A model generated the notes under the pieces. It worked only from the letters and a program-made list of their open reading frames with translations. It was not told the origin of the DNA and did no database searches. Shown piece by piece: positions 1 through 64,000 of a DNA stretch of 64,000 bases. Source of the DNA: Chloroflexota bacterium. GTDB lineage: Bacteria; Chloroflexota; UBA11872. The translations under genes and the position numbers were made by a program. Each line of letters opens with the position of its first letter. Position 1 is the first letter of the stretch. The stretch is from assembly GCA_965263175.1 (NCBI GenBank), contig OZ253587.1, positions 607,341 to 671,340 of the forward strand. Reading direction: 5' to 3'.

Positions 1-8
1 AGGACGCC

Positions 9-653
9 GTGTTTGCCCAGCGGCGCTCGCAGCTCATAGCTGAGATCAGGGCGTCGGGTCGCGAGATATCGGCGCCGGTGCTGGCGGCGGTAGAACGGGT
101 GGATCGGCACCGGTTCGTGCGGCCTGAGAACAGGGACGAGGCGTACGAGAACCGGCCGCTGCCCATAGGCGAGGGGCAGACCATCTCGCAGCCGCTGATC
201 GTGGCGATGATGACCGAGGCGCTGGGCATTTCGCCCGGCGACCGGGTGTTGGAGGTGGGGACCGGATCGGGATACCAGGCGGCGGTTCTTGCGGAGATGG
301 GTGTCAAGGTTTACAGCGTGGAGATCATTCCGGCCCTGGCTGAGTGGTCGGAGGGGAACCTGCGCGGGGCTGGCTACGAGGAAGTCAAGCAGCGGACGAA
401 CGACGGATATTTCGGTTGGGAAGACGAGGCGCCGTTTGACGGGATCATTGTGACGGCGGCCCCAGATCATGTGCCGCAGCCGCTGATCCGGCAGCTGCGG
501 GTGGGCGGACGAATGATCGTGCCCGTCGGTCCGCCGGGGTTCTACCAGACGCTGTGGAAGATCGAGCAGACGGCGGAGGGGGTGGTGGCGACGAACCTTG
601 GACTGGTTCGCTTCGTTCCGCTTACCGGGGCGTGGACGGCTGAAGATCCGTAG
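9..653 (+). CDS. pcm: protein-L-isoaspartate O-methyltransferase, copy 1
   Basis: 214-aa ORF with PCMT hallmarks: GQTISQPLIVAMM, SAM-binding VLEVGTGSGYQAAVLAE and C-terminal VRFVPLTG. GTG at 9, but the frame is open to the window edge, so the start is approximate. Confidence 0.9.
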   Translation: MFAQRRSQLIAEIRASGREISAPVLAAVERVDRHRFVRPENRDEAYENRPLPIGEGQTISQPLIVAMMTEALGISPGDRVLEVGTGSGYQAAVLAEMGVKVYSVEIIPALAEWSEGNLRGAGYEEVKQRTNDGYFGWEDEAPFDGIIVTAAPDHVPQPLIRQLRVGGRMIVPVGPPGFYQTLWKIEQTAEGVVATNLGLVRFVPLTGAWTAEDP

Positions 654-2961
654 CTCGCCATAGCGGGACGGCGACGGCGTAGGCCGCGGCCGCGCCGAGC
701 AGCGTCCAGGCGAAGCCGATGGATACGATCAGGATGGCGGCCACGAAGGCGGCGGCGACCGAGGCCGTGCCGTTGACCGCCCAGGCCCACGAGATGGCTG
801 AGCGGTCGTCCGCCAGTGCGCGGATGGCGGAGGGCATGACGGTTCCCAAGGCCAGTGACGGCATGGCCGCCAGGACGCCCACGACTACCCGGACGGCGAG
901 CGGCGCGCCGAGGGCCAAGGGCGCAGCGAGCAACAGGCCACCGAGCAGCACGACGCCGAGGGCTGCGGTAGCGGCGGCATCGCCCGGTGTAGGGCGCCAC
1001 CAGCGCGAAGACAGGCTGCCGAGGCCGGCCCAGGCCAGCATGGCGGCGATGCCGGTGGCGAAGGCAAATGTGGGCGCGTCGAGCACCAGGATGAGTCGCT
1101 GCAGCAGGGCGATTTGCGTGGCCGTGAAGGCGACGCCGGCCGCGGCAACAAAGGCGAGGCGGCGGAGACCGACGCGACGGGCCCCGAGGCGACGGCGGCC
1201 CATGAGCGGGGCGATCGTGGTGAGGACGGCCGCGCCGGTGGCGGCCGCCGCCAATGGGACAAGCACCAGGAAACCCGCTCCGCCGAACGGCTGCCAGGTA
1301 CGGCCCGTCGAGGCCAGGACTTCGCCCCAGCGCGCCCAGTCGAAGTAGTGGAAGAAGTAGGGGCGGTCGTCGGTGACGGGCGCCCAGGCCTCCGGCGTTG
1401 GCTCGCCCCGAACCACGGCACGAAACGCGCGGTAGAGCGAGGTGTCGGGCAGGCGGTTGAAGCGGTTCGACTCCGCTTCCTGAAGTTTCACGTGAAACAC
1501 CCAGTCGAAGCCGTCGCGCTCAAGGACGTTTGTAAGCGCCTGGAGTTCCGCAGCTGTGAAGGGAGTTGGAGAGGCGACCATGGCCACGACTTCCAGCGAG
1601 CGCCAGGCCAGCACGTGGGCGGCTGGGTCGGCGATACCTGCCTGACGGAGGGCGTCCAGCACGGAGGCCCACATGCGTACTGACTCGGAGGGTGTGGCTT
1701 GCAGCCAGCGGGTTATGACGAGGCGGCCGTTGGGGGATAGGGCAGGCCAGCCGTCGGCGAGGGCGTCGCGGGTGAGGGCGTAAGTCTCGCGGAGGCCGAA
1801 GGTGCCCGCGGCCACGCCTTGAAAGGACTCGCGCAACGGCCAGATCACCAAGTCGTAGTCAGTGGCCGACCGCAGGGCCGAGCGGACGCCTTGCTCCACC
1901 ACGCGGACACGGTCATCGCCAATCACTGTGGCGTCGCCAACGTCGTGCCAGGCTTGGCGCAGGGCGGCGTCGGGTTGGATGAGGTCGACTTGGTCGACGC
2001 CGGCGCGGAGCAGGACAGCGGCATCGAAGGCGCCGATCGGATCGAGTAGCAGGGCCGATGCGGCGGGTCGTATGCCGATGGCGTGGGTGAGTGGGACGTG
2101 GTCCAGGGCCTCGGCAACGGGGACGTCCAGCGCCGCGGCGTTTCCGCCGTCGACGGTCACGCCGACGCTGGGCCTGGGAACCGGGCCGCTGTAGTTCAGG
2201 CTGAGGCCGGTGGCTGTGCGCAGCCCGGCGTTCTGGAGGACGTCCACGCGCGAGTTGGCCGAGAGCCTCGTGTCGAGGCGTCGGGCATCGGGGCGTTGCA
2301 GAGCCTGGGCGAGCTGTGAGTGGACGGAGACTTGGGGCCCGGCGGGCGCGATAACGATGGCTGCGACGACGAGGGCGATGGCCGTCAGGCCGGCACCGAT
2401 GGCCGGTAGCCGTGGGGCCGCGACGATCGGCGCGGCCACGGCAATGGCGGCGGCTAGCAAGATCGTCGTGGCCGATCCAGCCGAGGCCAACAGCGGCACG
2501 GCCAGCGCCGCGCCGGCGGCCGAGCCGACCAGACTCGCGCCATACGTCACTCCCGCCCGGGCCGGGTTGCGACGTAGCGCGGCGACGACGGCCACCCCGG
2601 CGCAGGTGAACGGCACCGCCGCCACGATGAAGAAGAGCGCCAGCCATACCAACTGACTGGCGTCGACACCGATCCGGTAGGTGTCGAGCGGAATGCGGTC
2701 GGCCGTGACATAGGCGCCGACGGCGGTGAGGGCGAAGAGTGCACCGGCCCAACTGATGGCTGTCTCAGGCGCCGCGCCGGCCAGACGCGAGGAGGTAGCC
2801 GTCAATGTCCCGGCCGCGCCGATGCCAAGCAGGGCCATGGCAATGGCGACGAAGGCGAAGTGGTGCCCCTGCGCAATCGCGTACACACGCGTAAGCGCAA
2901 TCTCGAAGAGCAAGCTGGCCGCTGAAACCAGGGCCAGACCGGCGACGAGCCTGAATTTCAC
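622..2961 (-). CDS. polytopic membrane protein, fused MFS/spermidine-synthase-like family
   Basis: 779-aa ORF. The N-terminal hydrophobic block begins LLFEIALTRVYAIAQGHHFAFVAIAMALLGIGAAG, a motif typical of membrane-anchored spermidine-synthase-like proteins. A central soluble region of about 300 aa is followed by a second C-terminal multi-helix hydrophobic block. The 3' end overlaps pcm copy 1 convergently by 32 nt. Confidence 0.6.
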   Translation of the reverse strand: MKFRLVAGLALVSAASLLFEIALTRVYAIAQGHHFAFVAIAMALLGIGAAGTLTATSSRLAGAAPETAISWAGALFALTAVGAYVTADRIPLDTYRIGVDASQLVWLALFFIVAAVPFTCAGVAVVAALRRNPARAGVTYGASLVGSAAGAALAVPLLASAGSATTILLAAAIAVAAPIVAAPRLPAIGAGLTAIALVVAAIVIAPAGPQVSVHSQLAQALQRPDARRLDTRLSANSRVDVLQNAGLRTATGLSLNYSGPVPRPSVGVTVDGGNAAALDVPVAEALDHVPLTHAIGIRPAASALLLDPIGAFDAAVLLRAGVDQVDLIQPDAALRQAWHDVGDATVIGDDRVRVVEQGVRSALRSATDYDLVIWPLRESFQGVAAGTFGLRETYALTRDALADGWPALSPNGRLVITRWLQATPSESVRMWASVLDALRQAGIADPAAHVLAWRSLEVVAMVASPTPFTAAELQALTNVLERDGFDWVFHVKLQEAESNRFNRLPDTSLYRAFRAVVRGEPTPEAWAPVTDDRPYFFHYFDWARWGEVLASTGRTWQPFGGAGFLVLVPLAAAATGAAVLTTIAPLMGRRRLGARRVGLRRLAFVAAAGVAFTATQIALLQRLILVLDAPTFAFATGIAAMLAWAGLGSLSSRWWRPTPGDAAATAALGVVLLGGLLLAAPLALGAPLAVRVVVGVLAAMPSLALGTVMPSAIRALADDRSAISWAWAVNGTASVAAAFVAAILIVSIGFAWTLLGAAAAYAVAVPLWRATDLQPSTPR

Positions 2962-3147
2962 CGAACCTCGACCGTCGGGACGTGCTGCTCAGCAGATCGT
3001 CACACGCCATAGGCACTGGGCACCGGCCGATCCCAGACGCGAGCAGGGCAGTCGTAGAATCTCCGCCGCTGTTTGCGCGCGGCAATGGCAGCGTTAGCAC
3101 AGCGTGTGGCAATGGGTCGGCATCTTCGATAATCATGGAGGTGCCAG

Positions 3148-3945
3148 GTGGAGGTCGCAGGCATGCCGCCTGTTCAGTTCGTTTTCACCATCAAGGGCGA
3201 TGCAATCCCACCGCGGCGATTTGCCGAGGCGGTTCGGTTATTTGCGCAATTGCTGGACGACGTTGATGCCGCCTACTCCCCCAACAACAAGCCGACGATG
3301 CGCTGGCGTCTCGGGAAGCTTGAATCCGGAAGTGCTGTCGTGCCCTATATCGGGACTAGCAGGACCGCAGCTATCCCGTCGACTGTGAACGTGCCGTTGC
3401 TCTGCGTGCAGGGAGTCCGCGAACTCCAGCACGGCGTGGGAGAGCCGTCTGTCTTCGGACGCGAGGAGATTGGGCACATTCACCAGATAGGTCGAATGAT
3501 CCGTAACGGGATGTCTGGGTTCCGTCTCGACGCTCCAGACAGCGGCACGCACGCCGAGATCACCCCGACTGCCGTTGCAAACGCCGCAAAATTCCTGGCG
3601 CAGCAAGAGACTCTTGGCGCAGTTGAGGGACGTTTGGAGGCCGTGAACATTCACGGAGAACGACTCCGCTTCACGGTCTGGGACGCTGTCTCCGGACAGT
3701 CGGTCCGGTGCCGCTTTGACGACAGCCTCTTCGACAAGGTTATCAAGGCACTTCGAGCCAAGGTTCTCGTCACTGGACGCGTGCATCGCGATCCCGACGG
3801 ACGACCGCGTGAAATCAGGGAGATTACAGAACTGCGAAACCTGAGTTTGACGCCGAAGCGCCGCAGCGTCCTCGAACTGGAGGGCATCTACTCTGCCATG
3901 GAGGGGAACACGCTCGACTATCTGGCGGATATTCGTGGCGAGTAA
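3148..3945 (+). CDS. hypothetical protein (265 aa), upstream partner of the PIN nuclease
   Basis: ORF with GTG at 3148 or ATG at 3163, each preceded by GGAGG. Its stop overlaps the start of the next gene by 11 nt. No family motif recognised by eye. GC is lower than in the flanks. Confidence 0.6.
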   Translation: MEVAGMPPVQFVFTIKGDAIPPRRFAEAVRLFAQLLDDVDAAYSPNNKPTMRWRLGKLESGSAVVPYIGTSRTAAIPSTVNVPLLCVQGVRELQHGVGEPSVFGREEIGHIHQIGRMIRNGMSGFRLDAPDSGTHAEITPTAVANAAKFLAQQETLGAVEGRLEAVNIHGERLRFTVWDAVSGQSVRCRFDDSLFDKVIKALRAKVLVTGRVHRDPDGRPREIREITELRNLSLTPKRRSVLELEGIYSAMEGNTLDYLADIRGE

Positions 3946-4423
3946 CCCGAATCGCGTCTATTGGGATTCCTGCGTGTACCTCGACTTCCTGCGCGGCGGG
4001 CATCCGAACCAGGCGCACATGAGGGCTGTATTGCGTGATTGGGAGGCCGGGAACGTAACCCTAGTCACATCGACACTGACCATCACTGAGGTTCTGTTCG
4101 TCAGGAACCTTCAACCGGCGGCGTGGCTGAATGCGTCGCAGCGCGCTGATCTGATCGATCTCTTTAAGCCAAGCGGAGAACGAAACCTCACACTTGGTGA
4201 ACTCACCAGGCCAATCGTCGAAGCCGCGCGCGATCTGTGCTGGGACCAGCTCATACGCCCAAAGGATGCCGTACACGTTGCCTCGGCAATTGCGGCCGAA
4301 TGCGAGGTTTTGCACACGCACGATGCGAATCTCCAGAAACGAAGCCGGCAGGTTGGCGGGAACCCGATTCTCCAAATCACGCCGCCGGCCTGGACCTGGC
4401 AGACCGGAATGGAGCTTCCCTAG
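3935..4423 (+). CDS. PIN-domain ribonuclease (VapC-like)
   Basis: 162-aa ORF with the four conserved acidic PIN positions readable: D11 (VYWDSCVY), E52 (TITEVL), D111 (KDAVHVASA) and D130 (HTHDANL). The GTG start overlaps the upstream ORF. Confidence 0.75.
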   Translation: MASNPNRVYWDSCVYLDFLRGGHPNQAHMRAVLRDWEAGNVTLVTSTLTITEVLFVRNLQPAAWLNASQRADLIDLFKPSGERNLTLGELTRPIVEAARDLCWDQLIRPKDAVHVASAIAAECEVLHTHDANLQKRSRQVGGNPILQITPPAWTWQTGMELP

Positions 4424-4528
4424 CTACACCCGCCCGCGGCGCGCCGTGTGACAAGCTTCGAAACGAAGGTTCCCGACCGCTACGGATGTCACGTGTTCTG
4501 GAAGCGGCGGCGCGGGCGCGAGAAGCTG

Positions 4529-5146
4529 ATGGCCGAGATTCGGCGGGCCGGCATCGTGCAGTCCGAGCCGGTACTCGAGGCCATTGAGCGAGTGGAGCGC
4601 CGGCACTTCGTGCGTCCGGACGACTCGAATCAGGCCTACGACAACCTTCCGCTGCCGATCGGGCGGGGCCAGACCATTTCGCAGCCGCTGGTGGTTGCGC
4701 TGATGAGCGAGGCGCTGGCTATCGGTGCGGGCGACCGCGTGCTGGAGATTGGAACCGGGTCGGGCTACCAGGCGGCGGTGCTGGCGGAGATGGGCGCCAC
4801 CGTCTTCAGCGTTGAGGTCATCCCGCCCCTGGCCGCCTGGGCGGCGGCGAACCTGCGGAAGGCGGGCTACCACGACGTCATGCTCCACACGGCCGACGGC
4901 TCCTTCGGTTGGGAAGAGCACGCGCCCTACGACGCGATCATCGTCACGGCGGCGGCCAGCCGGATTCCCCGTCCCCTGATCCCCCAGTTAAGGATCGGTG
5001 GGCGCCTGGTGGTTCCGGTGGGATCGAGCGCCTGGGATCAGACCCTGTGGGTGGTCGAGCGGACCGAGGAAGGCGAGACGTCCACCAACCTGGGGCCCGT
5101 GCGCTTTGTGCCGCTCACCGGCGACGGGCAGTACGCGGCTGGCTAA
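4529..5146 (+). CDS. pcm: protein-L-isoaspartate O-methyltransferase, copy 2
   Basis: GQTISQPLVVALM, VLEIGTGSGYQAAVLAE and VRFVPLTG. Start set at ATG 4529 (MAEIRRAG) by alignment with copy 1. The ORF is open from 4448. Confidence 0.9.
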   Translation: MAEIRRAGIVQSEPVLEAIERVERRHFVRPDDSNQAYDNLPLPIGRGQTISQPLVVALMSEALAIGAGDRVLEIGTGSGYQAAVLAEMGATVFSVEVIPPLAAWAAANLRKAGYHDVMLHTADGSFGWEEHAPYDAIIVTAAASRIPRPLIPQLRIGGRLVVPVGSSAWDQTLWVVERTEEGETSTNLGPVRFVPLTGDGQYAAG

Positions 5147-5166
5147 GCGCCGGGTTCAGCCTCTGG

Positions 5167-6375
5167 TTACACTCCCGGCTCGTTGCCGAAGCGGTCGTGT
5201 TCTTCGGGCGTGCCGTCGAACTCCAGCGCGATAACCGTGTCGATGGGATCGGGGGCGTAGGCCGGCAGGCCGCGCAGCCAGACGCGGTGTCCGCGTTGCT
5301 CCACGGCGACCGGGAGGTCGGAACCCAACAGGCGCGCGCCAAGGATGCGTCCCCCGACGCCGCCGACCACGATCTCCTCGCCCGGCCAGCGCCAGCAGTG
5401 CAGGTAGAGCGTATTGCCGATCTTCGTGTGCGTGCGGCCCGCACTGCTGATGCGCAGCCGGTCGGCGGTCGCTTCGCTGCCGTATATCGACTCGCCGTAC
5501 ACGTCCAGCCAGCGGCCCATGGCGCGCAGCCGCTCCACCGACTCGAACGGAATGCGGCCGTCGGGATCGGGCCCCACGTTTAGCAGGTAGTTCCCTCCGC
5601 CGTTGGCCGCGGTCACCAGGTAGTGAATGAGCTGTCGCTGGGACTTCCACTCCCGGTCGATGGTGGAATAGCCCCAGGTCGTGTTCATGGTCATGCAGCT
5701 CTCCCACAGCCGATCCGGGGAGGGCGTGACGTGCTGCTCGGGGGTATCGAAGTCCTCCGGCTGCATGGAGCGGTTGTTGATGAGGATGTCGGGGCGCAGA
5801 CGTCGGACTTCGGCGTTCAGCGGGGTCGAATCCCAGTCCTCCGGCGTGTAGGGCCAGCCGCCGTCGTACCACAGAACCGAGAGGTCGCCGTAATTGGTGC
5901 ACAGTTCCAGCACCTGCGCGTGCACGTAGGCCAGAAACTTCGCCCAGCCCTCAGGGTCGCGGGCCTTGCCGCGGAAGTAGGCCGGGTAGCGCCAATCCAG
6001 CAACGAGTAATAGAAGCCGTAGCGCATGCCGCGCTTCTCGCAGGCGTTCACGAATTCGGCCAGCAGGTCGCGGCGGGCCGCGGTCTTGGGGGCCGTGAAG
6101 TCCGAGACCTTGGAGTCCCAGAGGCTGAAGCCTTCGTGGTGGCGCGAGGTCAGGATCATGTAGCGCATGCCCGCGTCCTGGGCCAGGGCCACCCACTCCT
6201 CGGGGTTGTAGTGCTGGGGATTGAAGCGATCCGCCAGCCCGCGATATTCCTCCGGCGGAATGCTCTCCTGGTACATCGTCCACTCGTGGCGGGCCAGGAG
6301 CGCGTAGAGTCCCCAGTGGATGAACATGCCGAAGCGGGCGTCGTGCCACCAGGACAGTGCGGCGGGGGTCGGCAT
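5167..6375 (-). CDS. alpha-L-fucosidase, GH29 family
   Basis: WWHDARFGMFIHWGLYALLARHEW and HHEGFSLWDS motifs typical of GH29. ATG at 6375 is preceded by AAGGA. The ORF is open to 6489, which is an alternative start. Confidence 0.85.
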   Translation of the reverse strand: MPTPAALSWWHDARFGMFIHWGLYALLARHEWTMYQESIPPEEYRGLADRFNPQHYNPEEWVALAQDAGMRYMILTSRHHEGFSLWDSKVSDFTAPKTAARRDLLAEFVNACEKRGMRYGFYYSLLDWRYPAYFRGKARDPEGWAKFLAYVHAQVLELCTNYGDLSVLWYDGGWPYTPEDWDSTPLNAEVRRLRPDILINNRSMQPEDFDTPEQHVTPSPDRLWESCMTMNTTWGYSTIDREWKSQRQLIHYLVTAANGGGNYLLNVGPDPDGRIPFESVERLRAMGRWLDVYGESIYGSEATADRLRISSAGRTHTKIGNTLYLHCWRWPGEEIVVGGVGGRILGARLLGSDLPVAVEQRGHRVWLRGLPAYAPDPIDTVIALEFDGTPEEHDRFGNEPGV

Positions 6376-6641
6376 AGGGGAGTCCTTGGATTTGGGTGTG
6401 GAATAGCCGGCAGCATGCTCCGGCGTGGCGCCATTGGGCAATAGCGGGGCGCCGGGCTGTGGGTCATGTGGGCATTGGTGTGCCGTCATGCAGCGCGTTA
6501 GATGCGGGCGGACGCGCGGGTCCCTCGATCCGTCTGCCAGCAGGCGGCGAGGTTCCTGACTATTCCTCGCTCCGCTTGGAATGACCAGGGGCGCTCGGAG
6601 TATCTGTGTTGGCCGTCAAGGGGTCGTTATGCTCGTGCATC

Positions 6642-6899
6642 ATGCGAACGACGATCTCGTTGGATGACCAGTTGGCCAAGCAGGTGCGTCGCGCAGCAGC
6701 ATCCCGCGGCATGAGCGTGAGCGCATTTAATTCCAGAACGCTGGATGATGCGCTGAAGCGCCGCGACGCAACAGAGCCGCCGCCATTCCGGTTGGCGACT
6801 GTGCGTGGCGTTCGACCCCGTCCCGGAGTCGATCTGGACCGACCGAGGACGCTCGATACCCACGACGACGAGGAAATCTCCACGCGTGGGCGTCGGTGA
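6642..6899 (+). CDS. ribbon-helix-helix antitoxin (VapB/CopG-like), apparently orphan
   Basis: N-terminus MRTTISLDDQLAKQVRRAAASRGMSVSAF is the classic RHH antitoxin start. The stop TGA overlaps a GTG (GTGA), but the downstream frame runs only 24 codons. Confidence 0.65.
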   Translation: MRTTISLDDQLAKQVRRAAASRGMSVSAFNSRTLDDALKRRDATEPPPFRLATVRGVRPRPGVDLDRPRTLDTHDDEEISTRGRR

Positions 6900-6973
6900 T
6901 TCGAGCTACTGCCTCGCAGGATCAGTCGTTTGCATTGGCGTCTGCGCTCGTGGAACGCTCGACTGCTTGAACT

Positions 6974-7246
6974 GTGCCTGACCGTCGATCTCGCCTAACG
7001 CGTCCGCTCAATCCCATGCCGCCTGAGGTCGAACGTGCCCTGGAGGACGCCGGCCTGATGGAGGTCTACCAGGCCCGCCCGCCGTACCAGCGTAATGACT
7101 ACCTTGGCTGGATCGACCGGGCCAAGCGGCCCGGGACGAAGGCCCGCCGCCTGCAGCAGATGCTGGATGAACTGGAGCAGGGAGACGTGTACATGAAGAT
7201 GGCGTGGCGGCCTGGCGGAGCCCGCGGGCCTAAGGGAAGCGACTGA
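6974..7246 (+). CDS. YdeI/OmpD-associated family protein (short form)
   Basis: PPYQRNDYLGWIDRAKRPGTKARRLQQMLDELEQG matches the YdeI/OmdA C-terminal domain pattern. ATG at 7016 is an alternative start. Confidence 0.55.
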   Translation: MPDRRSRLTRPLNPMPPEVERALEDAGLMEVYQARPPYQRNDYLGWIDRAKRPGTKARRLQQMLDELEQGDVYMKMAWRPGGARGPKGSD

Positions 7247-7279
7247 CCAGGCGAGCCGAAGATGTGCAACGGCAGCGGG

Positions 7280-7308
7280 TTGATATGTGTATCGGTACAC
7301 GGTACAAT
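7280..7308 (+). promoter_or_regulatory. putative sigma-70-type promoter of higBA (TTGATA-N17-TACAAT)
   Basis: TTGATA at 7280-7285 and TACAAT at 7303-7308 with 17-nt spacing. The -10 element ends 5 nt before the higB GTG (7314), implying a leaderless or near-leaderless transcript. GTAC repeats (GGTACACGGTACA) overlap the spacer and could be an operator. Confidence 0.4.
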
Positions 7309-7313
7309 CAAGC

Positions 7314-7592
7314 GTGATTCGGACCTTCCGCCACCGTGGGCTCAGGCGGCTATATGATCGGGGCGACTCCAGCAGGCTGCGAGCGGACCAAGTGGAGCGG
7401 ATCAGGGTTGCGTTGGCGGTCCTTGATTCGGCGCGGTCACCGAATGACTTGTCAATGCCGGGATATCGGTTGCATCAACTGAAGGGCAGCCTTCAAGGAT
7501 TCTGGAGCATACGGATCACCGGAAACTGGAGGATTGTTTTTCGATTCGACGGTGACGACGTATATGACGTCGACTTGGTCGACTATCACTAG
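7314..7592 (+). CDS. higB: type II toxin HigB (RelE/ParE superfamily)
   Basis: [18 protein letters not shown]...[43 protein letters not shown] is the typical HigB sequence pattern. Toxin-first gene order matches hig loci. The ORF is open from 7287. Confidence 0.85.
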
Positions 7593-7608
7593 ACCTAAGG
7601 GAGAAACG

Positions 7609-7911
7609 ATGGCCATGTACGACCCCCCGCATCCCGGTCGAAACATCCAGGAGAACTGTCTGGAACCGCTTGGTTTGAGCGTCACGAACGCAGCTAAGGG
7701 CTTGGGTGTGGCGCGTCACACGCTGTCGCGGGTGCTGAACGGTAATGCGGGGATCTCGCCGGAGATGGCGATTCGACTCGAAAAGGCCGGCTGGTCGAAC
7801 GCCGAGTTCTGGCTGCGGCTCCAGGCCGCCTACGATTTGGCGCAGGCGCGCCAGCGCCAGGACCAGATCTTGATAGAGGCATCGTTACTTGAGGCCCAGC
7901 CGGCGGACTGA
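7609..7911 (+). CDS. higA: type II antitoxin HigA (XRE-family HTH)
   Basis: [73 protein letters not shown] at 7609 is preceded by AAGGGAG and lies 16 nt after the higB stop. Confidence 0.9.
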
Positions 7912-8503
7912 CCGTCGACCAGTGTTCGGTGCTACTTGCTGACCAGGAGGGCGGCGGCTAGGTCCAGTAGCGCCAGGAAGCCCACGACGTCGGCCTCGGC
8001 GGTGACCACGACGCTCGGGCCCAACGCGGGGTTATTGCCAGGCGCTTCACGCCCAGTAGATTCACCGCGCCGACGACGCAGGTTGCATGTGTTGCGATCA
8101 GAAAGGCCGCCGCGCATTCAGGCCCTGACACTGGCCCCCGCCAGAAGCTCGTAGTGTCGTTAATGAGGTCCTCGGCCGAGCGAGCCAGCGTGGACTCTCG
8201 AGCCGAGCTGTGCGTTCCATGAGACGCGGTACAGACACCTAGGCCCGGCACCGGTTCATCCAGTTACCAGACAGACTAAGCGCCGTAGACGTGTCGGGGA
8301 TGTGCGACTGATTGCGACGGCCAGAGGCTGCGGTTCCGCCTTGAGCGTAATGCAGCGAGGAGGTCGACTAAGGAGTCCGAACAACTGGCTTTCCACAATG
8401 ATCTTGTACTGTCTGTATAGTCGTGATCGAGTGAACTCGGCAGCGGCGATAGTCCCTGCGCACACTCCGACGGGTCGCCAGCACTATTCGAGGGAGGCTT
8501 GGC

Positions 8504-11500
8504 ATGCCGAAGAGATTGGGAATGGCTCTCGTTTTCGGCCTGATGTTTGCAATCACGATGCTGCCTGTGCGAGCGCTGGACTGCGGTGGAGATGCCGGCG
8601 TCCCGCTGGACGACGGGTGCTTGTTCACAATCACCGGCAGCGATACGCCGGATTCGGCCGATGGCTTCGCCGTGACCAATGCGGACGAGGTTCCGCTGTG
8701 GGACTTCGTGCGGGTGAGGGACCTCCAGGCCATCGGTTATCCCATCAGTCAGCGGTGGGTCGAAGGCCAGTTCACGCTTCAGGCGTTCCAGAAGGTGATT
8801 TTGCAATGGGACCCGGGTCGGCGGCAGATGAACTACTACAACACGCTGGATGTGCTGGCGAATCGGTATCCCCGCGTGAACCTGCCGAACGTACCGGTAC
8901 ACGAGGTTCTGGCCGCAGACTTCGGAGCAGATTTCGCGACAGTGACGCAAAACCACCTGGCGATCCTGGACCGGAATCCGAAGATCAAGTCGCGCTTCCT
9001 GGCGGAGCCGGACTGGCTGAACCTTTACGGGCTGCCAATTCGGTATGAGGCACGGGAGGTCAACGGGAATGCGGAAGGCCTACAGGTGCTGCGCACACAG
9101 CGGACTGTGTTCGTGGTCTGGAACGTGCCGGCGCCCGGGACGACGGTGGGACAGGTGCTGCTTCAGAACGTGCCGGACAAGGTAAAGAAGCTGACCAACG
9201 TGATCATTCCGGACGCGGCCAAGGCGCCGATCCGACCCGAAGCTGTCGAAGACCTCCCACGTCTAACGTTGACGGATCAGCTGGCACCGCCCACAAGTGA
9301 TCGGCCGACGAGTCTTGAGGGCTGTGCCGGCGGTGCAGTGGTCCCAAGTCCGGGATTGCATCCTGAGCTGGTGAGAGACTGCCTGATTCTCCTGCAGATC
9401 CGCGATGTGTTGGTGGCGGATGGGTCGCTGAACTGGACTGCGAGTCGGCCGATCGCGGAGTGGGAGGGGATCGCGGTTGGGGGCACGCCGCGTCGCGTCC
9501 AGTCGTTATCCATAAGCGGTGGCGAGCGCGGAGGGACAATTCCGGCTGAAATCGGCGGACTGACTGGGCTGCGTGCGCTTCAAATCCGAGGCAATGCATC
9601 AATCGACGCGATTCCGTCCCAGGTCGGGCTTTTGGTAAATCTGCAAGTGCTTGATCTCTTCAATAACCAGCTCACCGGGACGCTACCTTTGCAGATCGCA
9701 CGCTTGGCCAATCTGCAGCACCTCAACCTGGGTTACAACCGACTCTCGGGTTCGATTCCCCAAGAGTTCGGTCAACTCGATTCTCTACGGGTTCTTAGCC
9801 TCTACAACAACCAGCTAGCAGGCGTGATACCACCGCAGCTTGGACGGCTGGGCACTCTGACATGGCTAGGCCTGGGCAGAAATAATCTGGCCGGCGGGAT
9901 CCCGCCAGAGCTTGGGCAATTGAGCCGGCTCCAGACACTTAAGCTTGATAGCAATCCGCTCGGCGGCACCATTCCGATAGAACTTTCCGATCTGGCAGAC
10001 CTGACGGAACTCGATCTGAGAGGAACTAGGCTGACGGGTGGAATCCCATCATCCGTGAACCAATTGGCGAGTCTTCGTACACTTGACCTTGGCGAGAATC
10101 AGTTAACGGGTCCGATTCCGGCGACCTTGGGTCAGCTGTCAAATCTGCAGATACTGCAGCTTCAGTACAACCCACTGAAGGCTGATATTCCACACGAGCT
10201 AGGCCGTCTGCACAGGTTGGAGAAACTTGTTCTAACCGGAAGCCAACTGACAGGCTCTATTCCAGAGGAACTGGGACAACTAACGAATCTGAAGGAGCTC
10301 AGCCTCGGCGGTAACAAGCTAACGGGTCCGATCCCGGCATCGCTCAGTGGCTTGACAGCGCTTGAGGTGCTTCATGCCGGCAACAATCAGCTATCGGACT
10401 CGATTCCTGCCGAGCTCGGCCAACTTCAAAACCTCAGAGAGCTTTCACTCCGCGTCAATCGGCTTAGTGGCCCAGTACCTTCTGAATTTGGAAACCTCAC
10501 ACAATTGCAGCAGCTTGCTCTCAGCGGCAACGGTCTCACGGGTTCGATTCCGCCGGCGTTGAGCCGCCTACCTGCGTTGGCCACGCTATATCTCGGGGGC
10601 AATCGCCTCACTGGTTCGATTCCGGCGTCGCTGGGTGAGCTCACGAGTCTTCGAGAGCTAGGCCTCGGTGGAAATCATCTAACGGGTTCGATCCCACCAA
10701 CGCTCGGCTACCTCGCGAACCTCGAGTTCCTGGGCCTGGAAAGCAATTCGCTGACTGGGCCAATCCCAGCCGAGTTAGGCCGACTATCAAACTTACGGGA
10801 GCTAGACCTAAGCTTCAACCAGCTGAGTGGCCCGATACCGGCGGCATTTGGCCAGCTTATGAGCCTTGAGTGGCTCGGGCTTCGGGACAACCAGCTAGCG
10901 GGCTGCATGCCGGCGGGCTTGGCTGCTGTCCGTACGCGAGATCTTGGTCCTCCCGAGCATCCATTCTGTGACGACCAGCCGGTGCCAGAAACTGAAAGGA
11001 CGCCGGATACGTCCGTCCAAACCAGCGTGAGTTCAGCCGACAATGGGGCATGCACGGACGGACTAGTCGTGCCCCAGCCGCAGACGCACCCCGGTCTGGT
11101 TCTCGACTGCAAGATCTTGTTCGCGATTCGCTGGACGTTGGCCGGGACCGCCGGGCTGAATTGGGGTGCTGGTCGATCCATATCCATCTGGGATGGGGTT
11201 GTTCTGGGCGGCTCACCGCCGAGGATCCACGAGCTTGTGCTGGCAAAGAAGGGACTCTCAGGCTCGATACCGGTGATCATCGGTGAGTTGACGGAATTGA
11301 CTAACTTGGATCTTATGGAGAATCAGTTAACGGGATCAATCCCTGCGAGTCTCGGACGCTTGGCTCGACTAACGAAGCTCTACCTCAATTTCAACGAGCT
11401 GTCCGGGAATATTCCGGAAGAACTGGGGGAAATGTCCGAGCTTCAAGTGCTTTTCCTTTACAGCAACTCGCTGACGGGTCGTATTCCAAAGGAGTTGGGC

Positions 11501-12268
11501 CAGTTGTCGAAGCTGACACACCTGTACCTAAGTACCAATAGCCTGAGCGGTTCAATCCCCGACGAATTGGGCCGCCTTTCACGCCTTACGGAACTCTCTT
11601 TGCGATACAATCAATTGGAAGGTTCGATCCCCGCATGGCTTGGAAGCCTGCGTGAACTCGAAGCACTACACTTATCAAACAACCGGCTCACGGGGACAAT
11701 TCCGACAGAGCTTGGTGGGTTGCATAAGCTTCGAGAGCTGTGGCTGAACACAAACAGTCTCGCTGGCTCGATACCAGCGGATATTGGCCGACTCTCGAAT
11801 CTGCATCATTTGTATCTATCTGAAAACCAATTGGATGGTCCAATTCCTGTTGATCTGGGTCAGCTCTACAACTTACGGGAGTTGGATCTCCTCGGTAATC
11901 GGATTACTGGTTCGATTCCGGCGGAGCTTGGCCAGCTTGCGAGTTTGAGCAGTCTGAATCTCGGTTCCAATCGGTTGACGGGACCTATTCCAGCGACACT
12001 TGGCCAGCTGACAAACTTAGACAGCCTCCGCCTTCAGCACAATCGGTTGACAGGTGCCATTCCCGGCTCGCTAGGACTATTGTCTAGCCTCACACTCCTC
12101 AACCTCGCCCGCAATGATCTGACCGGGACGATACCCGGGGAGTTAGGACGCCTGGATGGTTTGCGCGGAGTTTACCTGAGCGGCAACCAGCTGGATGGGT
12201 GCGTCCCCGGTCGTTGGAAAGTGCTTCCGAACAGTGATCTCAATGCACTTGGGCTGCCGTATTGCTAG
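8504..12268 (+). CDS. secreted protein with two tandem plant-type leucine-rich-repeat modules (1254 aa)
   Basis: Strong SD (GGGAGG) before the ATG. Signal-peptide-like N-terminus MPKRLGMALVFGLMFAITMLPVRA. An N-terminal domain of about 270 aa is followed by two modules. Each module has a Cys-containing N-cap, then 24-residue LxxLxLxxNxLtGxIPxxLGxL repeats, then a Cys-containing C-cap. Confidence 0.9.
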   Translation: MPKRLGMALVFGLMFAITMLPVRALDCGGDAGVPLDDGCLFTITGSDTPDSADGFAVTNADEVPLWDFVRVRDLQAIGYPISQRWVEGQFTLQAFQKVILQWDPGRRQMNYYNTLDVLANRYPRVNLPNVPVHEVLAADFGADFATVTQNHLAILDRNPKIKSRFLAEPDWLNLYGLPIRYEAREVNGNAEGLQVLRTQRTVFVVWNVPAPGTTVGQVLLQNVPDKVKKLTNVIIPDAAKAPIRPEAVEDLPRLTLTDQLAPPTSDRPTSLEGCAGGAVVPSPGLHPELVRDCLILLQIRDVLVADGSLNWTASRPIAEWEGIAVGGTPRRVQSLSISGGERGGTIPAEIGGLTGLRALQIRGNASIDAIPSQVGLLVNLQVLDLFNNQLTGTLPLQIARLANLQHLNLGYNRLSGSIPQEFGQLDSLRVLSLYNNQLAGVIPPQLGRLGTLTWLGLGRNNLAGGIPPELGQLSRLQTLKLDSNPLGGTIPIELSDLADLTELDLRGTRLTGGIPSSVNQLASLRTLDLGENQLTGPIPATLGQLSNLQILQLQYNPLKADIPHELGRLHRLEKLVLTGSQLTGSIPEELGQLTNLKELSLGGNKLTGPIPASLSGLTALEVLHAGNNQLSDSIPAELGQLQNLRELSLRVNRLSGPVPSEFGNLTQLQQLALSGNGLTGSIPPALSRLPALATLYLGGNRLTGSIPASLGELTSLRELGLGGNHLTGSIPPTLGYLANLEFLGLESNSLTGPIPAELGRLSNLRELDLSFNQLSGPIPAAFGQLMSLEWLGLRDNQLAGCMPAGLAAVRTRDLGPPEHPFCDDQPVPETERTPDTSVQTSVSSADNGACTDGLVVPQPQTHPGLVLDCKILFAIRWTLAGTAGLNWGAGRSISIWDGVVLGGSPPRIHELVLAKKGLSGSIPVIIGELTELTNLDLMENQLTGSIPASLGRLARLTKLYLNFNELSGNIPEELGEMSELQVLFLYSNSLTGRIPKELGQLSKLTHLYLSTNSLSGSIPDELGRLSRLTELSLRYNQLEGSIPAWLGSLRELEALHLSNNRLTGTIPTELGGLHKLRELWLNTNSLAGSIPADIGRLSNLHHLYLSENQLDGPIPVDLGQLYNLRELDLLGNRITGSIPAELGQLASLSSLNLGSNRLTGPIPATLGQLTNLDSLRLQHNRLTGAIPGSLGLLSSLTLLNLARNDLTGTIPGELGRLDGLRGVYLSGNQLDGCVPGRWKVLPNSDLNALGLPYC
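9497..10936 (+). repeat. LRR module 1: 20 consecutive 72-nt (24-codon) coding repeats
   Basis: Hand-parsed from the translation (residues 332-811). Every unit is exactly 24 aa with no indels. The module is bounded by the N-cap starting at Cys274 (nt 9323) and the C-cap NQLAGCMP...HPFC (to nt 10969). Confidence 0.85.
11225..12232 (+). repeat. LRR module 2: 14 consecutive 72-nt (24-codon) coding repeats
   Basis: Residues 908-1243, all units 24 aa. Preceded by a second N-cap from Cys850 (nt 11051) that is colinear with the first: C..G.VVP.P..HP.LV.DC..L..IR..L....LNW......W.G...GG.P.R. Followed by the C-cap NQLDGCVP...LPYC. Confidence 0.85.
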
Positions 12269-12465
12269 TAGCAATATCCGCAAACTTCTACGTTCTGGGT
12301 GGGAATGCGCTGTTGGTAGCCGCCAGCGCTTATGTGTGCGCAGATGAGCGTGCCTCAACCGCTCGTATTGGGTGACTGACAGATGTCGTTCCAGCCGTAG
12401 TCGCCAGAAGGCCAGGGAGCGTTGAAGGATTGCGGTAGTCGCCAATGCATCATGGTTGCGGCGTG

Positions 12466-13212
12466 CTAGACCATGAGTTCGCCGCCGGTGATGTCGAGGG
12501 CGGCGCCGGTGATGTAGGCGGCGCGGTCGGAGGCGAGGAAGCAGACGAGTTCGGCGACTTCGGCGGGTTGGCCCATGCGGTTCAGGGGGATGGACGGGAT
12601 GTAGTCCTGGATGCGCTCTTCCGACCAGGCGACGCGCAGCATGTCGGTGTCGATCATGCCGGGGCACACGGCATTGACGGTGATGCCGTAGGGCGCCAAC
12701 TCCTTGGCGGCGGCCCGGGAGAGGCCCAGCACGGCGGCTTTTGAGGTGGTGTAGGACGCGCCGCCCACGGTGCTGACGTTCTTTCCGGCGGTTGATGAGA
12801 AGTTGACGATGCGGCCGTAGCCGTTGGCCTGCATGGCCGGAATGACGGCCTGGGTGCAAAAGAAAACGCCGTTGACGTTGACGTCCAGCACCCGCCGCCA
12901 CTCGGACTCCTCAATTGCCTCGAAGGCGGTGGGCGAGACAATGCCGGCGTTGTTGACGAGGATGTCGAGCCGACCGAAGCGTTTGGTGACATCGGCAACC
13001 ATGGTCTCGACGGCCGCGCGGTCGGCCACGCTGGCGGGAAATGCGGCAGCGTCCGGGCCGAGTTCGGACGCGACGGCTTGAATCTGGTCGGCGTTGACGT
13101 CGTTAATGGCCACGCGGGCGCCGCCGGCCAGCAGCCGCTCGGCGGTTGCGCGGCCCATGCCGCGGGCGGCTCCGGTGACCAATGCGACGCGGCCCTGGAA
13201 CTCAGCGGTCAT
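12466..13212 (-). CDS. short-chain dehydrogenase/reductase (FabG-like)
   Basis: VALVTGAARGMGRA (TGxxxGxG), NNAG and YTTSK (YxxxK). ATG at 13212 is preceded by GAGGAG. The ORF is open to 13245. Confidence 0.85.
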   Translation of the reverse strand: MTAEFQGRVALVTGAARGMGRATAERLLAGGARVAINDVNADQIQAVASELGPDAAAFPASVADRAAVETMVADVTKRFGRLDILVNNAGIVSPTAFEAIEESEWRRVLDVNVNGVFFCTQAVIPAMQANGYGRIVNFSSTAGKNVSTVGGASYTTSKAAVLGLSRAAAKELAPYGITVNAVCPGMIDTDMLRVAWSEERIQDYIPSIPLNRMGQPAEVAELVCFLASDRAAYITGAALDITGGELMV

Positions 13213-13275
13213 CTGGCCGATCTCCTCTGCTGAACCGGTGGGCAATTCTGAAACGACATCCTGCCAGGGATGCGG

Positions 13276-14133
13276 TCATTCGACCGCGACATCAAACCAT
13301 AGGCCCCAGTGGTCGGAGGCGTAGAGATCGCCATCGCAGTGTGTAGTTCCGAATCGTCCGTCGGCGACGATCTTCAACGGCGAGTGCTTGTCCAAGCGGA
13401 CGAGCAGGTGGTCGATTCGAATTGGGGGCGCCTGCGGGTGGATGGGAGCGGCACTGCTCTCGGCGAGGGCCTGGCGGTTGCACATGGTGTTGCTGGTCGG
13501 GTAGGTGGCCGGTGCGTGGTTGAACGGCGGTACCGACTCCAGGCCCAGGGCCTGCATGAGGCGGTAGAGCTTGGGGCTCTGCGGCATGAGGTTCAGGTCG
13601 CCAATGAGAATCAGAAGGTCGGCGTCGGTGGTCATCGGCTGAATGACCTCAACGAGGCTGCTGATCGAGGCGTCCAGCGCTTCGGCCAATCCCCATCTCG
13701 GCAGATGGGTGCTCGCCACGACGAGGTGTGCTCCGTGGAGGTCCCAGTCCGCGGTCAAGAGCCAGGGCTCGTGGTAGCCGAGATTGGCGACGGAGTTTCG
13801 CTCGGCGAGCCGGCGGCGCGACGTGTTCACTGGCTGTTGGTTCGCCAGAAGGGCCGGCCCCATGCTGGTTCCTGGGTGGGACGTGGGGGCGTCGATCCAA
13901 TCAACCACCGACAGGCCGCAATCGACGGCGATCTGCGCTGGCGTGGACTGACCGTTCTCCCACGGTCGCCGGGCGGCGCGCGCCTCGCGAAGAAATAGGG
14001 CGTCGGGCTGGAGGTCGGCCAGTTCAGTTTCTACCAGCGGGCGGCGGCGTGGCCATTCCCAGGAAAAGCCCCAGATGTTCCGGCAGGCGATGCGGACTTT
14101 GCTGGGAGCGCCGGGAGCGGATGGGGGCGTCAC
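13276..14133 (-). CDS. endonuclease/exonuclease/phosphatase (EEP) family protein
   Basis: 285-aa ORF with LFLREA, IGDLNL and C-terminal SDHWGLWFDV motifs characteristic of the EEP fold. Confidence 0.7.
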   Translation of the reverse strand: MTPPSAPGAPSKVRIACRNIWGFSWEWPRRRPLVETELADLQPDALFLREARAARRPWENGQSTPAQIAVDCGLSVVDWIDAPTSHPGTSMGPALLANQQPVNTSRRRLAERNSVANLGYHEPWLLTADWDLHGAHLVVASTHLPRWGLAEALDASISSLVEVIQPMTTDADLLILIGDLNLMPQSPKLYRLMQALGLESVPPFNHAPATYPTSNTMCNRQALAESSAAPIHPQAPPIRIDHLLVRLDKHSPLKIVADGRFGTTHCDGDLYASDHWGLWFDVAVE

Positions 14134-14162
14134 GGCGAGTTGTGTGACTTAGCGGCCTGGCG

Positions 14163-14843
14163 TCAGGCCTTGATGGCGGTCAGGCGCCCCTCGAACAGGA
14201 ACCGGTCGAACAGGTCGTCCAGGTTCATTCCTGCAATGTCCTGCAGCACGTCGTCGGCCGCGCGTGTGCGCAGACGGGCTTGTGTGAGGGACAACGCTTC
14301 GTGCTGACCGTCAGCCTCAAGCTGCCGCAGGAAGCCAACAAGCGCGGCCAAATCCAGCGCGCCTATGGGTAGAAACGTAAGCCCGGAGTGGCGGTAGGAT
14401 CCGTCGTCGTTGACCGAGCGCACCGCGAACTGGGTCACACGGCGGCGTTCCTCGTACTCCAGTTCGACAAGGTCGACGGGCCGGCCCGCCGCCGCGCCTT
14501 CGGCGACCACGAGCACGCAGTTGTTGGAGCCCTGCGAGGGCTGGAAGTCGCCGGTTGGCTGCAGCGGGTGCTCGGCAACCAGTAGTTCGACCTCTTCGGT
14601 GCGCGGGACGGCTCGCAGCAGTACCTGGACCTGTCCCTCGCCCGGGTTCCAGGCCTGGACGTGCAGACCGGGTTCCGCTGAGACGGCGTCCGGATCGGCG
14701 GTGATGACGGCGATGTCGTCAGCACCAATGCCGCGCAGGTGGTCGATTGTGATGTCTAGTTGCACGCCACCGCCGTCTGACGCGGCTGCCCCGTCCGCGG
14801 TCAGCCCGTTTCCGACAAAGATCACGCCCCGCAGGTCTGCCAT
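14163..14843 (-). CDS. hypothetical protein (226 aa)
   Basis: Clean ORF ending 29 nt upstream of the start of the EEP gene on the same strand. It shows weak, by-eye resemblance to the layout of nucleotidyltransferase folds (GVIFVGNG..., IGADDIAVIT) but lacks the GxGTRL motif. Function unassigned. Confidence 0.5.
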   Translation of the reverse strand: MADLRGVIFVGNGLTADGAAASDGGGVQLDITIDHLRGIGADDIAVITADPDAVSAEPGLHVQAWNPGEGQVQVLLRAVPRTEEVELLVAEHPLQPTGDFQPSQGSNNCVLVVAEGAAAGRPVDLVELEYEERRRVTQFAVRSVNDDGSYRHSGLTFLPIGALDLAALVGFLRQLEADGQHEALSLTQARLRTRAADDVLQDIAGMNLDDLFDRFLFEGRLTAIKA

Positions 14844-14904
14844 ATCACCGCCGTATTGCGCCGCTCACGCGGCATACAGTACGGCATATCGGCGTCAGCG
14901 CCAG

Positions 14905-14936
14905 AAAAAAGCCACCTTCAGACTGGAGAAGGCGGC
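14905..14936 (-). terminator. rho-independent terminator after the PhyH-family gene
   Basis: On the minus strand: GCCGCCUUC-loop-GAAGGUGGC (9-bp stem with one G-U pair) followed by UUUUUU. Located 12 nt downstream of the stop at 14948. Confidence 0.7.
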
Positions 14937-14947
14937 TCCGTGACGGT

Positions 14948-15775
14948 TCAGCCGATGGTCGATCCGGCGGGCAGCAGGTGCGCCAGCCGCATTTTCAGGT
15001 TGTCCGGGGCCTCGTTGTAGACCTCGCTGGGCAGGTCCTCAACGAACGAGTCGATCCCGTCGCCAATGATGACCTGGCGTTCGACGTGTCCGCGGCGGGT
15101 CGGGTTGAGATTCAGCCACCACGGCGCGAAGCGGACGACAACTGTGACGCGGTCCTGCGCAGTCGTATTGGGCGACACCGCGTGCCAGAGCCGACTATCC
15201 ACAATTGCGACCGAGCCGGCCTTGCCCAGGAGGCGGGCCTCGTCGTCGCGCGGGGCCATCCAGTCGCCGTGCGGGCCGTCGGGACGTGGATGGTCCTGCT
15301 GGCGGTGGCTGCCGGGCACCACGTAGGTCGCGCCGTTTTCGGGCGTGAAGTCGGTCAGCATCCAGAACGTGGTGAGGTGCATTGGCACGTCCGGGTAGGG
15401 CGCGGGGATATGGGCCAGGTTGCGCTGGTTGTAGGGAAAGTCGGCGTGCCAGATGTCGCGATCGGTTCCCGGCCCGGTGACGTAGCCCGTGACAAACGAG
15501 ATGCGCCAATTGGGGCCGAGCACGCCTTCGGTGACCCTGTCCACTGTTTCGTTTCCAAGGTGGGGCAACAACGCCTGGTCGAAGCGCAGCAGGTTGGAGA
15601 CGCCATAGCGTGGCGCGGGCGAGCGGGAGTGCTCGATGATCGACGCGCTTACCCGCTCGCGGACCTCGCTGAGAGCCGGCTCGGAAATCACGTCCGGCAG
15701 GACGCACCAGCCACGCGTTTGAAGGTCGTCAACAGCGGCCTCTAGGCCGTTCGATGCGTTCATGGTCATCTCCAC
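14948..15775 (-). CDS. phytanoyl-CoA dioxygenase (PhyH) family Fe(II)/2-oxoglutarate oxygenase
   Basis: IWHADFPY (HxD) and the distal His in RLWHAVSPN. Size (275 aa) is typical. Confidence 0.75.
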   Translation of the reverse strand: MEMTMNASNGLEAAVDDLQTRGWCVLPDVISEPALSEVRERVSASIIEHSRSPAPRYGVSNLLRFDQALLPHLGNETVDRVTEGVLGPNWRISFVTGYVTGPGTDRDIWHADFPYNQRNLAHIPAPYPDVPMHLTTFWMLTDFTPENGATYVVPGSHRQQDHPRPDGPHGDWMAPRDDEARLLGKAGSVAIVDSRLWHAVSPNTTAQDRVTVVVRFAPWWLNLNPTRRGHVERQVIIGDGIDSFVEDLPSEVYNEAPDNLKMRLAHLLPAGSTIG

Positions 15776-15898
15776 CGGTGGACGCCTCGGCCCGGCCGGT
15801 CTGCTGATCGCCTGCGTCGCGCCGACGATAGCTGCTGTCCGCGAAATGCTAACAATGCCAGTTCGACGTTCGCACTGGACTGACCGACAAGGTCGGGA

Positions 15899-16087
15899 TC
15901 AGCAGGTCACGTTGCCGCAGCGGGCCTTGGGGTCCTTGTACGGGAACGGATCGTCGCGGGTTCCTGCGGTACCGCCCGTATCGCCGCCGCACGCCGGGCC
16001 AAGGCCGACGGCCACGATCGTCAACGCGCCCAGCAGCGCTCCGCCGAATCGGCGTCGAGTCAACGACCGTCCGGACCGTTTGTCCAT
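15899..16087 (-). CDS. small exported protein/peptide (62 aa) with twin-arginine-like signal
   Basis: MDKRSGRSLTRRRFGGALLGALTIVAVGLGPACGG... ending ...KDPKARCGNVTC. Start set at ATG 16087 because the longer ORF would overlap the upstream gene. Weak support. Confidence 0.35.
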   Translation of the reverse strand: MDKRSGRSLTRRRFGGALLGALTIVAVGLGPACGGDTGGTAGTRDDPFPYKDPKARCGNVTC

Positions 16088-16215
16088 TGCGCCATCCCCG
16101 CGATTGTTCGGCTTTTGACCATTAGAACGGTTGTGCTCGTCTAACGCAAACAAGCGGTCCGGCCGTTGCCGCCCCCAGCGGCCCGTGGCTCGCCGAGACG
16201 GAGATCTGTCGTTGC

Positions 16216-17196
16216 TCACCACTCGAACACCGTCCCCATAAGCTGCGATGAGTCGTCGCGCAGCGTGGCGTAGATGCGTGGCGCCTCGGCAACCGGGACC
16301 ACGTCCTGGATCAGGTCTCCGATCTTGACCAGGCCGCGGCCGACGAGTCGGCAGAGGTTCTGTAGATCGTCACGGTCAAAGTGGCTGTTCTGCTTGATCG
16401 TGATTTCCTGCCCCTGGCCGGTCCTGAAGGTGTAGTTCACCTCCCAGCGGCCCGCGATCAGGATCACGCGTCCCCGCGGCCGGACGGACATGATCAGCTT
16501 GTCCTCCATGCCGGGCACGCCCGCGAAGTCGATCACGGCGTCGAAGGCGCCTTCGCCGATGTGCCGGTCCCAGCCGTCGCCGGATACGTCCACGACGGAT
16601 TCGGCCGAGCCGATGACGCGCGCAAGCTCCAGGCGCCGGCCGGCGACGTCGCCGACGGTCACGCGGGCGCCCATAACCGTTGCAATCTGCGCCGCCATCT
16701 GGCCGATACAGCCGGCGCCGCCGACGATCAACAGGCGTTCACCCATGCGCAGGTCGGCGTTGCGGCAACTGCGCATGGCCACGCCGCCCATGCCGAACAG
16801 GGCGGCGTGTACGGGGTCGATTTCCGGTGGGAGCTTGAGGACCAGGTCGTCCTCGGCGATGGTGACGAATTCCACGTGGCCGGCCGGGCTGCGCTGCGTT
16901 CCGGTGTGCGCCCCGATGAACACAAGGTCCCCAAGGTTCAGATCGGAGACTTCAGGCCCCAGCTCGATTACCTCGCCGACGCTTTGGTAGCCCTCGTTGG
17001 ACGGCAGCTGGTCGTCGGGGCGCGAGTAGTTGCCGCCCAGCATGTTGTTGCGCTCGGTGCCGTTGGTGACGCCGCTGTAGATGGTGCGGGTCTTGACCTC
17101 GTTGGCCTTGGGGGTTTCGGTGTACTCAGGCCAGTCGTCGACCAGTCGCTTGCCCCGCCGTCCGTCGGCTTCCAGCACAGTTACCAGCGCACGCAT
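16216..17196 (-). CDS. medium-chain dehydrogenase/reductase (alcohol dehydrogenase-like)
   Basis: 326 aa with GroES-like N-domain (GYQSVGEVIELGPEV) and Rossmann motif VGGAGCIGQMAAQIA. The usual zinc-binding GHE is replaced by GYQ, so possibly a zinc-independent member. Confidence 0.75.
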   Translation of the reverse strand: MRALVTVLEADGRRGKRLVDDWPEYTETPKANEVKTRTIYSGVTNGTERNNMLGGNYSRPDDQLPSNEGYQSVGEVIELGPEVSDLNLGDLVFIGAHTGTQRSPAGHVEFVTIAEDDLVLKLPPEIDPVHAALFGMGGVAMRSCRNADLRMGERLLIVGGAGCIGQMAAQIATVMGARVTVGDVAGRRLELARVIGSAESVVDVSGDGWDRHIGEGAFDAVIDFAGVPGMEDKLIMSVRPRGRVILIAGRWEVNYTFRTGQGQEITIKQNSHFDRDDLQNLCRLVGRGLVKIGDLIQDVVPVAEAPRIYATLRDDSSQLMGTVFEW

Positions 17197-17219
17197 GGCA
17201 GTCCCTCCTAGGCGTTCGG

Positions 17220-17870
17220 CTAGAGCGCTCCGGCGGCCCAGCGGATGCCGCGGTGCAGCACGGTGCGGAAGCCGGGGTCGGCAAACGTGGCGTTGTCGTG
17301 ACCCGACTGAAAGCAGAACACGCGGGCCTTCCGGAACTGACGCGTCCAGGCCAGGGTGCGCATGCTCAGCGTGTGGTCGGTGGTGAGCAGGATGCGGCTG
17401 TCTTTGTCGGCACTGGACATGGTGTAGGTCTCGTCCGGCAACTCCCAGTCGTCCAGGCCTGCCGTGATGGGGTGTGCCGAATCGGCCACCTGGATTGGCA
17501 CCTGCTGGTCATGGTGGAAGCCGAAGGTACGGTCGTTGATGCCGCAGATCTGGGACCAGCGCGGCCAGGCGGGGAAGGCCAACAGCGCGTGGTGCAGCAC
17601 CACGATGCCCTGCGACGTCTGGCCTAACGATTCGAGCGCCGCGGCCATCCGCTCGTCCGGCGCCGGACGGTGGAAGTTGTAGAAGACGAGCACGTCGTAC
17701 TCGTCGCGCACGCCGCCTTGATCCGCGACGAAGTTCTCCAGGGCCTGCGGATAGGCGTCGACGTCCGTCATGCCGCGGAAGGCCGCCTGGAAGCCCGGGA
17801 CGTCAAAGTTGTGCTCGCCGGTGATGACCGCGGCCGTGATGGTGTTGTCGTCGTTCGGCAGGCTTCCCAT
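17220..17870 (-). CDS. ThuA-domain protein (trehalose-utilisation-like)
   Basis: 216 aa. VLVFYNFH and C-terminal GHDNATFADPGFRTVLHRGIRWAAG resemble ThuA family signatures. Confidence 0.6.
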   Translation of the reverse strand: MGSLPNDDNTITAAVITGEHNFDVPGFQAAFRGMTDVDAYPQALENFVADQGGVRDEYDVLVFYNFHRPAPDERMAAALESLGQTSQGIVVLHHALLAFPAWPRWSQICGINDRTFGFHHDQQVPIQVADSAHPITAGLDDWELPDETYTMSSADKDSRILLTTDHTLSMRTLAWTRQFRKARVFCFQSGHDNATFADPGFRTVLHRGIRWAAGAL

Positions 17871-17937
17871 GTGCTACCTCTTAGTCGGGAGTACGGCGAC
17901 GCGGCCGGTCCTGCCGGCGGCGGATGGCTGACTGCAT

Positions 17938-18768
17938 CTAACCTATTGCCGCTTTAAGCGCCTCAACCTGCTGGCGGATTCCGACTTCCGTCGGCAGGCG
18001 TTCGATGCTGGATGCGCCAAAGAATCCGGCCACGCCTTCGGTGTTTTCAAGGACGTAGCGCACGTCACCTGGGTCGGCGATCGGCCCTCCGTGACACAGC
18101 ACCACAGCGTCGGGTTTCTCGGCCACGGCGGCGTCGTGAATGGCCTGGACGCTTGCCACGGCGTCGTCCAGCGTCAGCGCGGTGGTGGCGCCGATGGACC
18201 CCTTGGTGGTCAGGCCCATGTGCGGCACCAGTACGTCCGCGCCGGCCCGGCTCATCGCCACCGCCTGCTCGGCATCAAACACGTAGGGACAGGTCAGCAT
18301 GTCCAGGTCGTGGGCCTGGCGGATCAGGTCCACTTCCAGGCCGAAGCCCATGTTGGTTTCCTCGAGGCCCTGGCGGAAGATGCCGTCGATAAGGCCCACC
18401 GTCGGAAAGTTCTGCACGCCGTCGAAGCCCATGGCCTTGAGCTGCCGCAGAAACGTGGGCATGAGCCGGAACGGATCGGTGCCGCAGACGCCTGCCAGCA
18501 CCGGCGTGTCCTGGACCACCGGCAGCACTTCCGCCGCCATATCCACCACGATGGCGTTGGCGTCGCCGAAGGGCATCATCCCGGACAGGGACCCGCGGCC
18601 CGCCATCCGGTAGCGGCCGGAGTTGTAGATGATGATCAGGTCCGCGCCGCCCTGCTCGGCGAACTTAGCGGTGATGCCGGTTCCGGCGCCGCAGCCGATG
18701 ACCGGCTGACCCGCGTCGAGCGTGGCTTGTAGGCGCCGCAAGGCCTCAGCGCGTGGAATGTACGGCAT
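17938..18768 (-). CDS. phosphoenolpyruvate hydrolase-like TIM-barrel protein (Tm-1 C-terminal-domain homologue)
   Basis: [50 protein letters not shown] is the typical N-terminus of this family. It lies next to the UPF0261 partner. Confidence 0.75.
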
Positions 18769-18828
18769 GGCCGCGTTCCTTTCGTTCGGTTGAGGGACTC
18801 CCCGGCGGCCCGGCGTAGGTGCGCATGG

Positions 18829-20034
18829 TCAGGCCAGGAACTCCAGCAGCTTGTCCGTCATGGCGTCGGCGAATGCCTCGTCGTTGACGTTGTGGTCCAA
18901 TTCGTAGACGGGAATGTCGTCGCGCAGGTGCCGCTTGATGGCGTCGAACAGCGCTTGGTCGGCTTCCGGCCAATGGAACTCTTCGCCGGGCGCGCCCAGC
19001 AGTGACAGGCCCTTCAGCGGCAGGAAGATCGCCGTGGGCGCGGAGGCGCCGTTGGCCTTCTCGGCCAGGATGCGGCCAAGCTCTGCGTTCTCCTCGGGGT
19101 TCGTGCGCATCAGGGATATGTTGGGATTCCAATAGTGGAAGCGGCGGCCCTTGAACTTGTCGGGAATCGTCGCCGGTGCCTGGAAATTCACCATGTCCAG
19201 GCAGCCGGGCGCGATGACCTGCGGTACGCCCTGCGCCGCCGCGGCCTCCAGGCGGTTGGGGCCGGCCGCCATCACGCCGCCCACCAGTTCGTCTGCCCAC
19301 TCAGTGGTCGTCACGTCCAGGACGCCGGTGGCGAAGCCGCCGGCTATCACATCCTCCATCGTCCGTCCGCCGGTGCCGGTGGCGTGGAACACCAGGACCT
19401 CGTAGCCCAGCGCGTCCAGCCGCTCGCGGCAGCGCTCCACGGCCGGCGTGGTGTTGCCGAACATCGAAGCGGCGATCAGCGGCTTGTCTTCGATTTCCGG
19501 GGCGGCCGTTTCCACCATGCCCACCACCGCGCCCACCGCGTTGGCGTAGATGCGGGCGCTGATGCGGTTCACGCCCGCCACGTCCACGATCGACGGCAGC
19601 ATCACCACATCCTTGGTGTCCACGTAGCCGCTGGTGTCGCCGGAGGCGACCGTGCTGACCATCACCTTGGGCACGCCCACCGGCAGCGCGCGCATGGCCG
19701 CCGTGCCGACCGCCGTGCCAGCGCTGCCGCCCATCCCGAGAATCCCGTCTATCTGGCCTTCGTCGAAGAGCCGACGCACAACGGCGGCGCCGCCTTGGGC
19801 CATCACGCCGATGGCCGTGCCGCGGTCGCCCTGCGCGCGCAGGTCCGCCAGGCCGGTTCCACCGGCTTTCGCGACTTCGCCGGCGGAGATGTCAGGCTCG
19901 AAGCCGGGTTCGCCGATGACGCCGGTATCGATCACCAGCGTCCGATGTCCGCGCCGCTCGATTTCGCGGCGGACGAAGGCAAACTCGCTGCCCTTCGTAT
20001 CCAGCGCGCCGATCACCGCGATGGTCTTCGACAT
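18829..20034 (-). CDS. Tm-1-like ATP-binding protein (UPF0261 family)
   Basis: MSKTIAVIGALDTKGSEFAFVRREIERRGHRTLVIDTGV and a 401-aa length match UPF0261. Confidence 0.75.
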   Translation of the reverse strand: MSKTIAVIGALDTKGSEFAFVRREIERRGHRTLVIDTGVIGEPGFEPDISAGEVAKAGGTGLADLRAQGDRGTAIGVMAQGGAAVVRRLFDEGQIDGILGMGGSAGTAVGTAAMRALPVGVPKVMVSTVASGDTSGYVDTKDVVMLPSIVDVAGVNRISARIYANAVGAVVGMVETAAPEIEDKPLIAASMFGNTTPAVERCRERLDALGYEVLVFHATGTGGRTMEDVIAGGFATGVLDVTTTEWADELVGGVMAAGPNRLEAAAAQGVPQVIAPGCLDMVNFQAPATIPDKFKGRRFHYWNPNISLMRTNPEENAELGRILAEKANGASAPTAIFLPLKGLSLLGAPGEEFHWPEADQALFDAIKRHLRDDIPVYELDHNVNDEAFADAMTDKLLEFLA

Positions 20035-20135
20035 GCCGTCCTCCTGTGCGCGCTCGCTAACACTGACGTCTACGGCCGCGCCTCCGCCAGATACTTCGCC
20101 ACCTTAACCGGTTGGCGGTGCGGTTGCTCGTCATG

Positions 20136-20753
20136 TCAGGGCTGCGCTACCAGATCGTCCGCCACCAGCCGCGCGGCGTTCAGCGCCACGGCCGCCAGGG
20201 CGTCGTGTCGCAGCGGCCAATCCGGCGGGAGCTCGGCAAAGACGGCGTACGTGCCCGGCGTGGCCGGTTGCACTACCAGCGCTTGGCCTAGGGTGACCGT
20301 TGGTACGTGGTGCCAAAGGTTGCCGTCCAGCCGGTAGACGCTGGCTGTTGCCCTGTCCTGCTGCGCGAATGTGAGGCGCGCCGCGTCCGAGAGCCTCGTC
20401 GCCCTGCCGCTGGCGTCTCGGGCCGTGATCGTGATCGCCGGGGAGATGCGCAGCAGGTTGGGTCCTGCGCTGGGCAGCGCCACGTAGGTCGGCTGCGCCA
20501 GCAGCGTGAGGTCCACCCCGTTCGCGAGCGTCGCCCGGTCCTCCTCCAGCGTCGCGCTCGAGATCCGCAGCGTCAGCGGCGTGGGACCCGCGCTTTGCCC
20601 CACCGCCGGCGTTGGTGTTGGCGCCGGTTCGCGCAGCCGCACATCCGGGGCCGTCTGCGCTCGCGCGGCTGGTGGCGCGGGCGACCAGAGCGTGGCGACG
20701 GCCAGCATGACAACCACCGCCGCGGCCACCCCCGTCGTCAACCAGCGGCTCAT
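20136..20753 (-). CDS. membrane-anchored secreted hypothetical protein (205 aa)
   Basis: Start ATG 20753 (MSRWLTTGVAAAVVVMLAVATLW) overlaps the stop of the DUF2723 gene (ATGA). Signal/anchor helix followed by a Pro/Thr/Ala linker (EPAPTPTPAV). Confidence 0.65.
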   Translation of the reverse strand: MSRWLTTGVAAAVVVMLAVATLWSPAPPAARAQTAPDVRLREPAPTPTPAVGQSAGPTPLTLRISSATLEEDRATLANGVDLTLLAQPTYVALPSAGPNLLRISPAITITARDASGRATRLSDAARLTFAQQDRATASVYRLDGNLWHHVPTVTLGQALVVQPATPGTYAVFAELPPDWPLRHDALAAVALNAARLVADDLVAQP

Positions 20754-22291
20754 GGCCCGGACAGCTGTCGCACGGTCGCCAACACGTCGGCCGAGCCGAT
20801 CCCGCTCGCTTGAATGTCCACGGCCACCAGCGGCCGGTCCGCCGGCCATTGACCGGCGGCCAGCAGGATGTCGGGCGGCGCGCTTGTTGGAATGGTGGCC
20901 TGCCGTTCCAGCGTCTCCCGATACCAGGCGAACTGAAGAAGACGCCGGTCGACGATCGTCACGTCCTTGGGGCCGCCCGGTGCGTAGCGCGCGTACCAGA
21001 GCGGGAAGGTCGCGCGGTCGTCCTCGGTCACGAGCACGCTTCCGGTCTCGGCCTGCGCCAGCGCCGCGTGTGCGAAGGCCGCGGCGTGCGTCGCGTCGCG
21101 CATGGAAATCTCCGGGGCCAGTTCCGTGCCACGAATGACCGCCGTCGTGATCAGCACCGTCGGGATCATCGCCGCAACCAGGCGGCGCGTGCTGGGCCCG
21201 CCGGCTGAGGCCATCCGTCCGACTGCATCCACACCCACAACCGACCACACAGCGGCAACCGCCAGGGCCGGCAGGATGAACACTTGGTCGTCGCGCGTGC
21301 TGTACAGCGCGCCGAACGCCAGCGTGCTGACCGTCAGCCACACCGTCGCCAGCGCGGCGTACCCGTGCCGCCGCGTCAGCGCCGCGCCGCCTACCGCCAG
21401 CAGCGGTAGCAGCGTCCAGGTCAATTGGCGCACGAGTTCGCCCAGCAGCCAGGCCGCCTTCGCTGCTGCGGCGCCGACATCGCTTCCGCCCAGGCGCGAG
21501 CGGTAGATCTCGCCGCTCACGACGGCCCAAAACCTCTCCAGCGTCGTCGGCGCGCCCCAGTTGATCGGCGGGTCCAGCGCCGCCGCGATGGGCAGATAGA
21601 CGTACACCGCGCAGCCCGCTGCGAAGCCCACGGCGACCAGCGCGGCCAAGCGCCAAGCCTCACGCGAGCGCGGCCAGTGCCCAAGCAAAATCGCTGCCAG
21701 CGCCGGCCCGCCCAGTGCCACCGTGAGATGCGCTCCCATACCCAGGCCCAGCAACACCCCGGCCGAGGCAGCCCACCTGGCCCGCCCGCCGCTTGTTGCC
21801 TGCTCGGCCCGCGCGCGGACCGCCGCGTAGAGCGCGCTCCACAGCAGCAGGCTGGCAAGCGCGTAAACCTCCGTGACGATCGCGTTCGACCAAACCAGCG
21901 GCGCCAGCCCGTAGAGGGTCAACACGGCCGCTCCCGCCGCTGCTTCCGGCAAGGGCAGCGCCGTGCCGGCGCGTGGACGCAGCCGGGCGGCCAGCAGACC
22001 CAGTGGAATCAGCGACCCGGCCGCCGCCAGCGCTGTCAGGACGTTCAGGCCTAGGGCCAAGTCACCCAGCGGGATGGCCCGAACCGCCAGTCCCAGCAGC
22101 ATCAGCGTGGGGTAGCCGGTCGGATGCGGCACGCCGCCCACGGCCACGGCGGCGACCAGGTCCCCGCTGTCGATCCCCGCGCCGGCCCACACCACTCCCG
22201 GCGCCAGTGTCAGCAGATACGCCGCCAGCGCCCCCGCCGCCGCGCTCAGCCCCATGGCGGCGCCCGCGTACCGGTCGGCTATACGCGGCAT
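20750..22291 (-). CDS. DUF2723/TMEM260-like GT-C-fold glycosyltransferase
   Basis: 513-aa polytopic membrane protein. N-terminal loop motif GIDSGDLVAAVAVGGVPHPTGYPTLMLLG matches the DUF2723 signature (D.GE...HPPGYP). Confidence 0.7.
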   Translation of the reverse strand: MPRIADRYAGAAMGLSAAAGALAAYLLTLAPGVVWAGAGIDSGDLVAAVAVGGVPHPTGYPTLMLLGLAVRAIPLGDLALGLNVLTALAAAGSLIPLGLLAARLRPRAGTALPLPEAAAGAAVLTLYGLAPLVWSNAIVTEVYALASLLLWSALYAAVRARAEQATSGGRARWAASAGVLLGLGMGAHLTVALGGPALAAILLGHWPRSREAWRLAALVAVGFAAGCAVYVYLPIAAALDPPINWGAPTTLERFWAVVSGEIYRSRLGGSDVGAAAAKAAWLLGELVRQLTWTLLPLLAVGGAALTRRHGYAALATVWLTVSTLAFGALYSTRDDQVFILPALAVAAVWSVVGVDAVGRMASAGGPSTRRLVAAMIPTVLITTAVIRGTELAPEISMRDATHAAAFAHAALAQAETGSVLVTEDDRATFPLWYARYAPGGPKDVTIVDRRLLQFAWYRETLERQATIPTSAPPDILLAAGQWPADRPLVAVDIQASGIGSADVLATVRQLSGP

Positions 22292-22303
22292 CCGGGCGCG
22301 CGC

Positions 22304-24112
22304 CTAGGTCAGCGCTCGACGCCGAAAGACGCGGCCCAGCCGTGTCAGATCAGACTTGGCGTCTGCCGCTTCCACCAGCGATATCCCCGCAAACGTGGTG
22401 AAGATCGGGTCGGGGATTCCGTGATCCGCGAAGACGAACCAACGCTCCACTCCCAGCTGGCGGCCTCGCGTTTCCAACCAGTCGAGGGCCTCGACCAGGA
22501 ATCGCTCGATCAGGTCCACGCGGAACCGACCCGCCGGTGCGACCAGGAGTTGCCCTTCCGGCCCTTCCGTGAAGCGCCAGTCGTCGTAGCCCCAGATGAT
22601 GGCGAACTCGGTCAACCAGATCGGGCGGCCACGGTGTTGGGGAATTGCGTCCAGGTATGCCCGCAGGTTTTCCAACTGTGCCTGCATCACCGATACGTCG
22701 GTCATCGGCGGATCGATCCAGTCGATCTCGTAGGCGTGGATGCCCCAGATATCGATCGGCGGCTCGCCGCCGCGCAGTTCGCGGTAGGCGGCTCGAAACC
22801 CGTCGATCCACTCGCGCCCTGTCAGGTCGTCGCCCGCGCAGCCCCGGCAGCGGAAATCGAAGTTCAGGGTGTTCGGCGCCACGATCCGCGCCGACGGATC
22901 GCCCGCACGGATGGCCGTCACCCCCCGGTCGAAGAAGGCCGCGTACGCCCGTGGACTCAGGTTGTCCTGCAAGCTCGTATTCGGCTCGTTTCCAATCACC
23001 CAGGCCGCCCCCGGATGCCGCGCCGCCCGCGCTCGCAACTCGGCCGCCGGCGGCTCGTTCCCAGGCCGCACCATCGCAACCATCTCAGCCCCCGGCGTGG
23101 CGCCGTCTATGTCAGCTGTGTAGTCCAGGTAGCTGCGGGCGCCGGTTCGGGCCAGCACGTTGCGCACGCTGCCGGCCGCGTGCTTGTGCAGGGTGATCAC
23201 GCCGTAGCGAGCATCGCCGGCGGGCGGCCAGGTCGTTGTGTCATTCGCGGGCCGGAAGGCGTCAGTCAGGTCGGTGCCCGGGATCGCGGCGGGGCGCCGT
23301 GCGCCCAGCGGCATTTCCGGCGCGTATTGGCGCAGCAAGGGACTGGCGGACGCCGCCGCGGCCAAGCTGGCGCTCAGGCTTTCGCCCGTAATCAGGGACT
23401 TTAGGTGGTCGCCCAGTAGCAGCCCGCCGGTGGCGCCAGTGGTCGCCGCGAAGTGCATGACCCCCCGCTGGAACCGTTGATAGATGAAGTTGGCGTTGGC
23501 CGGATCGGGCATTGGCCGGCTGAGCGGCAGGCCCCAGATCTCCAGCGCCGCCAGCTCCCGCAGGTGTGCTGGAATCGCGGCCGGCGCGGCCGCCAGAAAC
23601 TCGCGCAGGAAACCCACGTTGTGGGCCCGCCAGGCATCCGATACGTGCTCACGTATGAACGCACGCACGGCCCGGGAATATCCGGGCGAGCCAACCTGCG
23701 GGGCCGACGCGGCCAGGCTGTCGTCAATGGCCGGAATCGTCAGACCGCCGAAGCGTCGATATTCCAAGTAAGGCGCCTGCAAGATGTTCAAACCCCGCGG
23801 CGCCCCGCTTGGTCCGATCTGGATGCCCTGCCGCTGGAAGAGCTGAACGTCGAACCCATAGAGCGTGAACACGTTGCTGATCGGATACCCAAACGTCTCC
23901 ACACCGCCGCGAGACTCGAAGTAGGCTCGTGTCTCCGGATTCCAGACGCCAAAGCCCGTCTCCGAATAGAAGAGGGCGTCGTCCGAGTCCGCAGCGGCTG
24001 AACCAGCCGCCACCAGCACCACCAGCGCGGCGACGGCCAGACCGGCCAGACCGGCCAGATACGTCGGCCTAAGCAGCCGCCGGCCACGCTGTCGGGCTCT
24101 GCGGGTCGGCAA
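22304..24112 (-). CDS. secreted clan GH-A (TIM-barrel) glycoside hydrolase with N-terminal GYPIS module
   Basis: Signal/anchor RRLLRPTYLAGLAGLAVAALVVLVAAGSAAA. Acid/base motif WVIGNEPN and nucleophile motif IWLTEFA are typical of the glycosyl-hydrolase catalytic-core type. Confidence 0.65.
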   Translation of the reverse strand: MPTRRARQRGRRLLRPTYLAGLAGLAVAALVVLVAAGSAAADSDDALFYSETGFGVWNPETRAYFESRGGVETFGYPISNVFTLYGFDVQLFQRQGIQIGPSGAPRGLNILQAPYLEYRRFGGLTIPAIDDSLAASAPQVGSPGYSRAVRAFIREHVSDAWRAHNVGFLREFLAAAPAAIPAHLRELAALEIWGLPLSRPMPDPANANFIYQRFQRGVMHFAATTGATGGLLLGDHLKSLITGESLSASLAAAASASPLLRQYAPEMPLGARRPAAIPGTDLTDAFRPANDTTTWPPAGDARYGVITLHKHAAGSVRNVLARTGARSYLDYTADIDGATPGAEMVAMVRPGNEPPAAELRARAARHPGAAWVIGNEPNTSLQDNLSPRAYAAFFDRGVTAIRAGDPSARIVAPNTLNFDFRCRGCAGDDLTGREWIDGFRAAYRELRGGEPPIDIWGIHAYEIDWIDPPMTDVSVMQAQLENLRAYLDAIPQHRGRPIWLTEFAIIWGYDDWRFTEGPEGQLLVAPAGRFRVDLIERFLVEALDWLETRGRQLGVERWFVFADHGIPDPIFTTFAGISLVEAADAKSDLTRLGRVFRRRALT

Positions 24113-24120
24113 GCTGTCGA

Positions 24121-25296
24121 CTATGGGACTTTGGCGCCGCCGCGGCGGTTGGCCGCGATGGTCTTGAGAAACTCGCGGCCGATTGGGCGGATGGTTACTG
24201 TTTCGGTCGCGTTGTCCATCCGCAGCTTCAGGTGCTGGAAGTACTGGTCGGTGAATCCGGGCGCCGCGGGCACCGCCTCGGTAATCGGGTATCCCAGCAC
24301 CTCAACTTCGCCCAGGGCCAGGAACGAGGTCAGGAACGCGCCGCTCACGTTGTGGCCGGTCTGCGGGAAATACCGGCCCTCGCCCGAATTCGTCGCCGGG
24401 GGATCGGGTCCCGCGAACCGCCCGTCCTCGCCCCGCACCCAATGCGTGGCAAGCACCGGCTGAATCTCATATCCGGTGCCCGCCAACTCGGGGTAGTGCC
24501 CCAACACGCCGTTGGCGCAAACCTGGATGTACAAGCCCGCGCCCGCCGGGGCCTCCACGATCGTTCCGGCTGGCCCCACCGCCGCAAAGAACCCGTGCGT
24601 CAGGCATGGTCCCCAGGTGGCCTCGCCTCCGGTGGACGCGTAGAACGCCGCGAACTCGGGAATCACGGCCTGCGTGCCGGCACCCACAACGAAGGTGCCA
24701 GCCTCCGTGAACACAAAGTCCACGCAAACCGTCTGGCCGGCCAGGTGAGCCCCAATCCGCCGACCTGGGCTGACGGTCAGGTCCTCCAGGCCCACGCCCG
24801 GCGGTTTCATCGAAGCCGGGAAACACAGCCGCGACTGTTGTGCCCGAGTCAGCGATCCGGGCAGCGCGCCCCGTCCAGTGGCACCGACGCTGATTTGGAT
24901 GCCCACAATTGGCTGCCCGCCCGACGCTGCAGCGATGAACTGATCGGCTGCCGTCGTGGCTGTGCGTGGTAGTCGCCGGCGGCCTGGGCTCGACTCCAGC
25001 GTGGAAACATCCAGCACCCGCACGGTCGCTCGTGAGCCAGCAGATGCCTCCGCGCCACTTGTGAATGGGCTGACGGAAACCGTAATTTCCTCGGACGGCG
25101 GCGCCGGCGTCGGGGCGGGTGGGGTCAGCGCAGGCCCTGTCTGACCCTTCACGGCTGCCGGACGGTACGTACAGACCATCGCCGTAATCGCAAGCGCGGC
25201 TGCGACGATTACCCAGCAGACCAGCATGCGGTCCACGCGCGCCAGCTGCGTCGCTGCCGCGCGCATCAGGTCGTGGCTGCCCGTGTCATGCCGCAC
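24121..25296 (-). CDS. membrane-anchored secreted hypothetical protein (391 aa) with C-terminal GYPIT module
   Basis: TM anchor MLVCWVIVAAALAITAMVCTY, then linker PALTPPAPTPAPPSEE. C-terminal YFPQTGHNVSGAFLTSFLALGEVEVLGYPITE...DQYFQHLKLR. The start overlaps the upstream gene by 11 nt. Confidence 0.65.
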   Translation of the reverse strand: MRHDTGSHDLMRAAATQLARVDRMLVCWVIVAAALAITAMVCTYRPAAVKGQTGPALTPPAPTPAPPSEEITVSVSPFTSGAEASAGSRATVRVLDVSTLESSPGRRRLPRTATTAADQFIAAASGGQPIVGIQISVGATGRGALPGSLTRAQQSRLCFPASMKPPGVGLEDLTVSPGRRIGAHLAGQTVCVDFVFTEAGTFVVGAGTQAVIPEFAAFYASTGGEATWGPCLTHGFFAAVGPAGTIVEAPAGAGLYIQVCANGVLGHYPELAGTGYEIQPVLATHWVRGEDGRFAGPDPPATNSGEGRYFPQTGHNVSGAFLTSFLALGEVEVLGYPITEAVPAAPGFTDQYFQHLKLRMDNATETVTIRPIGREFLKTIAANRRGGAKVP

Positions 25297-26095
25297 GGGT
25301 CGCTCTTAGCTTGGCTTCAGTCTGAGCGAGCCGCGCCAGCAGCCTCTCGCCCCAGCCATTGTTGGGCTGGCTGCCCCACACCAGAACTACGGTGAGCACG
25401 GTCCGGGAACGTGTGACCGTCCACGTCTCGAGCGTGATTGCCATGCGCGTTCCATCCGGGCCAGTCAGCCAGCCGGTTCTGATCATGCGGGCGCCTGTCA
25501 GATCGGACGCCAGGTCGTGGCTGTTTGGCGGGGATGCCGCGAGTGCCGCGGTCAGCCCCAGTGCGCTCGCCGCGCTGCTGGAATCTGACAGTGCAAGGCT
25601 TTCGGTGAGGCTGGCCGCCGCCGCGAATTGGGCCGCGGACTCGGTGCTGGGGTGCTCGGTTTTCCGTGCGACCGCGGCCAGCGGGCCACCGCGTTCGATC
25701 CGCTCGTCGGGCAGCTTGGCGCGCTCGCTGAACCCGAACCCGACCACTGCGGCGCTGACGCCACCGGCGGGGCCTTGGTCGGGACGCGCGTCGGCTGTTG
25801 CGGCGAGCACTTCGAAGTAGTTCGGTCCAAGATCGGAGGCGATCGGCAGCCGCAGTCCTGCGGTGTCGCCACGCGCCGACGGGCGTGCAGGTGGCGCACG
25901 CAGGCCGCCGGTGCGTTGCCTCACCGGCGGCGCAGCACTCGGAGCCTGTGTGGCGGGCGCGAATGACGTGGCGACCGGATTTTCCGAACCCACTGGCCCA
26001 TTGGGCGGTGCGGGCTCCAGCGGTGTACACGCAACGAGCAGCGCAGCCCCGCCGAACGCGGCTAGCAGGCGGCGGCCTGTTCGCTGGCCGCTCAC
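25286..26095 (-). CDS. putative lipoprotein (269 aa)
   Basis: GTG start overlaps the DUF4012 stop (GTGA). Signal with lipobox-like LLVAC followed by TPLEPAPPNGP. Chosen over the alternative-frame ORF 25317-26117. Confidence 0.55.
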   Translation of the reverse strand: MSGQRTGRRLLAAFGGAALLVACTPLEPAPPNGPVGSENPVATSFAPATQAPSAAPPVRQRTGGLRAPPARPSARGDTAGLRLPIASDLGPNYFEVLAATADARPDQGPAGGVSAAVVGFGFSERAKLPDERIERGGPLAAVARKTEHPSTESAAQFAAAASLTESLALSDSSSAASALGLTAALAASPPNSHDLASDLTGARMIRTGWLTGPDGTRMAITLETWTVTRSRTVLTVVLVWGSQPNNGWGERLLARLAQTEAKLRATRAA

Positions 26096-27924
26096 TGACT
26101 CCGGGCCCCAACCACAATATCGGTCGTCAGCCTTCCGTCAGAGACCACGCCCTGCGGCGTCTCGACCGCCAGACGATGTCCGTCGGTTCCCGGCTGTTTC
26201 GGCACGTGCAGTGCGTAGCCGCTCGCGCTCCAGCGCGCCGCCAGATGCGGCGGCAGCCAGTACTCAAACTCCACCCGCCGCCGTCCGCCGCCGGACAAAT
26301 TCAGAAAGCCGCCAAACTCCGTCAGCCCGTCCACCTGGCGTGCCGGCTGCGCGTCCGCCAGGCCCGAAGTCGAGGTCAGCCGGCTTCCACTCGGCACGTA
26401 TACGCGCAGGTAATCCGCAAGCCGCCCGTCAGCGTCGCCCGGCGAATTGCGATTGACATAATCGATCGCCAGCGCCGCGTGTCCGGTCAGAGGGTTCGCG
26501 CGGTAGTGGATCGTCTGTTCGACCGACCGAAAGGGCGCGCCGTGGTCCACCTGGGCGTCCACCACGTACAGGACATCATCCGACGTCGCTGGCAGGCGTC
26601 CGTCCGCGCCCATGCGCTCCGCCAGGCGCTGCAGACCGGCGGGCTGGAACGCGGCCAACAGGTGCTTCTCCGCCACCATCGCCTGGATCGCGCCCAACAC
26701 CGCACGCGGATCGGCCCGCAGGCGCTTGGTTGTCGTCTCCAGCAGGGCGTTGCTGAGCGCGGCATAGAACGGACGCGCGCCGAACCAGGCCCGCCGGTCG
26801 CCGGTGGAGTGCGCGAAGTGCTCCAGCACCGTGTAGGCGTTGGCGCTGGTGACGCGTACGCCGTGCCCCGGCACCTCCACGGGCCCAATGGCGGCCAACA
26901 GAATGCCCAATGCCTGCTGATCGAAGGCCAGCACGCCGTTCACCGGTTCCAGCCCGTTCAGCGCCAGGAACCGCACGATCTGGTCAGCCGACGACCGGAA
27001 GTCGGGATGCCAGTTGGCGTCGCGCAGATTCCAGTCGCGCATGCCCTGGTAGCGGCGGAACGGCGCCGGCGCCGGAACCCGTGGACGTGTCGGGTCCTCC
27101 AGCAGGTAGCTCCGCAGGTAGGTCAGGTCACGCAGCTCGCCATTCGCGACCGTCACGAATGCCACGTTGCCGATGAAGCCGCCGGTGGGCCGTAGCTCGT
27201 CGCTCTTTTGTGCCAGCAGGAGATAGCGCATCGGTTTCGGAGAGCCGAGCGCTTGCGGCGCCAGCAATGCGGCCTGAAGCGCGGTGCGCAAAGTCTCGGT
27301 CGTGTCCCGCAGCGCTGCTTTCTGACGGACGTTCAGCAGATCGCCCGCGGCTTGGGGCATGGCGTCTAGCTGACGGCTGGCCCGCTCGACAGCGGCCAGC
27401 TGCTCGCGAATCGTCTCGCGCTCGGATTCCAGCACGTCGACCAGCGCCGGCAGCGGCCCCTCCAGAGCGTTGGCCTCGCTCGCGACCTGCTCCATCACGC
27501 GCGCCGTCAGACCCAGCGTTTCGGCGGCCGCCGAACTAAGCGTCAGGTGGATTGCCAGCAGCGCCCGCGCACCCTCGATCCGCCGCGCGAGCGGAGGGAC
27601 GGTGGATGCCAACGCGAGTCCGGGTCTGTAACGGTCCAGACGGCCCTCAGCCTTCACAAGCCGCGCACTCGCGGCTGCCAGGGCCTCGCTGTCGGCGCGC
27701 AGTTCGGCAGCGTCGAAGCCACTGCCGAAGACCCGCCCACGAACGTCGCTGATCGAATCGACGGCCGCCCGGGACTCCAGCGTCAGGCGGGCCAGGTCGA
27801 AGGCCGCCAGACCAATCAGCACCAGCGTCGCGGCCACCGCGGCCACCACCGCCACCCGCCGCCGGTGCCTCCGGGCACCGGCGGCGGGTGAGAGGACGGC
27901 CCGTCCGGATCTACGCGGCGCCAC
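26092..27924 (-). CDS. DUF4012 domain protein
   Basis: N-terminal TM helix, long helical region and the family signature LLLAQKSDELRPTGGFIGNVAFVTV. Positioned immediately after a priming sugar transferase, as is common for DUF4012. Confidence 0.7.
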   Translation of the reverse strand: MAPRRSGRAVLSPAAGARRHRRRVAVVAAVAATLVLIGLAAFDLARLTLESRAAVDSISDVRGRVFGSGFDAAELRADSEALAAASARLVKAEGRLDRYRPGLALASTVPPLARRIEGARALLAIHLTLSSAAAETLGLTARVMEQVASEANALEGPLPALVDVLESERETIREQLAAVERASRQLDAMPQAAGDLLNVRQKAALRDTTETLRTALQAALLAPQALGSPKPMRYLLLAQKSDELRPTGGFIGNVAFVTVANGELRDLTYLRSYLLEDPTRPRVPAPAPFRRYQGMRDWNLRDANWHPDFRSSADQIVRFLALNGLEPVNGVLAFDQQALGILLAAIGPVEVPGHGVRVTSANAYTVLEHFAHSTGDRRAWFGARPFYAALSNALLETTTKRLRADPRAVLGAIQAMVAEKHLLAAFQPAGLQRLAERMGADGRLPATSDDVLYVVDAQVDHGAPFRSVEQTIHYRANPLTGHAALAIDYVNRNSPGDADGRLADYLRVYVPSGSRLTSTSGLADAQPARQVDGLTEFGGFLNLSGGGRRRVEFEYWLPPHLAARWSASGYALHVPKQPGTDGHRLAVETPQGVVSDGRLTTDIVVGARSQ

Positions 27925-28519
27925 GGCGTGAGAGGACGGCGGGGATGGTGCGCAGCAGGATCGCGAGGTCGAGCGTGAAGGATTGACGGCGGACGTACAG
28001 CAGGTCCGTCGCCACCAGCCGGCAGAACGAAGCGTGCCCGCGCGAGGTCACCTGCTGGAGGCCGGTAATTCCCGGTCGTACGGCTAGGCGGCGCTTTGCG
28101 CGGGCGTCGTAATGCTCGAATTCGTAGCTCAGGGGCGGACGCGGTCCCACCAGGCTCATGTCGCCCCGCAGCACGCTTACCAGTTGGGGAATCTCGTCCA
28201 AGCTCCAGACGCGCAGCCGGCGTCCCAGGCGGGTTACGCGCTGGTCATTCAGCAACTTGGCCTGGGCGTGCGTCCCTCGGATGTAGCCGGCGGCGAACGC
28301 TTCGTGCGCGGCCGTTGGCGCGTAGGCGCGCATGGTTCGGAACTTGTAGTATCGGAAGGGTTGGCAGCCCCGCCCATGCACCACGGCGCTGTAGAGCACC
28401 GGCCCGGGCGAATCCAGCTTGATCAGGCCGGCAATCAGCAGCCAGAGCGGCAGGCCGCCGACTAGCAGGAACATCGCGAGCGCAATGTCCAGCGCGCGCT
28501 TGGCGTTTTCGTAGGTCAC
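27911..28519 (-). CDS. polyprenyl-phosphate sugar phosphotransferase (bacterial sugar transferase family)
   Basis: KRALDIALAMFLLVGGLPLWLLIAGLIKLDSPGPVLYS...YKFRTM...DEIPQLVSVLRGDMSLVGPRP, the canonical PF02397-type motifs. Confidence 0.85.
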   Translation of the reverse strand: MTYENAKRALDIALAMFLLVGGLPLWLLIAGLIKLDSPGPVLYSAVVHGRGCQPFRYYKFRTMRAYAPTAAHEAFAAGYIRGTHAQAKLLNDQRVTRLGRRLRVWSLDEIPQLVSVLRGDMSLVGPRPPLSYEFEHYDARAKRRLAVRPGITGLQQVTSRGHASFCRLVATDLLYVRRQSFTLDLAILLRTIPAVLSRRGAA

Positions 28520-28639
28520 TCACAGGCGGCCCGCGGCCGCCGTGGTAATCCACCGCGCGCCGCGTGGGGTGCTGGCTCGGCCGCCCGAACATCCGCGGTC
28601 GGATGTTGCTCTGAACCGGTCGGGCCCGCGGCCAGTGTG

Positions 28640-29818
28640 TCACATTCGCGGGCGGCGAGGGTCGATGGTTCGACTTAGGGGTTCCAGCGGCGCCTTCGGG
28701 CGTGCCGGTGACCAGGCATCAATCGGCCGTCGCGCGATGAATCGCGCCAGGCCGGCGAGCGCCGCCAGGTTGGCCAGCAGCATGTAGCGCGCCAGTTCCC
28801 ATGCGCGGAGGTGTCGGCCGCGGGTTCGGGACGCCAGCAGCACCGCGGCGAGGCCGAGAGCCGCCACTGCCGCCCATGTCCGGGGAGGCGCGCGTCGCCC
28901 TGCTACAGCCAGCGCGAGAGCCCCGGCCGTCATGACCGGCGGCGTCGCAATGCGCAACAGCTTGTGGCCGGCCAGCTTCCACCAGAGGTCACGGCGCCAA
29001 GGTCGGAACAATCCGGGCAGGCTGGCCAGTGCAAACAGTGCGCCGGAAACCGTGCGTGTTCGGGCCGCGACCGTGCCCGCCACATCAAGTGTTGGCATTT
29101 CAATTGACCGTGCGTCCGGCGCGAAGACGATTCGCCCCGCCGTTTGCGCCGCTCGGAGGGAGATCAGCAAGTCGTCCGCCGCGCCGGCACAGGCCGAGGC
29201 GTCTACTGCCGTTGCGCGGACGGCGTAGAGCGCGCCGTCGGCGCCGGGAATCGAACCGCTGGCGCCTTCCCGCGCCCGAATCCAGCGCTCGTAGCGCCAA
29301 TAGGCGGCTTCGGGGCCGTCGCACACTTGCTTTGCGCCGGAAACCACCGCAACGGTGGAATCGGCGAACGGGGCAACGAGGTGGCTCAGCGCGTCCTGTT
29401 CGAGCATGGCGTTGGCGTCCGTGAGCGCGATGATCTCGCCGCGGGCGTGTGGAACGGCGGCGCGAACGGCGGCCAGCTTGCCCCGCTGTCGCGGTAGTTC
29501 AATGACCTGGAGGCGGTTGTTGCCTGCCCGGCGGGCTTCCCCGGCCGTACCGTCGTCGCAGCCGTCGCACGCAACGATGCAATCGATGCGGTCGGGCGAG
29601 TAGTCCAGGCCCAGGATGTTGCGGACTTTCGCGCCGATCAGCGCCGCCTCGTTGTGGGCGGCGATCACGAACGTTACGGGTGGCCGATACGTTGGGTCGG
29701 TGACAAAGGGCCGAGGTCGCAGGATCGACGCAGCCCAGACGAGCGCCGGATAGCCGACGTAGGTGGCGAGGGGAAAACCGATCAGCGCTCCCAGGCCAAG
29801 CCGGCGGCGGACCTTCAC
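28640..29818 (-). CDS. family 2 glycosyltransferase with C-terminal membrane region
   Basis: VTFVIAAHNEAALI...IVACDGCDDGT...ALTDANAML. GTG at 29818 overlaps the upstream stop (GTGA). The 549-aa ORF extension upstream is Arg/Pro-rich and lies inside the neighbouring gene. Confidence 0.8.
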   Translation of the reverse strand: MKVRRRLGLGALIGFPLATYVGYPALVWAASILRPRPFVTDPTYRPPVTFVIAAHNEAALIGAKVRNILGLDYSPDRIDCIVACDGCDDGTAGEARRAGNNRLQVIELPRQRGKLAAVRAAVPHARGEIIALTDANAMLEQDALSHLVAPFADSTVAVVSGAKQVCDGPEAAYWRYERWIRAREGASGSIPGADGALYAVRATAVDASACAGAADDLLISLRAAQTAGRIVFAPDARSIEMPTLDVAGTVAARTRTVSGALFALASLPGLFRPWRRDLWWKLAGHKLLRIATPPVMTAGALALAVAGRRAPPRTWAAVAALGLAAVLLASRTRGRHLRAWELARYMLLANLAALAGLARFIARRPIDAWSPARPKAPLEPLSRTIDPRRPRM

Positions 29819-30933
29819 GCCGGATCCTGGTGTTGGCGGGCCAGACGGCCGCAGGCCAGCGCCAGGCCCAGGACCATCCAGAAGAACAATCCGCCGCGTG
29901 CTCCGGGCGCAATGGTGTCTGTGAGTCCGTACACGAAGAAGGCGGCCAGCGAGCCTCCCAGACCCGCCGCGAGCAGTTGCAGCGAGGGGTCGTCCGATCG
30001 CCGCACCACCGTGATCAGACCACGTACGGCGACCGCGATGAGAGTGATCAGCAAGACGGCCCCCGGCAGTCCCAAGTCCAGCAGGGTCTGGAGCGTGAGG
30101 TTGTGGGCATGGGGGATGTGCGGGGCGAGCGATGTCGCCAGCTCGGGAAAGGCCGCGTCCAGCGCCAGCGGAAACTGGCCCGGTCCAACCCCGGTGTACA
30201 GGTGATCGCCGATGAGGAGGATGCTGGCAGTCCAAATGCCGAGGCGACCGGTTAGCGTGTCGGTTGTGGAGTCCAGCGGCGTTAGCCACGTGACCGCAAC
30301 GGCTGCGACGAGCGCTGCCATGACGAAGCTAAGGGCTGTACCGAGCGCGATGCGGCGGACGCGGACTCTGCGCGTCCACGCGCGGCGGCTCAGCCACCAC
30401 CAGCCAACCAGGGTCAGGCCGACGACTGATCCCACGTAGGCGCTGCGCGACTGGGTCAGCACGATTAAGGCAACCGCCAGCGCCAGCACGGCGGCGGCCA
30501 GTCGGCGGATGTTTGGGCTGCTTCCGGTCCTGTCCAACGTCAGGGCCAGTCCCAGCGGCGTGAGCAGGGCCAGCACGCCGCCTATCTCGTTGGGACCGAT
30601 CCCGCCTATCCGGCCGCCGTGATCCACCACGCGCGGGCCTTTCGGCAGCAGGGCGTAGAGGCTGTCCAGCGGCAGGAGCTTGCGCTGCGGCCACTCGGTC
30701 AGGAACAGCGCGGCGAGCACGATCAGGCCCGTCATACCGATGGCCAGGCCCGTCCAAAAAACGCGGATCCTGGAGATGGAAGGGGCGTCGACGCTGATTG
30801 CGTACACCAAGGCCAGCCCCAGCAGCACGCCGAACAGCTTTGGGGCCGCGGTCTGCCAATCCCTGACCGCCAGGGCGGTCACTCCGGTCCAGAGTGCGCA
30901 GGCCGCCAGCAGACCGTCCGTGACTCGCGGCAC
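29815..30933 (-). CDS. O-antigen ligase/polymerase-like (Wzy_C) membrane protein; start uncertain
   Basis: Multi-helix membrane protein with LTQSRSAYVGSVVGLTLVGWWWL loop region. The first in-frame canonical start below the upstream gene is GTG 30933. The hydrophobic frame is open up to 31130 without ATG/GTG/TTG, so the true N-terminus may lie further upstream. Confidence 0.6.
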   Translation of the reverse strand: MPRVTDGLLAACALWTGVTALAVRDWQTAAPKLFGVLLGLALVYAISVDAPSISRIRVFWTGLAIGMTGLIVLAALFLTEWPQRKLLPLDSLYALLPKGPRVVDHGGRIGGIGPNEIGGVLALLTPLGLALTLDRTGSSPNIRRLAAAVLALAVALIVLTQSRSAYVGSVVGLTLVGWWWLSRRAWTRRVRVRRIALGTALSFVMAALVAAVAVTWLTPLDSTTDTLTGRLGIWTASILLIGDHLYTGVGPGQFPLALDAAFPELATSLAPHIPHAHNLTLQTLLDLGLPGAVLLITLIAVAVRGLITVVRRSDDPSLQLLAAGLGGSLAAFFVYGLTDTIAPGARGGLFFWMVLGLALACGRLARQHQDPA

Positions 30934-31130
30934 AACGGGCAGCCGGCAGGCGCGCCGCGCGAGCAGAGTCAGCGGAACAAGGGCGAGGGCGATGCCTCCG
31001 GGCGGTCCGCCAAACCAGATCGCCGGCGCCGCGCCTAGCAGCGCCAGCGGTCCGCCAATCTGAACGTATGACGCCAGCCGCCCCCCACTGGTCTGGCTGG
31101 CGTCCTGGCGCCTACGTACGCGGCGCGCGG

Positions 31131-32183
31131 TTACCGCTCCGTCAGCAGGTGCGGTAGCCGGGCGAAAACTTTGTCTCGGCGGTGGGTGCAGACGTACCAG
31201 TCGATCGTGGAGCGCAGCCCGTCCGCGAAGCGCACGCGGGGGCTCCAGCCCAGAAGCTCTTCCGCAAGCGACGGGTCCGCAACTCGATTCATTGGGCCTG
31301 TGGGCATGTCGTGGCGCAGGCGGATCTCTGGCCTGTGCCCGATGTAATTCAGCACCTGCCGTACGGCGTCCATCACGCGAATCCGTTCGCGCGTGCCCAG
31401 GTTGACCGCGCGGGCATCGTCGATGCGCGCGGCCGCCCGCAAGGTTCCGTCCACGATGTCGCTGACGAAGGTCCAGTTGCGTACCTGCCGGCCCGAGCCC
31501 CAGACCTCGAACGGGTCCTGCCGGATGAAGGCGCGCGCGATCATGGCCATGACGGCGTGGTTCTCGTGGCCGCGCGGGCCGTAGACGGTGAAGTAGCGGC
31601 AACTCACCGACTTGAGGCCGTAGTCCCGGTGGTAGGCGCGCAGACTCAGCTCGCCCATCAGCTTGGCCCAGCCGTACATGTTGTCGGCCTCGTAGGGCGG
31701 GCCGACCTGGTCCTCGCTGAGGTACAGCCGTTCGGCTGCGTCCGTCTGCAGGTAGTTCGGATACACGCAGCCGGACGAGGCATAGACGACCTTCTCGACG
31801 CCGGCCAGATGGCATGCCCGGAAGAGGGCGCCGTCCAAGAGGAGGTTCGTTGCGCAGGCCGCCTGGTGGAGATCGACGTAGCCGCGCCCTCCGTGGTTGG
31901 CGGCCAGGTGGAAGACGGTGTGGATGCCGGCAACCGTTTGCGCAGGAACTTCCGGGTCCAGCAGGTCCGCCTGTACGAGCTCGACGGCGCCGGCGTCGAC
32001 GTGGCGCTGGATGTTTGCCAGCTTCCCGCTGCTCAGGTCGTCCACGACACGGACCCGGGCACCGGCCGCGACCAGAGCGTCCACCAGGTGTGAGCCGATG
32101 AACGACGCGCCGCCGGTGACCAGGACCGGCCGGCGGGCAAAGGCCTTAGCTACGTCTTCCGGTAGGTGACGAAGGTTGTTCAC
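31131..32183 (-). CDS. NAD-dependent nucleotide-sugar epimerase/dehydratase (extended SDR)
   Basis: VLVTGGASFIGSHLV (GxxGxxG) and YGWAK (YxxxK). The GTG start overlaps the GT4 stop (GTGA). Confidence 0.85.
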   Translation of the reverse strand: MNNLRHLPEDVAKAFARRPVLVTGGASFIGSHLVDALVAAGARVRVVDDLSSGKLANIQRHVDAGAVELVQADLLDPEVPAQTVAGIHTVFHLAANHGGRGYVDLHQAACATNLLLDGALFRACHLAGVEKVVYASSGCVYPNYLQTDAAERLYLSEDQVGPPYEADNMYGWAKLMGELSLRAYHRDYGLKSVSCRYFTVYGPRGHENHAVMAMIARAFIRQDPFEVWGSGRQVRNWTFVSDIVDGTLRAAARIDDARAVNLGTRERIRVMDAVRQVLNYIGHRPEIRLRHDMPTGPMNRVADPSLAEELLGWSPRVRFADGLRSTIDWYVCTHRRDKVFARLPHLLTER

Positions 32184-33421
32184 GACCCACTCCGTTGCCG
32201 GCTGGCCCGGTGGGCAAGCGAATCGAGGATGGCGGCCTGGCGGGCAACGACGGTGGGTCGGTCGAATTCGCGCGCGGCGAACGAGCGCCCGGCAGCGCCG
32301 AGTTCGCGCCGCCGGGCTGGGTCAGCCAGCAGTTCCGACACGGCGCCACGCAAGGCATCGGGTGCTTCGGGTTGAACGACCAGGCCGCAGCCGGCCTTGC
32401 GGATCAGCCGGGCGGCCTCGCTCCTGGTGTGCACGGACGCTACGACCGCAAGGCCGGCGGACATGTAGGTGACGAGCTTTGAAGGGATGACTGCCTCGAT
32501 CACCTGTCGTCGTTGCGTCAACAGCGCCAGGTCGGAAGCGGCCAGAACGTCGGCCAGTTGTCGACGTGGAAGAAACGGCAGAAAGCGCATGCGTCCGGCT
32601 GGCGCGGCGCGCTCGACGAATTTCCGTTCGGGGCCGTCGCCCACAAACAGCCAGCACGCGCCGGTCAGATCCCCGTCCGCCGCCTGAACGGCGACCTGCA
32701 ACCTTTGCTTCCGGCCGATGCTGCCGATGTGGGTGATCAGGGGGCGATCCGGGTCGAGGCCGTGGCGCTGCCGTGCCTCCTGGCGTCCGGTCGTCGGCGT
32801 CAGACCAGCCAGGTCTTCGGAGTCGCGAACGATGTGCAGCTTGCGTTCGCTCAGTCCGTGGCGGGTGAGTTCCTCGGCGAAGCCCTCGGTGAGCACCAGG
32901 AGCGCGTCGGCTCGCTTGTAGGTCGCGTACTCGACGGTGCGTAGCAGCCTGACCAGCGTTGGGCTTCGAAGCATCCCCACGGCAGTCGCGGCGTTGACGG
33001 CCAGGTCAGCGACTTTCGCGACCCAGGGCCGGCGCCTGATGCGTGCTACCAAGGCAGTGGCCAGGGCTGCGGCGGGTTGGGCGCCGACGTAGAGGTACAC
33101 GTCGGCGCGTGGAAGCCAGAGGGCTGTCAGGGCGGCGGCCGAGGCAAACGACGCGTCGTAGAGCAGGCGGTGGACGAGTGCGCCGGGACGCGTCGGGATG
33201 TAGGACGGCAGGCGAAGGACCCGCACGCCTACGAGCGTTTCGCGAATGAATTTTTGTCCGCGGTAGCCGCAAGAAACTCGCCAGGCTGGGTAGTGGGGCC
33301 TTGCAGTCAGCATGAGTACGTCGTCGCCGCGGGCGGCGAGATGGCGGCAGAGCGCGGCGGTTTGGGGCGCGATGCCGGCCACCTCGGGCGGGTAGTTGAT
33401 GCCGACCACGACGACACGCAT
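32180..33421 (-). CDS. family 4 glycosyltransferase (WcaI-like)
   Basis: MRVVVVGINYPPEVAGIAPQTAAL N-terminus is typical of WcaI-type GT4 enzymes. 413 aa. Confidence 0.75.
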   Translation of the reverse strand: MRVVVVGINYPPEVAGIAPQTAALCRHLAARGDDVLMLTARPHYPAWRVSCGYRGQKFIRETLVGVRVLRLPSYIPTRPGALVHRLLYDASFASAAALTALWLPRADVYLYVGAQPAAALATALVARIRRRPWVAKVADLAVNAATAVGMLRSPTLVRLLRTVEYATYKRADALLVLTEGFAEELTRHGLSERKLHIVRDSEDLAGLTPTTGRQEARQRHGLDPDRPLITHIGSIGRKQRLQVAVQAADGDLTGACWLFVGDGPERKFVERAAPAGRMRFLPFLPRRQLADVLAASDLALLTQRRQVIEAVIPSKLVTYMSAGLAVVASVHTRSEAARLIRKAGCGLVVQPEAPDALRGAVSELLADPARRRELGAAGRSFAAREFDRPTVVARQAAILDSLAHRASRQRSGS

Positions 33422-33432
33422 GCGCGCCGCGG

Positions 33433-34191
33433 CTAGCGCCGCGCCACGACCTTCAGCGAGTTGCCCCAGCGGCCGACCGCGAGGTTCAGCAGCCGGTGGA
33501 TCAGGACAAATGCCGCAAACACACGGGAGTGGTTCGCCAGCCGGTAGATTCCGAAAATCCAGCGCTGGTAGTAGACGAGATCACGAGTCGATCGAACATG
33601 CCGCCAGCCGCGTGCCCGAATGCGCGCTCGACAGCACGCGGCGCTGAGCCGTCGCACGACATTGCCGGCTGGCTCCACCTCTGCGGCGAGACCGAGCGCC
33701 ACGGCGAGCCGAGTCAGGGTCGCGTGGGCGGGTTCCATCACCACGAGTTCGTGGCGCGCCACGCGGGCCATCTCGCCCAGGGCGCGGTAGGGGGCATCAA
33801 GGTGGTGTAGCCCGTCGTGGACGAGCGCCATGCCGAAGCACCGGTCGCTGAAGGGGAGACGGGCCGCGTCGCCGCGAACGAGCTTGATCTCGAAGCCATG
33901 CCGCGCGGCGCGAATCCGGGCCCGGGTCAGCGCGTCAGGCGATAGGTCGAGGATCGTTGGGCGGATGCCGAGGTGGGCGAGCCACTCGGCGTCCATGCCG
34001 GACCCGCCGCAGACGCAGAGGGCGTCGGTCGACGTTAGCGGCCCCAGCAGGGCCAGCGCCCGACGCAGCTTTTCCTCGAGCAGGAAGCGCACGGGCCGTG
34101 GATAGTGGCGGGGCCGCTCGATTTCTTCTTCGGCGTCGAGCGACGCATAGAATTCGACCTGCCGTGCGCGCGATTGCAATGCGGCCTCCAT
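33433..34191 (-). CDS. class I SAM-dependent methyltransferase
   Basis: Motif I LCVCGGSGMDAEWLAHLG and post-I ILDLSPDAL. It is the first gene of the long minus-strand glycan string. Confidence 0.7.
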   Translation of the reverse strand: MEAALQSRARQVEFYASLDAEEEIERPRHYPRPVRFLLEEKLRRALALLGPLTSTDALCVCGGSGMDAEWLAHLGIRPTILDLSPDALTRARIRAARHGFEIKLVRGDAARLPFSDRCFGMALVHDGLHHLDAPYRALGEMARVARHELVVMEPAHATLTRLAVALGLAAEVEPAGNVVRRLSAACCRARIRARGWRHVRSTRDLVYYQRWIFGIYRLANHSRVFAAFVLIHRLLNLAVGRWGNSLKVVARR

Positions 34192-34279
34192 GGCACCCTG
34201 TTGGCCGCTGCAATTCCTGGCGCCCCACCCTGGCAGCCGTGCGCGGCTGTCACGTGAACATCTTACGAAGGCGGCCAGC

Positions 34280-36157
34280 GTGTGCGGAATCGCCGGGGCG
34301 TGGATATGGGGCGAAGGCGGGTCGGCGCGCGCAGGAGTAACGGCCGCGACCGACGCGATGGCGCACCGGGGGCCTGATGGCGGCGCCGTGCTGGACTTGT
34401 CGGCGCCGTACGGATCGCTAGCGTTTGGCGCGCGTCGCCTGGCCGTCCAGGACCTGACTCCGAGTGGCGCTCAGCCGATGCGGAACCCGCAAACCGGCAG
34501 CGTCATCGTCTTCAACGGTGAGGTCTACAACTTTCGTGAGCTACGCCGGCAACTCACCGCACGCGGCCACGTGTTCCGGTCCGAGACCGACACGGAGGCT
34601 GTGCTCCACGCCTACGACGAATGGGGCATGGACTGCCTGAAGCGCTTCGTGGGGATGTTCGCCTTCGCAGTCTGGGATGCGCGCGCGGGCCGGCTGGTGC
34701 TGGCGCGCGATCGGCTCGGCGTCAAGCCGCTGTACGTGGCCGTGACCGACAAGCTCGTGGCGTTCGCCTCGGAGGTTCGGGCCCTGCTGGCGGGCGGCTT
34801 CGTGGAAGCGAGGCTCTCACCCGCTGGTCTTGCCGGCTATCTGTCGTTGGGCGCGGCGCGTGAGCCGGGGACGCTCATCGAGGGCATCAAAGCTCTGCCA
34901 CCGGGCACGGCTTGCGAATTCAATGGGCGAGCATCGCGCGCTCATCGCTACTGGGACCTGCGGGAGCAGGTTGCCCGCCGATCCGATGTGGGCTGGGGGA
35001 GGACGCGGGCGGCACAGGAAGTTCGCGAGCGTTTGGGACAGGCCGTGCGGCGGCGGCTGGTCAGCGACGCGCCGCTGGGCGTGTTGCTCAGCGGCGGGAT
35101 CGACTCGGCGACGGTAACGGCGCTGGCAACGCGCGAGTCGAGCCGACCGATTCGGACCGTCTCGGCGGTATTCGACGAGCCAGCGCTCTCCGAGCGGGAC
35201 GCGATGCGGGCGACATCGGCGCATTGCGGAACCGAGCACGTAGAAACGACCCTCCGTCCCGATGAAGCGCGGGCCAGCCTCGATCCGTTTTTCGCGGCGA
35301 TGGACCAGCCGACGTTCGACGGTCTCAATACGTTCCTGGTGGCGCGAGCCGCGCGCGCTGCTGGCCTCACTGTCGTGCTTTCCGGTACCGGCGGCGACGA
35401 GCTCTTTGGCGGCTATCCCTCGTTCAGGTTTGCGCCGGTCCTGCGGCGTCTGCGTCACGTGTTGCCGGTACCGGCCGGACGCGTCGCGGGAGCCACGCTG
35501 CGCCGTTTGCCTTCAGCATCACTGCGCAGGCGGCGGCTGGCTAGCTGGCTGGCCCGTTCCGATCCGGAGTTGCCGGCCGAGTACGCAACCCGTCAGCTAT
35601 TTGGCCGGGCGGATATTCGGGCGTTGACATCGACGGCGGCCGAGCCCTTTGATTCGGCACCCTCTGAAGCTAGCGCGTTCAACCGGGTGGCGTTTGCCGA
35701 AATGGACGTCTATTTGCGCAACGTGCTGCTGCGCGACGCCGACGTGATGGGGATGGCGCACGGGCTGGAGATTCGCGAGCCGCTGCTGGATCACGAACTG
35801 GTGGAGACCGTGCTGGCGCTGGGGGATGACGTGAAGTCTCGCGGACCGGGGCCCAAGCCGCTGCTGGCGGCGGCGGTGGGGCGCGAGCTTCCGCCGCACA
35901 CGCTGCGTCGCAAGAAACAGGGTTTCAGCCTGCCGCTGGACCGGTGGATGCGGGGTGCCCTGCGCCCCGAGGTCGAGTCGGTGCTGTGCGACCCGTCGGT
36001 GGGTGGACCGGTTGGCGAGGCGCTGGACCCCGAGGCCGTTAGGTCGGTCTGGTGTGGATTCCTGGCCGGGCGGCGGCACTGGACCGAGGCGTGGGCGCTT
36101 TACGTGGTCAAACGCTGGGGCGAAGGTCTACGGGTTCGTTCAGGTCTATGCGTGTAG
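34280..36157 (+). CDS. asnB: asparagine synthase (glutamine-hydrolysing) family amidotransferase
   Basis: GTG 34280 places the nucleophile Cys at position 2 (VCGIAGAW). PP-loop LLSGGIDSATV. 625 aa. The ORF is open from 34190. Confidence 0.85.
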   Translation: MCGIAGAWIWGEGGSARAGVTAATDAMAHRGPDGGAVLDLSAPYGSLAFGARRLAVQDLTPSGAQPMRNPQTGSVIVFNGEVYNFRELRRQLTARGHVFRSETDTEAVLHAYDEWGMDCLKRFVGMFAFAVWDARAGRLVLARDRLGVKPLYVAVTDKLVAFASEVRALLAGGFVEARLSPAGLAGYLSLGAAREPGTLIEGIKALPPGTACEFNGRASRAHRYWDLREQVARRSDVGWGRTRAAQEVRERLGQAVRRRLVSDAPLGVLLSGGIDSATVTALATRESSRPIRTVSAVFDEPALSERDAMRATSAHCGTEHVETTLRPDEARASLDPFFAAMDQPTFDGLNTFLVARAARAAGLTVVLSGTGGDELFGGYPSFRFAPVLRRLRHVLPVPAGRVAGATLRRLPSASLRRRRLASWLARSDPELPAEYATRQLFGRADIRALTSTAAEPFDSAPSEASAFNRVAFAEMDVYLRNVLLRDADVMGMAHGLEIREPLLDHELVETVLALGDDVKSRGPGPKPLLAAAVGRELPPHTLRRKKQGFSLPLDRWMRGALRPEVESVLCDPSVGGPVGEALDPEAVRSVWCGFLAGRRHWTEAWALYVVKRWGEGLRVRSGLCV

Positions 36158-36976
36158 GCCGACAAGGCCGCGCCGGATGGCGATGCGCTCGCACCGAGCG
36201 TAGGCCCATGCTCCACCCGCCACACTCAGAAGGGCGATGGCACCGACGATCAGGAACTCGATCTCGATCGCCAGCAGCGACGGCGTACCAATCGTCGTCG
36301 AGCGCAGAAGGTCAATGACGTAGGTGAAGGGATTGACGTAGGTGATCCAACGCACGCTCCAGGGCAGGATGGCGATTGGGTAGGTGGAGCCCGCCATGAC
36401 CATGGCGAGCCCGACAAGTACTTCCGGGAGGCGTTCGGCGCGGGTCACCAAGCCCAGGCCTGCGAACGCGAGACCCATGCCCCAAAAGGCGACCAACGCG
36501 ATCAGCAAGGCCAGGACCGCCGGCACGGTGACGGTGAAGACCGCGCCTCCAATGAGGACGCTGGCAATCACGAGCACGAGCACACCTCGGAATGCCGCCA
36601 GGCCAACGTTGACCAGGGTTGCGCCGACCAGCCCGGCCCAGCGGGGCGCTTCGGCCGTCCAAACGTGCGGAAGCGTTCCCCTTTGGTTGGAGCGCACAAG
36701 GAACTCGCAGCCGTGCCACAGAGCGCTCGCCGCGACACCCAGCGCGACGTAGCCGATAACGGCGAAGGCCAGAAAGCTCTGGCCGCCGCCACTGGCCTTA
36801 AAGCCTTCGTCGCCGAAGGCCATACCCGTGAGTGCGAGGGGCAGAAAGAAAAGGAACGACCAACCAAGCTGATAGAACCAGATGGTCTTGAAGCGCGCTG
36901 TTTCCAGCCACTCGAGGCGGGCATAGACGAGGCTGACTCTCAAGACCGCGGCTACCTCGGAACCAAGGCTAGCCAT
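36146..36976 (-). CDS. ABC-2 type transporter permease
   Basis: 276 aa with six hydrophobic segments. The ATG directly abuts the stop of the preceding permease gene. Confidence 0.75.
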   Translation of the reverse strand: MASLGSEVAAVLRVSLVYARLEWLETARFKTIWFYQLGWSFLFFLPLALTGMAFGDEGFKASGGGQSFLAFAVIGYVALGVAASALWHGCEFLVRSNQRGTLPHVWTAEAPRWAGLVGATLVNVGLAAFRGVLVLVIASVLIGGAVFTVTVPAVLALLIALVAFWGMGLAFAGLGLVTRAERLPEVLVGLAMVMAGSTYPIAILPWSVRWITYVNPFTYVIDLLRSTTIGTPSLLAIEIEFLIVGAIALLSVAGGAWAYARCERIAIRRGLVGLHA

Positions 36977-37822
36977 CTACATCCACTCGAGTTCGCCCTT
37001 GGCCCGGGTTGCCGCGTCCATGACCTGCAACAGCACAAGCCCGACGGCGCCGTAGGCGAGCGCCATTCCAATCAAGACGACGCAAGCTCGCGTTACATCC
37101 TGCAGTTCGCCAAAGATGAGCGCGGCTCGCAAACCGCGAATCATCCAGGTGGCCGGAAAGAAACTGCCAAGCCACTGGCCCCAACCCGGCAGTACGTCTA
37201 CCGGGTAGGCGATACCGGCGAGGATGCCGGATCCCATCACAAAGAGTTGTACGAGGAGATAGCCCTCGCGGAACCTCAGCAGGGCCGACGCCCACGACAA
37301 GGCGATTCCAATGCTCGCCAGCACGCCGCAGACAAGCACGGCCGCGGCCGGACCGACGTTTGGCTCGAGGGGGAATCTGAGCAGCGCCCACGCGATGCTG
37401 AACGTGCCAACTGCCATAAGGGACGGCGCGAGCGTGCGTCCGATTGACCCGCCGCAGATCAGCACGAGGCGCGCAGTGGCGGTGGCCCAGATGGTGGGCA
37501 GCGTGCCCAAGCTCCGTTCCTGGCGCAGGTCGTTAGCGAGGACCGTCGTTACCCAGCCGGTCCAAAGAAATGTCGTTGCGCCGACGACCGAATATGCAAG
37601 GTACGCGTCTGTCCCGGCCAGGCGAGCGAAGCTCTCCAGGCCGGCGTTGTTTGGCCCGGCCAGCGCTATCGTGGCGAGCACGATCGGCAGCACCCAGTGC
37701 AGTGTTCCCAAGAGGCTGGCCGTCGCGAACCACGGCTGACGTCGGTCGATCCTCCAACCCTTACGAGTGAGCGCCAGCAAGGCCCAGAACTCGCCGCGTA
37801 CCTGCGAAACGCTAGCGTTCAA
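36977..37822 (-). CDS. ABC-2 type transporter permease
   Basis: Hydrophobic ABC-2-like protein. In-frame TTG at 37822 gives 281 aa with an 11-nt overlap on the ATPase gene. ATG 37945 would overlap it by 134 nt. Confidence 0.7.
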   Translation of the reverse strand: MNASVSQVRGEFWALLALTRKGWRIDRRQPWFATASLLGTLHWVLPIVLATIALAGPNNAGLESFARLAGTDAYLAYSVVGATTFLWTGWVTTVLANDLRQERSLGTLPTIWATATARLVLICGGSIGRTLAPSLMAVGTFSIAWALLRFPLEPNVGPAAAVLVCGVLASIGIALSWASALLRFREGYLLVQLFVMGSGILAGIAYPVDVLPGWGQWLGSFFPATWMIRGLRAALIFGELQDVTRACVVLIGMALAYGAVGLVLLQVMDAATRAKGELEWM

Positions 37823-38849
37823 TGAAGGGCCGCTCGATGCGTGATCCGGTGATGGCGATATAGGCGTCTTCCAGGTCGGGTTCGCGGAGCCGGGCTTCCT
37901 CGACCACGATGCCGTCGGCAACGAGCGCGGTGGTGATTGCATCACTGCTGCGCCAGCCCTCGGGGGCGCGAACGGCTACGGCGAACTGGCCGTCTCGGTT
38001 CACCTCGCCCCACCAGAGGCCGTCGGATCCGATCGTTGCTTTGGCGGTGGCCAGATCGCCGCGCAGCAGGAGATCAAGGCGCGGTACCTCGCCGGCCTGT
38101 CTGATGAGATCGGCCGGGCGGCCTTCGGCAACCAGCGTGCCGCTCTGAATGATCCCGACGCGGTCGCAGATCTGTTCAGCCTCGTAGAGGTTGTGGGTGG
38201 TGAGCAGGATGGCGGTACCCGATTCGGCGATCTGCCGGATAAGGTGGCGGGCCTCGCGGGCGGCGACGGGGTCGAGGGCGGCGGTTGGCTCGTCGAGCAG
38301 GAGCACGGGCGGCTCGTGCAGGGTCGCGCGGGCGAGGTTGAGGCGCTGTTTCATCCCAGTGCTGTAGGTCTCGACGAGGTCGTCCATTCGATCCTGCAGG
38401 CCGAATTGTTGGGCGGCCGCCTCAATGCGCTTGTTTATTTGCTGCTTGGGCATGAAGGACAACGTGCCGAAGAGTTCGAGGTTTTCGCGACCGGAAAGCC
38501 GCCAGTACATGCCGCGCTCGCCGGCGAACAGGACGCCGAGATTGCGGCGCACCTGGCGCGACGAACGGACAACGTCGAATCCGGCTACCGATGCGCTGCC
38601 GGAGGTGGGCTCCAGCAGGGTTGCCAGCATCTTGACGGTGGTGGTTTTTCCGGCGCCGTTCGGTCCCAGGAGACCGAAGCAGTGGCCCGGGGCTATCGAC
38701 AGATTCAGGTCGTCGACGGCGACGATTCGCCTGGGTTCAGCGGGCTCGGCTCGGAAGTGCGGCAGCAGACCGCGCAGGCCCCGGCGCACCTTCGGCTCAA
38801 ATACGCGTGTCAGCGACTCCACCAACACGGCGGGGGCATCCTGATTCAC
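37812..38849 (-). CDS. ABC transporter ATP-binding protein (DrrA/Wzt-like)
   Basis: Walker A GPNGAGKTT, signature YSTGMKQRL and Walker B LLLDEPT. Confidence 0.9.
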   Translation of the reverse strand: MNQDAPAVLVESLTRVFEPKVRRGLRGLLPHFRAEPAEPRRIVAVDDLNLSIAPGHCFGLLGPNGAGKTTTVKMLATLLEPTSGSASVAGFDVVRSSRQVRRNLGVLFAGERGMYWRLSGRENLELFGTLSFMPKQQINKRIEAAAQQFGLQDRMDDLVETYSTGMKQRLNLARATLHEPPVLLLDEPTAALDPVAAREARHLIRQIAESGTAILLTTHNLYEAEQICDRVGIIQSGTLVAEGRPADLIRQAGEVPRLDLLLRGDLATAKATIGSDGLWWGEVNRDGQFAVAVRAPEGWRSSDAITTALVADGIVVEEARLREPDLEDAYIAITGSRIERPFIER

Positions 38850-38892
38850 GTGCGGTGCGTCGCTTTCAGTCCAGGTCGAATGACCCGGCGGG

Positions 38893-40305
38893 CTAGCCGC
38901 CTCCGCCGCCGCCGGCGCGCACGCCCGGCTCGGTCATGGGCGCCGGGTCCAGGGCGGCGGCAAGTTCCTCCGCCGGGAGGTCGGTCAGGCGTGCCGCCAC
39001 GACCGGGATGGTCTCGCCCGTGGCGACGGCCTGCTTGGCGATTTCGGCGGCGGCCGCGTAGCCGATCTTGGGCGCCAGCGCGGTGGCCAGCATGGTGTTG
39101 CGCTCCAGCCAGTAGCGCAGCATCTCGTCGTCGGTCTCCAATCCGTCCACGCCCTTGCGCGCGAAAGCCAGCGAGCCGGTGCCCAGGATTTCGATTGACT
39201 GACACAGGTTGTGCGCAATCAGGGGCATCATCACGTTCAGTTCCAGCTGTCCCGCCGTGACCGCCGAGGCGATGGCCAGGTCGTTGCCCTGGACCTGGAA
39301 GCAGATCATGTTCAGGCACTCGGCCATGACCGGGTTGATCTTGCCCGGCATGATCGAGGAGCCGGGCTGCACCGGCGGCATGCGTAGTTCGGAGATTCCG
39401 GTGCGCGGCCCGGACCCCAGCAGGCGGAAGTCGTTGGCGATCCGGTTCAGGTCCAGCGCCAGCGTGCGTAACGCGCCGGAGAGTTGGGCGAAACGTCCCA
39501 TGCTCTGCATGGCGTAGAAGTAGTCCGTGGACTGCCGAACCTCGAACCCTGTCAGGTCGGCGATGACGTCGATCACCTGTGACTGATAGGCAGGCTCGGC
39601 GTTCAGCCCGCTGCCGACGGCGGTGCCGCCCAGGCTCAGTTCGAGGCTGGCGTCGGCGGCTTCGCGAATTGCGGCAGCGTTGCGCCGAACGGCTTCGGCG
39701 TAGGCCCCGAACTCCTGGCCCAGGCGAACCGGCGTGGCGTCTTGCAGGTGCGTGCGACCCGACTTGACGATGCCGTCCCACGCGGTGGCCTTGGCTTGCA
39801 GGCTCTCGGCCAGGATGTCGAGCGAGGCGTAGAGATCGGGCAGCAACTTCAGCGCGGCCAGGGCGATCGCGGTGGGGATCACGTCGTTGGTGGACTGCGC
39901 CATGTTGACGTGGTCGTTGGGGTGGATCGGGTGGTAGTTGCCGCGCGGCTGGCCCAGCAATTCGTTGGCGCGATTGGCCAGCAACTCGTTGGCGTTCATG
40001 TTGTGCGACGTGCCGGCGCCGGCCTGGAACACGTCGACCACAAACTGGTCGGCGTGTTGCCCGTCCAGCACCTCGTCGGCCGCGCGGACGATGGCGTCCG
40101 CCAGGTCGCCGTCGAGACGGCCGGTCCTCTTGTGGGCCACAGCAGCGGCTTTCTTGATCAGGACGGTGGCCCAGACAAACGCGTGGTGCGGTTGCAGCCC
40201 ACTGATTGGGAAGTTCTCGACGGCGCGCTGCGTTTGCACGCCGTAGAGCGCGGATTCCGGTACTTCCAGTTCGCCCAGCGGGTCGTGTTCGATTCGCGTC
40301 TGCAT
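38893..40305 (-). CDS. aspA: aspartate ammonia-lyase (class II fumarase/aspartase superfamily)
   Basis: Signature GSSIMPGKINPVMAE followed by ICFQVQGND and AGQLELNVMMP. The PV(M/V) and QLELNV variants match aspartases rather than FumC (PTQCE, FELNVF). Confidence 0.7.
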   Translation of the reverse strand: MQTRIEHDPLGELEVPESALYGVQTQRAVENFPISGLQPHHAFVWATVLIKKAAAVAHKRTGRLDGDLADAIVRAADEVLDGQHADQFVVDVFQAGAGTSHNMNANELLANRANELLGQPRGNYHPIHPNDHVNMAQSTNDVIPTAIALAALKLLPDLYASLDILAESLQAKATAWDGIVKSGRTHLQDATPVRLGQEFGAYAEAVRRNAAAIREAADASLELSLGGTAVGSGLNAEPAYQSQVIDVIADLTGFEVRQSTDYFYAMQSMGRFAQLSGALRTLALDLNRIANDFRLLGSGPRTGISELRMPPVQPGSSIMPGKINPVMAECLNMICFQVQGNDLAIASAVTAGQLELNVMMPLIAHNLCQSIEILGTGSLAFARKGVDGLETDDEMLRYWLERNTMLATALAPKIGYAAAAEIAKQAVATGETIPVVAARLTDLPAEELAAALDPAPMTEPGVRAGGGGGG

Positions 40306-40338
40306 CGGGTCGTGCTCCTTCGTGGCCGCGTGTCGTGG

Positions 40339-41490
40339 TTAGTCGGCGGTTGAGTCCAGGCCCCGGATCAGGTTCAGGTCAACTTCCTTGCCCTGGGTGA
40401 GCACCTGGAAGCGCCCTAGATCGGTCGGTGAAACCAGTTGAAATACAGCTTCGCGCTCGCTCCGATAGGTTGCCAACGCCGCGTCCGCGCGCACCTGGAA
40501 GCGTACGAGGTGGTCGCCAATGCCCAGCGCCGCCAGGAAGTCGGCCTGGAGGCCCTGTCGATGTTGGGCAAAGCCACGGGACCGGCCCGCGTTGACCAGC
40601 TGCGTGAAGTTTACGTGGGCGGTCAGGTCGGCATGGCCGGGGTTGGCGAGCACGTTCTCCGAAGCTCGATGCCGACGATAGGCCAGCAGGGTGCCAGCGG
40701 CCAGACGGTCCGAGTGCACGTCCGAACTGCTTCCCCCGTAGTCGATGCCCGTCATGACGACCCGCGAAGCGAGCCGGGCGGCGTGCCGGTAGACCGACTT
40801 CACGCCCTGCCGGACTTCAATGCGCCCTCCCACTGGCGTGGCGCGTGCGTAGCGGTTGGCATAGGCGCCCAGCGCGGCGGGCGCCGGCTGGTCGGTGAAC
40901 ACTGCCGTGGCGCCCTCGAAGGCCACGCACTCCTCGACCCAGCCATCCTCTGTCCGGCGCGCCAGTCGCACCGGTAGGGCGTCGAAGAATTCGTTCGAGA
41001 TGATGGCCGTGGCGTTGGCGGCGGGAACTTCCGCAATCGAGGTGTAGAGGACATCCAGCGCATCCGCGGTCTGCGGACCCGGGGCGCGTTCGACGCCTAG
41101 GTATTGCAGCGCGCTTCCCCAAGGGAACTCGTCGGCCCCGGCTCGAATCTGGCGCGCCAGCCGGCCATCGGCCGCGCCAAGCTCGACGACGCGGAACGGA
41201 TCGGGACGCCCCAGGGTCTGCCAGGCGTCGTCCAGATGAGCCGCCAACATCTGGCCGAATAGCGACGGATGCGCGCTGACGCTGGTGAAGTAGTCCGCAT
41301 ACGGCGTGCTCCGGCGGGTGTAGAAGCCGCCACACGGGTCGTAAAGCGCGTGCTCCATGAACACGCTGAACGGCAGCGGACCGTGAGCGATGGCCTGGAC
41401 CCGGAGGCGTTCGGTTAGTGCGTGACCGGTCGACACTACGCGTCGATCAGCAGCAACTGATGTTGAAGCCGAGGTCGACGCCGCAGGCAT
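40339..41490 (-). CDS. SAM-dependent methyltransferase, DUF185/NDUFAF7 (MidA)-like
   Basis: PLPFSVFMEHALYDPCGGFY near the N-terminus and a length of about 380 aa fit the family. The exact start is uncertain. Confidence 0.65.
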   Translation of the reverse strand: MPAASTSASTSVAADRRVVSTGHALTERLRVQAIAHGPLPFSVFMEHALYDPCGGFYTRRSTPYADYFTSVSAHPSLFGQMLAAHLDDAWQTLGRPDPFRVVELGAADGRLARQIRAGADEFPWGSALQYLGVERAPGPQTADALDVLYTSIAEVPAANATAIISNEFFDALPVRLARRTEDGWVEECVAFEGATAVFTDQPAPAALGAYANRYARATPVGGRIEVRQGVKSVYRHAARLASRVVMTGIDYGGSSSDVHSDRLAAGTLLAYRRHRASENVLANPGHADLTAHVNFTQLVNAGRSRGFAQHRQGLQADFLAALGIGDHLVRFQVRADAALATYRSEREAVFQLVSPTDLGRFQVLTQGKEVDLNLIRGLDSTAD

Positions 41491-41622
41491 GCCGGCCGCT
41501 TGTGATCGCTGACATTCGATGTCCCCGCAGGAGCGATCGGCGGAGATTGGCGTGGACTCGCGGCTGACTCCGAGGCGCCAAGCCGGGTTAGGCCGGGGCG
41601 GTTGCGCCGGGCCGGCCGGCGA

Positions 41623-41967
41623 TTATTGCAGCGCTGACATCGCGTAGACGAAGGCGACGAGAAGGAAGATGACGATCCCCCAGGCGATGATGGGGATGCC
41701 AAGAATTCTCCCGGTGGCCCCTGCCGAGGGCTGGGCGGGTCGTTGGCGCCCGCGTTCTCGCTCGGTTCGGTCACGTAGTTTGCGCAGGTTCTCGCTGATT
41801 TGCGGCGCGAAGCGGCTTGGTTCCTCGCGATCGGCCGTAGGCCCGGCGGGCTTGCTCGAGGAGTCCGCAGACTGTTCCGGGTCCTCCGGGCGAGGTAGCT
41901 TGGCCCCGCAGTTGATGCAGAGCCAGGCACCTTCAGTGTTCTGGTGATCGCACTCTTGACAGCGCAT
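41623..41967 (-). CDS. zinc-ribbon membrane protein
   Basis: MRCQECDHQNTEGAWLCINCGAKL (CxxC...CxxC), then a charged linker and a C-terminal TM helix ILGIPIIAWGIVIFLLVAFVYAM. Confidence 0.65.
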   Translation of the reverse strand: MRCQECDHQNTEGAWLCINCGAKLPRPEDPEQSADSSSKPAGPTADREEPSRFAPQISENLRKLRDRTERERGRQRPAQPSAGATGRILGIPIIAWGIVIFLLVAFVYAMSALQ

Positions 41968-42171
41968 CGCGCTCCGGTCTGACCAGTCGGTTACAGGTGT
42001 TGAATCATGCTAGCACCAGCCCGGCCCAGTCCTGACGCCACGTAACGCTTGATTCGCAGGGCGCCGGTCCCTTGCGGCGCGTCACCGCGACGCCTTCGCC
42101 TCCGTATACTCGAACCTGGCGCTTGTTGATTCGGAATGCGCCGATCCGTAGCTTTCGGGGGATGTCGTTTC

Positions 42172-42525
42172 GTGCCGACCTACGAGTATGAGTGTTCGGA
42201 TTGCAGCCATCGATTTGAGGCTTTTCAGAGCTTTCAAGACGCGCCGTTGACGAGTTGCGAGAAGTGCGGTGGAACGCTGAAGAAGGTGTTTCATCCTGCC
42301 GGCATTATTTTCAAGGGCAGCGGCTGGTACGCGACCGATAGCCGGCCCGAGTCCGAGAGGAAGAAGTTCAAGGACGACGGCAAGCCACCGGCGGCGTCGG
42401 ATTCCAAGCCCGTAAAGTCCGACGGGGCCAAGAGCAACGGCAGCGGGTCCGGGGACTCGAGCAAGGCCGGCGCCTCCGCGGGAGGGTCTGATAAAGCCTC
42501 ACCCTCCGGCGGCGGTTCCAGCTAG
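42172..42525 (+). CDS. FmdB-family zinc-ribbon putative regulatory protein
   Basis: (V)PTYEYECSDCSHRFEAFQSFQDAPLTSCEKCGG is the canonical FmdB/CxxC_CxxC_SSSS start. Gly/Ser-rich tail. Confidence 0.8.
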   Translation: MPTYEYECSDCSHRFEAFQSFQDAPLTSCEKCGGTLKKVFHPAGIIFKGSGWYATDSRPESERKKFKDDGKPPAASDSKPVKSDGAKSNGSGSGDSSKAGASAGGSDKASPSGGGSS

Positions 42526-42558
42526 CCGGTCCGCCGGTCGAAATTCCGGACTCTGGAG

Positions 42559-43026
42559 ATGCGTGCGGTCATCCAGTGTGTCACGAAAGCCAGCGTTTGC
42601 ATCGGTGGTCGCGAACACGCCGTGATCGGGCCCGGGTTCGTCGTGCTGGCGGGCGTCGCGCGGGGCGACGACGAGGCCGACGTGGCCTACCTGGCCGACA
42701 AAGTGGCGAATCTGCGGGTGCTGGCTGACGACGCGGGCCGCATGAACCGGTCGGTGCTGGACACAGGTGGGGACGTATTGCTGGTGTCGCAGTTCACGTT
42801 GATCGCGGACACGCGCAAGGGCCGGCGCCCAAGTTTCATCGGCGCCGAAGCGTCTGAACGGGCCGCCAGCCTGATCGACGACCTTGAGCAGGCCCTCACC
42901 GCGCGCGGCGTCTCCGTGCAAACGGGGCGGTTCCAGGCCGAGATGGAGGTGGAGCTGGTGAACAGCGGACCGGTGACGATCATCATCGACAGCCGCGACC
43001 GCCGTACGCCGCGGCGGCAGGCGTAG
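42559..43026 (+). CDS. dtd: D-aminoacyl-tRNA deacylase
   Basis: MRAVIQCVTKASV..., SQFTL and NSGPVT motifs. Confidence 0.9.
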   Translation: MRAVIQCVTKASVCIGGREHAVIGPGFVVLAGVARGDDEADVAYLADKVANLRVLADDAGRMNRSVLDTGGDVLLVSQFTLIADTRKGRRPSFIGAEASERAASLIDDLEQALTARGVSVQTGRFQAEMEVELVNSGPVTIIIDSRDRRTPRRQA

Positions 43027-43034
43027 GCGCTGGC

Positions 43035-44384
43035 ATGTCCGATTCGGCGGGCCGGTCCAGCGGGTGCTCGGTGCGGATTGTGCACGGGGCCGACGAGGTG
43101 CGGCGCAGGTTGTTGGCCCGGTCGCCGGACCTGGTCACGATCGACGAGTCGGCGGTGCGGGCGGCCTCGCGAGTCTTTGGCGAAACGCTAACGCCGGGCG
43201 CCTTCGTCGAACGTGTGATCCGGGAGGTTCGGGTCGAGGGCGACGTGGCGGTGCGCCGCATTGCCAGGGCGTTGGGCGACCATGTGAGACCGACGTTTGC
43301 AATTGCACCGTCGGAGTTGGCCGAGGCCCGGAGCCAGGTCGATCCGGCGCTGCGAGCCGACATCGAACTTGCGGCGGAGCGAATTCGCGAATTCCACGAG
43401 CGTGAAATGCCTGCCGGATTCGACATGCCGGACCTCGGGGTCGGTCAGCAGTGGGTTCCGGTGGACCGAGCCGGACTGCACGTGCCGGGGCAGGCGGCGC
43501 CGCTGGTTTCCAGCCTGCTGATGGCCGCGGTGCCGGCCCGCGTGGCCGGCGTGGGCGAAATCGTGGTGACAACGCCGGTCCGTTCGGATGGGATTGCGCC
43601 GGCGCTGGCGGCGGCGGCGGAGGCGGCCGGCGTTGATCGTGTTCTGGGTCTGGGCGGCGCCCAGGCAATTGCGGCGCTGGCGCTGGGCACACAAAGCGTG
43701 CCGCGCTGCGACGTGGTGGTCGCTCCCGGCAATGCGTGGGTCGTCTTGGCCACACGGGCGCTCTACGGCGTAGTGGGTGTCGATCTGCTGCCCGGTCCGA
43801 CCGAGACGCTGGTGATTGCCGACGCCGCGGCGGACGCCGCCGAGGTGGCCGCCGACCTGATTGCGCAGGCGGAGCACGGCGGTCCCGCCAGTCCGATTGC
43901 GCTCACGACCGACCCAGGGCTGGCGGCTGAGGTGGCGCGCGAAGTGGAGGCGCAGCTGGCAACGTTGCCGCGCACGGCGGTGGCGTGGGACAGCTTCGTG
44001 CGTCGCGGCGGCGTGGGCGTGGTGGACGATCTGGCGCAGGCGGTCGAATTGTCCAACACCTACGCGCCGGAGCATTTGTGCCTGCTGGTGGAAGATCCGG
44101 AAGCGCTGCTGCCGCTGGTGCGCCACGCCGGCGGCGTTTTTCTGGGCAGCGCTTCGCCGGAGGTGCTGGGCGACTACGTGGCGGGGCCCAGCCACATCAT
44201 GCCCACGGGGGGCACGGCCCGGTTTGCCTCGCCGGTTGGTGTGCGCTCGTTCCTGAAGTCGGTCTCGGTGGTGCGCCTGTCGGCCGACCGGGCGGCGGCG
44301 CTGGCGCCGGTGGCGGCACGTCTGGCGCGGGCCGAGGGCCTGGAAGGCCACGCGCGGGCCGCCGAACGCCGCGCGGGCGCCTGA
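43035..44384 (+). CDS. hisD: histidinol dehydrogenase
   Basis: LIAQAEHGG, YAPEHLCLLV and the GDYVAGPSHIMPTGGTARF motif. 449 aa. Confidence 0.9.
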   Translation: MSDSAGRSSGCSVRIVHGADEVRRRLLARSPDLVTIDESAVRAASRVFGETLTPGAFVERVIREVRVEGDVAVRRIARALGDHVRPTFAIAPSELAEARSQVDPALRADIELAAERIREFHEREMPAGFDMPDLGVGQQWVPVDRAGLHVPGQAAPLVSSLLMAAVPARVAGVGEIVVTTPVRSDGIAPALAAAAEAAGVDRVLGLGGAQAIAALALGTQSVPRCDVVVAPGNAWVVLATRALYGVVGVDLLPGPTETLVIADAAADAAEVAADLIAQAEHGGPASPIALTTDPGLAAEVAREVEAQLATLPRTAVAWDSFVRRGGVGVVDDLAQAVELSNTYAPEHLCLLVEDPEALLPLVRHAGGVFLGSASPEVLGDYVAGPSHIMPTGGTARFASPVGVRSFLKSVSVVRLSADRAAALAPVAARLARAEGLEGHARAAERRAGA

Positions 44385-44420
44385 CTACAATGCCGGGACA
44401 CCCGTGCAATCGAGACTTTC

Positions 44421-45020
44421 ATGGCTGAACGACGCGCCAGCGTCACGCGCACCACGTCCGAAACCGAGGTTGACGCGACAGTCGCCATCGACGGCGCGGG
44501 CGCCTTTGGCGGCACGACCGGCATTGGGTTCCTGGATCACATGCTGGCGCAGGTCGCCAGACACGGGCTGTTCGACATCGACGTTCGTGCCAAAGGCGAC
44601 CTGCACATCGACGCGCACCATACCGCCGAGGATGTTTCGATCGTGCTGGGCCGGGCGTTCAACGACGCCTTGGGCGATCGGCAAGGCATTCAGCGCATGG
44701 GCGACGCCACGGTGCCGATGGACGAGGCGCTGGCGCACGTGGCGGTGGATCTGGCCGGGCGCGACTTCTCCGCCTTTCACGGAGACTTCAGACAGGACCG
44801 AATCGGCGGCCTGGAGACCAGCCTGCTGCCGCACATCATCGGGTCGCTGGCACGGCACATGGGCGCGGCCATTCACGTCCGTGTGCTGGCGGGCGAGGAC
44901 GACCACCACAAGGCCGAGGCCGTGTTCAAGGCCTTGGCGCGTGCCCTGGACCAGGCGACGGCGCTCGATCCGCGCCGCGCCGGGGCGGTGCCCAGCACAA
45001 AGGGCACGCTCACCGACTGA
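44421..45020 (+). CDS. hisB: imidazoleglycerol-phosphate dehydratase
   Basis: RTTSETEV..., GIGFLDHML and IDAHHTAEDVSIVLG motifs. Confidence 0.92.
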   Translation: MAERRASVTRTTSETEVDATVAIDGAGAFGGTTGIGFLDHMLAQVARHGLFDIDVRAKGDLHIDAHHTAEDVSIVLGRAFNDALGDRQGIQRMGDATVPMDEALAHVAVDLAGRDFSAFHGDFRQDRIGGLETSLLPHIIGSLARHMGAAIHVRVLAGEDDHHKAEAVFKALARALDQATALDPRRAGAVPSTKGTLTD

Positions 45021-45021
45021 C

Positions 45022-45831
45022 GTGGGCGCACAGCCCGCCGGTCGCCGGTTGCGGCTCGACCACCTGCTGGTAGCCCGCGGCCTGACGCGCAGCCGCAGCG
45101 CGGCTCGTCAACTCGTCAGGGACGGCGCGGTCTATGTCGCTGGGCGAGTCGAGACGCGTCCGGGGCGGCGTGTCGGTGACGAGGCGCAGGTCGAGCTTCA
45201 CGGCCGCTCGATCCAGTACGTCAGCCGCGGTGGGTGGAAGCTGGCCGCGGCGCTGGAGCACTTTGGGCTTGCCGTTGCAGAGGCGGCAGTTCTGGACGTG
45301 GGCGCCTCGACGGGCGGGTTCACGGACTGCCTGCTGCGCGGCGGCGCGGCGCGGGTCACGGCGGTGGACGTGGGTCGTGGACAGCTTGCCCCGAGTCTCA
45401 GGGCCGATTCACGGGTCTGTGTGCTGGAGTCCACCGACGCGCGCGACTTGCCGGCGCTTGATCCACAGCCAGACATTGTGGTTGTCGATGTCGCGTTCAT
45501 CCGCCTGCGGGACGTTCTGCCTGCCGTGCTGGGCGCGACGCCGCGCGCTCGCTGGGCATTGGTCTTGCTGAAGCCGCAGTTCGAGCTACCGGGTCGGCGC
45601 GTGCCGCGGGACGGAGTTGTCAAGGACCCGGCCGAGCGAAATTCGGCGCTCTTGCACTTCCTGGCCTGGGCCAGGCGCCACGGGCTGTGCGTGACCGCAT
45701 CCGCGGCGAGCGAGCTACCGGGCGGGGACGGCAACCGCGAGACATTCGTGCTGCTGCGGCCGCCCTGGCCGGATCGGCGGCTCCCGGGCAGCGACTATGA
45801 TGAGCGCGACGGCAATGTAGCGAGTGGCTGA
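45022..45831 (+). CDS. tlyA: TlyA-family rRNA (cytidine-2'-O)-methyltransferase
   Basis: S4-like N-terminus RLDHLLVARGLTRSRSAARQLVRDGAV, YVSRGGWKL and SAM motif LDVGASTGGFTDCLL. GTG at 45022 lies just after the hisB stop. Confidence 0.85.
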   Translation: MGAQPAGRRLRLDHLLVARGLTRSRSAARQLVRDGAVYVAGRVETRPGRRVGDEAQVELHGRSIQYVSRGGWKLAAALEHFGLAVAEAAVLDVGASTGGFTDCLLRGGAARVTAVDVGRGQLAPSLRADSRVCVLESTDARDLPALDPQPDIVVVDVAFIRLRDVLPAVLGATPRARWALVLLKPQFELPGRRVPRDGVVKDPAERNSALLHFLAWARRHGLCVTASAASELPGGDGNRETFVLLRPPWPDRRLPGSDYDERDGNVASG

Positions 45832-46694
45832 TGCGAGTTGCCCTGCTGTTTCAGCCGCGCATTACCGCCTCGGTCGAGCACGCGAACCGCGTTCAACAAC
45901 GGCTCACGTGCCGTGATCTGGACGCTTGGTGTGTGTCGTCCTGGGAGATCACCGAACGCCCGGCGGATCTGGCGGGGGCCGATCTGGTCGTCACGTTTGG
46001 TGGCGACGGCACCCTGCTCCGGGCCGCGCGCGCCGCCGCGCCGCACGCGGCCACGTGTCTTGGCGTCAACTATGGGCGCCTGGGCTTTCTGACCGAATTC
46101 ACGCCAGACGAATTCGACGCGCGTCTCGACGAGGTGCTCGACGGCGGCTACTGGATTGAAGAGCGCGTGTTGATCGACTGGACGCACCATGACGTCGAGG
46201 GCGTTGTTGCCTCGGGTCTGGCCGCGGGCGACGTCGTAGTGGGTCGAGGACGGATGGCGCGCGTGGTTGAAGTGGAAGTGCGGATCAACGGTGTGGTGCT
46301 GACCACCTATACCGCGGACGGAGTGATCGTGGCCACGCCCACTGGCACCACGGGATATGTGCAAGCGGCGGGCGGACCGGTGCTGCACCCGGAAGTGCGC
46401 GACCTCGTGATGACCCCGATTGTCCCGTTTCTCACGCCGGCGAACTCAATAGTCGTCGGCCATGATGAGCGCGTGGAACTCACCACGTTCACCACACACG
46501 AAGCGACGCTATCCATCGACGGGCAGACGGATCAGTTGCTGACCTCGGGCGACCGCGTCGTTTGCAAGGCGTCCGAACACCTGGCCCGCTTCGCGAGATT
46601 TCGTGAGAGCGACTACTTCTACGCCACGTTGGCCGACAAGCTGCGCTGGCGCGTTCCGCGGGAGATGCCGCGCCCGGTTCACGGGTCGGGCTAA
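45831..46694 (+). CDS. nadK: NAD(+) kinase
   Basis: GGDGTLLRAAR and ADGVIVATPTGTTGY motifs. The start overlaps the tlyA stop. Confidence 0.9.
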   Translation: MRVALLFQPRITASVEHANRVQQRLTCRDLDAWCVSSWEITERPADLAGADLVVTFGGDGTLLRAARAAAPHAATCLGVNYGRLGFLTEFTPDEFDARLDEVLDGGYWIEERVLIDWTHHDVEGVVASGLAAGDVVVGRGRMARVVEVEVRINGVVLTTYTADGVIVATPTGTTGYVQAAGGPVLHPEVRDLVMTPIVPFLTPANSIVVGHDERVELTTFTTHEATLSIDGQTDQLLTSGDRVVCKASEHLARFARFRESDYFYATLADKLRWRVPREMPRPVHGSG

Positions 46695-46700
46695 GCGCGC

Positions 46701-48416
46701 GTGCTCAGGCACGTCAGCGTTCGCGACTTCGCGCTGATCGATGCGGTAGACCTTGCGCTTGAATCCGGACTTAACGTTCTTACCGGGGAAACGGGCGCCG
46801 GCAAGTCGATCCTGATCGATGCCCTGGCGCTGGTGCTGGGTCGCCGGGCGCATCCAGCCGACGTCCGGCCGGGCGCGTCGCGCGCGTATGTGGAAGCCGT
46901 GTTCGAGACGACGTCGGCTCCGGCTGCCGCGGTTCTCGAGGCGTACGGGGTGGAGGCCGACGAGTCGTTGATCCTGTCACGCGAAGTTCGGGGCGCCGGC
47001 CGGTCGACCGCGCGAATCAACGGGCGTGCCGTACCGGTGCGCGCCCTGGCGGACCTGGGGCGCCGGTTGGTTGAGGTGCATGGGCCGAGCGAGCACCAGT
47101 CGCTCTTTCGCCGTTCGCAGCAGCTCGAGTATCTGGATCGATTCGCCGGTTTGATGCCGAAGCGTGACGCCGTGGGCGAGCTGGCGCGCGACTTGCGATT
47201 CACCCAACGAGAGATAGATGACCGCCAACGCGCCACGAGGGAAACCGCGCGCGAGATCGATCTGTTGACCTTTCAGGTCAATGAGATTGACTCAGCGGGA
47301 TTGACGGTCGGGGAAGACGAGCGACTGCGGACCGATCGGATGATCCTGGCCAACGCGGAACGGTTGCGAGATCTGGCCAGCCAGACGGCTGCTCGGTTGC
47401 AGGGGGAAGCGCTGGATCCGGCGCCCGACATCTTCGGCTCGACTCGGGAGGCGGCAGACGAGATGGCGACGTTGGACCCCGCCGTGCGTCCCCTGGCTCA
47501 GCTAGCCGCTCAACTGCAGGAACTGGCCTCCGACCTGGCGCTCACGGTGCAGTCGTACGCTGAAAACGTGGAGGCCGACCCGGCGCGTCTGCAGCAGATC
47601 GACGAGCGTCTGAACCATATCGAAACGCTGATTCGGAAATACGGCGACACCCCCGCGGACGTGCTCGCCTACGGCGAGGAGGCGCGGGCCCGGCTGGACG
47701 AACTCGATCGCGGGGATGCCCGCATCGAAGCGCTGCGCGACCACGCGGCTCGGTTGCGGGACCGCCTGACTCCCGCGGTCGCAACGCTTTCGGCAGAGCG
47801 GCGGCGGGCTTCCGGTGAGTTGGCGGAGGCCGTGGCTGCCCAGTTGGCCGACCTGAATATGCCGTCCGCCAGATTTCAGGTCAGTCTGCGTCGGCAGGCC
47901 GATGCGGACGGCCTTCCGGTTGAGGGTGAGTCTGAACCGGTCGCCTTCGATGAATCGGGCATGGATCAGGTCGACTTCCTGCTCGGTGTGAATGTGGGAC
48001 AGCCGCCGCGGCCGCTGGCTGAGGTGGCGTCCCAAGGCGAACGCTCGCGGATTCTGCTGGGACTCAAAGTGGTGCTGGCGAAGGTGGACCAGACGCCTAC
48101 GCTGGTATTTGACGAGATTGACGTCGGCGTGGGGCCGAGGGCTGGCGATATCGTTGGGCAGAAGCTGGCGGCGTTGGCTGCCTGGCGCCAGGTGCTCTGT
48201 ATCACCCACTTGGCCCCAGTGGCGGCATTCGGCGACACGCACTTCGTGGTGGCGAAATCGGACGCGCACGGAGAGTCGAGGACGGGTGTCTCACGGGTGG
48301 ATGGGCACCGGGTCGTCGAGGAAATTGCGGCCATGAGCGGCGTGTCCACCGCCGCCGGGCGCCGAGTGGCCCGCGACCTGATAGCCGCGGCCCAGTCGTG
48401 GAAGCGCGACGGATGA
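46701..48416 (+). CDS. recN: DNA repair protein RecN
   Basis: MLRHVSVRDFALIDAVDLALESGLNVLTGETGAGKSILIDAL, a long coiled coil and a C-terminal SMC-type signature region. The tlyA-nadK-recN order is a widely conserved cluster. Confidence 0.92.
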   Translation: MLRHVSVRDFALIDAVDLALESGLNVLTGETGAGKSILIDALALVLGRRAHPADVRPGASRAYVEAVFETTSAPAAAVLEAYGVEADESLILSREVRGAGRSTARINGRAVPVRALADLGRRLVEVHGPSEHQSLFRRSQQLEYLDRFAGLMPKRDAVGELARDLRFTQREIDDRQRATRETAREIDLLTFQVNEIDSAGLTVGEDERLRTDRMILANAERLRDLASQTAARLQGEALDPAPDIFGSTREAADEMATLDPAVRPLAQLAAQLQELASDLALTVQSYAENVEADPARLQQIDERLNHIETLIRKYGDTPADVLAYGEEARARLDELDRGDARIEALRDHAARLRDRLTPAVATLSAERRRASGELAEAVAAQLADLNMPSARFQVSLRRQADADGLPVEGESEPVAFDESGMDQVDFLLGVNVGQPPRPLAEVASQGERSRILLGLKVVLAKVDQTPTLVFDEIDVGVGPRAGDIVGQKLAALAAWRQVLCITHLAPVAAFGDTHFVVAKSDAHGESRTGVSRVDGHRVVEEIAAMSGVSTAAGRRVARDLIAAAQSWKRDG

Positions 48417-48569
48417 CTCTTGGAAGGGTCCGGGCGCCGGCCTGCCAAACCGAGGTCTGGCGGCGACTGACTGGTCCGGTGATAGGCTGCTCGCGCCGTG
48501 GGGGGCGGCCAGCTGGGTTTCACCCGCGCGTTCCGCAGGGGCGCCGCGGGGCCTGGGTAGGCCCGCGGC

Positions 48570-50096
48570 GTGGTCCCAATGCAAATTGAACTCACGCACC
48601 CGTTTGCTCGTGACACTTCGTGGCCCGCGTTTCGGGCCACGGCGTACGGGTCTGACGCGTTTCAGCAACGCCTCGTTCCCCTGGCTCGCCGTTGGCAGCG
48701 TTACCGAACGTTGCAGGCCGCGCCGCGGGTTCTGACCTTTGGGTTCGGTGTGGCGTTGCTTCTTGCCGTTGGTGTTTCGGTGTTGGGCTTGCCGAATCTC
48801 GTGGTGGGCCTGGCTCTGAGCGCGGCGTTGGCGCCAGTGATTCCATTGGCCGCGCGATCACTGGTGGCGCCCTCGCCGCTGGCCGCGGCGCTAGCCTATG
48901 ACCGGCGGCTGGGGATGTTCGAGCGCTTGTCCACGGCGGTTGCCGGCTCGCAGGCGGACTCGCACATGCAGGACTTACAGCGGCGCGACGCGCTACGGGC
49001 CCTGGCGAATGTCAATGCCGCCTTCGCGTTTCCCTATCGCGTGTCCCGAGGCGACTTGGGAATCCTGGCGGTTGCCGCGGCGGCCTTGGCCGCCGGCCTG
49101 TTGGCCTCGACCGCCGACTTGCTGCCGCGGGTCGGTGAGCGCGTGCCGGCATCAGCGCTGGCGGCGAGCGCGGGCGCCGCGGTCGACGGCTCAGCTCCGG
49201 CGCTGGTGGATCCAGCCGCGCTGGCTCGGGCGGACGAGATTCGCGCCGCAATGGCGGAACTCGAACAACAGCGCGATCCCGATGCCGCGCCGGCGGCGTT
49301 GGCCGCCGAGGCCGCTGGGGAGACGCTGCGGCGGACATCCGAGGGACGCCGACTTGGACGCTCGCTCGACAGCGGTGACTTCCAGGCCGCGGCAGCCGAA
49401 GCGCGCGAACTGGGCGGGCAACTTGCGGAGATGAACAGCACTCGAATGGACGAGTTGGCGCAAGGACTGCGGCAAGCGTCGGATCGCGCCGCGGGCTTCG
49501 ACCCAGGTCTGGCGGAACAGTTGCGCGCGGCTGCGGCGGCGCTGGATCGGGGACAGCTGGCCGACGCCCGCAGTGCGTTGGAACGACTGGCCGAGGAGAT
49601 CGAGACGGTTGGCGGAACGATCGAAACCGATCGTGGGCTCGAAGCGCAACTCGATCAGCTTGCCCGCCAACTGGCGGAGGCGGAAGGGGCAGCCCAGGGC
49701 ACGATGCCCGGTAGCGAGAGTGACTCGCTCGGCGCCGCGGTCGCTGGGGCGGCGGAGGCCGCGGCGCCGGCCGACGCCGGTGCCGAGACTGGCGACGGTA
49801 TGACTGGCGGCGGTGACTCAGCGGCCAGCGGACGCGCGCTGGAGGGGACGCTAGAGACGCTTGCGCCCGAACAGCGACTCAGCGTCGACGGTCAGCTCGA
49901 GATCGTTGAAATCAAGCCGACCGAGGAAGGCGCCGAGCTGGTCGAGCGACCGGTTCTGGAACTGGGTCCCGGCGGTTCGTCCGGATTCGAGGCTTCGGCC
50001 GGCGACCGCGGATTCGCTGTCGGGCGGCAGGACGTTGCCCGGAATGTCCCACTGGATATGCTGCCAATGATGGATCGTTACTTCGCCGCGCCATGA
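48570..50096 (+). CDS. membrane-anchored Ala/Glu/Arg-rich hypothetical protein (508 aa)
   Basis: Two N-terminal hydrophobic segments, then a long low-complexity helical region. The stop overlaps the moxR ATG (ATGA). ATG 48579 is an alternative start. Confidence 0.55.
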   Translation: MVPMQIELTHPFARDTSWPAFRATAYGSDAFQQRLVPLARRWQRYRTLQAAPRVLTFGFGVALLLAVGVSVLGLPNLVVGLALSAALAPVIPLAARSLVAPSPLAAALAYDRRLGMFERLSTAVAGSQADSHMQDLQRRDALRALANVNAAFAFPYRVSRGDLGILAVAAAALAAGLLASTADLLPRVGERVPASALAASAGAAVDGSAPALVDPAALARADEIRAAMAELEQQRDPDAAPAALAAEAAGETLRRTSEGRRLGRSLDSGDFQAAAAEARELGGQLAEMNSTRMDELAQGLRQASDRAAGFDPGLAEQLRAAAAALDRGQLADARSALERLAEEIETVGGTIETDRGLEAQLDQLARQLAEAEGAAQGTMPGSESDSLGAAVAGAAEAAAPADAGAETGDGMTGGGDSAASGRALEGTLETLAPEQRLSVDGQLEIVEIKPTEEGAELVERPVLELGPGGSSGFEASAGDRGFAVGRQDVARNVPLDMLPMMDRYFAAP

Positions 50097-51106
50097 CACT
50101 GGCCGTTGACGGGTCTGAAGCCACGGAACGCCAGGCCCAGGACTTTCGCGACCTGGCCGCCGCTATTGTCGGCGAGGTGGGCAAGTTCATTGTCGGTCAG
50201 CGCGAGATCGTGCGCGACACCGTCGTCTGCCTCATCGCCGGTGGCAACGTGCTGATCGAAGGCGTACCGGGTCTTGGCAAGACCGAGCTGGTGCGCACCC
50301 TGGGCCGGGCGATCGATCTGCGCTTCAGTCGCATTCAATTCACGCCCGACCTGATGCCGGCCGACATCACGGGCACGAACGTGGTGATGGACGGGTCGGA
50401 CGGGCAGCGCACGTTTCGATTCGAGCCGGGGCCGGTGTTCGCCAATTTGGTTCTGGCCGACGAGATCAACCGGGCCACGCCAAAAACCCAGTCGGCGCTG
50501 CTGGAAGCGATGCAGGAGCGGCAGGTCACCGTGGCCCGCGACGTGCACGTGCTGGACCCGCCCTTCTTTGTCATGGCAACGCAAAACCCGATCGAAATGG
50601 AAGGCACCTATCCGCTGCCCGAGGCGCAGGTCGACCGTTTTATGTTCAAGCTGGTTGTGAACTACCCCTCGGCGGGCGAGCTGACCGAAATCCTGGACCG
50701 GACCACCGGGGCGGACCAGCCAGACGTCGCTCGCGTGGCCACGGGCGACGATTTGCTGGCGATGGGCGCGTTTGCCAGGCGCGTGGCCCTGGCCCCGCAC
50801 GTTGGGCGGTACGTCGTGGATCTTGTCAAGGCCACGCATCCGCACGACCCGACCGCGCATGACCTCTGCCGCCAATACGTGCGTTATGGCTGCTCGCCGC
50901 GCGCCGCCCAGTCAATGGTGCTAACCGCCAAGGTGTACGCCATGTTGGATGGTCGCTACAACGTGGGCTTTGACGACATCCGCGCCGCGGCCCGCCCCTC
51001 GATGCGCCATCGGCTGCTCCTGAACTTTGAGGCCGAGGCCGACGGTGTCGCGTCGGAGCACATTCTGGACGCCATCCTCATGTCCACCCGCCGGGCAGGT
51101 GACTGA
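50093..51106 (+). CDS. MoxR-family AAA+ ATPase
   Basis: Walker A GVPGLGKT, Walker B/sensor ADEINRATPKTQSALLEAMQE and PLPEAQVDRF. Confidence 0.92.
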   Translation: MTLAVDGSEATERQAQDFRDLAAAIVGEVGKFIVGQREIVRDTVVCLIAGGNVLIEGVPGLGKTELVRTLGRAIDLRFSRIQFTPDLMPADITGTNVVMDGSDGQRTFRFEPGPVFANLVLADEINRATPKTQSALLEAMQERQVTVARDVHVLDPPFFVMATQNPIEMEGTYPLPEAQVDRFMFKLVVNYPSAGELTEILDRTTGADQPDVARVATGDDLLAMGAFARRVALAPHVGRYVVDLVKATHPHDPTAHDLCRQYVRYGCSPRAAQSMVLTAKVYAMLDGRYNVGFDDIRAAARPSMRHRLLLNFEAEADGVASEHILDAILMSTRRAGD

Positions 51107-52004
51107 CCGGACGGCTGGTGCGGCCTTGCCGGCGTTTGCGCCGGACGCCACGCTCCGCGCCAAGCTGTCTCACCTGTCGCTCGTTTCACAGCGTCCACAC
51201 GGTCATCTGCACACAGGTGGGCGGCGTAGCCGGGCGACCGGCTCGTCGCTCGAATTCGCGGACCACCGAGCGTATAGCCCGGGCGACGACTACCGGCAGA
51301 TTGACTGGAACATCTACGCGCGTACTGACGAGCTGTTCGTAAAGGTCCGTGAGTCGGAGGAGACGCTGGTTGCGCATCTGCTGCTGGACGTCAGCGGCTC
51401 AATGTCGTACGGCACGCCCGCAAAGTTTGATACCGCGCGCGCGGTGCTGGCCGCACTTGGCTGGACGGCGCTTGCCAGCCGCGACGTTGTTGCGGGGGCC
51501 GCCCTAGGCGCCGACCTGGGCGAGACGTTTGCGCCCCGGCAGGGCGAGGCCTATGTCAGACGCTTCTTCGAATTCCTGCAACGCCAGCACCCGTCGGGCG
51601 AGACCGGGCTCCCGCGTGCCGTTTCCTCTTACAACGCCCGCGCACTGCCCCACGGCGTTGCCGTTCTGGTCTCAGACCTGCTCGCTCCGGACGCGCCGCG
51701 CGCCATTGGCGCACTCGCCCAACGCGGGCATGAGCTAACGGTGATCCACGTGCTTGACGATGATTTCGTCAACCCGGAGTTCGCTGATGAGGTCGAACTC
51801 ATAGACGCCGAGGGCGGTAGCACGCTGGAAATCCTTGGCGACGTTGAACTTCTGCGAGCCTATCGGCAGGCCGTCGGCGATTGGTCGAGCGACCTGCAGC
51901 GGTTCTGTCACCGACGGCACGTGCGCTATGTGCCGATTCGATCGAACTGGGCGGTTGAGGAGATCGTGCTGCGGCGCCTTCGCGAGCACGGAACTTTGGC
52001 GTGA
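51099..52004 (+). CDS. DUF58 domain protein
   Basis: GSSLEFADHRAYSPGDDYRQIDWNIYARTDELFVK is the DUF58 signature. GTG 51099 overlaps the moxR end by 8 nt. Confidence 0.85.
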   Translation: MTDRTAGAALPAFAPDATLRAKLSHLSLVSQRPHGHLHTGGRRSRATGSSLEFADHRAYSPGDDYRQIDWNIYARTDELFVKVRESEETLVAHLLLDVSGSMSYGTPAKFDTARAVLAALGWTALASRDVVAGAALGADLGETFAPRQGEAYVRRFFEFLQRQHPSGETGLPRAVSSYNARALPHGVAVLVSDLLAPDAPRAIGALAQRGHELTVIHVLDDDFVNPEFADEVELIDAEGGSTLEILGDVELLRAYRQAVGDWSSDLQRFCHRRHVRYVPIRSNWAVEEIVLRRLREHGTLA

Positions 52005-53839
52005 CCTGGATTGCGCCGCTCGCTTTTGCGTGGGCGGGTCTGACCCTGGCGGTGCTGGCCTTCTATGCGTTGCGACCGCGCCGTCAGCGCATTGTTGTTG
52101 CCTCCCTACTCGTCTGGCGGCGAACGATTCATGCGCGGGCCGACGACACGTGGCTGGCCTGGCTGCGACGCCATGCCCTCCTCCTGATCCAGCTGCTGAC
52201 CGTGGTGGCTTTCGCGCTGGCGCTGGCGCGGCCCGAGCGCCTGGCAACGGTCCAACCTGGTCCGCCGGTGGCGCTGGTTATGGACGTCTCGGCGTCAATG
52301 GCAATCAGCGACCAAGACGGGATCCCGCGGATGCAGCGTGCCCGGCACGAGGCCGCCACGCTGGTTGACTCGCTCGATGAGGATCGACGCGTTTCGCTCA
52401 TCACCGCGGGCGCCGTTCCGCGAACGCTTGTCGCGGAGTCAATCGATCGCGCGGAGGTGACGCGTGCGCTGGATGGGATCGAGCCCGAGGCCTCGCATGG
52501 TCGAATCGACGCGGCACTAGATTTGGCGCGCTCGCTGGCTAACCCGGCGGCGGGCGGTATTGTGGCGCTCTTTACCGATCAGGCGTCCGCGGGCGGTCCA
52601 AATCCCGCCTATGCCGGAGTGCGCCCGGTGATCGTCGGCGAGCCGGCGCCGAATGTTGCGCTGGTGTCGTTCCAGGTTCGACGGCGGCTCGACGTCCCGA
52701 ACGCGGTCGAGGGCGTTGCCGTTGCGCGTAACGACGGACCGACGCAGGTCGAAGCCGCAATCTTGCTAACAGCCGGCCGCGGCTCGCCGACAAGCAGAAC
52801 CGTCAATCTCGCCCCGGGTGCGCGCCAAATCATCGTGTTCGACGACATGCCGGTCACAGCAGGCTACAAGGCCGAGATTCGCGCTCCGGACGACGCCTTG
52901 TCGGCCGATGACCTGGCGTTCGCCTCACTGGCCGAGCCCTCCCCGCTAACAGTCGTGGTCGTTGGCGACGAGCCCTGGCCGATTGTTAGGGCGTTGCAGG
53001 CCGTGCCCGCGGTGACGGCGCAAGCCGTAAGCGTCGATTCGTTCGACCAAGAAGCCAGTCCCGCCGATCTCTACGTATTCCAGGGATTCGCTCCCGAGTG
53101 GCTGCCGCCCGCCTCCGCCGTGTTTGTGCAGCCTCCGGCGATGCTCGGCCTGGGGATCGACACGCCGGTCACCGCCGACACACTGCCGCTGGCGCTGCCG
53201 GACAGCCCGCTGCTGCGTTCGGTGGACGTTGGCGATCTGCTTTCCGGCGCGGACGTGACGTACGCGCCGCCTCCCTGGGCGCTGGTTGACCTCAGCGTTG
53301 GCGACCGCGCTCTGCTTGCCCACGGCGTGCTTGAAGGCCATCGTACGGCTGTCATCGGGTTTGACGTGGCCGGTCCCCGTGTAAGCCAGGCGCCGTGGTT
53401 CCCGTTGTTCTGGTCCAATCTCGTTCGCTGGGCTGATCCGTTTTCGCCTCTGCCGGAAGGCGCTCAACTCGAGCCTGGACGTCCATCGCGCCTGCTTCCG
53501 CATCCCCGTGCGGATCGAATCACCGTTACGAATCCAGCCGGGGACACAACTGAGTTCGCCGCACCGGGGCCCGCGGTCCTCGACGTGCGCTCGCCCGGCG
53601 CCTACACGGTGCGTCAGTTCGTGGGACCGGAACTGATGGCCCAATCGTCGATCGACTTCGTCCCGCGCCTGTCGACCCGGGCAGCGCGAGTCGGCGTGCC
53701 CGCGGCGCCGGTTGCCACAGACGAGTCGGCCGCGAGCATTAGGAAGCAGATTGAGATCTGGCCGTGGCTGGCCGGATTAGCTCTGGCGTTTCTGCTGATC
53801 GAATGGTGGGTGTTTCACCGGGTTCGGGGAGTCCGCTGA
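52001..53839 (+). CDS. BatA-like protein: aerotolerance-regulator N-terminal domain plus VWA domain
   Basis: MTWIAPLAFAWAGLTLAVLAFYALRPRRQ (BatA N-terminal pattern), VWA MIDAS start VALVMDVSASM and a C-terminal TM helix. Confidence 0.8.
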   Translation: MTWIAPLAFAWAGLTLAVLAFYALRPRRQRIVVASLLVWRRTIHARADDTWLAWLRRHALLLIQLLTVVAFALALARPERLATVQPGPPVALVMDVSASMAISDQDGIPRMQRARHEAATLVDSLDEDRRVSLITAGAVPRTLVAESIDRAEVTRALDGIEPEASHGRIDAALDLARSLANPAAGGIVALFTDQASAGGPNPAYAGVRPVIVGEPAPNVALVSFQVRRRLDVPNAVEGVAVARNDGPTQVEAAILLTAGRGSPTSRTVNLAPGARQIIVFDDMPVTAGYKAEIRAPDDALSADDLAFASLAEPSPLTVVVVGDEPWPIVRALQAVPAVTAQAVSVDSFDQEASPADLYVFQGFAPEWLPPASAVFVQPPAMLGLGIDTPVTADTLPLALPDSPLLRSVDVGDLLSGADVTYAPPPWALVDLSVGDRALLAHGVLEGHRTAVIGFDVAGPRVSQAPWFPLFWSNLVRWADPFSPLPEGAQLEPGRPSRLLPHPRADRITVTNPAGDTTEFAAPGPAVLDVRSPGAYTVRQFVGPELMAQSSIDFVPRLSTRAARVGVPAAPVATDESAASIRKQIEIWPWLAGLALAFLLIEWWVFHRVRGVR

Positions 53840-53842
53840 CCT

Positions 53843-56485
53843 GTGGTTCTTGATCGTCCCTGGCTTCTCATCCTGTTTGCGACGCTGCCAGCCGCTGTCT
53901 GGCTGTCGTACGCGAGCGTCGCGCGTCATTCGGGAATTCGGATGGGTCTGGCGACGCTACTCCGTCTGGTCGGACTGGCCGCGATCGTCCTCGCTCTGGC
54001 CGGCTTCGCGATCGGTCGCGACACCCGGCCGGCTACCGTCTTCGTCGTTGATACATCCGACAGCGTGCTACTGGCCGAACGCGCCAACGCGCGTGCGATC
54101 GTTGACGCCTTTGTCCAGACATTCGGGTCGGATACGCCGGTTGGGGTCGTGCAGTTTGGCGCCGGCGCGGCGGTGCTGGCAGCCCCACAGCGCCTGAACG
54201 ATGCGCCGTCCTTGCGCTCCGATCTGCCCGGAGATGACAGTAACTACGAGGCAGGGATCCTGGCGGCGTTGGGTCTGCTCGATCCTGACATCGGCGGGCA
54301 GCTCGTGCTTCTGTCAGACGGCGCCGGGGCTGGGCCGCACCTGGAGGCGGCCGCACAAACGGCCGCGGCGCGGGGTGTACCGATCTCAGTTGTGCCCGCC
54401 GCTGCGACTCGAGGAGCGGACCTTGTCGTTAAGGCCGTCGAAGTCCCAGAAGCCGTCCACAGCGGCACGGCCATTCAGGCACGCGTACGGATCGCATCGC
54501 AGCGGCGCACGACGGCGCGTCTGCGGCTTTGGGACGGTGAGCGTCTGATCAGCGACGGTCCGATTGTCGTCGCGACGGGCACGCGCACGTACGGGGTGGA
54601 GTTGGCGGGGTTAGAGCCCGGATTTCATCGTCTTCGGGCCGAGCTGCTGGAGGACGTGGATCCCCGTCTGGCCAACAACGTTGCCGAGACATTCGTGCGC
54701 GTGGCCGAGCCTGGGCGGGTGCTCACGATCGGCGACACGTCCCAGATCCGGGCGGCGCTACGGGCCGCGGACTTTGAGGTCAGGGAGGTCGCGCCCAGCG
54801 CGCTGGGCGGCGTCGACCTGACGCAGTTCGAGGCCGTCGTTGTGTCCAACGTGCCGGCCGACGCGTTCGAGCCCGACGCGCTGGAGGCCCTCCGTGCGCA
54901 CGTGGCCGGCGGACGGGGTCTGGTGGTGCTGGGCGGTCCCGACAGCTTCGCCGCCGGCGGTTACCAGGGCACCGCCATGGACGAGGCGTTGCCGGTCTGG
55001 TCGGACCCCACCGAGGAGACGCCCGAGCCCCGCCTGGCGTTGGTGCTGGTTATCGATCGGTCATCCAGCATGGCCGAGGGCGCCAGCGAAGGACACGCCA
55101 AGATCGACATGGCCATCGAGGCGGCCATAGACGCCGTGGATCTGCTTGAAGAGGGCGACATCCTCGGAGTGATGACCTTTGACATCGACTCGCAATGGGT
55201 CGTGCCGCCGCGCGAATTGAGTTCCGCGGCGGACGTGGCCACGGCGATCGACCGCATCCGCGGGATCCAGATTGGGACATCCACCGATCTGGCGCGCGCG
55301 ATGTTCTTTGCACGGTCGCGCCTGGACCAGGTCAGCGCCTCGATCAAGCACGTGGTGCTGCTGACGGACGGGCGTGCTCACTACGGCAACTTCGACGGCC
55401 TGACACGCTCGCTGCGCCGTCGAGACATCACGGTCTCGTCGATCGCCGTGGGCGAGCAATCCGACCAGGAACTGCTGGAGCGCATCGCCCGCATAGGCAA
55501 TGGTCGCTACTACTACGTCCCGGACCCCCTTGCGATACCGCGGGTTCTGACGCAGGAGACCCTGACGGCGGGCGAGTTTGCCGTGGTCGAGCGGGAATTC
55601 CAGCCTCGGATGGATGCGCCGAGCCCAGTGTTTACCGGAGTGCTGGCTGGGCAGGAATTACCGGACCTGCGGGGCTACGTGCGAACCCGCGCCAAACCCA
55701 CGGCCGAAGTGGTGCTGAGTTCCGACAACAACGACCCGATCCTGGCTCAGTGGCAGTATGGCCGGGGTCGAGCCATTGCCTGGACGTCCGACGCGGGCGC
55801 GGACTGGGCTGAGGAGTGGCTCGCCTGGGATGGCTTTGCGCCGTTTCTGCGTCAGGCGGTTCAGTGGGTCAGCCCGCTGCCCGGCGCCGTGGCCGGCAGC
55901 CCGCGCGTAGCAGCCGTGTTCGCTGACGGCGCTGCGGTAATCGAGGTCGACGCGGTCGACGCGGCGGGACGATTCCTGAATGGGCTTGACACAAACCTGG
56001 CCGTGGTTGGCGCGGACGGCGCCAACCAGACGCTGGTTGCCGAGCAGGTTGGACCCGGTCGGTACGAGGGCAGGCTGGATGGTCTGTTGCAGGGGGTGTA
56101 CGAGATCGAGGTCACGCAGCGCGACGCCGCCGGCGTCGCGCGAACGGCGCGCTCGGGGTTCGTCGTACCCGCGCCTGACGAGATCGGCCACATCACGCCC
56201 GACCACCGCGCGCTGCGGCGCGTTGCCGCGTTGACCGGCGGCGTGAACGTCGAGTCCAGCGGTGATCTGGCCTCGCTGGCGCTCCGCGGCGACCACGCCG
56301 CACAGCTTGGATGGGCTCAACTTCTCACGATTGCCCTGCTGGCCTTTGTGGCTGATGTCGCGGTGCGGCGGCTGGCTGGCCGTCCGCGGGAGATTCGGGA
56401 CCGCATGGGCGAGCGTGTAAGATCGCTGCGTGCGGCGCTTGGCGCGTTGCGGCGCTTGCACTGGCCGATTTCGCGCACCGCCTGA
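53843..56485 (+). CDS. large membrane protein with two VWA domains (BatB/BatA-like)
   Basis: N-terminal LDRPWLLILFATLPAAVWL, two MIDAS-type starts VFVVDTSDS and LVLVIDRSSSM, and a C-terminal TM helix LLTIALLAFVADVAV. Confidence 0.8.
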   Translation: MVLDRPWLLILFATLPAAVWLSYASVARHSGIRMGLATLLRLVGLAAIVLALAGFAIGRDTRPATVFVVDTSDSVLLAERANARAIVDAFVQTFGSDTPVGVVQFGAGAAVLAAPQRLNDAPSLRSDLPGDDSNYEAGILAALGLLDPDIGGQLVLLSDGAGAGPHLEAAAQTAAARGVPISVVPAAATRGADLVVKAVEVPEAVHSGTAIQARVRIASQRRTTARLRLWDGERLISDGPIVVATGTRTYGVELAGLEPGFHRLRAELLEDVDPRLANNVAETFVRVAEPGRVLTIGDTSQIRAALRAADFEVREVAPSALGGVDLTQFEAVVVSNVPADAFEPDALEALRAHVAGGRGLVVLGGPDSFAAGGYQGTAMDEALPVWSDPTEETPEPRLALVLVIDRSSSMAEGASEGHAKIDMAIEAAIDAVDLLEEGDILGVMTFDIDSQWVVPPRELSSAADVATAIDRIRGIQIGTSTDLARAMFFARSRLDQVSASIKHVVLLTDGRAHYGNFDGLTRSLRRRDITVSSIAVGEQSDQELLERIARIGNGRYYYVPDPLAIPRVLTQETLTAGEFAVVEREFQPRMDAPSPVFTGVLAGQELPDLRGYVRTRAKPTAEVVLSSDNNDPILAQWQYGRGRAIAWTSDAGADWAEEWLAWDGFAPFLRQAVQWVSPLPGAVAGSPRVAAVFADGAAVIEVDAVDAAGRFLNGLDTNLAVVGADGANQTLVAEQVGPGRYEGRLDGLLQGVYEIEVTQRDAAGVARTARSGFVVPAPDEIGHITPDHRALRRVAALTGGVNVESSGDLASLALRGDHAAQLGWAQLLTIALLAFVADVAVRRLAGRPREIRDRMGERVRSLRAALGALRRLHWPISRTA

Positions 56486-56506
56486 ACCTGGCGACGCCTC
56501 GAATTC

Positions 56507-57904
56507 ATGAACCCCACCGGGCGCCTCGCGCGCATATTTCGACAGGCCGGCTTCGACCTTTACCTCGTCGGCGGTCCGGTCCGCGACCGCATCATCGGGC
56601 GAACGTCGCACGACCTGGACTTCACCACTAGCGCCCGCCCCGATCGCGTGAAGGTGCTTGCTCGCCGGGCCGGCGCTATCAGCATTTACACGGTTGGTGA
56701 GCGCTTCGGGACTATCGGTGCGGTATTCGAGAGTGGGCCGGTCGAGATCACCACGTTCCGTGCCGAGTCTTATCGCCAGGGCTCGCGAAAACCGGAGGTC
56801 CAGTTTGGGGACTCGCTGGAAGCCGATCTCAGCCGGCGCGACTTCACTATCAACGCGATGGCTCAGGATGTCCTGAGCGGGCGCATCATCGATCCCCACG
56901 GTGGGCTCGCCGATTTGGTTGCCGGCCGAATCCGGGCAGTCGGTGTTGCGGACGACCGGTTTCGGGAGGACCCGTTGCGCGTGCTTCGGTGCGTGAGATT
57001 TGGGGCGCAACTGGGGTTCGACATCGAGGCGGGCACCTTGGCCGCGGCGCGGCGCACCGCGGACGAGCTTCGTCACGTCAGCGCTGAACGCATCGGCGCC
57101 GAGCTCAACTTGACGCTGCTTTCGCCGGAGCCGGGCCGGGCATTGGTCACGCTCCTGGAGATCGGGGTGCTGGGCCTGGTGATGCCCGAGTTGATTTCCC
57201 TCCAGCAGACGGAACAGGAAGAGCAGAGGCAGCACAAGGACGTGTTTGCCCACACCATGCGTGTGCTGTCCACGACACGGGCTGAACCCGAGATCCGGTG
57301 GTCGGCGCTGCTGCACGACGTCGGCAAGCCGCAAACCAAGTCCATCCGCACCGGGCGTATCCGGTTCTTTGGACACGAGGAGGTGGGCGCGCGCATCGCA
57401 AGGCGGATCATGCGCCGACTCAAGTTCGACGGCCGGCTCACGGACCGCGTGACGCACATCGTCCGGCTGCACATGCGTGCGAACGCCTACGAGCGAGATT
57501 GGACGGACGGGGCGGTGCGCCGGTTCATCCTGGAAGCCGGCGAGGACCTTGATGCGTTGATCGCCCTGTCACGCGCCGATATCACCAGCTATCGCCCGCG
57601 GCGCATTGAGGCCGGACTGGCGCGCGTCGCGGAACTGCACGCGCGTTGCCAGCACTTGCAGGCCGAGCGCGATGTGGCCGCGCTGGACTCGCCGCTGGAC
57701 GGCCATGCGCTCATGGAACTGTTCGACCGGCCGGCGGGCGTGTGGATCAAGCCGATCAAGCAATTCTTGCTGGACTTGGTGCTGGACGGCGAACTCGAGC
57801 CGGACGATGTGGAACGCGCCCGCGTCCTTGCGGAAGAGTTTGTCCAGCGTCACACCGAGGCCGCTGACGCCATTGAGTCGGGAGCGCAGCATGCCCAGCG
57901 CTGA
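56507..57904 (+). CDS. cca: CCA-adding tRNA nucleotidyltransferase with HD domain
   Basis: LYLVGGPVRDRIIGRTSHDLDFTT, RDFTINAMA and the HD motif LLHDVGKP. Confidence 0.88.
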   Translation: MNPTGRLARIFRQAGFDLYLVGGPVRDRIIGRTSHDLDFTTSARPDRVKVLARRAGAISIYTVGERFGTIGAVFESGPVEITTFRAESYRQGSRKPEVQFGDSLEADLSRRDFTINAMAQDVLSGRIIDPHGGLADLVAGRIRAVGVADDRFREDPLRVLRCVRFGAQLGFDIEAGTLAAARRTADELRHVSAERIGAELNLTLLSPEPGRALVTLLEIGVLGLVMPELISLQQTEQEEQRQHKDVFAHTMRVLSTTRAEPEIRWSALLHDVGKPQTKSIRTGRIRFFGHEEVGARIARRIMRRLKFDGRLTDRVTHIVRLHMRANAYERDWTDGAVRRFILEAGEDLDALIALSRADITSYRPRRIEAGLARVAELHARCQHLQAERDVAALDSPLDGHALMELFDRPAGVWIKPIKQFLLDLVLDGELEPDDVERARVLAEEFVQRHTEAADAIESGAQHAQR

Positions 57905-58139
57905 GGCTGGCGAGTCATGGACGCGTCTGCGAAGCTGGCTGCGGCGGCGTATCGATCAGATGGCCGCTGGCGATTACTCGCGTTTGCCGTCGTCGTTTGC
58001 CAGCGATGATGGTCATGTGGCTCGTGAGGCGTATGCGACAGTGTTGATCGCGATGGACGTGATCGAGGGTCGGCGCACGACGCTTGGGCGTGGGCGTGCC
58101 AACCGCAATCCCAGTTCGCCGATTCCGGGGCCGCCCTAG
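57891..58139 (+). CDS. small hypothetical protein (82 aa)
   Basis: The ATG overlaps the cca end by 14 nt and its stop overlaps the GTG of the next gene by 1 nt (TAGTG), which suggests translational coupling. No recognisable motif. Confidence 0.4.
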   Translation: MPSAEAGESWTRLRSWLRRRIDQMAAGDYSRLPSSFASDDGHVAREAYATVLIAMDVIEGRRTTLGRGRANRNPSSPIPGPP

Positions 58140-59110
58140 TGTCCGAACCGGGAGATTACTTCTCGCACCGAACCCTGGGCACGACGGGGCTGCGGATCAC
58201 ACCCATGTGCATTGGCACGGCGGCGCTTGGCGATATGCCGGAGGCCTTTGCGTATTCGGTGGCGGAAGACGATGCCCTCGCGGCTGTTCGGGCGACGCTC
58301 GACAGCGCGATCAACTTTATCGACACGGCGGCGTCCTACGGCGACGGTGAGAGCGAGCGGCGCATCGGGGTTGTCCTGCGCGAGCGCGGCGGCATTCCCG
58401 AGGGCTATGTCGTCGGCACCAAAGCCGACCGCGACATGACCACGGACGATTTCAGCGGTCCGCAGATGCGCCGTTCGGTTGAGCGCAGTCTTGATCTGTT
58501 GGGGCTGGATCGCCTTCAGCTCGTGCACCTGCACGATCCCGAGCACACGACCTACGACGCCATTACCGCGCCTGGGGGTCCGCTGGAGGTGCTTCTGGAC
58601 CTGAAGGCCGAGGGTCTGATCGAGCACCTGGGCGTTGCGGGCGGACCGGTCGACCAGGAAATTCGCTACATCGAGACTGGCTGCTTTGAGGTGGTGGTTA
58701 CGCACAATCGCTACACCCTGCTCAATCGTTCGGCCGAACCGCTGCTGGAAATCGCGGCGATGCGCAACGTGGCCGTGCTCAACGCGGCGCCGTACGGCAG
58801 CGGCATCCTGTCGCGCGGACCGGAGGCGTATCCGCGCTACGCCTATCAGACCGCGCCGCCCGAGCTCGTGGCACGCGCACGCCGGCTGCAAGCAATCTGC
58901 GACCGCTACAGAGTTCCCCTGGCCGCGGCCGCGCTGCAGTTCTCGCTGAAGGATCCGCGCATTGTCTCAACCATTGTGGGCGCCAGTCGGCCTGACCGCA
59001 TTGAGAAGACCCTGGTTCTGGCCGCGTTCGAGATTCCCGACGAGCTCTGGGCCGAGCTCGAGACGGTTCCGTCGACGTCCATCGATCCCGAAACGCACCG
59101 GTGGAATTGA
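58139..59110 (+). CDS. aldo/keto reductase
   Basis: LGTTGLRITPMCIGTAALG and INFIDTAASYGDGESE are typical AKR N-terminal motifs. 323 aa. Confidence 0.85.
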   Translation: MSEPGDYFSHRTLGTTGLRITPMCIGTAALGDMPEAFAYSVAEDDALAAVRATLDSAINFIDTAASYGDGESERRIGVVLRERGGIPEGYVVGTKADRDMTTDDFSGPQMRRSVERSLDLLGLDRLQLVHLHDPEHTTYDAITAPGGPLEVLLDLKAEGLIEHLGVAGGPVDQEIRYIETGCFEVVVTHNRYTLLNRSAEPLLEIAAMRNVAVLNAAPYGSGILSRGPEAYPRYAYQTAPPELVARARRLQAICDRYRVPLAAAALQFSLKDPRIVSTIVGASRPDRIEKTLVLAAFEIPDELWAELETVPSTSIDPETHRWN

Positions 59111-59186
59111 ACACGGCTCGATCCCGGGGGCTGGTCAACGAGTTGGCATCTGGCCCAAGTTCAACGTATCGACCGGAGTTGACCTG

Positions 59187-59864
59187 ATGAGAAGCGGAAA
59201 TTCAGGGCGGGTCATGATCGGCCTGATCGTGGTGGCGGTCGGCGTGCTGCTGCTGCTCGCCAATCTCGGCCTTGGCGACTTCAGCCCGTGGGAGTACGCC
59301 CCATCGCTCCTCATCGTGCTGGGACTTTGGGCGTTGATTCGCAGTGGTTTTCGAGGATCGATCGGTCCCTGGGTACTGATCGGCATCGGGATCGCTGTCC
59401 AGCTGTCAGTGCTGGACGAGGTGCCCGCCGTGGTTCGCGGGGCGATCTGGCCAGTTTTCATCATTGGCGCCGGAGTGCTGCTGATTGTTACGCGCGCGTC
59501 TTTCGGTGGTCGTGAGTCTTCCGCCCGCCGCTCCAGCGATGGGCTCAGCCATGTGGCCATTTTCAATACCGTGAACGATGTTGTGGACGGTCCGTTCAGC
59601 CGTTTGCAGTCCACGACGCTCTTCGGCGGGGCGGACTACGATCTGCGCGACGCCCGCGTGGAGCGTCCGCCGGCGGTCATCGACGTGACCTGCCTGTTCG
59701 GAGGCGTGGAGGTGCGCGTGCCGGAGGACTGGACGGTCCATAACGACGTGCTGGCCCTGTTCGGGGGCGTGGACGACAAGCGTCGGGGCTCGAGAGCGGA
59801 CGGCGAGGTGACCGTGAGTATCCGGGGAACGGTTGTCTTTGGCGGGTTGACGATCAAGGACTGA
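59187..59864 (+). CDS. LiaF-like cell-wall-active antibiotic response protein (membrane N-domain plus DUF2154-like C-domain)
   Basis: Four hydrophobic segments, then repeated FGG.(D/E)..(V/L) strands (LFGGADYDL, LFGGVEVRVP, LFGGVDDK, VFGGLTIKD). ATG 59187 chosen; the ORF is open from 58962 but overlaps the AKR gene. Confidence 0.6.
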   Translation: MRSGNSGRVMIGLIVVAVGVLLLLANLGLGDFSPWEYAPSLLIVLGLWALIRSGFRGSIGPWVLIGIGIAVQLSVLDEVPAVVRGAIWPVFIIGAGVLLIVTRASFGGRESSARRSSDGLSHVAIFNTVNDVVDGPFSRLQSTTLFGGADYDLRDARVERPPAVIDVTCLFGGVEVRVPEDWTVHNDVLALFGGVDDKRRGSRADGEVTVSIRGTVVFGGLTIKD

Positions 59865-59918
59865 CGCGTAGCCGCACGGCTCGTATGCTTCTGGTGGCCG
59901 AGTCTGGATGACGATGCG

Positions 59919-61535
59919 ATGGCTGCGCCAGAACGCGATTCCGATGTCCTGATCGTCGGCGCCGGCGCCTCCGGGGCCGCCGCGGCGTGGTCACTATCGC
60001 GTCGAGGGTTGCGCGTTACCTGTCTGGAGCAGGGTCGCTGGGTTGATCCCTCCGAGTACGCGCACTCGCGGCAAGATTACGAACTCGCCCGCCAGACCTC
60101 GTTCGCCAAGGATCCGAATGTACGCGACTGGCCTGAGGACTACCCGATCAACAACAGCGGGACGCCCATCTATCCGCTTATGTTCAACGCGGTCGGCGGC
60201 AGTACGGTGCATTGGAGCGGGCATTTCCCGCGAATGCGTCCCTCCGATTTCCGTGTCCGCACGCTGGATGGCGTGGCTGACGACTGGCCCTTTACGTACT
60301 GGGACCTGGAGCCGTTCTACGACCTGAATGACTCGATGGTGGGCGTGTCAGGTTTGGCCGGCGATCCCGGCAACCCGCCGCGCAGTCCCCGGCAGACGCC
60401 GCCGCTGGCGTTCGATGCCGGATGCGAGGCCTACCTGCGCGGCTTGGAGAAGCTGGGCTGGCACTGGTGGCCGTGCGACAACGCCCTGATCTCCGAGCCG
60501 TTCGGCGAGAACCGTTCCCCCTGCAACTGCTGCGGGCCCTGTGACATCGGATGCCCCATCGGCGCCATGTCCAGCGCCCACGTTACCTACTGGCCCAAGG
60601 CGGTGGCTCAAGGCGTCCAACTGATCACGCACGCACGCGTCGAGCAGATCACGGTGGACCGGGCCGGTCGAGCCACCGGCGCGCTGTACTACGACGCGCA
60701 GGGCGTTCGCCAGAGCCACACCGCCGGCATCGTTGTCATGGCCGCAAACGGCGTGGGCACGCCGCGGCTGCTGCTCAACTCAACGTCGGCGCGTTTTCCC
60801 CAGGGTCTGGCGAACAATTCCGGGGTGGTTGGCGCTTATTTGATGTTCCATCCCGTTGCACTCGTAAGCGGGGTCTTTGAGGGAGTCGTGAACGGACAGC
60901 GCGGTCCGATAGGCGGATTGATGAACTGTCAGGAGTTCTACGAGACTGACGAGTCCCGAGGCTTCGCGCGAGGCTTTGAGCTGCAGCTCAGTCGCAACGT
61001 CGGACCGCTGTCGGTCGCCGTGGGCGGCATTCTCGGCACGTCCGTACCCTGGGGCGCTCAGCACCATGACGCGCTGCGCTCGCGCTACGCGCATACGATG
61101 ACAACGACCGTGATGCTGGAAGATCTTCCGGAGCCTGAGAATCGCGTCACGCTCGATCCGGACCTGACGGACGCCCACGGTATCCCGGCGCCGCGCATCG
61201 AGTACCGTCTGGGCGAAAACAGTGAGCGCATGCTTGACTTCAGCATCGCGCGCGGCCGCGAGCTTTTTGAGGCTGCGGGTGCGGCGGAGATCTTGGTCGA
61301 CCCGCTGGTACGGGAGTCCGGCTGGCATCTGATGGGAACCTGCCGGATGGGCGACGACCCCGAACGCTCGGTCATCAATGGCCGGGGCCAGGCGCATGAG
61401 TGTCCAAACCTGTTTGCTATCGACGGCAGTACGTTCACGACGTCCGCCGCGGCGAATCCGACCAGCACCATCCAGGCCGTCGCCCTGCGTTGCGCCGATT
61501 GGCTGGGCCGCAACTACCGTGCGGTAGCGACATGA
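59919..61535 (+). CDS. GMC-family FAD-dependent oxidoreductase
   Basis: DVLIVGAGASGAAAAWSL dinucleotide-binding start and C-terminal HLMGTCRMG...FAIDGSTF motifs. Confidence 0.85.
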   Translation: MAAPERDSDVLIVGAGASGAAAAWSLSRRGLRVTCLEQGRWVDPSEYAHSRQDYELARQTSFAKDPNVRDWPEDYPINNSGTPIYPLMFNAVGGSTVHWSGHFPRMRPSDFRVRTLDGVADDWPFTYWDLEPFYDLNDSMVGVSGLAGDPGNPPRSPRQTPPLAFDAGCEAYLRGLEKLGWHWWPCDNALISEPFGENRSPCNCCGPCDIGCPIGAMSSAHVTYWPKAVAQGVQLITHARVEQITVDRAGRATGALYYDAQGVRQSHTAGIVVMAANGVGTPRLLLNSTSARFPQGLANNSGVVGAYLMFHPVALVSGVFEGVVNGQRGPIGGLMNCQEFYETDESRGFARGFELQLSRNVGPLSVAVGGILGTSVPWGAQHHDALRSRYAHTMTTTVMLEDLPEPENRVTLDPDLTDAHGIPAPRIEYRLGENSERMLDFSIARGRELFEAAGAAEILVDPLVRESGWHLMGTCRMGDDPERSVINGRGQAHECPNLFAIDGSTFTTSAAANPTSTIQAVALRCADWLGRNYRAVAT

Positions 61536-61978
61536 CGGCTCGCATTCTCACGCTGGCGGAACTGAAACTCCTGACGCTTGTTCAGAATGAACTCGTTCCT
61601 GCCTTCGACGCGCTGCCGGCGGCCGGAACGTTGGGCGCGGCGCTGACGCTTGACGGCTACCTTGCTGAACGCTCCAAGTTGCGTCGTCCGGTGCTGACCG
61701 CGTTGCGGGCCATCGAAGTCGCCGCCGGCGAACAGCCGCTGGCGGATCGCAGTTCGGCGGACCGCGTCGCCGTGCTCCGACAGGCAGAGGCTGACGCGCC
61801 GGAGGCGTTCGCCGAGCTTGTTCGCCAGACCTACAACGCCTACTACACGCGCCCTGACGTGCAGGCAACCCTGGGAATTGACGGGCCGCCGCAGCCCGTA
61901 GGGTTCGAATTGCCCGCGTTTGACGAGTCGCGGCTTGCCCGCGTGCGGGCTATGGGCAAACTCTGGCGGGACGCCTGA
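61532..61978 (+). CDS. gluconate 2-dehydrogenase subunit 3-like small subunit
   Basis: 148-aa ORF whose ATG overlaps the GMC stop (ATGA). The size and its position after a GMC flavoprotein fit this family. Sequence support is by eye only and weak. Confidence 0.45.
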   Translation: MTARILTLAELKLLTLVQNELVPAFDALPAAGTLGAALTLDGYLAERSKLRRPVLTALRAIEVAAGEQPLADRSSADRVAVLRQAEADAPEAFAELVRQTYNAYYTRPDVQATLGIDGPPQPVGFELPAFDESRLARVRAMGKLWRDA

Positions 61979-62009
61979 ACCGTTCCGCCGCCAATACGTG
62001 TCTAAAGCG

Positions 62010-62036
62010 AAAGGCCGCGCCGAAGGCGCGGCCTTT
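62010..62036. terminator. bidirectional intrinsic terminator hairpin between convergent genes
   Basis: Perfect 11-bp stem AAAGGCCGCGC / GCGCGGCCTTT with 5-nt loop CGAAG. A/T runs on both sides. It lies between the + strand stop (61978) and the - strand stop (62054). Confidence 0.8.
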
Positions 62037-62053
62037 CCACAGAGCGCGGGCGA

Positions 62054-62317
62054 TTAGCTTTCCTTCTTCACTCCCAGGTCGCCGTTACGCATCTCAAAAT
62101 TCACTTTGATACCGGCCTGAACGGCGGCTGCCTGGATCCGACCGCGGAGCGTCGGCTGACGCTTCTTTTCGTCGTCGGACAGGCTGACAACAACCCACTC
62201 GCCGTCCTTGCTGCGCCTGGCGGCGCGAACGATTTCTCTGATTTCGGGGCTGACGCGCCGCATGCGCTGCGGTCGGCTCGTCCATTCACCACCTGAAACG
62301 ACTTCCTTAAGCCTCAT
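62054..62317 (-). CDS. small basic hypothetical protein (87 aa)
   Basis: ATG 62317 is preceded by a strong SD (AGGAGGA, 7-nt spacer). Lys/Arg/Glu-rich. GC is lower than in neighbouring genes. No family recognised. Confidence 0.6.
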   Translation of the reverse strand: MRLKEVVSGGEWTSRPQRMRRVSPEIREIVRAARRSKDGEWVVVSLSDDEKKRQPTLRGRIQAAAVQAGIKVNFEMRNGDLGVKKES

Positions 62318-62924
62318 CTACCGTCCTCCTAGCTACGGTGCAACGGATCATGCACTAAATGAGTTTGCTACATCTCTATGTGAAGCGCAACTGACAACTG
62401 TCGATCCACCGATGTGACGGTAGGCGTCAGAGTTTCGGAGCAAGGATAACTCTTTGCTGACTAGGGGCAGCTTTTCCAGTGCGCCTGACGGGACATATCA
62501 GGATGCAATTCCTATAGCTTTCGGCGCCGGCACAATGCAGTTGGACATGATTCCGGATTCGATCCAAGCGTCAACGCTAAGGCTGCGTCTGGGCTGAAGG
62601 CGATGGTGAGGCTCGGCTATATTGGTCGGCGTGGCACCAGCTTCCACTAACGCAGCGTCTCAAAATCCACCGGCGATCCGCTCCGCTCCCGAAGACCCGT
62701 CGACGACATGCTTTGCATGATGACGTGCCATTGCGCGTAACGAAGTCGATCCATGAAATCCGAGACAGCCGCGCACCGTAAGGCGGCAGCGTTACGTGCG
62801 CACGGCTAGAGTCGTGCCGAAGGAAATGTAGATAGTTCCAAAGTCATCACGTGCTATCGGAGCACGAAACGTACGCGGTCTGGGCGGGCCCGTTAGCTAG
62901 TCGAGGTGGGAGCGCGGTGGGTTA

Positions 62925-63734
62925 TCACGCTGGAATGTGGACCCAATCCCAGGTGAGGGTGGATTGGGGGAAGACAGGGCCGGTGTGGCAGACGCGCTGG
63001 GGGCCGGTGGTGGTTTGGACGACGCAGGAGTAGCAGACGCCCATGGCGCACCCCATGCGGGCTTCCAGCGCGGTAAACGCGGGGCGCGGTCCGTGGATGG
63101 AGGTGAGTTCGTCCGTGAGCGCGGCCATGGCCCGCATCATGGGCGTGGGGCCGCAGACGAAGATCTGGTCGCACCAGCCGAAATGGTCGGAAACCAGGTC
63201 GGTTACGAAGCCGTGATGGCCGAGCGTGCCGTCGTCGGTGGCAATTAGGTAGTCCGCGCTCTTGTCCAGCCAGGCGGCCGGCGTGATCTGATGGGCGTCG
63301 CGTCCGCCAGCGAGCAGGCGCACCTGGACCCCTTGCGCCGGCGCCAGCTCGGCCAGCGCGATGAGGGGGGCCAGGCCGATGCCGCCGCCGACCATCAGCG
63401 CCCGCCGGCGGTTGGGCTGGAATATGAAGTTGCTGCCCAATGGCCCCAGCATGTCGACTTCGGCCCCTACCGGTTGGTCCACCAGCCACGCCGTGCCTCT
63501 GCCGACGGTGTCGATAAGGAAGGCGACCCGTCCGCGGTCAGGCTCGATGCGGCTGAAGCTGAGCGGCCGGCGCAGGAGCGGGTCGAGTTGATCGGGCGCG
63601 CTGCACAACACGTGTGCGAACTGGCCGGGGCGCGAACAGGCGGCGATCTGGGGCGCTTGGTATTCACACCACCAGAGACGTTCGGTGATGCGCGTATTGC
63701 ACAGCACGCGGGCGGATTCGATCCGCCGAGTCAT
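62925..63734 (-). CDS. pyrK: dihydroorotate dehydrogenase electron-transfer subunit
   Basis: FAD/NAD-binding RRPLSFS and MVGGGIGLAPL motifs, plus the C-terminal 2Fe-2S cluster motif MGCAMGVCYSCV...C. The ATG overlaps the carB stop (ATGA). Confidence 0.85.
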   Translation of the reverse strand: MTRRIESARVLCNTRITERLWWCEYQAPQIAACSRPGQFAHVLCSAPDQLDPLLRRPLSFSRIEPDRGRVAFLIDTVGRGTAWLVDQPVGAEVDMLGPLGSNFIFQPNRRRALMVGGGIGLAPLIALAELAPAQGVQVRLLAGGRDAHQITPAAWLDKSADYLIATDDGTLGHHGFVTDLVSDHFGWCDQIFVCGPTPMMRAMAALTDELTSIHGPRPAFTALEARMGCAMGVCYSCVVQTTTGPQRVCHTGPVFPQSTLTWDWVHIPA

Positions 63735-64000
63735 GCGCGGGACGCGCGGTATTCGTCGATCGTGCGCACGTTGAAGGAACCGTGGGCCTGGCGCAGGGCG
63801 GCCGCGAGGGCGCGGGCCGTGTCCAGGGAGGTCAGACAGGGGGTGCGGGTCTCGGCCGCGGCCCGGCGCATATAGTGCCCATCCTGAATGGCCTCGCGGC
63901 GTCCGGTGAGCGTATTGATCACCAGGACCGCACCGCCCTGGCGGATGCAATCCTCGACATTTGGGCTGCCGCCACGCAATTTGCCGACGCGCCGGACCGG
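63731..64000 (-). CDS. carB: carbamoyl-phosphate synthase large subunit, C-terminal (MGS-like) fragment; 5' part outside the window
   Basis: ...VLVINTLTGRREAIQDGHYMRRAAAETRTPCLTSLDTARALAAAL resembles the allosteric C-terminal domain of CarB. The frame is open to the window edge. Confidence 0.7.
   Translation of the reverse strand, partial: PVRRVGKLRGGSPNVEDCIRQGGAVLVINTLTGRREAIQDGHYMRRAAAETRTPCLTSLDTARALAAALRQAHGSFNVRTIDEYRASRA

What the first reader, a model, noticed from the sequence alone, without database searches (positions are those of the whole stretch)
8504..12268. Secreted 1254-aa protein with a duplicated plant-type LRR ectodomain-like module and a chimeric GC profile
After a signal peptide and a 270-aa N-terminal domain, the protein contains two complete modules. 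Each has an N-cap with paired cysteines and an LNW...W.G...GG.P.R...L motif (reminiscent of the plant LRRNT_2 cap). This is followed by 20 and 14 perfectly phased 24-residue repeats of the plant-specific consensus LxxLxxLxLxxNxLtGxIPxxLGxL. Each module ends in a C-cap, NQL(A/D)GC(M/V)P...(F/Y)C. I counted 34 repeats without a single indel. This repeat type is typical of plant receptor kinases and PGIPs and differs from the 22-residue internalin type. The N-terminal domain has host-like GC (67 % at 8581-8640), while the LRR part is 48-60 %. That pattern suggests fusion of a native secretion/anchoring domain to a horizontally acquired, internally duplicated LRR module. Eukaryote-like repeat proteins of this kind are associated with host-associated (symbiont or pathogen) lifestyles.
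Basis: partly seen in the sequence, partly recalled or inferred. Interest (0 to 1): 0.7.

Follow-up and report, generated by a model that had tools for sequence, protein, structure and literature searches.

The report
Secreted two-module LRR protein, Chloroflexota
This gene encodes an exported protein from a probably sponge-associated Chloroflexota bacterium that joins a conserved, unannotated N-terminal domain, possibly a cell-wall anchor, to two capped "plant-type" leucine-rich-repeat binding modules; it is a typical eukaryote-like repeat protein, but its N-terminal domain defines a large family that carries many different cargo domains.

Summary
ORF 8504-12268 (+) encodes 1254 aa: a Sec signal peptide, a ~225-aa N-terminal domain, and two capped LRR modules of 20 and 14 in-phase 24-residue units matching the "plant-specific" consensus.

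- **Carrier domain.** The N-terminal domain has no Pfam or NCBIfam match. It heads a multi-copy family in Chloroflexota MAGs, about 10 or more copies per genome. The same domain and signal peptide are fused to at least nine unrelated C-termini, including HExxH peptidases, LRR, RCC1 and PD40. A confident model weakly resembles LGFP cell-wall-binding repeats.
- **Codon usage.** The chimera is real. LRR GC3 is 0.58-0.59 against 0.81 expected, while the N-domain is native. The same dip occurs across the family's other cargoes and in orthologues up to dS of about 1.
- **Origin.** Nothing points to plants. The same Cys-bracketed LRR module occurs in 118 of the 120 best hits, which where identifiable are bacterial.
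- **Duplication.** It is old. Four orthologues align without a single gap under purifying selection.

Verdict: a Sec-exported LRR binding protein, probably held at the cell envelope. It is a known kind of protein built on an undescribed carrier domain. Interest is moderate.

The parts
8492..8496 (+). Shine-Dalgarno GGAGG, 7 nt upstream of the ATG
   Evidence: Read directly from the sequence. A weak sigma-70-like site at 8392-8421 is not above chance.
8504..8575 (+). Sec-type signal peptide, aa 1-24 (MPKR / hydrophobic core / VRA|LD)
   Evidence: Sequence features. The AxA|(L/I)(D/E)C junction is conserved in about 90 paralogues. D at position -1 of the Cys rules out a lipobox.
8576..9253 (+). 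Conserved N-terminal carrier domain, aa 25-250: Cys pair C27/C39 and two G-x-P-centred beta units with a helical insert. Unannotated and weakly LGFP-like.
   Evidence: No Pfam or NCBIfam hit. 148 close clusters. 785 representative clusters at E<=1e-3. AlphaFold2 model pLDDT 95.3, pTM 0.91. Foldseek top hits are the MytA LGFP domain 6swz (E 3.4e-3, prob 0.93) and actinophage LysA/amidases (E 8e-4). G54-x-P56 and G152-L-P154 are invariant across the wide family. Codon usage is native.
9254..9319 (+). Pro/Thr-rich linker, aa 251-272. This is where paralogue similarity ends.
   Evidence: Family identity drops to background after about aa 270. pLDDT is low at the model's end.
9320..9499 (+). N-cap of LRR module 1, aa 273-332 (C274...C293, LNW...W.G...GG.P.R)
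   Evidence: The same cap motif is seen in 118 of the 120 best LRR hits. W-x-G-V aligns in register with the plant LRRNT_2 region.
9500..10939 (+). LRR array 1: 20 in-phase 24-residue units, aa 333-812. The last unit belongs to the C-cap.
   Evidence: PDB sequence hits to the plant receptor-kinase ectodomains MIK2, ERL1 and BRI1 cover this array. GC3 is 0.594 against 0.806 expected.
10868..10969 (+). C-cap 1, aa 789-822 (NQLAGCMP...HPFC; C801/C822)
   Evidence: Both Cys are conserved in four orthologues.
10970..11047 (+). Inter-module linker, aa 823-848 (acidic, Pro/Thr/Ser-rich)
   Evidence: Least conserved stretch among orthologues, 53-63% identity.
11048..11227 (+). N-cap of LRR module 2, aa 849-908 (C850...C869, LNW...W.G...GG.P.R)
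11228..12235 (+). LRR array 2: 14 in-phase 24-residue units, aa 909-1244
   Evidence: The best PDB stretch is GSO1 324-630. GC3 is 0.580 against 0.808 expected.
12164..12268 (+). C-cap 2, aa 1221-1254 (NQLDGCVP...LPYC; C1233/C1254), plus the stop codon
   Evidence: There is no LPXTG or other C-terminal sorting motif.

Best explanation
The gene encodes a Sec-exported LRR binding protein of a Chloroflexota bacterium that is probably a sponge symbiont.

**Proposed mechanism**
1. Signal peptidase I cleaves after VRA24.
2. The disulfide-stabilised N-terminal domain (aa 25-250) most likely holds the protein non-covalently on the cell envelope, or on another glycan. It contains two G-x-P-centred beta units resembling LGFP repeats.
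3. A flexible Pro/Thr linker follows. Two disulfide-capped LRR solenoids of 20 and 14 repeats, joined by a second linker, project outward as ligand-binding surfaces. The ligands are presumably host or matrix proteins.

**Family context.** The protein belongs to a paralogous family of about 10 or more genes per genome. The same signal peptide and N-domain carry interchangeable cargoes: HExxH metallopeptidases, LRR, RCC1, PD40 propellers, glycosidases and acidic repeats. The LRR modules are of a capped type that is widespread among the LRR proteins retrieved, including ones from bacteria of other phyla. They carry non-native codon usage.

**Shown.** The architecture, the family, the orthologue conservation, purifying selection and the codon chimera.

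**Inferred.** Export, envelope or glycan binding by the N-domain, and host interaction.
For: **Architecture and export**
- Architecture and repeats.
- The signal peptide is conserved family-wide, and a Shine-Dalgarno is present.
- Ten Cys form five local pairs, all conserved in four orthologues. This fits an extracytoplasmic protein.

**Orthologues**
- Orthologues L001, L002 and L003 are 1254-1255 aa and show zero gaps against the window protein, with downstream synteny.
- dN/dS is 0.09-0.33 in every region. LRR scaffold positions give 0.07 and concave variable positions give 0.32-0.34.

**N-domain family**
- 133 tblastn relatives in Chloroflexota species genomes.
- Several unrelated cargo clusters.
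- A sharp identity boundary after about aa 270 in a tandem triplet with three different cargoes.

**N-domain function**
- A confident model.
- The best fold matches in two libraries are LGFP-type cell-wall-binding regions: MytA 6swz and Gordonia/Rhodococcus phage lysins.
- LGFP domains of MytA bind peptidoglycan-arabinogalactan (PMC11299179).
- Distant homologues are fused, at either end, to peptidoglycan hydrolases (Peptidase_M23, Amidase_2, Amidase_3), HtrA-like proteases and GH5/GH113.

**LRR pool**
-.
- One homologue lies next to recombinase, relaxase and toxin-antitoxin genes. Another lies in a locus with 57% GC flanks and has GC3 0.625.

**Literature context.** LRR eukaryote-like repeat proteins are enriched in sponge symbionts, including Chloroflexota (PMC8163846, PMC6306507).
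Against: - The LGFP link is weak. TM-scores are 0.27-0.30. No Pfam LGFP hit occurs in any of 78 family members. HMM searches against PDB sequences find nothing. The internal-repeat signal is marginal (hhalign probability 10%).
- Fusion to GH5/GH113 would equally fit a substrate- or host-glycan-binding module.
- No signal-peptide predictor, expression data or localisation data were available.
- Sponge origin rests on isolate names and on the names of LRR relatives, not on sample metadata.
- The ligand is unknown.
- The cause of the low GC3 is unresolved.
Confidence: 0.6

Rival explanations
1. One reading: the LRR part is a plant or other eukaryotic receptor-like ectodomain, acquired horizontally and recently, then duplicated inside this gene.
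For: - The best solved-structure sequence matches are plant receptor kinases (GSO1 E 5e-173, MIK2, FLS2).
- The repeat consensus equals the plant-specific class.
- The cap W-x-G-V is in register with LRRNT_2.
- LRR GC3 lies 5 SD below the window's genes.
Against: - The best database hits that can be identified are bacterial, and the printed examples share the same Cys-bracketed caps at 35-50% identity. Closterium and papaya proteins reach only 34-38%.
- Pfam LRRNT_2 is not hit, and the plant Cys pair is absent.
- The architecture is shared without gaps by orthologues at dS up to about 1.0, so the event is old.
- The two modules show no colinear similarity beyond the repeat consensus.
- There is no excess of shared codons between repeats.
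- The low GC3 also affects unrelated cargoes of the family.
Confidence: 0.07
2. The N-domain is not a self-anchor. It is a carbohydrate-binding module that targets released proteins to host or dietary polysaccharide such as sponge matrix. The LRR protein would then be a soluble, matrix-bound factor rather than a cell-surface one.
For: - Distant homologues are fused to GH5, GH113 and other secreted enzymes, at either terminus, as CBMs are.
- The window holds a GH29 fucosidase nearby.
- Sponge Chloroflexota are known glycan degraders (PMC8163846).
Against: - Several fusion partners are peptidoglycan hydrolases (M23, Amidase_2, Amidase_3), which are usually targeted to bacterial walls.
- The only fold matches are wall-binding LGFP regions.
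- These points favour wall binding but do not exclude glycan binding.
Confidence: 0.2
3. The low GC3 of the LRR part reflects selection or a local mutational regime, not foreign origin. Possible drivers are slow translation for solenoid folding or export, or flattened codon usage in repeats.
For: - The dip is maintained in four orthologues despite dS of 0.3-1.0, long enough for substantial amelioration.
- Leu codons are used almost evenly in the LRR part.
Against: - Flattened codon usage lowers inter-repeat nucleotide identity only from 0.52 to 0.49. There is no avoidance of identical codons beyond chance (0.283 against 0.273 +/- 0.005).
- Non-repetitive cargoes of the family show the same dip.
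- Other LRR paralogues have GC3 up to 0.86.
Confidence: 0.25
4. The protein serves a bacterial-intrinsic role unrelated to the host, such as cell-cell cohesion in filaments, envelope organisation, or binding of bacterial or phage proteins.
For: - Purifying selection acts even on the concave variable positions (omega about 0.33), and repeat number is strictly conserved. Both suggest a stable, conserved ligand.
- Family cargoes include proteases and peptidoglycan hydrolases with housekeeping-like roles.
Against: - The family and its closest LRR relatives come from MAGs and metagenome assemblies that appear sponge-derived.
- LRR proteins are enriched in sponge symbionts relative to seawater MAGs (PMC8163846).
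Confidence: 0.15

Closest known systems
Eukaryote-like repeat (ELR/ELP) proteins of sponge symbionts, LRR class (Reynolds & Thomas 2016; Bayer et al. 2018, PMC6306507; Robbins et al. 2021, PMC8163846)
   Same: LRR-rich protein from a Chloroflexota lineage that is apparently sponge-associated. It shares capped LRR modules with proteins from other phyla: the named hits are Acidimicrobiales (including Candidatus Poriferisodalis) and Gemmatimonadota, and one locus has planctomycete-like neighbours.
   Different: Published surveys count Pfam repeats and do not, in the passages read, describe an export or anchoring architecture. Robbins et al. note that few lineages encode dedicated secretion systems. 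Here the route appears to be a plain Sec signal peptide plus a conserved N-terminal domain shared with many non-ELR cargoes.
Plant LRR receptor kinase / receptor-like protein / PGIP ectodomains (plant-specific LRR class with LRRNT_2 cap)
   Same: 24-residue LxxLxLxxNxLtGxIPxxLGxLxx consensus. Very strong sequence matches to GSO1, MIK2, FLS2 and ERL1 ectodomains. The cap W-x-G-V motif is in register. Both ends are disulfide-capped and the setting is extracytoplasmic.
   Different: No transmembrane helix or kinase. No Pfam LRRNT_2 hit, and the CxWxGVxC pair is replaced by a different Cys bracket (C-x18-C upstream). There are two tandem capped modules, no island domain, and a bacterial carrier domain.
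Bacterial proteins with plant-specific-like LRRs: Xanthomonas effectors XopAE, XopAC/AvrAC, XopL; Leptospira LIC LRR proteins (PDB 4U08, 4U09, 4U06)
   Same: Same broad repeat class. NCBIfam gives partial matches to XopAE (317 bits), XopAC (278) and LIC_11051 (226). PDB hits include LIC11098, LIC12759 and LIC10831.
   Different: All scores fall far below the family cut-offs (600, 450, 1000). The Xop proteins are type III substrates without Sec signal peptides (from general knowledge, not tested here). None carries this N-domain or these Cys-bracketed caps.
Listeria internalins (signal peptide + LRR + cell-wall anchor)
   Same: The likely working logic: a Sec-exported LRR binding domain held at the surface of a bacterium without an outer membrane by a wall-binding module.
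   Different: Internalins have 22-residue repeats, an inter-repeat Ig-like domain, and a C-terminal LPXTG or GW anchor. NCBIfam internalin_A scores 129.5 bits against a cut-off of 1600. Here the putative anchor is N-terminal and unrelated in sequence.
LGFP-repeat cell-wall-binding domains (C. glutamicum MytA/PS1 C-terminal domain, PDB 6SWZ/6SX4; LysA endolysins of Gordonia and Rhodococcus phages)
   Same: These are the best fold matches in both libraries searched. Each unit has a helix followed by a small antiparallel sheet, as described for LGFP (PMC11299179). A G-x-P motif is invariant at the start of each unit. The wider family is fused to peptidoglycan hydrolases.
   Different: No Pfam PF08310 hit. 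No HMM hit to MytA. TM-scores are only 0.27-0.30. There are two units plus a roughly 60-residue helical insert and an extra N-terminal disulfide hairpin, and the domain is N-terminal.

Membership tests
Plant-specific (PS) LRR class (Kobe/Kajava, Matsushima classification) | Repeat length of 24 residues, kept in phase | tested here: met
   34 units, all 24 residues, no indel. A spacing of 24 dominates in the paralogues.
Plant-specific (PS) LRR class (Kobe/Kajava, Matsushima classification) | Consensus LxxLxLxxNxL(t/s)GxIPxxLGxLxx | tested here: met
   Column consensus xxLxLxxNqLtGsIPaeLGqLxnL. P is 34/34, N 30/34, G 31/34 and I 30/34.
Plant-specific (PS) LRR class (Kobe/Kajava, Matsushima classification) | Restricted to plants (implied by the name) | tested here: not met
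   7787 proteins reach E<=1e-30. Among the listed best hits, the named ones and the sampled loci are mostly bacterial. NCBIfam matches to XopAE, XopAC, XopL and LIC_11051.
Plant LRR receptor ectodomain (LRRNT_2 + LRR + TM/kinase) | LRRNT_2 (PF08263) N-cap with the CxWxGVxC cysteine pair | tested here: not met
   No PF08263 hit, even at E<=10, on aa 1-332 or 813-908. The motif reads EWEGIAV and IWDGVVL, without Cys. Only a positional alignment to the plant cap is seen.
Plant LRR receptor ectodomain (LRRNT_2 + LRR + TM/kinase) | Transmembrane helix and kinase (RLK) or TM tail (RLP) | tested here: not met
   The ORF ends at the C-cap (…LPYC*). Pfam finds only LRR families.
Internalin family | 22-residue LRRs, an inter-repeat region, LPXTG/GW anchor, and the NCBIfam internalin models | tested here: not met
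   The period is 24. internalin_A scores 129.5 bits against a cut-off of 1600, and InlH scores 80 against 1050. There is no C-terminal sorting motif.
Xanthomonas LRR type III effectors (XopAE, XopAC, XopL) | Score above the NCBIfam equivalog or subfamily cut-off | tested here: not met
   317 against 600, 278 against 450, and 158 against 500 bits. The matches cover LRR stretches only.
LGFP repeat (PF08310) cell-wall-binding domain | Sequence match to the LGFP profile or to MytA | tested here: not met
   No PF08310 hit among 78 family members at E<=0.01. Profile searches of PDB sequences do not find 6SWZ or 6SX4.
LGFP repeat (PF08310) cell-wall-binding domain | Fold: repeated units of one helix plus a 3-4-stranded antiparallel sheet around a conserved G-(F/Y/L)-P | tested here: inconclusive
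   Model pLDDT is 95. The top PDB hit is 6swz (E 3.4e-3, prob 0.93, TM 0.28-0.30). The top viral hits are actinophage lysins (E 8e-4, TM 0.27). G-x-P is invariant in both units. The unit A against unit B profile alignment puts GYP over GLP, but at probability 10%.
LGFP repeat (PF08310) cell-wall-binding domain | Binds cell-wall polymers | not testable with these tools
   Only indirect evidence: fusion of distant homologues to Peptidase_M23 and Amidase_2/3.
Sponge-symbiont eukaryote-like repeat proteins | Eukaryote-type repeat Pfam families in a bacterial protein | tested here: met
   LRR_1, LRR_8, LRR_4 and LRR_14 are far above their cut-offs.
Sponge-symbiont eukaryote-like repeat proteins | Encoded by a sponge-associated bacterium | tested here: inconclusive
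   The closest genomes are titled only 'MAG: Chloroflexota bacterium'. Their isolate prefixes (COS, RHO) fit the sponges Coscinoderma and Rhopaloeides sampled in PMC8163846. LRR relatives are named Candidatus Poriferisodalis. No sample metadata were available, and the window's exact protein is not on record.
Sponge-symbiont eukaryote-like repeat proteins | Mediates host interaction, for example modulation of phagocytosis | not testable with these tools
   No experimental data exist for this protein. Published tests concern ankyrin-repeat proteins (cited in PMC6306507 and PMC8163846).

The most novel reading that the evidence does not exclude
The unannotated N-terminal domain is a previously undescribed cell-envelope anchoring module, distantly LGFP-like. 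It would define a modular surface-display system in sponge-symbiotic Chloroflexota.

- A dozen or so genes per genome share the signal peptide and anchor, which appear to be kept alike by gene conversion.
- Cargo cassettes (LRR, RCC1, propellers, metallopeptidases, glycosidases) with non-native codon usage would be swapped in at a fixed linker boundary, partly from a gene pool shared among phyla of the sponge microbiome.
- This would explain how eukaryote-like repeat proteins reach the host interface in symbionts that lack specialised secretion systems.
Probability: 0.3. Interest if true: 0.65.

Novelty: new variant of a known kind. Interest (0 to 1): 0.42.

Why it matters
LRR and other eukaryote-like repeat proteins are a recurrent signature of sponge symbionts. 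How they are delivered is an open point: Robbins et al. 2021 note that most such MAGs lack dedicated secretion systems.

This locus suggests a simple and testable route for one abundant phylum: Sec export plus a conserved N-terminal domain that probably binds the cell wall or a glycan.

The same domain heads many other secreted proteins, so it gives a sequence handle for listing the surface and secreted proteins of these uncultured bacteria. It is also a candidate for a new Pfam family. A confident model and about 785 representative clusters are already available.

The LRR part itself is ordinary for this habitat. The "plant-type" label should not be read as evidence of plant origin.

Tried and rejected
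1. **First N-domain model.** It was built from 48 close homologues and was poor (pLDDT 53). Its fold search gave nothing. The problem was solved with a more diverse alignment from the representatives search.
2. **Sequence searches for the N-domain.** Pfam at E<=10, NCBIfam, and PDB profile searches with a narrow and a wide alignment found no credible hit. The best was E 0.017 to a 46-residue stretch of galactonolactone dehydrogenase, judged to be chance.
3. **Recent internal duplication.** Rejected. There is no colinear diagonal between modules, no excess of shared codons between repeats, and the maximum inter-repeat nucleotide identity is 0.67.
4. **Codon diversification to protect the repeat array from recombination.** Rejected as a main cause of the low GC3. 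The effect on nucleotide identity is small, and there is no avoidance beyond chance.
5. **Amino-acid composition as the cause of the low GC.** It explains only part. Expected GC is 0.62-0.64 against 0.53-0.57 observed, and expected GC3 is 0.81 against 0.58-0.59 observed.
6. **Lipoprotein.** Rejected. The sequence A-L-D-C is not a lipobox.
7. **Provenance.**
   - The exact window protein is not on record.
   - Cluster look-ups returned no names or accessions.
   - Encoding-contig look-ups returned only ENA analysis ids.
   - A literature search for the OZ accessions found nothing.
8. **RNA genes.** Rfam and tRNA scans of the window found none.
9. **Promoter and terminator scans.** Nothing above the shuffle expectation.

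Full report
**1. Observation**

ORF 8504..12268 (+) starts at an ATG and encodes 1254 aa. A GGAGG Shine-Dalgarno sits 7 nt upstream.

Printing the protein in 24-residue rows shows 20 in-phase units at aa 333-812 and 14 at aa 909-1244, with no indel. The column consensus is xxLxLxxNqLtGsIPaeLGqLxnL. This is the 24-residue "plant-specific" LRR class. Pfam gives LRR_1 at E 4.5e-100 and LRR_8 at E 4e-88, and finds only LRR families.

Each array is preceded by a 60-residue cap with a Cys pair and the motif LNW...W.G...GG.P.R. Each is closed by NQLxGC.P...C. The two N-caps align over 62 residues without a gap.

The ten cysteines form five local pairs: C27/39, C274/293, C801/822, C850/869 and C1233/1254.

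The N-terminus (MPKR, hydrophobic core, VRA|LDC) looks like a signal peptidase I substrate. The D before the Cys excludes a lipobox.

- The N-terminal domain is about 225 aa plus a linker, not 270 aa.
- Pfam LRRNT_2 does not match.
- The quoted 67% GC is one favourable 60-nt window. The domain mean is 0.61-0.62.

**2. The GC chimera is real at the codon level**

The window is 66.6% GC and the ORF is 57.5%.

I took codon usage from 37 background genes of the window, whose GC3 is 0.808 +/- 0.043. From this I computed the GC3 expected from each region's amino-acid sequence:

| Region | Observed GC3 | Expected GC3 |
|---|---|---|
| N-domain | 0.788 | 0.800 |
| LRR1 | 0.594 | 0.806 |
| LRR2 | 0.580 | 0.808 |

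Amino-acid composition explains only part of the GC drop. Leu codons are used almost evenly in the LRR part, while CTG makes up 56% of Leu codons in the background genes.

**3. Where it comes from, and orthologues**

A scan of one genome per species found 133 relatives of the N-terminal domain. All 76 loci retained are from records titled "Chloroflexota bacterium" MAGs. Many isolate names carry the prefixes COS or RHO. These fit Coscinoderma and Rhopaloeides, two sponges sampled by Robbins et al. 2021 (PMC8163846). This link is an inference, because no sample metadata could be retrieved.

Three loci hold orthologues of 1254-1255 aa (L001, L002, L003). They align to the window protein without a single gap, at 46-92% identity per region; the signal peptide and inter-module linker are least conserved, and the structured regions are 68-92%.

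The DNA match, which starts just upstream of the gene (8370-8488), continues downstream to about 15320 at 78-85% nucleotide identity. The upstream region is not conserved.

All ten Cys are conserved. Nei-Gojobori dS is 0.2-1.0, and dN/dS is 0.09-0.33 in every region. LRR scaffold positions give 0.07, and the concave variable positions give 0.32-0.34.

The gene is therefore old, vertically inherited within this clade, and under purifying selection with a fixed repeat number.

**4. The N-terminal domain is the more informative part**

It has no Pfam or NCBIfam match. It does have 148 close relatives at 55-90% identity, whose precomputed Pfam domains differ widely: LRR, RCC1 and beta-propellers.

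In the 76 loci I found 97 genes with this domain, often in tandem and about 10 or more per genome. Almost all begin with a basic/hydrophobic leader ending AxA|(L/I)(D/E)C.

Their C-termini fall into unrelated clusters:
- 40 with helical repeats plus an HExxH metallopeptidase
- 23 with plant-specific-type LRR
- 11 with RCC1
- 9 with acidic DxDxDG-type repeats
- smaller groups: a PD40 propeller, a glycosidase-like domain, a lectin-like domain, and LRR plus HExxH

In locus L007, three adjacent genes carry three different cargoes: LRR, RCC1 and metallopeptidase. Their N-domains are 76-99% identical in nucleotides by 30-codon window, with patches of 97-99% that suggest gene conversion. Identity falls to background right after about aa 270.

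It also generalises to the whole family.

**5. What the N-domain may do**

An exhaustive HMMER search of 1.84 billion representatives found 785 clusters at E<=1e-3 and 504 at E<=1e-10.

The distant members (30-45% identity) carry the domain at either end. Their partners include Peptidase_M23 (5 members), Amidase_2, Amidase_3, Trypsin_2+PDZ, PD40, GH5, GH113 and Peptidase_M1/MA. These are typical partners of wall- or glycan-binding accessory modules.

A first AlphaFold2 model from close homologues failed (pLDDT 53). With the diverse alignment A3, the model reached pLDDT 95.3 and pTM 0.91.

Foldseek gave these top hits:
- **PDB:** the C-terminal LGFP domain of C. glutamicum mycoloyltransferase A (6swz, E 3.4e-3, probability 0.93, TM 0.28-0.30).
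- **Viral library:** the top three are N-acetylmuramoyl-L-alanine amidases or LysA of Gordonia and Rhodococcus phages (E 8e-4 to 7e-3, probability 0.95-1.0).

LGFP units are described as a helix followed by a 3-4-stranded antiparallel sheet. Those of MytA bind peptidoglycan-arabinogalactan (PMC11299179).

The model shows two such units:
- helices 41-53 followed by strands 61-87
- helices 135-151 followed by strands 154-182

Each unit opens with a G-x-P motif. G54-x-P56 and G152-L-P154 are among the few invariant columns of the wide family.

Against this:
- The TM-scores are low.
- No member hits Pfam LGFP.
- PDB profile searches do not find MytA.
- The unit A against unit B profile alignment is marginal.

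I therefore treat "LGFP-like wall anchor" as the best lead, at about 50%, and not as a membership.

**6. The LRR part in context**

A search with aa 271-1254 returned 7787 proteins at E<=1e-30. Most of the best hits carry no source name. The few bacterial names among them are Acidimicrobiales (including Candidatus Poriferisodalis) and Gemmatimonadota. The best hits reach 32-50% identity. A Closterium protein (38%) and papaya PEPR2 (34%) score no better.

Of the 120 best hits, 118 contain the W..WxG(V/I/L) cap motif, 94 contain the GC.P C-cap, and 100 have more than one N-cap. Most of the printed cap contexts show the same Cys-bracketed cap, C..GAV..NPGLVxDC..LL..RD.L.G...LNW...PI..W.GV.V.G.P.RV.

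Within the N-domain family, LRR members have one, two or three capped modules with a strict 24-residue period.

The window's two modules are no more alike than any two repeats are:
- Mean repeat identity is 0.46 between modules and 0.44-0.48 within them.
- Identity at variable positions is 0.13-0.19 at every offset.
- Cap 2 is as close to the caps of single-module paralogues L053 and L065 (48-50%) as to cap 1 (46%).
- Repeats share identical codons at chance level (0.283 against 0.273 +/- 0.005).

The duplication or module shuffle is therefore ancient, and multi-module architecture is common.

The cap's W-x-G-V aligns in register with the plant LRRNT_2 region in GSO1, FLS2, ERL1 and TMK3. However, the plant Cys pair is missing.

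**7. Origin of the low GC3**

The dip is family-wide. N-domains average GC3 0.86-0.88. LRR cargoes average 0.76 and non-LRR cargoes 0.68. The window's orthologue group has the lowest LRR values, at 0.62-0.65 over the C-terminal part.

Three homologous multi-module LRR genes from other genomes were sampled:
- Their flanks have 57-64% GC.
- One has GC3 0.625, which is close to its flanks.
- One sits beside a serine recombinase, a relaxase and toxin-antitoxin genes.
- One has planctomycete-type neighbours.

This fits exchange of cargo cassettes within a shared habitat. Robbins et al. report lateral transfer of such genes.

However, the dip persists across dS of about 1. That persistence argues for either repeated exchange or selection, and I could not decide between them.

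**8. Mechanism proposed**

The proposed path is Sec export, then cleavage after VRA24. The disulfide-stabilised N-domain then retains the protein on the cell envelope. Chloroflexota are generally regarded as lacking an outer membrane; this comes from established knowledge and was not tested here. Finally, two disulfide-capped LRR solenoids on flexible linkers act as binding surfaces.

The logic resembles internalins, but none of the family-defining features of internalins is met. The ligand is unknown. Purifying selection on the concave face suggests a conserved partner.

**9. Verdict**

The protein itself is a new member of a well-known kind, the LRR eukaryote-like repeat proteins of symbionts, here apparently of sponges. 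"Plant-type" LRRs are common in bacteria.

The added value is the unannotated carrier domain and its cassette-like family. These offer a concrete and testable answer to how such proteins are displayed. Interest is moderate.

Noticed in passing
window 6974-7911: Directly upstream lie an OmdA/YdeI-like gene (6974-7246) and a HigB-like toxin / HTH_3 antitoxin pair (7287-7592, 7609-7911). Synteny with the orthologous loci L001-L003 breaks at about 8370-8488. The closest fragment, L077, has OmdA and HTH_3, and also an MgtE gene between them and the LRR gene. That MgtE gene is absent from the window's 592-nt gap at 7912-8503.
   Followed up: partly
L007:1515-11507 (OZ244789.1): Three tandem genes share the N-terminal domain at 76-99% nt identity (30-codon windows), with patches of 97-99% that suggest gene conversion. 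They carry three different cargoes: 36 LRRs, RCC1 repeats, and a helical-repeat HExxH peptidase. Identity drops to background after about aa 270.
   Followed up: partly
L004:1325-2200 and L005:9078-9980 (CBDAOU010000002.1): An N-domain copy is split over two reading frames (196-aa and 275-aa pieces covering query residues 1-145 and 142-205). It is either a frameshifted pseudogene or an assembly error in a family member.
   Followed up: no
window 5167-6489 (-): A GH29 alpha-L-fucosidase (Pfam Alpha_L_fucos, E 4e-89). Robbins et al. 2021 report this glycosidase family as enriched in sponge-associated MAGs.
   Followed up: no
window 61979-62892: A low-GC patch: 62001-63000 is 58.3% GC against 66.6% for the window. 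It holds no ORF of 150 aa or more. The only sizeable ORF there is 62054-62317 (-), 87 aa and lysine/arginine-rich. No Rfam family or tRNA lies there.
   Followed up: partly
window 3148-3945 (+) and 622-2961 (-): Two sizeable ORFs have no Pfam match: a 265-aa ORF in a 60% GC patch and a 779-aa ORF at 70% GC.
   Followed up: no
L082:8001-20731: A 1576-aa multi-module LRR homologue (45% identity, same caps) lies next to a serine recombinase, NYN and PIN/RHH toxin-antitoxin genes, and a Replic_Relax gene. This looks like an integrative mobile element. A 2262-aa cadherin/fn3 protein lies upstream.
   Followed up: no
family-wide (97 genes in L001-L076): The N-domain has higher GC3 (0.86-0.88 on average) than every class of cargo fused to it (0.54-0.86), whatever the cargo type. 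The cause is unresolved. It could be foreign cargo, selection, or GC-biased conversion of the N-domain.
   Followed up: partly
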